39,558 nt of DNA, taken from a virus. A model generated the notes under the pieces. That model was given only the letters and a program-made list of their open reading frames with translations, did no database searches and had not been told where the DNA came from. Location of the stretch: positions 1 through 39,558 of IMG/VR virus record IMGVR_UViG_3300020119_000145, one strand, 5' to 3'. The translations under genes and the position numbers were made by a program. This document shows positions 1 to 39,558 of the stretch, one piece after another (within the stretch, counting starts at the first letter, position 1; every line of letters starts with the position of its first letter).

Positions 1-6783: not shown

Positions 6784-6968
6784 TCCGCAAAGTGCTGGAA
6801 GTCGAATGTTGTGCTGAATGCCCAAACCGGAAAACTATGGACGATGAAGAATGTTCGTTCGGCCCGCAACACACTTGCGCCAAAACAGGCATCAGTATTC
6901 GCAATATATTTGAGCTGCCGCCTACATGCCCGCTTTACTCAGCACCCCAGCCAGCGAGGAACGAATAA
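6780..6968 (+). CDS. Hypothetical Cys-rich protein (GTG start)
   Basis: Track ORF with a GTGA overlap to the previous stop. It contains CCAEC ... C ... C ... C. Confidence 0.45.
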   Translation: MIRKVLEVECCAECPNRKTMDDEECSFGPQHTCAKTGISIRNIFELPPTCPLYSAPQPARNE

Positions 6969-7148
6969 ATGGGTCATTTTATTGGGGCTGTAGTTCTATT
7001 CACGGCGGCTTTTGCTCTTGGTTACCACGGTGGCGCGTACGGAAAAAATACATTGCTGGCTGAATGTGAAAAGACGTTACCGCGCAATCAGCATTGTGTG
7101 CTTCGTGCAGAACCCGCGCCGCAATCGGGAGAGAAATTAGATGAGTGA
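6969..7148 (+). CDS. Hypothetical 59-aa membrane protein (MGHFIGAVVLFTAAFALGYHGG...)
   Basis: Hand-translated. The ATG directly follows the previous stop (TAAATG). It has an N-terminal TM segment. Confidence 0.4.
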   Translation: MGHFIGAVVLFTAAFALGYHGGAYGKNTLLAECEKTLPRNQHCVLRAEPAPQSGEKLDE

Positions 7149-7581
7149 ATTAAGCAAATTGGTAGATCAACTAGAGAGCTTGTTGGGCCTCTATGACCTC
7201 AACACGCCGAGCTTTGATGAGGTTGTTGAGCGCTTGCGCAAACTTGCCAGCACAGCCCCGCAGCCGAGTGGGCAGGATATTCTCAGCGCGGCTAGAGAGG
7301 CTTTTGGTTACGAAGGCGGGCTACAAACCATCAACGCACATGACCTACAGTCTCTTGCGGAGGTGTTAAATGCCGCCCCGCCGCCCGCTGTCGTTGGTGC
7401 ATCGAGTGAGAACAAGAACGATCTCGAAGAATCCACCGAGTACAAACATCTTGCCTTGATCTGGAACAACTTCAAAAAGCTGGTCAATGCACAAGATATG
7501 CCAAAGCAAGGCGTCACGTTTGAAATGGTACAGGCTGCGAGAAGAATCTTGAAACTGGAAAGGCATGGAGAATCAAAATGA
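7141..7581 (+). CDS. Hypothetical protein
   Basis: Track ORF with GGGAGAG upstream. No family recognised. Confidence 0.55.
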   Translation: MSELSKLVDQLESLLGLYDLNTPSFDEVVERLRKLASTAPQPSGQDILSAAREAFGYEGGLQTINAHDLQSLAEVLNAAPPPAVVGASSENKNDLEESTEYKHLALIWNNFKKLVNAQDMPKQGVTFEMVQAARRILKLERHGESK

Positions 7582-7742
7582 CACAGGAATTTACATTGGA
7601 GGGGAGGCGCATTCTGGATGAAAAGACTATTGACGGCGAATTGCAACAGTTAGTTGAAACCGTTTACTCCCCCGTATGGGTCTGTACTTGTGGTGATTTG
7701 CGCTGTAAGCATATCACGCAGATTATTAAACAGGCAGCTTAA
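7578..7742 (+). CDS. Hypothetical 54-aa protein
   Basis: Hand-translated, with an ATGA overlap to the previous gene. Confidence 0.4.
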   Translation: MTQEFTLEGRRILDEKTIDGELQQLVETVYSPVWVCTCGDLRCKHITQIIKQAA

Positions 7743-7783
7743 TTCGGTTATGGTAGTATTTTACTATCGCAGGAGGAATCGAC

Positions 7784-7972
7784 ATGATTGATACGCTGAT
7801 ACATCTTATTATCTTGCTGGTTATTGGAGGGTTGGTTTGGTATCTGATTACTCTATTGCCCGTGCCAGCCCCCGTCAAACAAGTCATCAACATTTTTGCC
7901 ATCCTGATACTGATATTGTTGATAGTCAGCGTGTTCTTTGGTGGCATAAGCCATGGGGTGAGGCTAAGCTAA
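7784..7972 (+). CDS. Small two-TM membrane protein
   Basis: Track ORF. AGGAGG lies 7 nt upstream. Sequence is MIDTLIHLIILLVIGGLVWYLITLLPVPAP...ILILILLIVSVFFGG. Confidence 0.6.
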   Translation: MIDTLIHLIILLVIGGLVWYLITLLPVPAPVKQVINIFAILILILLIVSVFFGGISHGVRLS

Positions 7973-8046
7973 TCCTGTGATAGAATAAATAAATCGCGAT
8001 GCGAGATCGCCATAGTCCGGTCTATAAACCCGGAACAGGATAATTA

Positions 8047-9252
8047 ATGCCGTTATGTACCCGCCAGCTACCGATTCTCAGAGTCTCGTATTCAGCGGGC
8101 GCTGATGTCACGGCTCCTACGGTTGTATCGGCAGCGATTAACACGGCAGGTACGTCGTTAACCCTAACGATGAGCGAAACCTGCGTAATAGGAGCGGGAG
8201 GAAATGGCGGGTTAACCATCAGTCCTTCCGGTGGTGCAGCAACACTGACTTACAGCTCAGGCTCAGGCACCTCCAGTCTCGTTTATTCCATTAATCGAAC
8301 GATCCTCAGCACTGAAACCGTTACTCGATCCTATACTCAACCTGGAAACGGGATAGAGGACTCTTCACCAGCTGGTAATGATTTAGCTAGCTTTACCACA
8401 CAGTCCGTCACGAATAATTCGACGCAGACTGGCGGAACAATTCTATTCCAAGATGATTTTCTCACTGGGTATACATGGGGCTCGCTGCCCATGACCAGCC
8501 AGTCTACCTTTAACACGCAGGCCGGAAGTAACTGGCAATATAATAACGATATGTCAGCCAGCGGTACCGGTCAGGGCGGTATTGATGTTTGGCCAGCCGA
8601 TAGCAGTAAGCGCTGTTTCTTTATGAAATATGTCCAAAACGGCGATACCAATGTCATCGGCCATAAATTTGACCCCAATTTCACCATTGATACTGGGCGA
8701 CCCACCGATATTTATGTGCAGTGGAAAGAATATCGTTCAAGTAATTATGATGCAGGCCCTACTAAGGATTGGCGCGTTGATCTTTTTACAGCCGGGCACT
8801 GGAATGATTCGCATGATCAATTGGCATGTGAGGTTTATGGCGGCTGGGGCCGTGAATTAGGTACCGAAACAACCGGCGTGGATGCTGTTAACGATACCGG
8901 GGTTTTTATCCAAGGCGATTGGAATGGGACGGATTTTGGTGCAGGGACCGTTTGGCACCAGGGCATAACTTTGCCAAACGCCACCGTTTATAAATTCGAG
9001 CTGCATATAAAAGTCAATACACCGGGCAATCATGATGGTGCGCTAGAGATGTGGATTGATGGTACAAAATTGACGAATAGTGCTACCGGGATAAAGCTTA
9101 CCTCCACCACCCGCGATGCCCTCGGACAATCCTATATTGATGGGTTCCAGATGGGGATGGCTGCGACGAATGGACCATCGGGCGGTCCATTTGCGAGCAT
9201 AACAACGCGCTTTGTTACTGATTTTAAAATCGGTACGGCTTATATTGGGTGA
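8047..9252 (+). CDS. Putative glycan-binding or glycan-degrading virion protein (N-terminal Ig-like repeat domain plus C-terminal ConA-like/lyase-like jelly roll)
   Basis: Track ORF and the first gene after the early/late gap. The N-terminus is a Thr/Ser/Gly-rich beta-type domain. ELHIKVNTPGNHDGALEMWIDGTKL resembles lectin/lyase jelly-roll strands (from memory only). Confidence 0.4.
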   Translation: MPLCTRQLPILRVSYSAGADVTAPTVVSAAINTAGTSLTLTMSETCVIGAGGNGGLTISPSGGAATLTYSSGSGTSSLVYSINRTILSTETVTRSYTQPGNGIEDSSPAGNDLASFTTQSVTNNSTQTGGTILFQDDFLTGYTWGSLPMTSQSTFNTQAGSNWQYNNDMSASGTGQGGIDVWPADSSKRCFFMKYVQNGDTNVIGHKFDPNFTIDTGRPTDIYVQWKEYRSSNYDAGPTKDWRVDLFTAGHWNDSHDQLACEVYGGWGRELGTETTGVDAVNDTGVFIQGDWNGTDFGAGTVWHQGITLPNATVYKFELHIKVNTPGNHDGALEMWIDGTKLTNSATGIKLTSTTRDALGQSYIDGFQMGMAATNGPSGGPFASITTRFVTDFKIGTAYIG

Positions 9253-9255
9253 TGC

Positions 9256-9933
9256 ATGACCACTTTTTCTGATCCTTTTACACGAGCAAACGAAACGCCA
9301 TTAACATCGCCCAATTGGCAGACGCTCACCAGTTCCAGTGGGTTTGTGGGAGCAGGACTTAATCTTGCCTCCAATGCGGTCACCGCTCCGGCAACGGGGA
9401 ATCCGAATTTCTCAGCCATTACTACCACGGCCATGACGGCCAGCAAGACCCAGTTTGCACAAATCACGTTTACCACTGCCCCCACAGGATTTCCGAGCAT
9501 GGGGTTATTGGTGAACGGTCGCATAGCGACGTCTGGCTCTAACGGGTTTACCGTGGCTTACTCACAAGCGAACGGGACCGTCGATATTATTCGCTGGACG
9601 AGTAATTTTGAATTCCCCAATACCGATTTGGATGCCGGGGCAGGAACGACCACCTTTTCGCAATCAGCTTCTTTTGCGAACGGGGATGTATTGCGGTTCG
9701 AATGTGAGGACAAAGGGGTCACCGATTACGTCTCCCTGCGGGTTTATAAAAACGGGACCATTATCGGTGCCGAAGTGGTCGCTTCTTACCCCACCGCTAC
9801 GGCGGCCGGACAACCGGGGTTATTCAGTGATGCCGCTGCTAATGGGGTCATGGATTCCTTCAGCGGTGGTGACATTTCTGCCGCTGCATCGGCTAAACTA
9901 CTCTCCATGCTCAATAATCAAGCAGGCTTTTAA
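9256..9933 (+). CDS. Hypothetical structural-type protein (possible ConA-like fold)
   Basis: Track ORF. The DPFTRANETPLTSPNW N-terminus and beta-rich composition fit this. The function call is weak. Confidence 0.35.
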   Translation: MTTFSDPFTRANETPLTSPNWQTLTSSSGFVGAGLNLASNAVTAPATGNPNFSAITTTAMTASKTQFAQITFTTAPTGFPSMGLLVNGRIATSGSNGFTVAYSQANGTVDIIRWTSNFEFPNTDLDAGAGTTTFSQSASFANGDVLRFECEDKGVTDYVSLRVYKNGTIIGAEVVASYPTATAAGQPGLFSDAAANGVMDSFSGGDISAAASAKLLSMLNNQAGF

Positions 9934-9957
9934 CTCTCGCCGGGAGGCGACAAGGCA

Positions 9958-11439
9958 ATGAGTTCACAAACCGTCTTTGTTACCGCTGGCAAGACTTCGT
10001 TTAGCCACGATGTGGCGTTAGTCCAAAAAGCTGCCGCCACCTCTCCAGGCGATCCGATTACGGGCCTAGCCTTTAATACCAGCTCCCTCACAGCCTATTA
10101 CCGCATTCCTGCTACAGGAACCCTGACGGCGATTACGCTAGCGACGCAAACCGTGGGCGGTGCTTATAGCTCTGGCGGGTTTGTTGAAGTCTCCAGCACA
10201 AATGATCCAGGCGGGTATCGATTTGATCCTCCCAATGCGGTTCTAGCAACGGCAGGCGTATCAAAGGTTGTGTTCAATGGCGCAGCCAATATGGCGACGC
10301 ATACGGTTTATTATGTCTGCTTAGCCGCTGATTTCTTCACCAACACCTATTTAATCGCTGAAGTCACGCGCTGGAACGGTCAAGCCTTGACAGGCAAGAC
10401 GGGCTCCATTCCTGAATTTGGTATTGTCGATTCGGGTACGGCGCAAGCGGCTACGGGGACTACTCTTCAACTCCGATCTGCCGCTGCCTTTGCCGATTCT
10501 GAGTTGATTGGTGCCACAATTGTGATTGTGAGTGCGACTACGGGTGCAGGGCAGTCGCGTGTGATTACGGCTTATACCGGGTCTACCGATACCGCCACGG
10601 TCGATACCTGGACTACCACCCCGACGGGAACGATTGTTTATGTAGTGTTTGCCGGAAGCCCAGCGAGTACCAGCCTGCTGCCTTCGGTCAATTCTGTTCA
10701 ACAGGCCGGGGTTACTCTTAATGCCCCCTACATGACCTCCGGGACGGCACAGGCAGGGGGTAATAACACCATCACCCTCGCTGCGGGGGCCAGTGCGACC
10801 AATGGATTGTACGACCCAGGTCTTATTCGTATTGTGTCCGGTACGGGGGTGGGTCAGGCTCGAATGATCCTATCCTATGATGGAACAACGAAAATCGCGG
10901 TGGTGGATAGAGACTGGCGTACCAATCCTGACAGTACGTCCGTCTATGAAGTAACAGGTTTAGCCAATATTCTTTCTACGAATGAAGGCATGGCCACGGG
11001 TGGTGCGGCATCCACTATCACTCTTAATTCCAGTGCTTCCGCCACCGATAACTTATATCGAGGGCAATTGGTTCGCATTCCCTCTGGTGTAGGTCCTGAC
11101 CAAGTGCGGATTATTGTGAGCTATGTCGGGTCTACTAAAGTCGCTACCGTTGATCGGGCATGGGACACAACCCCGACGACAGCCAGTGCGTACCAGATTA
11201 TTCCGGTTGCTGATGCCTACAGCGTGTTGTGGCAGTCCGCTAATACCGAACTTGCAGCCGTTCCGGGCATTACAGCGACATTGGCGGATATGATTAAATG
11301 GGTCTTTACCCTGGGTAGAAACAAACGGACTCAGACTGCTACGACACAGTTGTTGAGAAACGATGCGGATTCTGCGACCATTGGGACGAGCACCGATAGT
11401 GATGACGGCACGACCGCCATTCGTGGCAAGTTTAGCTAA
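9958..11439 (+). CDS. Fibre-like protein with three internal ~72-aa repeats
   Basis: Track ORF. The unit SGTAQ..TL.L...AS...LY.G..I.I.SGTG.GQ.R.I..Y.G.TK.A.VD..W...P..TS.Y.I is visible three times (about 10432..11200). Confidence 0.5.
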   Translation: MSSQTVFVTAGKTSFSHDVALVQKAAATSPGDPITGLAFNTSSLTAYYRIPATGTLTAITLATQTVGGAYSSGGFVEVSSTNDPGGYRFDPPNAVLATAGVSKVVFNGAANMATHTVYYVCLAADFFTNTYLIAEVTRWNGQALTGKTGSIPEFGIVDSGTAQAATGTTLQLRSAAAFADSELIGATIVIVSATTGAGQSRVITAYTGSTDTATVDTWTTTPTGTIVYVVFAGSPASTSLLPSVNSVQQAGVTLNAPYMTSGTAQAGGNNTITLAAGASATNGLYDPGLIRIVSGTGVGQARMILSYDGTTKIAVVDRDWRTNPDSTSVYEVTGLANILSTNEGMATGGAASTITLNSSASATDNLYRGQLVRIPSGVGPDQVRIIVSYVGSTKVATVDRAWDTTPTTASAYQIIPVADAYSVLWQSANTELAAVPGITATLADMIKWVFTLGRNKRTQTATTQLLRNDADSATIGTSTDSDDGTTAIRGKFS

Positions 11440-11449
11440 GGGCTGACTT

Positions 11450-11956
11450 ATGGCGATTAATACTGCCGCGCGCCGCTATGCCTTCTTCGATGAGGGCATG
11501 ACCTTTCCCGATAATGGGACTTCCGCATTTGACCGGATGGCGCAAATCAATTTCTATTATCTGGTCGGGGGCGGGGGTGATACGACTCCTGATCAATTCA
11601 CTATTCAGGGGCAGTCAGGCGTTCCAAGAAGCACAGTGATAACCAGTGCTGGGGTTATTCCTGTCGGTTATGACACAGCTACCGCGGTTACGTCGTCGGG
11701 ATGCACGTGCGCAATTAATGGCGGGGCCTATTCAACGAGTCCTGGCAATTGTTCTCCCGGCGATACCATTACCGCAAGACTGACATCCTCGGCCAGTTAT
11801 TCCACTTTAGTTTCGGGAACCGTTACAATTGGCAGCGTGAGTGCTAATTTTAATGTAACCACTCTTGCGAATGTCCCGGCAGGCGGAGCCAATAAATTGA
11901 AGCGCGCAGTCAAGCAAGCCATTAAACGATTCGTTAAACGAGCAGTGAAGGCATAA
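11450..11956 (+). CDS. Hypothetical structural-type protein with cationic amphipathic C-terminal helix
   Basis: Track ORF. It has a beta-rich Ig-like middle part. The C-terminus is GGANKLKRAVKQAIKRFVKRAVKA. Confidence 0.4.
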   Translation: MAINTAARRYAFFDEGMTFPDNGTSAFDRMAQINFYYLVGGGGDTTPDQFTIQGQSGVPRSTVITSAGVIPVGYDTATAVTSSGCTCAINGGAYSTSPGNCSPGDTITARLTSSASYSTLVSGTVTIGSVSANFNVTTLANVPAGGANKLKRAVKQAIKRFVKRAVKA

Positions 11957-11958
11957 TC

Positions 11959-12252
11959 ATGACAGCAATGACTTTTAAGGCAGATGGAACCCTCAATGCT
12001 ACAGTGAGTGGCCCCACCTGGATTCATATTGAAAATGGGGCGACGTTTGGCGGCGGAACTATTGCCCTAAAGTTTCTAGGGGATGATGGTAATTTACATG
12101 CCATGCAGGATTCAGCCGGTGCCGTAGTGGCTTATGCTGCAGGGGCTGATGATTTTTATGACTTCCCCAATCAAGCCAATATTTCATTGGTTCTGAGTGG
12201 ATCGACCAGCCCCACGATTTATGCCCAGATTCGCACGGAGCCCCGCCGATGA
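11959..12252 (+). CDS. Hypothetical protein
   Basis: Track ORF packed tightly between neighbours (ATGA overlap at 12249). Confidence 0.45.
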   Translation: MTAMTFKADGTLNATVSGPTWIHIENGATFGGGTIALKFLGDDGNLHAMQDSAGAVVAYAAGADDFYDFPNQANISLVLSGSTSPTIYAQIRTEPRR

Positions 12253-12599
12253 TGCGAGCGATTAACGATGTGGTGTTCATTGAGCGCGATAAGTACGAAG
12301 GTGCTTTGATCGTCGATGAGAAAATGTGTCACGGTGTTGTGATTAGCGTGGGTCCGGGTCGCTGGAAGGCCAATGTCAAAGATATTCAGCCGGGCGGCAA
12401 AGTGGAAGAACGCTGGTATCCCACTAGCCTAAAAGAAGGCCAGCGGGTCTGCTTCAGCCTGGACAAGGGCGAGCAACATACCATTGAAGGCAAGAAGGTT
12501 GTCGTTATGCGTGAGGACGATATTGCCGGCGTGATCGAAGACGATACCTTTGTAAACGAGCATGGACTAAGAATTAGAGCAAAGGCTACGTTCTCATGA
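12249..12599 (+). CDS. GroES/Cpn10-like co-chaperonin
   Basis: MRAINDVVFIER, GVVISVGPGR, LKEGQRVCF and VVVMREDDIAGVIE align with remembered E. coli GroES (IRPLHDRVIVKR, GEVLAVGNGR, VKVGDIVIF, VLIMSESDILAIVE). The mobile loop is shortened. Confidence 0.65.
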   Translation: MMRAINDVVFIERDKYEGALIVDEKMCHGVVISVGPGRWKANVKDIQPGGKVEERWYPTSLKEGQRVCFSLDKGEQHTIEGKKVVVMREDDIAGVIEDDTFVNEHGLRIRAKATFS

Positions 12600-12775
12600 A
12601 ACCGCTTGCGGTCCTATGGGAAGCAATGAACAGCCTGCCCAAACCAGTGACCTACGAAGCTGCATTGGAGTGTGGCATGCAAGGTTGTTATGAAGCCAAA
12701 GAGAATCGAGAACAGTTTAAAGGCTGGTTCGAAACTAATGGCGACCATGTTCTATCAATGCTGAATGGGCAATAA
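12596..12775 (+). CDS. Hypothetical 59-aa protein
   Basis: Hand-translated, with an ATGA overlap to the GroES-like stop. Confidence 0.4.
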   Translation: MKPLAVLWEAMNSLPKPVTYEAALECGMQGCYEAKENREQFKGWFETNGDHVLSMLNGQ

Positions 12776-13091
12776 AATGAAGAGTGGCGTATCAAGAGCC
12801 GATGCCAACCGCAAGGTACGAATTGAGGCATTACGTGACCAGCTAGAGGCCAAGGGCCTCGTTCAACAAGTAATTGAGACGTCAGAGAAACTCGCCAACC
12901 TTGATGAAGAGCTGGACGCCGTTAAAGTTCAACGACTTAGGGCGGCTAATGAGTCCAGGTTTAAGCTCATCAACAAGTATCTCCCCGATGCTAAGGAAGA
13001 TCAGAATCTGAATCTGTCCGGCGTCTTAGGCATTACCGACATGACCGAGGAAGAGCTTGACCGCCGCATCGAGCAACTTAACAAAGTCTGA
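12765..13091 (+). CDS. Putative terminase small subunit (alternative start 12777)
   Basis: Called by position directly upstream of, and overlapping, the large terminase. It is small, charged and helical. No motif-level recognition. Confidence 0.45.
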   Translation: MGNKMKSGVSRADANRKVRIEALRDQLEAKGLVQQVIETSEKLANLDEELDAVKVQRLRAANESRFKLINKYLPDAKEDQNLNLSGVLGITDMTEEELDRRIEQLNKV

Positions 13092-14502
13092 GAAAGTAGA
13101 GCTTCTCACCTTGCTGGAAGAGAGGCAGCGACGCCTGAAGGATCGGCTAGCCCTCATTGACTACCAGTCCCTGTATGGCTGGCAACACGTATTCAACAAA
13201 GCCACCGCCCAATACCACGTTTGCATGCTGATGGCTGCCAACCAAGTGGGAAAGTCTAGGACTGGCTGTTTAATCGATTCGTTTCATTTAACTGGAGATT
13301 ACCCCGATGATTGGGAAGGCCATAGGTTTGAGTCTCCTACTACATGCTGGCTGCTGGGTTATTCAGGCGAAAAGACTCGCGACCTGCTCCAAAATAAATT
13401 ATTTGGCCGTATGGTTGGGCAACAGTTTGAGGGCGGGTATATCAAGGCTGCGGGCATCATTGATTACAAATCGATGTCTGGAACTAGCGGCGCTGTACGC
13501 GAAGTACGGGTTAGGCATCGGACTGGTGGAATCTCTATCTGTCAATTCTGGTCCTACTCCCAAGGCCAGCATGCGTTAATGGGCGATGTGGTCGATTGGT
13601 TTCATATCGACGAAGAACCCAAAGACAAGAATATCTACCCACAGGTTTTGACAAGAACGATCAACGGCGATAAAGGCAAAGGCGGCAGAGGCATTCTCAC
13701 CTTCACGCCAGAGAATGGACGGACAGAATTGGTGGTCCAGTTCATGGACACGCCGGGGGCCAGTGATTATTTACAAAGAGCCACGTGGGATGATGCTCCC
13801 CACTTATCCACAGAAACCAAAGAGCGATTATTAGCCCAGTACCCCGCTTGGCAACGTGACATGCGCTCCAAAGGTGAGCCCTTGCTTGGGGCTGGGCTTA
13901 TCTTTGATATCGATGATAATAAGATTAAATGCCAATCCTTCGAATGTCCTGATCATTGGTATCGTATTAACGGGATGGACTTTGGCTGGGATCATCCACA
14001 GGCTCATGTACAGCTATGGATTGATCGCGATACCGATACTGTCTATGTCGCGCATGCCTATAAAGCCTCCAGAACCAAACCGTACGAGGCTTGGCAGCAA
14101 GTTAGAGCCTGGGCGAAGGACATTCCTACGGCATGGCCCCATGATGGTCTACAGCATGAGAAATCATCCGGTGAAGAGCAGATGGCCAGCTATAAGCAGG
14201 AAGGCTGGAAGATGTTACCCGAGCATGCGACATGGCCCACTGGCGGTAACAGTGTGGAGCAGGGTTTAGTCGAACTCTATCGGGCTATGGATGACGGCAA
14301 ATTAAAAGTGTTTTCCCATTTAACCGATTTCTTCGCGGAAAAGCTGAATTATCATCGGGATGAAAAGGGCAATATTGTCAAGGTCCAAGATGATATAATT
14401 AGCGCCGTGCGTTATGCTTGGATGATGCGACGATTTGCCGTGCAAAAGGTTAAACGCGTTAAGCCGCAGACTATGTTGCAGCCTGCCGGGTGGATGGGAT
14501 GA
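13057..14502 (+). CDS. terL: Terminase large subunit (TTG start as in the track; start uncertain)
   Basis: Walker A-like AANQVGKSRTG and Walker B-like WFHIDEEP, plus a C-terminal nuclease-type region (GMDFGWDHP ... ISAVRYAWM). It sits upstream of the portal. Confidence 0.85.
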   Translation: MTAASSNLTKSEKVELLTLLEERQRRLKDRLALIDYQSLYGWQHVFNKATAQYHVCMLMAANQVGKSRTGCLIDSFHLTGDYPDDWEGHRFESPTTCWLLGYSGEKTRDLLQNKLFGRMVGQQFEGGYIKAAGIIDYKSMSGTSGAVREVRVRHRTGGISICQFWSYSQGQHALMGDVVDWFHIDEEPKDKNIYPQVLTRTINGDKGKGGRGILTFTPENGRTELVVQFMDTPGASDYLQRATWDDAPHLSTETKERLLAQYPAWQRDMRSKGEPLLGAGLIFDIDDNKIKCQSFECPDHWYRINGMDFGWDHPQAHVQLWIDRDTDTVYVAHAYKASRTKPYEAWQQVRAWAKDIPTAWPHDGLQHEKSSGEEQMASYKQEGWKMLPEHATWPTGGNSVEQGLVELYRAMDDGKLKVFSHLTDFFAEKLNYHRDEKGNIVKVQDDIISAVRYAWMMRRFAVQKVKRVKPQTMLQPAGWMG

Positions 14503-14690
14503 GCACAAAATCTATCATGGATCAGGGGTATGGGGTCATGCTCTATGACATCCGCCAGGATAAGCAGGCGGTCGGCTTTCTTGACGATATCTACGACATA
14601 GATCGAACATGGTTTAATGCCAACAAAACCTATATTTCTGATGAAGGATGTCAGATTGCCTGCTTCCCAATGAGTAAGATCAATGGCTGA
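14499..14690 (+). CDS. Hypothetical small protein between terminase and portal
   Basis: Track ORF trimmed to the ATG that makes an ATGA overlap with the terL stop. Confidence 0.45.
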   Translation: MSTKSIMDQGYGVMLYDIRQDKQAVGFLDDIYDIDRTWFNANKTYISDEGCQIACFPMSKING

Positions 14691-16797
14691 CCCGAAGCAA
14701 GATAAAGATAAACGCATCCAAGAGGCGATGGATTTCTTGCACCTCTGTATCGATGCCGATGGCAGCAACCGATCAGAAGCCCTGCAAGCCTTGAAATTCA
14801 GTAAGCTGGGCGAGCAATGGCCGGCTGAAATACAGAACTCGCGTCAATTGGAATCAAGGCCCTGCCTGACAATTAACAAGGTGGAGGCCTTCTGCAAACA
14901 AGTCACTAACCAACAGCGGCAACAACGTCCTCGCATCAAAGTGCATGCCATCAATGATATTGCGGATGTGAAAATTGCCGACATTATCGCCGGGATTTGT
15001 CGACATATTGAAGTGAACTCCAACGCCGATACAGCTTATGACACCGCATTTGATAGCGCCGTGCATATTGGCTGGGGCTATTGGCGGGTAGTGGCTGATT
15101 TTGTGCGTCCCGACAGCTTCGATCAGGATATTTATATCCAATCGATCGACAACCCGTTTTCAGTCTATTTCGATCCCGCCTCAGTCTTGCCGGATGGGTC
15201 AGATGCAGAACGCTGTTTAATCACTGACATGTTGCCGAAGAAGGCGTTTAAGCGACTCTATCCTAAGGCCGATGATGGGGCTTCATTCCAATTGAATGGT
15301 ATTGGCGATTCGATGGCGGAATGGATCACCAAAGAAGAGATTCGCGTCGCTGAGTTTTTCTACATGGAGCGCAAAAAGGCAACTTTGTGCATGCTCTCGG
15401 ATAAAACCACGGCTTGGAAAGATAAACTCCCAGAACCGGATATCCTAGAAATGAAGGGGATATCCGTTATTGCCGAGCGCGAGTCTTATCGCCAAGTGGT
15501 GAAATGGTGCAAGCTCACGGCGATGGATGTCTTGGAAGAAAGGGAATGGCCCGGTCGCTGGATACCGATTATCCCCACCTATGGCGATGTGGTTGTTATT
15601 GAGGGTAAGCGCAAGAAATACGGGTTAGTCAAGCATGCCAAAGACCCACAAGTGCTCTACAACTTCCAGCGTACTGCCGAGATTGAATCGATTGGCATGG
15701 CACCTAAAGCCAAATGGCTAATGGCCGAAGGTCAGGACGAGGGTTATGAACAGGAATGGATGCAGGCCAATCAGTCGGCTAGACCGGTATTGCATTATAA
15801 GCAAACGGATGTGGGGGACCAGCCTGCGCCGCCTCCTCAGCGTCTACAACCAGAGCCTCCGCCCACTGGATTGATGGAATCGGCCCTGACGGCGTCGAAT
15901 GATCTAACTTCAGTGCTTGGCATTGTTGATCCGGCCATGAGAGTAACGGGCAACGTTTCGGGCAAAGCGCTTAATAGTGAAAAACAGCAATCGGACAATG
16001 CGACCTTCCACTATTACGACAATATGACCCGCTCAATTTGCCACACCGGGAAAATATTGTTAGACCTGATCCCTAAATATTACGACACCGAGCGCGTGAT
16101 TCGGATTATCGGTGAAGATGGCCGGCCCGACATGGTGGCGATTAACCAACGGGACCCCGAGAGTGCCGTAGAGAAGGTGCTCAACGATGTGACCGTGGGC
16201 GAATACGATGTGGTCATGGATATCGGCCCTGGCTACAACTCGAAACGCCTTGAAGCCGTTGATTCGTTTATGGCGCTGCTGGGAACCCCGTTGGGCGAAG
16301 AAGTCGCTAAGGCCGGAGGGGATTTGGCGATCCGGGCGATGGATTTCCCTGGTGCTGAAATCTTGGCAGATCGATTGGCCGCCGCTAACCCATTGACACA
16401 AATTGATGAGCAATCGGATGTGCCACCACAGGCGCAAATGATGATCAAGAATCTGCAAAAACAATTGCAGGATGCTCAGCAAATGTTGCAAGCCGCCGAA
16501 CTGGAAAGGAAGCATAAAGGCTCCATTGTGCAAATGCAGGAAGAGGCCGAGACACAGCGCGAACACATGCGCTTGGCGACCAAGGCCCATGACATTGAGA
16601 TGCGCGATAGCACGAAACTACAAGCTAACCGCGAGGACAATGCCGCCTGGATGCATGACACGCAAATTAAGGCGCATACCGCGTTGTCGGTGGCTGAAAT
16701 CAATGCCATGCGTCAATTATTAAGTGACCGCTTAGGGCGTGAAGCAGCAGAAAAATTGCAGAGCAAGGTTGATGAAGAAGAGGCCGAGATCAATTAA
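14683..16797 (+). CDS. Portal protein, P22-like, with long C-terminal helical barrel
   Basis: 704 aa. EIRVAEFFYMERKKATLCML resembles remembered P22 gp1 IQIAEFYEVVEKKETAFIY. The C-terminus is Gln/Glu-rich coiled coil as in P22 gp1. Gene order fits. Confidence 0.85.
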   Translation: MADPKQDKDKRIQEAMDFLHLCIDADGSNRSEALQALKFSKLGEQWPAEIQNSRQLESRPCLTINKVEAFCKQVTNQQRQQRPRIKVHAINDIADVKIADIIAGICRHIEVNSNADTAYDTAFDSAVHIGWGYWRVVADFVRPDSFDQDIYIQSIDNPFSVYFDPASVLPDGSDAERCLITDMLPKKAFKRLYPKADDGASFQLNGIGDSMAEWITKEEIRVAEFFYMERKKATLCMLSDKTTAWKDKLPEPDILEMKGISVIAERESYRQVVKWCKLTAMDVLEEREWPGRWIPIIPTYGDVVVIEGKRKKYGLVKHAKDPQVLYNFQRTAEIESIGMAPKAKWLMAEGQDEGYEQEWMQANQSARPVLHYKQTDVGDQPAPPPQRLQPEPPPTGLMESALTASNDLTSVLGIVDPAMRVTGNVSGKALNSEKQQSDNATFHYYDNMTRSICHTGKILLDLIPKYYDTERVIRIIGEDGRPDMVAINQRDPESAVEKVLNDVTVGEYDVVMDIGPGYNSKRLEAVDSFMALLGTPLGEEVAKAGGDLAIRAMDFPGAEILADRLAAANPLTQIDEQSDVPPQAQMMIKNLQKQLQDAQQMLQAAELERKHKGSIVQMQEEAETQREHMRLATKAHDIEMRDSTKLQANREDNAAWMHDTQIKAHTALSVAEINAMRQLLSDRLGREAAEKLQSKVDEEEAEIN

Positions 16798-16846
16798 ATC
16801 TATACCCGTACCGGTTCGTTAACCGGGTAAATCCGTGGAGGATTCC

Positions 16847-17695
16847 ATGTCCGAAGTCACTACAGTTACCAGCGAAAATTTAGAACAATTCAATCAGTCC
16901 GGTGGGAAGTTACCAATAGAGCCAGAAGTCATTGAAGGCGAATTGGTTGAAGCGCCAGAGGAAGAAGCGGGCGAAACGACCGATAGCGAAGCGCAGCCCG
17001 ACGAAGCTGAAGAGGTCGAGGAAGAAGAAAAAAAGCCCAAGAAGAAAAACAGCTTCCAAGAGCGCATCAGTGAAGTCACAGCAGAAAAGAATGCCGCCAA
17101 AGAAGAGGCGGCACGGTTACGCCGTGAGCTAGAAGAATACCGCAAACAAAAACCCGCCGAACCAGAGATCCAGACTCCCTCACCCGATGAGCGCCCCAGG
17201 CCAGAGGATTACAAAGAATGGGCCGATTATGTAGAGGCGCTGTCGGATTGGAAGGTGGAGCAGAAGTTTAAGCAGCAGGATGAACAGCGGGCGCAACGGG
17301 AAGTGCAGCAATCCTGGAAGGCCCGAGTTGACGCAGCCAAAACCGAAATGCCCGACTATGACGAAGTGATTCAGAACAGCAATCTGGAGGTCCATAGCAC
17401 GGTGCGCGAAGCGATTCTCGAAAGCGAATTAGGACCGAAGATTGCCTATCACTTGGCGACGCATCCCGATGTTACCGAAAGTCTTAAAAAGCTATCCATT
17501 CCTTCTCAATTGCGTGAATTGGGCAAGATAGAGGCCTCCTTGACAAAACCTATTATTGAAAAGCCCGCTGTCAAAGTCTCGCAAGCGCCGGCGCCGATCA
17601 GCCCGATTAAATCCAGCACCGCCACGGATTTGAACGACGATGACCTGTCATTTGAGGACTTTAAGGCAGCTAGACTTGCAGGCAAGATCAAGTAG
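16847..17695 (+). CDS. Scaffolding protein
   Basis: GGAGGA precedes the ATG at 16847. The protein is strongly acidic, Lys/Glu-rich and helical. It lies between portal and coat. Confidence 0.7.
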   Translation: MSEVTTVTSENLEQFNQSGGKLPIEPEVIEGELVEAPEEEAGETTDSEAQPDEAEEVEEEEKKPKKKNSFQERISEVTAEKNAAKEEAARLRRELEEYRKQKPAEPEIQTPSPDERPRPEDYKEWADYVEALSDWKVEQKFKQQDEQRAQREVQQSWKARVDAAKTEMPDYDEVIQNSNLEVHSTVREAILESELGPKIAYHLATHPDVTESLKKLSIPSQLRELGKIEASLTKPIIEKPAVKVSQAPAPISPIKSSTATDLNDDDLSFEDFKAARLAGKIK

Positions 17696-17860
17696 GTATA
17701 CTCTTTTAATAGCCGGGGACTATGCGCAGGTGGCACCCGGCCCACCATTGGCTATAGCGCACTCGTCAACCTGAGACGTTCACAGGGTCAATTCGTGGCA
17801 TCTCCACGCTAAAGAGATAACGGCAGTATCGTTTTCTTTCCTTTATTGTGGAGTGTCATT

Positions 17861-19138
17861 ATGTCAAACAACCTGTTAACGATTTCGAAAGTGACTAATG
17901 AGGCCTTGATGGTCCTCGAAAACTCGCTGACCTTTACCGCTGAAATCAATCGTGATTACGATGATCAATTCGCGGTGACCGGTGCAAAAATTGGTAATAC
18001 CCTGAACGTGCGTCGTCCGGGCCGCTTTATCGGTACCTCTGGCCCTGCGCTGAACGTTGAAGATTTCAACGAAACCTATGTTCCTGTTGTGCTTGGTGAT
18101 ACTACTAAGTACGGCGATCAGTTCCACGTCGATACCCAGTTCACCACCCAAGATCTGGCCTTATCATTAGGCGACTTTTCGGATCGCGTGGTAAAACCGG
18201 CCGTGGCCGCGATTGCTAACCGTATTGACCGCGTAGGCCTGCAAATGGCCAAAAATACTGTGGCCAATATTGTAGGCACCCCCGGCACCACGCCCACCAG
18301 CTTGAGGACTTACTTGGATGCTGGCGCGTATCTGGATGCCGAAGGCGCACCGCGCGACGGCCGCCGGGCTGTAGTTATTGAACCCTTCACGGCGTCGGCG
18401 ATTGTCGATTCGCTGAAAGGCCTGTTTGTTCCTGATTCTCAATTGTCCGCTCAATACCGTACCGGCTTGATGGGGCGTGATTCGGGCGGCATGAACTGGA
18501 AGATGGATCAGAACGTGGTCTCGCAAACTTTCGGCTCGTGGGCAACCACAGCGGGTACCTTGACAGCCAATACGACGGGCGCGTTCACGGGTTCGATTGC
18601 GACCGGTTGGGCCTCGACCTCTACCATCACGCTGACCAACTCACAAACACTGACCTTGCAACAAGGCGACACCATTCAAATTGCCAACGTCTATGCGGTC
18701 AACCCGCAGAACCGTCAGTCTTATGGCAAGCTGCGCAGCTTTGTTGTAACTCAAGCGGTGACAGGTGCGGCGGGTACGATTTCGGTAATCGTCTCCCCGG
18801 CTATTATCACCGGTGGTCAGTTCCAGAACGTCTCTGTCGCAGCCACTTCGGCCACCGCAACAGTTACTCCGTTGTCGATTGCCGCGACTACCGCGACTGC
18901 TGTAACCAGCCCGCAAAACATTCTGTTCCATAAGAATGCGTTCACGCTGGCTACGGCTGATCTGGAAGTACCGCAGGGTGTCCATTTCGCGGGGCGTGCC
19001 AGCTCGAAAGCGGCAGGTCTGAGCATTCGGATCGTGCGTCAATACACCATCAACAATGACGCAATTCCGGCTCGCTTTGACGTGCTCTTTGGCTTTGCCC
19101 CGTTGTACGCCGAACTTGCATGCCGGATCGCTGGTTAA
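17861..19138 (+). CDS. Major capsid protein, P22 coat (gp5) family
   Basis: The N-terminus LTISKVTNEALMVLENSLTFTAEINRDYDDQFAVTGAKIGNTLNVRRPGRF fits the remembered P22-coat-family pattern. Position fits, and a strong terminator follows. Confidence 0.85.
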   Translation: MSNNLLTISKVTNEALMVLENSLTFTAEINRDYDDQFAVTGAKIGNTLNVRRPGRFIGTSGPALNVEDFNETYVPVVLGDTTKYGDQFHVDTQFTTQDLALSLGDFSDRVVKPAVAAIANRIDRVGLQMAKNTVANIVGTPGTTPTSLRTYLDAGAYLDAEGAPRDGRRAVVIEPFTASAIVDSLKGLFVPDSQLSAQYRTGLMGRDSGGMNWKMDQNVVSQTFGSWATTAGTLTANTTGAFTGSIATGWASTSTITLTNSQTLTLQQGDTIQIANVYAVNPQNRQSYGKLRSFVVTQAVTGAAGTISVIVSPAIITGGQFQNVSVAATSATATVTPLSIAATTATAVTSPQNILFHKNAFTLATADLEVPQGVHFAGRASSKAAGLSIRIVRQYTINNDAIPARFDVLFGFAPLYAELACRIAG

Positions 19139-19147
19139 TCATTTAGC

Positions 19148-19167
19148 GCCCCTTCGTGGGGCCTTTT
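19148..19167 (+). terminator. Intrinsic terminator after the coat gene
   Basis: GCCCC-ttcgt-GGGGC followed by CTTTT. Confidence 0.7.
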
Positions 19168-19184
19168 AATTGTGGAGAATAGCT

Positions 19185-19607
19185 ATGAGTAATCCAGGTC
19201 CGGCAACAGCGGTAACCGTTAACCAACAACCGGTCAACAATAGCCAGGCGCTTGTATTGATTGGCGTCCTGAAAGGTCTGAGTGTGGCTTCGGCAGGCGA
19301 TACGCCGATTCCCTTGGTAGGTCCCATCGGTTCTTTTGTCCCCACCGTGGTTCTGACCACGAATGCCAACGTTACCATGGCCACTGCCACGGTCGGTATT
19401 TATACCGCTCCCGCTGCTGGCGGTACGGCTGTTCTGACCACTGCTGCACTTACTGGCCAAACTACGACAGCGTTTGCCTATGTGCGTGCAGCTACCGCTG
19501 CTGCGGCTAACGTGACTCCCACCAGTAACGTGCTGTATGCCAACGTCGGCACAACTGTCGCCACGGGTACAGTTTATCTGTATTTGTATGGTTATGTGAC
19601 TGGCTGA
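19185..19607 (+). CDS. Small virion-associated protein (possible capsid decoration); N-terminus MSNPGP shared with 20041..21396
   Basis: Track ORF trimmed to the ATG after TGGAGAA. It is Ala/Thr/Val-rich and beta-type, and is flanked by terminators. Confidence 0.5.
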   Translation: MSNPGPATAVTVNQQPVNNSQALVLIGVLKGLSVASAGDTPIPLVGPIGSFVPTVVLTTNANVTMATATVGIYTAPAAGGTAVLTTAALTGQTTTAFAYVRAATAAAANVTPTSNVLYANVGTTVATGTVYLYLYGYVTG

Positions 19608-19613
19608 TGGCTT

Positions 19614-19633
19614 GCCCCTTCGGGGGCCTTTTT
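19614..19633 (+). terminator. Intrinsic terminator
   Basis: GCCCC-ttcg-GGGGC followed by CTTTTT. Confidence 0.75.
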
Positions 19634-19644
19634 GGAGATAGCAT

Positions 19645-19980
19645 ATGACCACCATGAATATCGTGCGCGGCAATATCGCACAAACCAAAGTCTTCGCGAC
19701 CAGCTTAGGACCGACAGCGCCTGCTTCAGTAGCGGCCAATATCACCGCGCCACAAACCTTCACCATTCGCGGTGTAAAACCGGGGGATTATATTAATTGC
19801 CAATGTGCCACCGCGCAGACGGCCGGCATTTCGATTGCTAATGTTCGCGTATCCGCAGTGGATACAATTATTGTCGATTTTAACAATTCGACGGCCGGTG
19901 CATTGGTTCCTGTCGCAGGTCCGTATGGGTTTGTCTGGGGCACACCAGAATCACTACCCCTGGGTACTGATGCAACCTGA
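19645..19980 (+). CDS. Small virion-associated protein (possible decoration or head-fibre component)
   Basis: Track ORF with GGAGA upstream. It is beta-rich, and a terminator follows. Confidence 0.5.
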   Translation: MTTMNIVRGNIAQTKVFATSLGPTAPASVAANITAPQTFTIRGVKPGDYINCQCATAQTAGISIANVRVSAVDTIIVDFNNSTAGALVPVAGPYGFVWGTPESLPLGTDAT

Positions 19981-20003
19981 TAGCGCTGTGAAGCGTAATC
20001 CCT

Positions 20004-20029
20004 AGGGCTGGCTCGCTGGCCCTCTTTTT
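20004..20029 (+). terminator. Intrinsic terminator
   Basis: AGGGCTGG...CTGGCCCT hairpin followed by CTTTTT. Confidence 0.6.
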
Positions 20030-20040
20030 AAAGGTGAGCC

Positions 20041-21396
20041 ATGAGCAACCCAGGCCCCAGTTCTGCCTCCACTGTTAATAATTATCCAATCACTACCGAT
20101 AATTTAACTACTGATTCTTACGTGCAATCTCAGCTCTCGTTGGCATGCTCAACAATTGGCATTCCTGTCATCACTACTAATAATAACTATGAATTAAATG
20201 CAACGATAAATTATATCGACCCTACTGTCCTGGCATCAGCAATCACCGCACCCGCCAGATCAGGCTTTCCCAATATTATCGGCCAGAACAATGCCAAGCC
20301 AACCGGGGCGGGGGCAGCTGGTTGGTCAACTGATACGGGCTATATTGCAGGTGCCGCAGAAGAGGCGGGGATTACCGGCGGCTCTTATGACTGTATTGTC
20401 AATGCAATTGCTGGCGGAGTTGGGAACGGCCATCATTGTTTGATCTATTGGAACAGTAATGGGCATGGCTATATTGCCGGCGGTTCCTATCATCGGTTAA
20501 GTGCTGGCTATGGGTTTATTGGGGCCGGTACCGGTCATTATTTGCATGGCGATTACGGCGTAATTTGTGGCGGTAATGCCAATGAGCTAGCTTCTCCGCG
20601 TGGTTTTATCGGCGGTGGAGATACGATTTCGGTATTAGCTACCGGCTCTGGGAGCACCGTTGTTGCCGGCAACGTGGTTTCAATTGCCAGTGCTTCATCC
20701 TCTTATAATTTCGTTGGTACTGGTGGCACGATCGCGCTGGGCGCCTTCGGCTATCAATATTGCGGAACCGGCAACTCGATTACCCTGGGGGCAGTGGGGG
20801 CGACCAGCCTCAATGGCGATACGATCACCATCAGCGCCAATTCAGATTACACAACCAACATCAATGGCAAAAATAACACCGCTGCTGCTGTAAAAAACGT
20901 ATTGATGCAGGGCCAAGACTTATTGCCCTCGGTCGATGGCTCCTTCGTTCGTGGCTCCGGCAAATTTGCGGCTCAGGGCGATTCCCAAGCATTGGATTGG
21001 AGCTGTCAGGGAACAACGACTGATGCAACAGCCGCTGTTAATCTGCTCATTCCAAACAGTCAAACATCACAAGCCACCTTCGCCGATCAGTCAACAATAT
21101 CTGGTGTTTGCTACATCGAGTATCGCTGCACAACGGCCGGCGCGGATTATGGCAAGTCGGGCATGTTTGAAATTCCGTTCGGTGCCAAAGTGGTGAATGG
21201 GACTATCTCATTGCTCTACGGCGGTAGCGGCTCGGCTGGCAATGTTTCGCGTGTTAACGAAATGTCTGTTGCAGTTGATCCCTATCTCGCTGTTGTCGAT
21301 GCCACGTTGCACTATTTGCAAGTCAAGGTGGAGGGCATTGCTGCACGCAATATTCGGTGGCGCGCAAGATTTGTCGCACAGCAAATAGTTGGATGA
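20041..21396 (+). CDS. Fibre-like protein with Gly-rich beta-helix-type repeats
   Basis: The N-terminus MSNPGPSSASTVNNYPI parallels MSNPGPATAVTVNQQPV at 19185. Repeats such as IAGGSYH..SAGYGFIGAGTGH..GDYGVICGGNAN..GFIGGGD are present. Confidence 0.5.
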   Translation: MSNPGPSSASTVNNYPITTDNLTTDSYVQSQLSLACSTIGIPVITTNNNYELNATINYIDPTVLASAITAPARSGFPNIIGQNNAKPTGAGAAGWSTDTGYIAGAAEEAGITGGSYDCIVNAIAGGVGNGHHCLIYWNSNGHGYIAGGSYHRLSAGYGFIGAGTGHYLHGDYGVICGGNANELASPRGFIGGGDTISVLATGSGSTVVAGNVVSIASASSSYNFVGTGGTIALGAFGYQYCGTGNSITLGAVGATSLNGDTITISANSDYTTNINGKNNTAAAVKNVLMQGQDLLPSVDGSFVRGSGKFAAQGDSQALDWSCQGTTTDATAAVNLLIPNSQTSQATFADQSTISGVCYIEYRCTTAGADYGKSGMFEIPFGAKVVNGTISLLYGGSGSAGNVSRVNEMSVAVDPYLAVVDATLHYLQVKVEGIAARNIRWRARFVAQQIVG

Positions 21397-21399
21397 TTA

Positions 21400-22338
21400 A
21401 TGATGACGCAACCAATCGATATTATTTCAGGTGCACTCCGCTCCATCGGCGCTTTAGAAGCCGGCGAAACCCCGTCGGCCTCCACGGCCAATGACGCGTT
21501 AATCCTCCTCAATGACATGCTGGACCAGTGGTCGAACAGTCCATTGATGATCCATTACACCACCGAAATTATTCATCCGCTCACCGGTAGTCAGTACCAA
21601 TACACAATCGGTCCAGGCGGTCAAATAGGTTCGATATTCGCCGGGTCTATCTCGGCGAATACGTTAACCGTTACCGCAGTGACTTCGGGGGCTATTGCCA
21701 TTGGACAGACCCTTTCGGGCGCTGGGATTACGACGGGGACAAAAATCACCGGATTTACCACCGGGGCGGGCGGGCAGGTGAATAACCTCGGCACCTATAC
21801 CGTTTCGATTGCGCAGACCGTTGCCTCGACATCGATTACCGCCAGCTACCAAAGACCCCTACGAATCAACTCAGCCTTTGTGCGCGTAGCGACATTGGAT
21901 TACCCGGTCTCGGTAATCACTGTGGATCAATACGAAATGATCGGTCTTAAGGTATTGAATGGACCGTGGCCACGCGCGGTGTATTATCAGCCTTCTGAAT
22001 TGTTGGGGAATTTGTTCTATTGGCCCAATCCCTCCTCCGGTGAAATGCATTTATTCTGCGATACCGTCTTAGCTAATTTTTCTAGTATCAGTGATGCCGT
22101 GAATTTGCCGCAAGGCTATAACATGGCCCTGCGCTGGAATCTGGCTGAATTATTGATGCCGGAGTACGGGAAATCCGATCCCGGCCAAGCGCAGATGATC
22201 ATGAAAAATGCAGCGCAAGCCCGAGGAGCCGTGAAGCGCACTAACACGAACCCACAATCGCCGGTCCGCTTCGATAATGTACTGACCACTCGCAGTCGCA
22301 ATGATGCGGCCTGGTATTTAAGTGGTGGGTTTCTCTAA
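21400..22338 (+). CDS. Head-to-tail adaptor, P22 gp4-like (with inserted domain)
   Basis: [37 protein letters not shown] parallels remembered P22 gp4 [39 protein letters not shown]. Gene order fits. Confidence 0.65.
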
Positions 22339-23786
22339 TGGATTTTGGATTTTGTGGTGATGCCTACACAGCGCCAAGCATTTATCAGGATGATCAGGAC
22401 CTGATTAATTTCTTTGTGGAAAACGATCCCAGAAAAGAAGGCAAAACCCCAGCAGGCCCAGCTGATCGGGGGGATTTAACCCTCTATCCAACCCCGGGTT
22501 TAGTATCGCGGTGTCAACTCAAATCCGCCGAAGTAAGGGGTCTCTACGTGTTGCCTGGCGGCGCACAAATGGCAGCGGTATCCGGCGACACGGTTTATTT
22601 AATCAATACCTCTTATGCGTCAACCATCATCGGCACGCTCAATACTTCATCAGGGCAAGTTAAAATTACAGGCAACGGCATCGATCTGTATTTTACCGAT
22701 GGCACCTATCGATATGCGTATGTGATTTCTACCGGTGTTTTTTCGGTTAAGACCGATGGCGGATTTACCGGTGGGGAAGTGTGCGACATTATCGATAACT
22801 TCATTGTGTATAACCGACCCGGTACTCAACAATGGGGCGCTACGGATGCGCTTTCGCCCGACAGTCAAGCATTGAGTTTTGCCTCTAAATTCGGCTCTTC
22901 CGACAACCTCGTCTCTTTGATTTGCGATCATCGCGAAGTCTGGTTATTGGGCGAGCAAACCTCCGAGGTGTGGGTGGATGTTGGGGCTTTCCCGTTCCCG
23001 TTCCAGATTATCCCAGGCACTTCCATGCAGCACGGGTGTTCGGCGAAATACTCGGTATCGAGACTGGGTAACTCGTTCGCTTTCATGTCGCAAGATACCC
23101 GAGGCAAGAACATTGCCGTTCAAATGGATGGCTACCAAATGGTCCGCATTTCCACCTCGGCCGTGGAGAATGATTTAGACGATGATTATGTGGCCGATGC
23201 GATAGGGTTTACTTATCAAATCCGTGGCCATGAAATGTACGTCTTAAACTTTCCGACCGCCAATAAAACCTGGGTCTATGATGGCTCTACCCAAATGTGG
23301 CACAAATGGCTGGCATGGGATGCAGTTAACGGGTATTACCGGCATCGAGCGAACTGCCATGCGTTTTTTAACGGCGCGTCCATCGTGGGGGATTATCAAA
23401 ACGGCAAACTCTACTCGTTAGAGCATGCTGTCTACACCGATGATGGATCGACGATTCGTCGCCTTCGGCGCTGCCCGCATTTGCTGAATGATTTCAAGCG
23501 AGTGTTTCATAATACCTTGCAGATTCAATTCCAGCCCGGTGTTGGATTGGATGGTGGGGTCCAGGGAAGCGATCCACAGGCGATGTTGCGCTGGTCCAAT
23601 GACGGTGGTTCCACATGGAGCAATGAACACTGGGTGTCGATTGGGCAAATAGGGCAATACAAAAATCGGGCTATATGGCGGCGACTAGGCCAAGCCAGAG
23701 ATAGGATTTATGAAGTGGTCATCAGTGATCCGGTCAAAGCGGTGATTGTATCGGCCGACCTGGACGCCAGTACGGGGGCGCATTAA
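22338..23786 (+). CDS. Tail hub/tube protein, P22 gp10-like
   Basis: 482 aa against about 470 aa for gp10. The C-terminal WSNDGGSTWSNE...YKNRAIWRRLGQARDRIYEV resembles remembered gp10 TTDGINYGRE...YDKRVLWKRVGRIRRLIGFKL. Confidence 0.65.
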   Translation: MDFGFCGDAYTAPSIYQDDQDLINFFVENDPRKEGKTPAGPADRGDLTLYPTPGLVSRCQLKSAEVRGLYVLPGGAQMAAVSGDTVYLINTSYASTIIGTLNTSSGQVKITGNGIDLYFTDGTYRYAYVISTGVFSVKTDGGFTGGEVCDIIDNFIVYNRPGTQQWGATDALSPDSQALSFASKFGSSDNLVSLICDHREVWLLGEQTSEVWVDVGAFPFPFQIIPGTSMQHGCSAKYSVSRLGNSFAFMSQDTRGKNIAVQMDGYQMVRISTSAVENDLDDDYVADAIGFTYQIRGHEMYVLNFPTANKTWVYDGSTQMWHKWLAWDAVNGYYRHRANCHAFFNGASIVGDYQNGKLYSLEHAVYTDDGSTIRRLRRCPHLLNDFKRVFHNTLQIQFQPGVGLDGGVQGSDPQAMLRWSNDGGSTWSNEHWVSIGQIGQYKNRAIWRRLGQARDRIYEVVISDPVKAVIVSADLDASTGAH

Positions 23787-24775
23787 TGCCGAATATTCCC
23801 AAGATTAAATGGCCGCAATCGCCCTTTGTCGATAAATCGGGAAATGTGGCCCGCGAGTGGCAGCAATGGCTATTAAACCCGCAATTTATTACGTTAAATC
23901 TCGACACGGTGTTAGCGGTTGGCAGTGGCGGGACTGGCATTACCGATCTCCCTAGTGATGGCGAATTATTGATTGGCGGGAATGGGTCTTATTTTCTATC
24001 TACTCTTACCCCCGTTGCTAATAGAACCTCCGTCATTAATGGGGTTGGAAGTATTACGTTTGATATCTCTGCTGCCTACACAGGACAGACCTCCATTACT
24101 ACGCTGGGGACAATCACTACCGGTGCATGGAGCGCTTCGACGATTGCGGCAACCCGTGGCGGTACTGGATTGTCTGGGTATGCGGTAGGGGATTTGGTAT
24201 ATGCAGATTCAACCACCTCATTATCCAAATTGGCCGATGTTGCTATAGGGAGTGCGTTAGTTTCAGGCGGTATTGGGGTTGCGCCTTCCTGGGGAAAAAT
24301 AGGGCTCACCACCCATATCTCAGGGACTCTGGCAGCCGGAAACGGAGGCACTGGACAGTCCGGGTATACGACGGGCGATATTTTATATGCCTCCTCGGCC
24401 TCGGTCTTATCGAAACTAGCCATCGGGTCAGCCAATTATATCTTCGGGGTGAGTGCGGGGGGTACTGGACCTGAGTACAAACAGCTACTGGGGACAGCGA
24501 ATCAGGTCACGATTACACATGCAGCCGGATCGATTACGTATTCACTCCCACAGAGCATTGCTACCACCTCCAATGTCACCTTCGGCTCAGTGACCTCTAC
24601 CGGCGCTTTTGGATGTAATGGTAAGGTGGCCCAAACCGCTTCGGCAGTCAATGCGGCCATTGCTGGTAGTGCTGGTGCTACTTATACCGCGACCGAGCAA
24701 GGATTGATTAACAGCCTCATTGCGCAGATCAATTTACTTCGGACCGCATTAGTCAATAATGGGATAGCGGTATGA
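23786..24775 (+). CDS. Tail needle/fibre protein (gp26 position)
   Basis: Repeated GGTG.SGY..GD.LYA.S...LSKLA units. The C-terminal ...ATYTATEQGLINSLIAQINLLRTALVNNGIAV is a typical fibre C-terminal motif. Confidence 0.55.
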   Translation: MPNIPKIKWPQSPFVDKSGNVAREWQQWLLNPQFITLNLDTVLAVGSGGTGITDLPSDGELLIGGNGSYFLSTLTPVANRTSVINGVGSITFDISAAYTGQTSITTLGTITTGAWSASTIAATRGGTGLSGYAVGDLVYADSTTSLSKLADVAIGSALVSGGIGVAPSWGKIGLTTHISGTLAAGNGGTGQSGYTTGDILYASSASVLSKLAIGSANYIFGVSAGGTGPEYKQLLGTANQVTITHAAGSITYSLPQSIATTSNVTFGSVTSTGAFGCNGKVAQTASAVNAAIAGSAGATYTATEQGLINSLIAQINLLRTALVNNGIAV

Positions 24776-24805
24776 TAGAATCCAAAAAGTACAAGAGCTT
24801 ATAAG

Positions 24806-25381
24806 ATGAAGAATTTTGTACGTATTATGTCAGGCATTGATATCTCTACGGCAATTAATTCGGTATGGCAAAACCCTCAATTATTCAATCAATACACGTT
24901 GCGCACTAAAACACCGGGCACTCCGCATTCAGAGGTCAGCGATATTTGGCTGCGCATGAATGATTTGAACAAATGCAAACAATCAATTGAATCATCGGAA
25001 CATTTCGATCACCGGGAAAGCATTAACTATCCGGCCTGGCACGAGCTGTCACCAGTCCAAGCGTTAATTATGGCAACCATGACCACGGTCCGAGGAACTC
25101 GGCTAGGACGTTGTTTTATTTCCAAGATGCCGCCCGGCGCCAAGATTGGGTCGCATAAAGATGTCGGGGATGATTTATCGATTTATTACGACAATGAACC
25201 TTACTACTCGCGCTTTCATATCGTGCTGCAGGGAGAGCCAGGAAGTTTATTTATTTGCGAGGATGAACAAGTGTGTATGCGCACCGGGGAGCTTTGGAGT
25301 TTTCGGGGGGATCGGGAGCATTCGGTCATCAATAATTCAGGTGGCGATAGAATCCATATTGTGTGTGATATCAAATGCTAA
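24806..25381 (+). CDS. Aspartyl/asparaginyl beta-hydroxylase-like Fe(II)/2-oxoglutarate oxygenase (cupin)
   Basis: PPGAKIGSHKD (HxD), RFHIVLQ, GELWSFRGDREHSVINNSGGDRIHIVCD. This is the remembered signature of the Asp/Asn hydroxylase (LpxO-related) family. Confidence 0.65.
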   Translation: MKNFVRIMSGIDISTAINSVWQNPQLFNQYTLRTKTPGTPHSEVSDIWLRMNDLNKCKQSIESSEHFDHRESINYPAWHELSPVQALIMATMTTVRGTRLGRCFISKMPPGAKIGSHKDVGDDLSIYYDNEPYYSRFHIVLQGEPGSLFICEDEQVCMRTGELWSFRGDREHSVINNSGGDRIHIVCDIKC

Positions 25382-25827
25382 CTGCACAGGTAGAAAATTT
25401 CACCGAAACGCTGGAAGAGTTAAAGCCTCTACTGCCGGCACATTATGAAGAATTGGCCCTCAATAAAGACAAAGTTCCTTTGTCGCCCCAATACAATATC
25501 TATGTAGACCGCGATGCGCAGGGCGGTATCTTGTTCGTGACCCTGCGGGATGAGGGGCGGTTGGCAGGGTATTTTATTGGATTTGTCGCACCGGGATTGC
25601 ATTACTCCACCTGCCTTACGCTACAAATGGACATTTTCTACGTATATCCTACCTTTAGAGGGTCGGGCGGCGGTAAATTGCTATTTCGTTTCGTTGAAGA
25701 AGAGGCGAGACGGCGCGGTATACAAAGGATGTTTGTTGGTTCAAAATGTCACAAAGAGGCCTCATGGTTATTCGAACATTTGGGGTATGAGCGGTGTGAG
25801 GTCTTTTACACCACTTGGCTAGGGTGA
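25375..25827 (+). CDS. GNAT-family N-acetyltransferase
   Basis: IFYVYPTFRGSGGGKLLFRFVEEEARRRGI is GNAT motif A (acetyl-CoA site). The gene overlaps the hydroxylase stop. Confidence 0.7.
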   Translation: MLTAQVENFTETLEELKPLLPAHYEELALNKDKVPLSPQYNIYVDRDAQGGILFVTLRDEGRLAGYFIGFVAPGLHYSTCLTLQMDIFYVYPTFRGSGGGKLLFRFVEEEARRRGIQRMFVGSKCHKEASWLFEHLGYERCEVFYTTWLG

Positions 25828-25854
25828 TCGCTGTGAAGCGAACAGGAGTGATAT

Positions 25855-26715
25855 ATGGTTGCCGCTGCTGTTGTCGGTAGTGCCGTTGTCGGTGGGGTTG
25901 TTAGCAGCCAGGCATCAAAGTCGGCTGCTGATTCTCAATCGAAAGCGGCTAAGAACGCATCAGATGCAACGATGCAGCAATTCTATACCATCAATGACCA
26001 GCAGGCGCCTTATCGCCAGTCGGGTTATGGAGCGTTATCCGCATTAAATAATTATCTCGGCATCGCCCAAAACGCGCCAGAACAATCCGAAGCAAACTTC
26101 GATTCAACCGCCTACCTAGCTGCTCATCCAGAAGTGGCCGACAAATCAAAGTGGGCCGGAACACCCTGGCAACATTATCAAATGTATGGCAAGGGCTACG
26201 GCTATCAATTTACCGGTAACAATGATTACAACAATCAATTAAAAACCTCCCAGAATGGGTCAAATAATCCGGGCTTTGGGCAATTCACACATCAATTCGA
26301 TGCGAACGACCTCAATGCCAACTTGGCGCCAAATTATGACTTCATGCTCAAGCAGGGTCAGGGGCAGGTAGGCAATACGTTAAATTCCACTGCGGGCCTA
26401 TTAAGTGGGAACGCCCAACAAGGTTTGAATACGTTCACGCAAAACTATGCGAAGAATGCCTATCAAGATGCATTCAATAATTACACGACCAATCAAACCA
26501 ATATCTATAACCGTCTCGCCTCGTTAGCCGGGCTGGGCCAAACCTCGCTGGGTCAAAGTGCGGCCGCCGGCACGGCCGCGACCAATGCCTCTAACAATTA
26601 TTTAACCTCTGGCGCCGCTGCCAATGCAGCAGGCACTGTCGGGCAGGCTAATGCGTTAAGTAATGCGGCGGGCACGATTGGGAATTATTACGCACTTTCA
26701 TCGATGGCGGCTTAA
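25855..26715 (+). CDS. Putative internal virion/ejection protein (gp7 position)
   Basis: AGGAG upstream. It has a hydrophobic Gly/Val N-terminus followed by a Gln/Asn/Ala-rich low-complexity region. Position fits. Confidence 0.45.
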   Translation: MVAAAVVGSAVVGGVVSSQASKSAADSQSKAAKNASDATMQQFYTINDQQAPYRQSGYGALSALNNYLGIAQNAPEQSEANFDSTAYLAAHPEVADKSKWAGTPWQHYQMYGKGYGYQFTGNNDYNNQLKTSQNGSNNPGFGQFTHQFDANDLNANLAPNYDFMLKQGQGQVGNTLNSTAGLLSGNAQQGLNTFTQNYAKNAYQDAFNNYTTNQTNIYNRLASLAGLGQTSLGQSAAAGTAATNASNNYLTSGAAANAAGTVGQANALSNAAGTIGNYYALSSMAA

Positions 26716-26717
26716 CC

Positions 26718-28064
26718 ATGGCAATTGATCCTTCGATAAGTCTATCCGCCAAAGCGCCCGATTCCATGGCGAATCTGTCCTCTCTTGCGGGCACGGCTAC
26801 AGCCTTACAGAATCTGAAAAAATCCAAGGCCACATTTGCCGCCGATGTTGCTCAACGCGCAGCCGAAGCACGTACCGCTGGCGCGAATGCGAATGTCGCG
26901 GAACAAACACAACAACCACTAATCGCTCAGCAACAAGCGCAGACTGAAACCGCGCAAACAGGGGCTCAGAAAGCCTCGTTTGATCTGACGAATGCCAAAC
27001 ATCAAAAAACGATAGAACAGATCACCGGATTGATCGGGGATGAAGCTATCCGTAATGGGGACCCGAAAGGGATCAGTGATGCCCTGGATTCAGCCGCGCA
27101 AAACGCCATCCAATACGGTTCAAGCCCCGAAGAAGTGCAGGCCTCGATTGCGCCTTTAAAACAATTAGCCATGAAGAATCCGAAAGCAGTACAGCCGGCC
27201 TTGGTTAATATGCTGCGACAAGGCTTAAACATGGGGAGCCAGGCGAATGTCCTGCAACCTTCCGGCCCGATGATCAATACTGGACAGGTTCAATACCAAG
27301 CTAATGTCAATCCATTGGCCGCCGCGCCACAAGGGCCAATAGCTGGGACTGGGGCAGTTAATCAAATCCCTGTAGGGACACAGGTATTCAATGCCGGTGC
27401 GAACGCTCCGCAATTGGTGGGCCCTGGCGGTATGGCTGGCCCTCAGTCGGGTGCTGCATTGGGCGTGCCTGAAAACATCAAAGGAACGGTTGACGTTGTT
27501 AACAACGATTTTGCTACGACTCAGGCCAATGCGGCGAATGCCCAGAACGCGATTTCCATTTTGCAGAACATCAAGAAATATGCACACGGTGCTGCTACTG
27601 GGATCGCGGGGACTGGCGGGATTGCCTCGATTGCCTCGGACATTGCGCGAGTTACGGGACTCAGCGAAGGTGATGTAAAAGCCAATACCGATATGTTAGC
27701 TAAGAACGCCAATATGTTAGCGCTTACGGGCGGCGATACGAATTTGGCCAGAACCCTGGCGGAGGCGGCCAACCCCAATACCCATATGAACCCGGAGGCG
27801 ATTCGCAAAGCAGCCGATCAGGTCATGTCGATTCACGAATTGAGTTTGGCCAAACAAAAATACATCGGCCAATTTAAGAACGATCCGCAAACCTACGTGC
27901 AGAAACTGGCCGATTTTAACGCGGTGGCTGATCCACGTGTTTTCCAACTAAAAAACATGAGCCTCAAAGAAAAGGCCGAAATGAAATCATCGATGACACC
28001 TGCCGAACAGCAACAGTTTGGCGAGATTCTACGTAAAGCCGAATCGATGGGGATCGTTAAATGA
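26718..28064 (+). CDS. Putative ejection protein (gp20 position)
   Basis: 448 aa, Ala/Gln-rich and helical. Called by position only. Confidence 0.45.
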   Translation: MAIDPSISLSAKAPDSMANLSSLAGTATALQNLKKSKATFAADVAQRAAEARTAGANANVAEQTQQPLIAQQQAQTETAQTGAQKASFDLTNAKHQKTIEQITGLIGDEAIRNGDPKGISDALDSAAQNAIQYGSSPEEVQASIAPLKQLAMKNPKAVQPALVNMLRQGLNMGSQANVLQPSGPMINTGQVQYQANVNPLAAAPQGPIAGTGAVNQIPVGTQVFNAGANAPQLVGPGGMAGPQSGAALGVPENIKGTVDVVNNDFATTQANAANAQNAISILQNIKKYAHGAATGIAGTGGIASIASDIARVTGLSEGDVKANTDMLAKNANMLALTGGDTNLARTLAEAANPNTHMNPEAIRKAADQVMSIHELSLAKQKYIGQFKNDPQTYVQKLADFNAVADPRVFQLKNMSLKEKAEMKSSMTPAEQQQFGEILRKAESMGIVK

Positions 28065-30088
28065 GTCTCGCCGCCGACTGGGACAAGATTCCGACTCCGG
28101 CACAAGGGAAATCTTTGGCGGATGATTGGGAATCGATCCCTGCGGCCAAGCCCGAAGAGCCGGGCTATATGTCAAAAATTGGCGATTCAGCGCGCAAATT
28201 CCAAGCTGCCGTTGATAAAGACAATGCTTTGATGACCGCTCCCAAAGCGGTTGGCGAAGTCGCACTCAATGCGGTGACGGGAGCCCCTCTCACACTGTTA
28301 AAACACGGCGTGGAAGAGGGTGCTTATCTCTCCGGCCAAGCACCCCAACAAGCGGCAACGACGGCGCAGCGCGTGATTCCGGTTGACGGGTATCAGCCCC
28401 AGTCGGAGGCCGGTCAAGCATTAGGCGAGCTGGCAGGCAATGTGGTGAGCCCCCTCGTCGATGCGGGAAAATGGGCCGCTCAGAAATTAGGGTTATCGCC
28501 TGCTGCCCAGAATATCGCGGGGGATTTTGCCCCGGTTGTCGTTCCCAAAGTTGCAAGCGCGGTCGGCAAGGCAGTTATCAGTCCTCTCGACACGGTTGCA
28601 AAAGCCTCCAATATTGTACAAACCGGCATTGAAAACGCTAAGGCAATGCCAGGACTGACTAAAGATATTGCCTCGCAAGGTTCGTTATCCGCTATGCGGG
28701 CGCGCTTTAATCAGTTGGCTGACCAAGGCAATGCTCCAGCTTCTCAGAATGCCATTACGCCACAAATGTTACGTGGTCAGGAGCCTCTTCCAGAATCAGT
28801 CAAAGAAGTGCCTAAACAGGCCCCAGAGATTACCCCGGAGAATGCAAGCCCGGAGCTGAAAGCTGTTTTAGACAAAACTCAGAATTTAGGCCAGGAGGCG
28901 GTCAAGCGTCAGCTAGAGGCCGATTCCCTTCCGGTGAAAATGCAACTATCCCCCGGTCAGGCAGCGAACGACATTCATAAGTTATCGGATGAGTTCAATA
29001 TGCGCGGCACCAAGGAAGGGGCACCCTTGGCGGATTTGTTCAATCGCCAAAATTCGAATTTAATCGATAACGTCAATGCCATCCGTGATCGTGCTGCGCC
29101 TAAGGCCAGTGGGTTAGACCATGTCGAGAATGGCGAGTCGTTGATGACGGCCTATCAAACCGCCGACGCCCAGCTGAGAAATATGATCAGCGATAAGTAC
29201 AAGGCGTTAGAAGAAGCCAATGGCGGGCAGTTTCCTTTGGATGGAAAATCATTCGTCGATGCTGCTGATGAAGCCCTGGCCAAAAAGCTCAAAACTCATT
29301 ACGTCCCGGCCGATGTCAGGGCAACCCTCAATGATTTACGGGAGGGCGGCAAAATGACGTTTGAAGATTTCGAAACCCTGCGCTCTGACCTGGCTGAAAC
29401 CGCCCGCAGTGCAACAGATGGAAAAGTCAGGCAGGCGGCCTCCATCATCCGGCAGAAGCTCGAAGACATGCCCATGCCCGAAGGTGCTGAGCACTTAAAA
29501 CCTTTAGCCGACGCCGCAAGAAGCGCTGCTAAATCTCGATTTGATCTGTTGGATAAAGACCCTGCTTATAAAGCGGCGGTGAATGAATCCACCCCGCCCG
29601 ATAAGTTTGTGCAAAAGTATATAATTAACGGCAACAAGAATGATTTACAGCAGATGCGCGAGAATCTGGCCGGTGATCCGGTGGCGCATGAAAACATTGC
29701 GGCTGCAGCCATCAATTATCTGAAGTCACGCGCGGGAATCGTTAACGACAATGGCAATTTCAGTCAAGCTGGATATAACAAGGCGCTGGAACAATTAAAA
29801 CCCAAATTAGATTATTTATTTGATCCGGTCACCGCGCAGCAGATTCAAACCCTCGGGAATGTTTCTCGCTATACCCAGTTACAGCCTAAAGGATCGTATT
29901 TCAATAATTCCAATACTTTTGTATCGGCCGCTAAAGGTGCTGCCGAGGGTGCGTTGAATGTTAAAACGTATGGGTTATCCGGGGTTGTGAAAGATGCATT
30001 TACTTCCGGCAAGAAAGCGCGCGCCGCTCAAGAAGCGGTTAAGCCAGGAGCCGGGATTCAATTGAAAGACATTGGTAAGAATCAATAA
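28061..30088 (+). CDS. Putative ejection protein (gp16 position)
   Basis: 675 aa, helical and Ala/Lys-rich, with an ATGA overlap to the previous gene. Called by position only. Confidence 0.45.
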   Translation: MSLAADWDKIPTPAQGKSLADDWESIPAAKPEEPGYMSKIGDSARKFQAAVDKDNALMTAPKAVGEVALNAVTGAPLTLLKHGVEEGAYLSGQAPQQAATTAQRVIPVDGYQPQSEAGQALGELAGNVVSPLVDAGKWAAQKLGLSPAAQNIAGDFAPVVVPKVASAVGKAVISPLDTVAKASNIVQTGIENAKAMPGLTKDIASQGSLSAMRARFNQLADQGNAPASQNAITPQMLRGQEPLPESVKEVPKQAPEITPENASPELKAVLDKTQNLGQEAVKRQLEADSLPVKMQLSPGQAANDIHKLSDEFNMRGTKEGAPLADLFNRQNSNLIDNVNAIRDRAAPKASGLDHVENGESLMTAYQTADAQLRNMISDKYKALEEANGGQFPLDGKSFVDAADEALAKKLKTHYVPADVRATLNDLREGGKMTFEDFETLRSDLAETARSATDGKVRQAASIIRQKLEDMPMPEGAEHLKPLADAARSAAKSRFDLLDKDPAYKAAVNESTPPDKFVQKYIINGNKNDLQQMRENLAGDPVAHENIAAAAINYLKSRAGIVNDNGNFSQAGYNKALEQLKPKLDYLFDPVTAQQIQTLGNVSRYTQLQPKGSYFNNSNTFVSAAKGAAEGALNVKTYGLSGVVKDAFTSGKKARAAQEAVKPGAGIQLKDIGKNQ

Positions 30089-30240
30089 CGCGAGGGTTTT
30101 CGCAACCAGAGGACGAATTTTTTACCGACTTGCGAAATACAGAACAGGAATATACCGACTGCGATGGCGGCGAATATTGACCCACCGTTAGCACATACAA
30201 TCAATGCGAAAGTAACAATTAACAGATAGATCAGATTCAT
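30082..30240 (-). CDS. 52-aa two-TM membrane peptide on the opposite strand (moron-like; P22 sieA position)
   Basis: Hand-translated: MNLIYLLIVTFALIVCANGGSIFAAIAVGIFLFCISQVGKKFVLWLRKPSRY. It fills the only gap in the late operon. I saw no clear SD. Confidence 0.35.
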   Translation of the reverse strand: MNLIYLLIVTFALIVCANGGSIFAAIAVGIFLFCISQVGKKFVLWLRKPSRY

Positions 30241-30250
30241 AGGGTGAGAT

Positions 30251-32455
30251 ATGACAGCTAACTTAATGCCGTGGCCATTGGCGAAATTCTTTCAGCCCAA
30301 TACGAATCTACCCCTGGCAGGGGGCAAAGTCTATACCTACGCCGCAGGGACTGCCACGCCCCTGGCGACCTATTCCGATCCTGCCGGGACAATTCCTAAT
30401 GCAAATCCGGTCATCTTAAATGCCAATGGCGAGGCCTCCATCTATTTAACCGATGGGCTTAGTTATAAAATAAATCTATTAGATGCCAGCAATGTACAAG
30501 TCCCTGGCTATCCAATTGATCAAATCACGAATCTCAGTTTTGCCGCCTCTCAATTACGCGCCGATCTGGCCAATACCGCTAATTCCGCGTTAGGGGATGC
30601 TTTAATCGGTGTCCATCGCACTGGAACGGGAGCTGTTGCTCAATCCTTGCATAATTGGATCGAGACGCGGGTATATAACATCATGGATTTTATTGATCCA
30701 TTATCACCGCCCACAGACTGGACCGTTGCTATTAATCTTGCCTATGCGCGCATCCCGTCCACCGGTGGCATATTGGAATTTCCCGAAGGAGATTTTGCCT
30801 TTGGAACCGCCCTAAGCTTCACCAATGCAAAACCATTGATCGTTAGGGGTCAGGGGGAATTTGCCACGCGACTAAGGCCCACTTTCGCAGCGGGGAATGC
30901 GCTGACGGTGAATGGGCCGTCCCTATTCGGGATGAAAGACCTGCGCATCGTTCCTACGGTGGCGAGAACCAATGGCACCTATGATCTTTATTGTCAGAAT
31001 ATGGAGACCTGTGTTTTATCCAATCTGTATTTAGATAACGATACTGGCGGTCTCATTAAAGTTGAAACGTGTAATTTTCTTCAAATGGATAACGTAAGAG
31101 GAGAGTCGGGTGATGCCTCTTCGAACACAGGGGATACCTGCCTGCGGTTAAAATCGGTGGGAGGCTGTGTCGATAATACGATTATGCGAACCCTAGCCCC
31201 CAGTGGAACGTATTCAAATGGTCCATCGCTATTCATTAGTGGTCCGCTCACATCGTTAAGAATTGGTGGCACCTGTGCATTTTCGGGCGGCGGCCCTCGA
31301 TCTAAATTTAATGTATCGGGCATTGTGTCGACGGGAGCTAATTTTACGGTCACCACTTCAGTCGCGCATGATTTCCAGGCGGGTGATTTTTTGGTGCTTC
31401 GTGGCTGCACTCCGGCTGCGTATAATAAATTATGGCGAATTGCCTCGGTCGGCAGTTCTACCCTTGTTGTGACCAGTACGGCCAATCCTGGCCCTACCTC
31501 AGTCAACGGCACGGCGGAATCAATAACAGCCTGTGCATTCATCTCGAATGAAGATGGGGCCTGCAATGAATCGAGCATTGCCGGTGGGGTTTTGTTTGAG
31601 GCCATGCAAACCAATTTATATGGAACAGTTGGACTGTACTTCGATGGCCGCCGAGGAACAGCCGGTGCTCGGTATGCGATGCAGGGCTGGAATATTACGG
31701 GTAATTATTATGATTTCGGCTGTATGGGGGTTCTGTTAAGCGGTACGGCGGCTACTGCGTCAAACGATCCAACCTTGTTTGGTTTTGATGTCGATGGCAC
31801 CTACGAATCCATTACGCGCGGCATCCATGTTGATCAAGCCTGCGGCATCACAATTGGACGAGTGAGGGGCATCGCCAATCAATCTTCGGCTAACGACAAT
31901 TTAAGCAACAGTTCTGCTATTTATATTTATGCCGGTCCCTCCGCGCCATTTTCGCAGGGGATTACGATCAATGGCTCAAACATAGGGCAGGTACGCTCAT
32001 GGTATACCGGGCATGGCGGCAGATGTTACTCCAACGGGATAACGCTCGACAGCCCTGGTATTGATGATTTAACCATCACTGGCGCGACAGTGTATGGCAG
32101 TGGCAGTGCTATTTCCGATGTTAATGGAGCCGTTGTTACTGCTCAGCGCTGGAAGATAAGAAATAACACCTTGGCCAGCGGGGCATGGCCTATCAGTAAT
32201 TCGACCATTATCCCGCAAATTGCTTCTGCCACGAACATTAATATCGATCCTTTCAAAGATGTTCAAAAAATCACCGGCACGACCAACATCCAAGGTATAG
32301 CGCCCGGCTGGTTTGGCAAGGAAGTCACCTTAATATTTACCGGCGCATTGAATCTGGTATCCGGAGGAAATATAGCGGTGACTGCTAATTATGTAGTAGC
32401 AGCGGGGACGGCTGTTAATTTATACAATGATGGTACTAGCTGGTACGTGCGGTAA
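30251..32455 (+). CDS. Tailspike/depolymerase with right-handed beta-helix (pectate-lyase-like)
   Basis: The N-terminus FFQPNTNLPLAGGKVYTYAAGTATPLATYSDPAGTIPNANPVILNANGEASIYL is a common fibre/spike head motif. It continues with YNIMDFIDP...GGILEFPEGDF and a long beta-helix-type region. Confidence 0.7.
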   Translation: MTANLMPWPLAKFFQPNTNLPLAGGKVYTYAAGTATPLATYSDPAGTIPNANPVILNANGEASIYLTDGLSYKINLLDASNVQVPGYPIDQITNLSFAASQLRADLANTANSALGDALIGVHRTGTGAVAQSLHNWIETRVYNIMDFIDPLSPPTDWTVAINLAYARIPSTGGILEFPEGDFAFGTALSFTNAKPLIVRGQGEFATRLRPTFAAGNALTVNGPSLFGMKDLRIVPTVARTNGTYDLYCQNMETCVLSNLYLDNDTGGLIKVETCNFLQMDNVRGESGDASSNTGDTCLRLKSVGGCVDNTIMRTLAPSGTYSNGPSLFISGPLTSLRIGGTCAFSGGGPRSKFNVSGIVSTGANFTVTTSVAHDFQAGDFLVLRGCTPAAYNKLWRIASVGSSTLVVTSTANPGPTSVNGTAESITACAFISNEDGACNESSIAGGVLFEAMQTNLYGTVGLYFDGRRGTAGARYAMQGWNITGNYYDFGCMGVLLSGTAATASNDPTLFGFDVDGTYESITRGIHVDQACGITIGRVRGIANQSSANDNLSNSSAIYIYAGPSAPFSQGITINGSNIGQVRSWYTGHGGRCYSNGITLDSPGIDDLTITGATVYGSGSAISDVNGAVVTAQRWKIRNNTLASGAWPISNSTIIPQIASATNINIDPFKDVQKITGTTNIQGIAPGWFGKEVTLIFTGALNLVSGGNIAVTANYVVAAGTAVNLYNDGTSWYVR

Positions 32456-32476
32456 ATTAGTTATAAGGAGCACGGG

Positions 32477-32755
32477 GTGAAGAATGAGGGCGATGCGGTG
32501 AGGGATGATGCACAGGATGATTTCTTTGCACACTTGCGCAAGCAGGATGCGGAGATAGCAGCGATTCGGGAGGATATTCAATTCCTTGTTGACGTCAGCA
32601 GGAATCTGGAAGGCTTTGCACAATTTTGTTGTCGCTGGGGCCGCAGGATTAATCGAATGATGAAGTGGATCGCGACGATTGTGGCTCCTTTGGTCACTGT
32701 ATACGCCTTGTTCAAAGATTCGATTGACGCCTTATTCAAGCGGTGGTTTGGATGA
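32477..32755 (+). CDS. Membrane-anchored protein at the head of the lysis cassette (GTG start; possible holin or antiholin partner)
   Basis: Track ORF. It has an acidic N-terminal domain and one C-terminal TM (WIATIVAPLVTVYALF). It makes an ATGA overlap with the next gene. Confidence 0.4.
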   Translation: MKNEGDAVRDDAQDDFFAHLRKQDAEIAAIREDIQFLVDVSRNLEGFAQFCCRWGRRINRMMKWIATIVAPLVTVYALFKDSIDALFKRWFG

Positions 32756-33171
32756 TCGAGCTTCTGCGTCGGTATAACCCGGATGGCACATTCGGTCAGA
32801 TGACGTTAGAGGATGGATCGGTCTTTGCGACAGTAGAAAGGCCCTGGCTGGATAATCAGGTCGGCGTTAGCTGCATACCCGAAGGCGTTTACACCTTAGC
32901 GTTGCGCGATTCCGAAGTGGTCAATCGAACCACGCACGGTAAATATCAGCGCGGCTGGAATGTCACCAATGTCCCTGAGCGCAGCCTCATCATGATCCAT
33001 ATTGCCAATTTTCCACACGATGTCCAAGGTTGTATTGGGGTAGGGTTAAAACAAGGTTATCTCGCCGGCAAATACGCTGTATTGCAGTCTCGTTTTGCCT
33101 TTGATCGCTTGATGGCCAAACTGGCACTGAAAGATACATGGACCTTAGAAATCAAGAAAGATGCAACCTAA
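32752..33171 (+). CDS. DUF5675-family protein (YkuD-like H...GC core); candidate endolysin
   Basis: TFGQMTLEDG...ERPWLDNQVGVSCIPEGVYTL...LIMIHIANFPHDVQGCIGVG matches the remembered DUF5675 pattern (G.L....TLE....N....SCIPeG.Y ... IH.GN....GCI.vG). Confidence 0.6.
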   Translation: MIELLRRYNPDGTFGQMTLEDGSVFATVERPWLDNQVGVSCIPEGVYTLALRDSEVVNRTTHGKYQRGWNVTNVPERSLIMIHIANFPHDVQGCIGVGLKQGYLAGKYAVLQSRFAFDRLMAKLALKDTWTLEIKKDAT

Positions 33172-33189
33172 CTTTCCCGGAGATTATCT

Positions 33190-33597
33190 ATGTCATTAGA
33201 CCCTTTAACCGCCGCCCTTGATATTGGCAACAAAGTAATCGATCGATTATGGCCAGATCCCACACAGGCCGCTGCTGCCAAGATGGAACTACTGAAACTC
33301 CAGCAATCGGGAGAGCTTCAGCAAATTGCCGGGCAAATCGAGATTAACAAGGTAGAGGCTGCCAACACGAACATATTCGTCGCTGGCTGGCGACCCTTCG
33401 TTGGGTGGGTGCGCGGTCTCGCTTTTGCCTATGCAGCGATTGGAGAGCCTTTGGCGCGGTTTGTGGCAACAGTCTGCTACCACTATGCCGGAACCTATCC
33501 TGCTATCGACACAACACTCACGATGCAATTATTGTTTGGCTTGCTCGGCCTGGGCGCGTTTCGCTCATTCGATAAAGTCAAAGGCACCTCTAAATAA
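33190..33597 (+). CDS. Holin, 3-TM (GTA-release holin) family
   Basis: DRLWPDPTQAAAAKMELLKLQQSGELQQIAGQIEINKVEAANTNIFVAGWRPFVGW matches the remembered N-terminal signature of the holin-of-3TMs family. Hydrophobic segments follow. Confidence 0.65.
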   Translation: MSLDPLTAALDIGNKVIDRLWPDPTQAAAAKMELLKLQQSGELQQIAGQIEINKVEAANTNIFVAGWRPFVGWVRGLAFAYAAIGEPLARFVATVCYHYAGTYPAIDTTLTMQLLFGLLGLGAFRSFDKVKGTSK

Positions 33598-33609
33598 TGG
33601 GAGACTCCA

Positions 33610-34017
33610 ATGAAAAGACTTATGCTCGCTGTCCTGTGTGCCTCTGCTGGTTTTGCTGGTGCGATCAATCCGTGCCCAACGGGATCGGGCACCACTTGCC
33701 CGGTGAACACTGTGTGTTTAAGCTGGAGCCCACCGACTACAAGAGAGAGTGGGGCAGCTATTGGGCTAAGCGAAATAGCAAATTATCAACTACGGTTAAA
33801 TAATAATTCTCCGATCACCGTGACGGGCACGAGTTACAACTACCTGGTTCCTACCGATACTACGGTGAAAACAACCGATACCTGGTCAATTTTTACCGTG
33901 GATACCTTGGGGAATAAAAGCACCACACCGGCCAGCTGTTTACAGCCGGTAGCGGTGGCCGGAAAAAAGTCCAATCCAGGCGCCCCCACTGTGCTTATGA
34001 TCATTACGGGCGGGTAG
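33610..34017 (+). CDS. Secreted protein with signal peptide and FN3-like domain
   Basis: MKRLMLAVLCASAGFAGA is a Sec signal with no canonical lipobox. LSWSPPTTRESGAAIGLSEIANYQLRL is an FN3-type strand pattern. Confidence 0.5.
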   Translation: MKRLMLAVLCASAGFAGAINPCPTGSGTTCPVNTVCLSWSPPTTRESGAAIGLSEIANYQLRLNNNSPITVTGTSYNYLVPTDTTVKTTDTWSIFTVDTLGNKSTTPASCLQPVAVAGKKSNPGAPTVLMIITGG

Positions 34018-34033
34018 TGTGTACGCGGTGGAA

Positions 34034-34333
34034 TTAAAAGTCAGGCATTGCATCGTCGAAGAATGGTGGAATGTTGGCCTGATTCTTTTGCGTGTGGGCC
34101 GGTTGTTGGCGGGCTTGATCCACGGCCTCCTGACGGGGTTTCGGATCAAAGGCGGCCAACCAAATACTTCCCTCTGCATCGATCTTACAACCTGCCGGAT
34201 TAAAGCAAGCGTCCAGTTTGATGCGAAGCCCCTTATCAGTCTCCAATAGCGTCCCTACCTTGCGAGTGATGTATTTCTTCTGCCCGTCTTTTTCGTAGGT
34301 GCCGATCGTTGCTACGATGTCACGATATGCCAT
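34034..34333 (-). CDS. Putative ssDNA-binding protein (short, with SSB-like acidic C-terminal tip)
   Basis: The C-terminus ...IPPFFDDAMPDF resembles the SSB tip DDDIPF. The gene lies immediately downstream of the annealase. Confidence 0.45.
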   Translation of the reverse strand: MAYRDIVATIGTYEKDGQKKYITRKVGTLLETDKGLRIKLDACFNPAGCKIDAEGSIWLAAFDPKPRQEAVDQARQQPAHTQKNQANIPPFFDDAMPDF

Positions 34334-35040
34334 TACTTTGAACTCCCGAAAAATGATTCCCTAAACTCGGTGCTTTTCATAATCTTGATTTGCTCCGTGG
34401 TAAAACAACCCCCGCGTGATGGCGCTCTCCATAGCCCAATGCGGACATGCCGTGGCAGCTCTTCCCATGCCTCACAGGCTGGAGACAATTCGCCCTTATC
34501 AATGCCCTCTTGAATCGCTTTAATGCTTTTGGCGTAAATCTCCTGGTAGTACTCAAACCGTTCCTGCGCGATCATTTCCGCGTACTTCTCGACAAACTGA
34601 TCGTGCGAGCGAGACAGCAGCGGGAGTTCACTAGAGGCGATCTTCCACGAGCTTCCCGCAGCCTCCAGAGCGACCCAGGTGTTTGGTAGGCTGTAGAGGT
34701 ACTGACCTATTCCCCACAGCACTGCAGCGCGCTTAAAGGCATCGGAGAGCTTGCCTTTTTCCGCCTCAACGTCGGTATCCCCGGCCCCGTTGGATTTCCA
34801 TATCCATTCATTACCGACCCTAATTCCGATATCACAGACTACGGTCTTGCCATCGGACCAGGAGTATTTGTTCTGCCAGTTCGCCGGTCCACAGACCCCA
34901 TCCAATCGACGCATAACATCGCGCGCATCCAGGTATCCAAGAGCGATGCCTTTGCTCTTGTCTTTCGTTGTAGCACCGACCCGCCAATTGATTTGGGATG
35001 AAGTAAACGGCGCCGCCAAGGCATCGAAATTAATGTCCAT
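34333..35040 (-). CDS. Rad52/Rad22-type single-strand annealing protein (Sak-like)
   Basis: INWRVGATTKDKSKGIALGYLDARDVMRRLDGVCGPANWQ ... GAGDTDVEAEKGKLSDAFKRAAVLWGIGQYLY is the classic Rad52-family signature. The start is trimmed to MDINFD (alternative 35085). Confidence 0.85.
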   Translation of the reverse strand: MDINFDALAAPFTSSQINWRVGATTKDKSKGIALGYLDARDVMRRLDGVCGPANWQNKYSWSDGKTVVCDIGIRVGNEWIWKSNGAGDTDVEAEKGKLSDAFKRAAVLWGIGQYLYSLPNTWVALEAAGSSWKIASSELPLLSRSHDQFVEKYAEMIAQERFEYYQEIYAKSIKAIQEGIDKGELSPACEAWEELPRHVRIGLWRAPSRGGCFTTEQIKIMKSTEFRESFFGSSK

Positions 35041-35206
35041 GCTCAGAACTCTCTTGTTCAGCAAACAATATCTTGTGTCCTTCATCCAAAGCGATACCGC
35101 GCTCCCAGCTGCCTAACGGGTATTTGCGGTGCTCGTTCAAAGTCCCTTCCTGTCGATAGGCCTTGCCCACATCGAAGCGGATTTGTGTTTCTGACTTTTC
35201 ACTCAT
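35030..35206 (-). CDS. Hypothetical 58-aa protein
   Basis: Track ORF trimmed to MSEKSETQ, giving an ATGA overlap with the upstream gene on the minus strand. Confidence 0.4.
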   Translation of the reverse strand: MSEKSETQIRFDVGKAYRQEGTLNEHRKYPLGSWERGIALDEGHKILFAEQESSEHGH

Positions 35207-35433
35207 GGTGACTCCCTCGCTGGTTTGGGTGCCCCGCAGTCCAAACAATGAATACCGTCTAATAGTTCAATCCAGACATGTTCACATGCCCGCATCCGCC
35301 AACCAATCATATTTGCCGACTTACAAAAAGATTCCGCTTCTTCAGGGTGAGAAAAGCTGGCTACAAGCCTTCCAGTGTCTTCGCCAAACACAAGGCCATT
35401 CGCTTTATGAATTAAATTTTCACCAAAGTTCAT
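35203..35433 (-). CDS. Hypothetical protein (alternative TTG start at 35502)
   Basis: Track ORF trimmed to the first in-frame ATG (MNFGENL). The C-terminus has a CxxC. Confidence 0.4.
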   Translation of the reverse strand: MNFGENLIHKANGLVFGEDTGRLVASFSHPEEAESFCKSANMIGWRMRACEHVWIELLDGIHCLDCGAPKPARESP

Positions 35434-35508
35434 GACGCATGCCTGCAAATCAATACCACCATCACCATGGCAAATCCCATACTGAGAAGGATTGCACCCC
35501 AAGCACTG

Positions 35509-35676
35509 TTAAGGAGTTTGTTCATCATCTTCGTAATCATCCTCATCAAACTCCACCACAGGCTCGGGAATACCGTTGATCAGTTTGAAATTAAGCCGTG
35601 GTCGATACGGATCACCGATAGATTGTTCGTAGGCTTCGGTATCGTTGATAACCATGTGGTTTTCTAAGTCAGGCAT
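35509..35676 (-). CDS. Hypothetical 55-aa acidic protein, first gene of the leftward operon
   Basis: Hand-translated: MPDLENHMVINDTEAYEQSIGDPYRPRLNFKLINGIPEPVVEFDEDDYEDDEQTP. GGAGA lies 7 nt upstream. Confidence 0.5.
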   Translation of the reverse strand: MPDLENHMVINDTEAYEQSIGDPYRPRLNFKLINGIPEPVVEFDEDDYEDDEQTP

Positions 35677-35703
35677 TGGAGCGTCTCCGCAGTTGATGGA
35701 GTG

Positions 35704-35732
35704 ATTAAAACAAAGACGATTCCTCTTGTCAA
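35704..35732 (-). promoter_or_regulatory. Leftward (PL-like) promoter TTGACA-17 nt-TTTAAT
   Basis: On the minus strand the -35 is the complement of 35727..35732 and the -10 is the complement of 35704..35709, with a 17-nt spacer. It lies upstream of the 35676 start. Confidence 0.6.
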
Positions 35733-35754
35733 TGCCATTGGTAACATATATTAT
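35726..35754 (+). promoter_or_regulatory. Rightward (PR-like) promoter TTGTCA-17 nt-TATTAT driving cro
   Basis: -35 at 35726..35731 and -10 at 35749..35754. The -35 overlaps the leftward -35 in the shared palindrome-like TTGTCAA. The 5-1-5 palindrome CAATGcCATTG (35730..35740) lies in the spacer. Confidence 0.6.
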
Positions 35755-35783
35755 TAATGGACATTAAATATCTCGGAGGCAGC

Positions 35784-35957
35784 ATGACACCAAAACAAGT
35801 TATTACCCATTTCGGCTCAGTACAGAAAGCGGCATTAGCCATCGGTATGACGACACAATGTGTCTATCAGTGGCAGAAGAACAACAAAATCCCCTACGCT
35901 TCACAGCGGATTATCGAGCTGTTGACCGATCATAAACTAGAGGCTAGAAAGCCATGA
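35784..35957 (+). CDS. cro: Cro-type HTH regulator (P22 Cro-like)
   Basis: GGAGG lies 4 nt upstream. VITHFGSVQKAALAIGMTTQCVYQWQKNNKIPYASQRIIELLT aligns with remembered P22 Cro VIDHFGTQRAVAKALGISDAAVSQWKEVIPEKDAYRLEIVT. Confidence 0.8.
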   Translation: MTPKQVITHFGSVQKAALAIGMTTQCVYQWQKNNKIPYASQRIIELLTDHKLEARKP

Positions 35958-36451
35958 CGCTAGAAAGTGATTTTGAACGGTTTAATGGCGCCATGTCATA
36001 CGACAAAGATAGCGGAAATATTACATGGAGGATATGGGTTTCTTCTAGCTCATCAATAGGCAGCATTGCTGGGCATGCCAACAAGAAAGGCTACATCTAT
36101 ATTGGGCTTGGAAATAAGATCTATCTGGCACATAGAGTGGCGTGGCTACTTCATTATGGAGAATGGCCAGACAAGAATATAGACCATATAAATGGCAACC
36201 CTTCAGATAATCGGATATTAAACCTGAGATGTGTATCGCAATCAGTGAATATGCAGAATTTGAGAAATCCGCCGTCTCATAATAAATCAGGGCTAATGGG
36301 AGTTAGCTGGTTTACTGCGGGCTCTAAATGGAGGGCCACCATAACAATTGGGGGGAAAGAAAAACACCTTGGATATTTTATAGATAAACAGGAGGCGTAT
36401 GAAACATACCTGGAAGCAAAAAGAAGACTTCACGAGGGATGCACTATTTAA
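35954..36451 (+). CDS. HNH homing endonuclease with AP2-like domain (paralog of 4851..5351)
   Basis: AHRVAWLLHYGEWPDKNIDHINGNPSDNRILNLR followed by SGLMGVSW...WRATITIGGKEKHLGYFIDKQEAYETY. Confidence 0.85.
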   Translation: MTLESDFERFNGAMSYDKDSGNITWRIWVSSSSSIGSIAGHANKKGYIYIGLGNKIYLAHRVAWLLHYGEWPDKNIDHINGNPSDNRILNLRCVSQSVNMQNLRNPPSHNKSGLMGVSWFTAGSKWRATITIGGKEKHLGYFIDKQEAYETYLEAKRRLHEGCTI

Positions 36452-36602
36452 TATTTATACTTTGATCGAGTTAGTCACCAAAGGAAAATTAAAGCGAGAA
36501 CAATCATGAACGATGACATCACTCCAGGCAATACAGCCCCGCTTATCTGGGCTGTATTGATTATTGCCCTCGGTGCTTTGTATGAAGTATGGAGATTTAT
36601 CT

Positions 36603-36905
36603 ATGGATGATCGAGGCTCCGGGAGAACCACACAACAAATGCTAAATGCGCCGCTGAATTCGGTTTTTATTTGGTGTAATCACCGCATCGATTATCCAAA
36701 GAGGCTTGCTTGCGATCTTAATCGAAATGATTTAGTTGTCGTTCCTCCCTCTTGGTTATCTAGCTGCGATTGGGTTGGGCAGACGCTTACCGGCATCGTT
36801 ATTGATCATGCCGCCAAGCTAACTGGCTCTCAGCAACATTACCTAATTAAAGCAATAGAAAGAATCAGGCAAGCACCACAACCCACGCATCAGGAGAGCC
36901 AGTAG
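36603..36905 (+). CDS. Hypothetical protein with GSGRTT P-loop-like N-terminal motif
   Basis: Track ORF trimmed to the ATG at 36603 (MDDRGSGRTTQQML). No family recognised. Confidence 0.45.
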   Translation: MDDRGSGRTTQQMLNAPLNSVFIWCNHRIDYPKRLACDLNRNDLVVVPPSWLSSCDWVGQTLTGIVIDHAAKLTGSQQHYLIKAIERIRQAPQPTHQESQ

Positions 36906-37082
36906 ATGGATGATCGCATGCCCTGTAAAACCCCTGACTGTCGACGCCATGTGGAATCTGTCCGGCGTGAATTAGGCTTGGATACGTGCTTTGCCTGTAG
37001 TGTGGGGGATATCCGCAAGATATTTGAAACGGAAAAAGAGTTGCGGCAGAAATTATTGGCTAGGCTTGGAGGAAAAGAATGA
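36906..37082 (+). CDS. Hypothetical 58-aa Cys-containing protein
   Basis: Hand-translated (MDDRMPCKTPDCRRH...CFAC...). It abuts the previous stop and makes an ATGA overlap with the next gene. Confidence 0.4.
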   Translation: MDDRMPCKTPDCRRHVESVRRELGLDTCFACSVGDIRKIFETEKELRQKLLARLGGKE

Positions 37083-37291
37083 AAGCAAAATTTATGATTG
37101 AAAATCCAGATGACTTGGAAGCAACGCTGAAGTTGACCATGACAATTAAAGAATGGGGAGAGCTGCGTGATCAGCTTGCTACTGCTTGGCCATCGGCTCG
37201 GCTGTCTACAATAATTACCAATGTGCTTTTCGAAGCAAGAAAGGTTTATTACGCGCCCGAGATTGATCCGCTTACATCAGGCAACTACTAA
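37079..37291 (+). CDS. Hypothetical protein
   Basis: Track ORF with GGAGGAAAAG upstream. Confidence 0.5.
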   Translation: MKAKFMIENPDDLEATLKLTMTIKEWGELRDQLATAWPSARLSTIITNVLFEARKVYYAPEIDPLTSGNY

Positions 37292-37339
37292 TAGTGATTA
37301 ATCTCAATATTTTTTCATTCGAAAACCAGGAGAAGTGAA

Positions 37340-37492
37340 ATGAAACCACTAACAACCGCTCAGAATTTATACCTCGCGCTTGGCGCTGATCCAGTGTGGC
37401 TATTAACGGTTACACATCGCGTTCGAGGATCAAGCTACACAAAGAAAGGCCCCGGCCGCTACCATCGCCAAGGCAAGCCTAAAAATAAATAA
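37340..37492 (+). CDS. Hypothetical 50-aa basic protein
   Basis: Hand-translated. AGGAGAAG lies 5 nt upstream. It is followed by the bidirectional hairpin. Confidence 0.4.
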   Translation: MKPLTTAQNLYLALGADPVWLLTVTHRVRGSSYTKKGPGRYHRQGKPKNK

Positions 37493-37499
37493 GTTCAAT

Positions 37500-37524
37500 G
37501 CGGTGAAGTATCCAGCCTCACCGC
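37500..37524. terminator. Hairpin between convergent genes (possible bidirectional terminator)
   Basis: GCGGTGA-11 nt-TCACCGC with T/A-rich flanks on both strands. It lies between the + gene ending at 37492 and the - gene ending at 37531. Confidence 0.45.
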
Positions 37525-37530
37525 TATTAT

Positions 37531-37746
37531 TCAACCAGTAATTGCAGTATTCAGTTGTGCCGTATTAGCCAGGATCGCATCCGCAGCCGCTTGTACAGCC
37601 GGATCGGAACTGGTTTTCAGTTGGGTAATCAGATCGACTACTTGCGTAATCACGGCGGTCTGTGCTTGTACAGCAGCGGTAAGGTTATCAGTTGCAGTGC
37701 TCATTCGATTTAACTCCCCAAGAAGGTGTTTGAAGTATTTGAACAT
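37531..37746 (-). CDS. Hypothetical Ala/Thr/Gln-rich helical protein (minus-strand island)
   Basis: Track ORF. An alternative start at MSTATDNL is possible. No family recognised. Confidence 0.45.
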   Translation of the reverse strand: MFKYFKHLLGELNRMSTATDNLTAAVQAQTAVITQVVDLITQLKTSSDPAVQAAADAILANTAQLNTAITG

Positions 37747-38005
37747 AGGATGCCCCTAGACGAGCCTAAAGCATAACTTTGAATGCTGACAGATTCCGTG
37801 CGACAGCACACAGAGTATTAATACGGGATCACAATGATAGATGGCTGACAGGAAGGATGCGGTGGCCGGTGCTGATCTCCGGCTTGCCCAACCGCGTTTC
37901 AGAGGTTATTCGAGCACTCGAAGTCTCGACATAGACTCATCCGTCATTTGGGCGCTTCTTTCATTTGCGTTCGCGCATCAGCACTGCGCATTCACCGCAC
38001 ACCAA

Positions 38006-38242
38006 TCATAGCTCAACCGGTCTGAACAAGGGAATCTTTGGGATCGAAGGCGGTGGGAAGTTAGCCTCTTTGTACTCCTGCGTTCCCTCATGCCAATATC
38101 GCAAGGTGGGGTAGGCATCCTCGGCCCCGTACTCGGAAAGCGTTCTATGACGCAGCCAAGCGTCTCTCCATAAGTTAAAGCCTTCGGTATGCTCTTGACC
38201 CTTAATCTCCCAGCACACTAAGTAACGCGGCAATTGTTCCAT
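38006..38242 (-). CDS. Hypothetical protein diverging from the LexA-DBD gene (alternative GTG start 38296)
   Basis: Track ORF trimmed to MEQLPRY. It is Trp/Glu-rich, and I saw no HTH or clear SD. Confidence 0.4.
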   Translation of the reverse strand: MEQLPRYLVCWEIKGQEHTEGFNLWRDAWLRHRTLSEYGAEDAYPTLRYWHEGTQEYKEANFPPPSIPKIPLFRPVEL

Positions 38243-38329
38243 TGTCGTGATTCCAGTTTTGATCGGGAGGAAAACTCTAAATCGGCAGTAATTCACACTT
38301 CAAAATAATAATTGCTATCGAATTCAAGC

Positions 38330-38408
38330 GGTTAATTAGGTTACTCAATCGATTGTTACGGTACCTTTTGTAACGTTTTCAATGTTACTTCGAGTAATTG
38401 GTTAATTA
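38330..38408. promoter_or_regulatory. Array of GTTAC/GTAAC motifs at ~15-bp spacing, bracketed by two GGTTAATTA copies exactly 70 bp apart
   Basis: GGTTAATTA at 38330..38338 and 38400..38408. GTTAC at 38340, 38355 and 38384, and GTAAC at 38370. All lie in the divergent intergenic region. Confidence 0.5.
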
Positions 38409-38457
38409 TTAGTCAGATTTCCAATGAAAATAATGACTTATTGTGCGAAAAAAGTGT

Positions 38458-38486
38458 TTGTAAATTTAGGCGAGCTCATCTATATT
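38458..38486 (+). promoter_or_regulatory. Promoter TTGTAA-17 nt-TATATT for the LexA-DBD/replication operon
   Basis: -35 at 38458..38463 and -10 at 38481..38486 with a 17-nt spacer. Confidence 0.5.
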
Positions 38487-38490
38487 AACA

Positions 38491-38506
38491 CTGTGCATTA
38501 AAACAA
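38491..38506. promoter_or_regulatory. SOS-box-like operator CTGT-N8-ACAA
   Basis: ctgtgcattaaaacaa matches 7 of 8 core positions of the beta/gamma-proteobacterial LexA box CTGT-N8-ACAG. It starts 5 nt after the -10. Confidence 0.4.
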
Positions 38507-38530
38507 ATAAGCTTAACTGAGTATTTCATT

Positions 38531-38746
38531 ATGCCTTCTGCTGAATTGACGGGTACACAAGAGCAAATTCTTAAATATATAAAATCATTTTCTAAGAAGA
38601 ATGGGTTTCCTCCCACGCAAAAAGAGATCGCTGAGTGTTTTCTAGTGTATCCCAATGCGGCCAGATCACACCTCCTGGCGATGGAGAAAAAGGGCGCAAT
38701 CAAGTTATTTCCGGGTATGTCTCGCGGCATTCAGTGCCTTATCTGA
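38531..38746 (+). CDS. Stand-alone LexA N-terminal DNA-binding domain (no hinge cleavage site, no S24 peptidase domain)
   Basis: LTGTQEQILKYIKSFSKKNGFPPTQKEIAECFLVYPNAARSHLLAMEKKGAIKLFPGMSRGIQCL aligns with remembered E. coli LexA 4-69 ([66 protein letters not shown]). The stop comes 2 codons later. Confidence 0.8.
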   Translation: MPSAELTGTQEQILKYIKSFSKKNGFPPTQKEIAECFLVYPNAARSHLLAMEKKGAIKLFPGMSRGIQCLI

Positions 38747-38756
38747 GGCCACGGCC

Positions 38757-39275
38757 ATGCCAATTGAAAAAGAAGATGGCTATCGGTTAATCAAGGAGGG
38801 TGCAAGTTTTACAACACTGCCAAACTCATCGATAGATGCAGTTAGAAGCCCTGTTGCACTCGCCATCTGGGTCCATCTTTGTATGAAGCCGGAGGACTGG
38901 ATTGTTAGGCGCTCAGAAATTATGCAGCGATTCTCCATAGGTCGGGATAAATATCAGGAGTGCATGCGGGAGCTTAGGGCCCTTGGCCTAGTCTGGGATT
39001 ACCACATTCGTGATGAAAATGGCGGTTTTCTCGATAAGGCCATTGTTTGCGGGTTGACTATTGATCCATTGAAAAACAGCCGAGAGCCTGAAATTCAGGC
39101 TGTCCGCCGAGAGCCTGAAAACCCGAAAGACGGTAAACCCGAAAGACGGCAAATCAGGCCCCTTACTAAAGAAAGAGTTATTACTAATAAAAGAATACTT
39201 ACAAATGGTGAAAATGCTTTTGATCGATTAATGGACAAAAGCTGGGCAATAGGATTGGTTGATGAAATTATCTGA
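38757..39275 (+). CDS. Putative replication initiator (winged-helix, O/RepA-like) with internal iterons
   Basis: Track ORF trimmed to the ATG at 38757. The N-terminal FTTLPNSSIDAV...LAIWVHLCMKPEDW...RELRALGLV pattern is typical of wHTH initiators. It has a low-complexity linker encoded by direct repeats. Position fits. Confidence 0.45.
   Translation: MPIEKEDGYRLIKEGASFTTLPNSSIDAVRSPVALAIWVHLCMKPEDWIVRRSEIMQRFSIGRDKYQECMRELRALGLVWDYHIRDENGGFLDKAIVCGLTIDPLKNSREPEIQAVRREPENPKDGKPERRQIRPLTKERVITNKRILTNGENAFDRLMDKSWAIGLVDEII
39079..39149. repeat. Iteron-like direct repeats, followed by an AT-rich tract: candidate origin
   Basis: GCCGAGAGCCTGAAA occurs at 39079..39093 and 39106..39120. AACCCGAAAGACGG occurs at 39120..39133 and 39136..39149. 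The palindrome CCTGAAATTCAGG is at 39087..39099. An AT-rich stretch follows at about 39162..39235. Confidence 0.55.
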
Positions 39276-39558
39276 ATATCTGCGGCTTAAGTGCCGGGTG
39301 CCTGCGCTAACTAGACCAGAGGCTAAAACGATTGGCGTCCCTTATCCGCTAGTTAAAGGCTGGGCAATTAAATATGCGGAGCTGGAGGTTCCTGATCTGC
39401 TGGCTGGCGCGGCTCACCTAAGCAAGAATGAGCGCAAGAAAATTGCTGGGCAAGTTCGCTCGCTGAAAAACCAACAACCCAAAAAACAAAAGCCAATTAA
39501 ACAGCCAAAAGTTAAAAAGTTGAAGGTTAAAAGCGCGGTAGAGCATCCTGATTATGCA
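39262..39558 (+). CDS. HNH endonuclease, 5' part (continues at 128..409 across the junction)
   Basis: The ATG at 39262 overlaps the end of the initiator gene. The frame stays open to the window end and is in phase with 89..409. Total length is about 192 aa. Confidence 0.8.
   Translation, partial: MKLSEYLRLKCRVPALTRPEAKTIGVPYPLVKGWAIKYAELEVPDLLAGAAHLSKNERKKIAGQVRSLKNQQPKKQKPIKQPKVKKLKVKSAVEHPDYA
39432..39558. repeat. Terminal exact duplication, copy 2 (identical to 1..127)
   Basis: See copy 1. Confidence 0.95.

Follow-up and report, generated by a model that had tools for sequence, protein, structure and literature searches.

What does a phage do with the DNA-binding domain of LexA alone, and does such a gene act on the SOS response of its host, answer to it, or neither? 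The question arises from a 71-aa gene with an ATG start (38531..38746, plus strand) in IMG/VR virus record IMGVR_UViG_3300020119_000145, positions 1 to 39,558 of which form the window, the whole 39,558-nucleotide stretch of DNA analysed here. The original prediction placed this gene behind an SOS-box-like operator and offered roles for its product that were tied to host LexA.

The ends of the window share a 127-bp direct repeat, so we treat the assembly as circular and complete, giving a genome of ~39,431 bp with 49% G+C. Pfam and PHROG scans identified a P22-like head module (portal, scaffold, major head and ejection proteins), a holin and a lambdoid early region (Erf, a P22_Cro-family protein starting at 35784, NinB, NinG and several HNH endonucleases). 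An integrase, a CI-type repressor and CII had no Pfam or PHROG match among the ORFs scanned of the complete genome, and neither a Q-type antiterminator nor a late regulator of another kind was recognised there. The closest portal proteins belong to uncultured freshwater 'Manatee Spring' phages (57%) and Xanthomonas phage PBR31 (49%), and megablast of 36000..39558 against phage records returned no match. Back-to-back early promoters lie at 35704..35754 (PL on the minus strand, TTGACA-17-TTTAAT; PR, TTGTCA-17-TATTAT), and the PR operon ends at ~37492, facing two leftward genes (37531..37746 and 38006..38242). The second of these (minus strand, 78 aa, divergent from the LexA-type gene) encodes a protein with no Pfam, PHROG or NCBIfam match; it is 43% identical to the leftward gene of lineage L003 and almost identical to that of lineage L045. 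Across a 288-bp gap from it lies the LexA-type gene, the first in an uninterrupted rightward run of replication, nin, packaging, head, tail and lysis genes. Second in the run, starting 11 nt past the LexA-type stop codon and co-oriented, is a putative replication initiator (38757..39275, plus strand, 172 aa) with an O-like or DnaD-like N-terminus that weakly matches phrog_186 (E = 2.7 × 10−5) and phrog_270 (E = 5 × 10−4). It had no homologue in phage records by tblastn, and its gene contains iteron-like repeats (39079..39138; the direct repeat GCCGAGAGCCTGAAA twice, plus a related copy).

The 71-aa gene encodes the LexA DNA-binding domain (DBD) and no other domain. Residues 5–66 of the product correspond to positions 3–65 of the 65 in Pfam PF01726, LexA_DNA_bind (E = 3.2 × 10−16; 59.3 bits, cutoff 23.7), residues 4–68 match phrog_362, 'transcriptional repressor' (E = 6.7 × 10−17), and residues 4–69 of E. 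coli LexA are 41% identical to it (tblastn). Its matches among PDB sequences are LexA N-terminal domains without exception. An AlphaFold model built with 44 short homologues as input (mean pLDDT 94.8) has the order helix-helix-helix-strand-strand, and its top fold match is 3JSO_B, from the E. coli LexA–DNA complex (TM 0.89, r.m.s.d. 0.7 Å over 66 residues). The protein ends directly after the wing strand; its alignment to LexA stops at about E. coli residue 70, leaving out the hinge and the Ala84-Gly85 site. Its score against NCBIfam TIGR00498 (lexA; 50.5 bits over model positions 3–68 of 203) is below the cutoff of 110.95. Compared with a canonical LexA (TIGR00498; 3JSO, 1LEA), then, the protein shares the N-terminal winged helix-turn-helix (wHTH), its fold and residues N41, A42, H46 and L47, but has no hinge, no cleavage site and no S24/dimerisation domain with its Ser/Lys dyad. 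It has two hallmarks of the stand-alone phage LexA-DBD proteins, namely a single wHTH in ~60–110 aa and a match to the family profile. The original prediction was therefore right in describing a LexA N-terminal domain from end to end that stops before the hinge and can neither self-cleave nor dimerise through the usual domain.

A frameshift or assembly error that masks a downstream S24 domain, the objection attached to that description, can be set aside. When the whole window was searched by tblastn with E. coli LexA and lambda CI, no frame gave an S24-like match (lambda CI had no match anywhere), and independent relatives end alike: P0002 (68% identity, from L003) and P0019 (~45%) are also 71 aa long and share the C-terminal end (...GIQCL(I/V) or ...GIKCLV), so that three lineages agree in both length and C-terminus. 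Between the window gene and that of P0002, pN is 0.21 and pS 0.94 (synonymous sites being saturated). Because relatives share this end and pN is far below pS, we regard the short form as a real, selected gene, and because it has neither S24 domain nor cleavage site, the protein should act independently of RecA.

As an architecture, a LexA domain standing alone proved much less unusual than had been supposed. A profile search returned 6,444 representative proteins at E ≤ 0.001, the best 150 of which included 40 of ≤85 aa, 30 of 85–110 aa and 22 of LexA size. Homologues occur in 72 phage records (including SfV orf42, SfII, SfIV, mEp460, phage cdtI and many Stx2 phages), usually annotated as 'LexA DNA binding domain protein' or 'transcriptional repressor', and many viral LexA-DBD-only structures of 65–80 aa in BFVD match the model. 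A protein-pattern search of metagenome contigs yielded no further relatives, and a scan of genome contigs gave mostly cellular LexA genes. LexA-DBD-only phage proteins are thus a large, already annotated family, with metagenomic relatives in the thousands, in which gp6 of phage GIL01 is the sole characterised member that we found; outside the tectiviruses, the literature searched held none.

GIL01 gp6, from a tectivirus of Bacillus thuringiensis, is a truncated LexA homologue encoded in an early replication operon; it activates the late promoter by binding a palindrome of its own that covers the −35, and works together with host LexA boxes at that promoter (Fornelos et al. 2018, PMC6182141). 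Like gp6, the protein described here is a small phage LexA winged-helix protein that has no cleavage or dimerisation domain, is encoded in an early replication operon and has a diverged recognition helix. Unlike gp6, it comes from another type of virus and another host phylum and has a different sequence, with kinship at the Pfam level only (GIL01 was not among its tblastn matches at E 0.01), and its genome shows neither enrichment of the gp6 palindrome GaCACAnnTGTGaC nor a credible SOS box by the E. coli matrix. Closer in sequence are the nin-region proteins of lambdoid phages (SfV orf42, SfII, SfIV, mEp460 gp46, Stx2, cdtI), which belong to phrog_362 and the same Pfam family, are 44–48% identical over residues 6–67 and are likewise stand-alone DBDs of a lambdoid early region. 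These proteins are ~108 aa long with a C-terminal extension and are encoded between a DNA methylase (methyltransferase) gene and rusA in temperate phages, whereas the window protein has 71 aa and is encoded promoter-first, upstream of an initiator, in a genome without lysogeny genes. No study of the function of the nin-region proteins was found in the literature searched. The top match among isolated phages, 'lexA_2' of Edwardsiella phage EPP-1 (50% identity, 71 aa, genome of 38.6 kb), is uncharacterised and differs in that its gene is internal to an operon, with rusA and a 227-aa gene ahead of it, instead of first. Elsewhere, lineage L006 also has the gene in a nin region and L014 has it between prohead protease and capsid genes. 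Because contexts differ so widely, function may not transfer from one family member to another.

E. coli LexA contacts bases through S39, N41, A42, E44 and E45 (PMC3091678). By alignment, the window protein keeps two of these five residues (N41 and A42) and replaces the other three (S39 by Y, E44 by R and E45 by S): after a one-residue deletion its helix reads Y-P-N-A-A-R-S-H-L, against S-P-N-A-A-E-E-H-L in cellular LexA, a difference that the original prediction had noted and that holds up. Its closest homologue, P0002, reads Y-P-N-A-A-E-G-H-L and so carries yet another pair at positions 44/45. Other short family members (for example, P0067) retain the LexA-like SxNAAEEHL, for which reason we take the divergence in the window protein to be a real difference. 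From these changed and variable contacts we infer a DNA specificity of the protein's own, unlike that of host LexA.

The same residues bear on the proposal that the protein is an uncleavable mimic of, or competitor for, the SOS repressor, occupying host LexA boxes and keeping SOS genes, defences or prophages silent. Such a role would suit a protein that has no S24 domain and so cannot be inactivated through RecA, whose closest matches among cellular proteins are the DNA-binding domains of gammaproteobacterial LexA (54% identity with LexA from MAG L016) and whose recognition helix conserves N41, A42, A43, H46 and L47. Were the protein committed to a host box that does not vary, however, positions 44/45 would be expected to stay constant, and they differ even from those of a 68% identical homologue; three of the five contacts are replaced; other short members show that the LexA-like helix was available to evolution and went unused here; the dimerisation domain is missing; and a sister phage, described below, dispenses with the gene. 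We therefore judge mimicry very unlikely. The related idea of a poison subunit fares no better, since LexA dimerises through its C-terminal domain, the part that this protein would not bring to a mixed dimer.

The gene is preceded by a sigma-70-like promoter, TTGTAA-17-TATATT (38458..38486, plus strand, 9/12 consensus), which heads the rightward replication-side operon and had been predicted at this place. Promoter-like hexamer pairs are not enriched in the region (8 versus 8.0 expected); we accept this one as real because its position is conserved across four lineages including the window. At the same position, L003 has TTCCAT-17-TATAAT and L038 has TTGCGC-16-TATAAT, and L045 is almost identical as far as the final base of the −10.

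Lineage L045 is also the most informative with respect to the gene itself. Together with L044 and L062, it came from a pattern search whose query was taken from the conserved upstream block discussed below, and the three are 92–95% identical to the window over 35522..36600, 37499..37870 and 37989..38486. The homology of L045 takes in the entire promoter (−35, spacer and −10) and breaks no more than 2 bases from the end of the −10 (junction 38486/38487); that of all three picks up again at about window position 901, and between these breakpoints they have unrelated sequence that encodes no LexA-DBD. On this comparison, 38487..~900 is a replaceable mosaic cassette, which in the window comprises a leader (38487..38530, plus strand), the LexA-DBD gene, the O-like initiator with its iterons, an HNH endonuclease gene and two small ORFs. 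In L003 the same LexA-DBD gene (68%) precedes a different replication module (T5orf172 and DUF1376), and in L038 the gene next after it encodes a C5 DNA methylase. Because the sister phage does without it, the LexA-DBD gene does not count among the core regulators of this phage group, and the suggestion that it occupies the position of a cII/CI-type regulator is not supported, for the same reason and because the ORFs scanned in the genome included no integrase or CI-type repressor.

The sister phages also help to place the string that had been read as an SOS operator. CTGTGCATTAAAACAA (38491..38506) does overlap the predicted +1 and does match, at seven of eight positions, the CTGT-N8-ACAG core of the SOS box of Gamma- and Betaproteobacteria, as described, and a promoter on which host LexA sat at this start site would couple the operon to DNA damage. 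But the match is no better than chance. With up to one mismatch, CTGT-N8-ACAG occurs 12 times in the window against 9.9 ± 3.0 expected (at least 12 in 27 of 100 shuffles), and the genome-wide count of exact CTGT-N8-ACAR that the original prediction had proposed gave 3 versus 1.75 expected. We also scored the sequence with a matrix from 25 E. coli LexA boxes, as a rough test only. CTGTGCATTAAAACAA reached 7.9 bits, where the E. coli boxes range from 13.2 to 27.1 (the host's LexA box may differ); it ranked fifth in the window, with 5 sites scoring at least as high versus 3.2 ± 1.7 in shuffles, and no site in the whole genome fell within the range of real boxes (≥13.2 bits). The LexA box is CTG(TA)5CAG with a conserved CAG (PMC3091678), and it is this CAG that the sole mismatch of CTGTGCATTAAAACAA hits. 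Nor is the string shared by related promoters, as the operator of a LexA-regulated promoter would be: of the homologous leaders, that of L003 has TACAGTATCATTAAATCC and that of L038 has CGTTAATACTTAAAACAACG, and neither string is an SOS box; and because homology with the sister phages stops after the −10, the string belongs to the leader of the cassette and lies outside the shared promoter module. Counts, matrix score, non-conservation and position alike lead us to reject CTGTGCATTAAAACAA as an SOS box, and control of the operon by host LexA is accordingly an extremely improbable explanation for this locus.

If host LexA does not bind here, the protein might still bind its own DNA nearby, and several candidate sites can be weighed. 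The most conspicuous is a conserved non-coding block flanked by the leftward gene and the promoter (38303..38440), which contains GGTTAATTA twice, GTTAC/GTAAC dyads and AGTAAT-N9-ATTAGT. It aligns to L003 with a local score of 35 (shuffles, 11.9 ± 1.6; maximum 19), and because the alignment is this high although nearby synonymous sites are saturated, we interpret it as a constrained cis-element. L045, however, has the block too and yet lacks the LexA-DBD gene; the block is therefore independent of that gene, and we dropped the idea that these ~140 bp form an operator array for the protein. More likely, the block serves the leftward gene, itself 43% identical in L003, or some other factor.

A second candidate lies in the leader. 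At 38496..38506 the window has CATTAAAACAA, with CATTAAATCCA in L003 and CTTAAAACAAC in L038, each 8–9 nt 3′ of the −10. Within these, TTAAAACAA or CATTAAA stands at an equal offset past the −10 in all three lineages with the LexA-DBD gene and is missing from the L045 leader. A rough positional estimate puts the probability of this by chance at ~0.005–0.01, for a motif that is short, AT-rich, devoid of dyad symmetry and picked post hoc. The whole-region alignment of the window with L038 did not rise above shuffles, and no dyad symmetry common to the three leaders was seen. The leader motif is accordingly a candidate target of the LexA-DBD protein in a suggestive sense only.

Other repeated strings in the window do not behave as operators. 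An 11-mer from the box region, ATTAAAACAAA, had been proposed to recur at the leftward early promoter, and both copies are indeed where they had been reported (38497..38507 and 35704..35714), the second overlapping the minus-strand −10 (TTTAAT) of PL. With up to one mismatch, however, the 11-mer occurs 3 times versus 1.08 expected, and at least 3 times in 8 of 100 shuffles, which is not significant; the PL copy is kept in the L045 contigs as GATTAAAACAAAT and partly in L003 as ATTAAAGCAAA. Its presence in L045, which has neither the gene nor the second copy, indicates that the PL copy is simply the −10 region of PL, and a shared operator is rejected. The 9-mer TTAAAACAA, chosen post hoc, occurs 4 times in the window versus 0.38 expected, two of the copies being intragenic and without extended similarity. 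The dyads ACTAAT-N9-ATTAGT and TGTTAC-N8-GTAACA, also considered as operators, are not enriched.

Position next to the putative initiator raises the further possibility of a replication accessory factor that would bind at or near the origin (iterons 39079..39138) or target the initiator gene specifically. The LexA-DBD gene lies directly upstream of that initiator, in L003 it lies upstream of a DUF1376 replication gene, and relative to L045 it has been gained or lost along with the initiator. Against this, the initiators of the window and L003 are unrelated despite 68% identity between their LexA-DBD proteins, the C5 DNA methylase takes the next place in L038, and the coliphage members of the family sit in the nin region. 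A dedicated replication function is thus quite improbable in our estimation.

The one characterised relative suggests yet another role, in which the protein, as an early product, would bind near the −35 of a later promoter, recruit RNA polymerase and so time the late genes. GIL01 gp6 does this, also from an early replication operon (PMC6182141), the window genome has no recognised late regulator of another kind, and an ORF-poor stretch at 4093..4660 could house a late promoter. Against this role, an essential late activator should not drop out, yet the sister phage, with near-identical early flanks, has no such gene. The gp6 palindrome, moreover, occurs 3 times versus 1.04 expected, with all copies intragenic, and is not enriched; no inverted repeat was found in 3850..4830; and the tblastn search above did not connect the protein to GIL01. 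We consider late activation unlikely, if less so than the alternatives weighed above.

The reading that we lean towards, and hold to be somewhat probable, is that the gene encodes a RecA-independent phage transcription factor with a specificity of its own, which heads a replaceable replication cassette and is neither controlled by LexA nor a mimic of it. In outline, the LexA-DBD gene would be transcribed first from the conserved promoter at 38458..38486; its product would act as a phage transcription factor whose sequence specificity is unlike that of host LexA; and its target would most likely be phage DNA within its own cassette, the top candidate being the motif in the leader, at roughly +3 to +15. 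A protein bound there could dampen its own operon, and with it the replication initiator, by negative feedback, and host LexA would neither control the gene nor be imitated by its product. The isolated LexA DNA-binding domain is not known to have a strong dimerisation surface, and the protein may therefore bind only weakly or depend on a partner.

A more elaborate version of this reading is possible, in which the RecA-blind wHTH and its own start-site operator form a portable, self-contained cassette that slots in downstream of a conserved early promoter and exerts feedback on whichever replication module follows, with a fast-evolving, immunity-like specificity at positions 44/45; as a whole, we regard this version as distinctly unlikely.

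As a discovery, the gene itself is a small one, given that LexA-DBD-only phage proteins are abundant and annotated and have a precedent in GIL01 gp6. The locus nonetheless offers sister phages with and without the cassette behind the same promoter, a clean natural pair with which to probe function. And if the portable-cassette version were true, it would represent an undescribed wiring of replication control in virulent P22-like/lambdoid phages and the first function for phrog_362 outside the tectiviruses.

The early region of the window is interspersed with at least three HNH endonuclease genes, at 35954..36451, at 4818..5351 and across the circular junction (39262..39558, continuing at 128..409). 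In the related lineage L003, which also carries the LexA-type DNA-binding domain gene, T5orf172 (GIY-YIG-like) genes are found instead, at two sites, one of which lies immediately downstream of its LexA-type gene. Together, the HNH genes in the window and the T5orf172 genes in L003 point to frequent movement of homing endonucleases in the vicinity of this locus.

In the sister-phage contig L045, which lacks the LexA-type gene, the place of the cassette behind the shared promoter is occupied by a different segment (L045 3491..4214). Directly downstream of the promoter lies a leader of ~110 nt that terminates with a long hairpin and a T-run (AAGACCCGTTAAG...CTTAACGGGTCTTTTTTT); the segment also contains a 61-aa open reading frame (ORF), followed by ~400 nt free of ORFs, and it may encode a small RNA or act as an attenuator. 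A non-coding block of ~140 bp (window 38303..38440) is also present in L045 and is conserved between the window and L003 despite saturated synonymous sites. Within this block, GGTTAATTA occurs twice, the copies being 70 nt apart, along with three GTTAC/GTAAC motifs and an AGTAAT-N9-ATTAGT element, the L003 counterpart of which is a perfect ATACTAAT-N9-ATTAGTAT.

The region of the rightward early promoter PR (35727..35765) contains two short perfect dyads, CAATG-C-CATTG between the −35 and −10 elements (35730..35740) and TTAATG-GA-CATTAA covering the −10 element and +1 (35752..35765), and both are candidate operators of the P22_Cro-family protein. Elsewhere in the window, the ORF-poor stretch 4093..4660 contains a plus-strand tRNA-like element (4116..4222) that spanned the full Rfam tRNA model (33.1 bits, E = 2.4 × 10−5; gathering score, 29) and carries a 42-nt insertion in its D-loop; it was detected neither by ARAGORN nor by a gathering-threshold scan of the whole window. 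The element, which is kept at 93% in the sister contig L044, may represent a tRNA that either bears an insert or is decaying, or else a remnant resembling attP.

Among the best 152 representative matches to the LexA-type protein, 15 relatives (P0003, P0004, P0008 and 12 more) each combine a tandem pair of LexA-type DNA-binding domains in a single chain. Such a chain is a covalent pseudo-dimer, which suggests that the stand-alone domains act pairwise on DNA. In several lineages, an orphan DNA methyltransferase gene adjoins the stand-alone LexA-type gene, encoding Dam in phage mEp460 (L001) and a C5 methylase in lineages L006 and L038, with rusA often a further neighbour of the two genes; no methyltransferase was found among the window ORFs scanned. 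The adjacency of LexA-type and methyltransferase genes in these lineages might reflect a regulatory link like that provided by a C protein.
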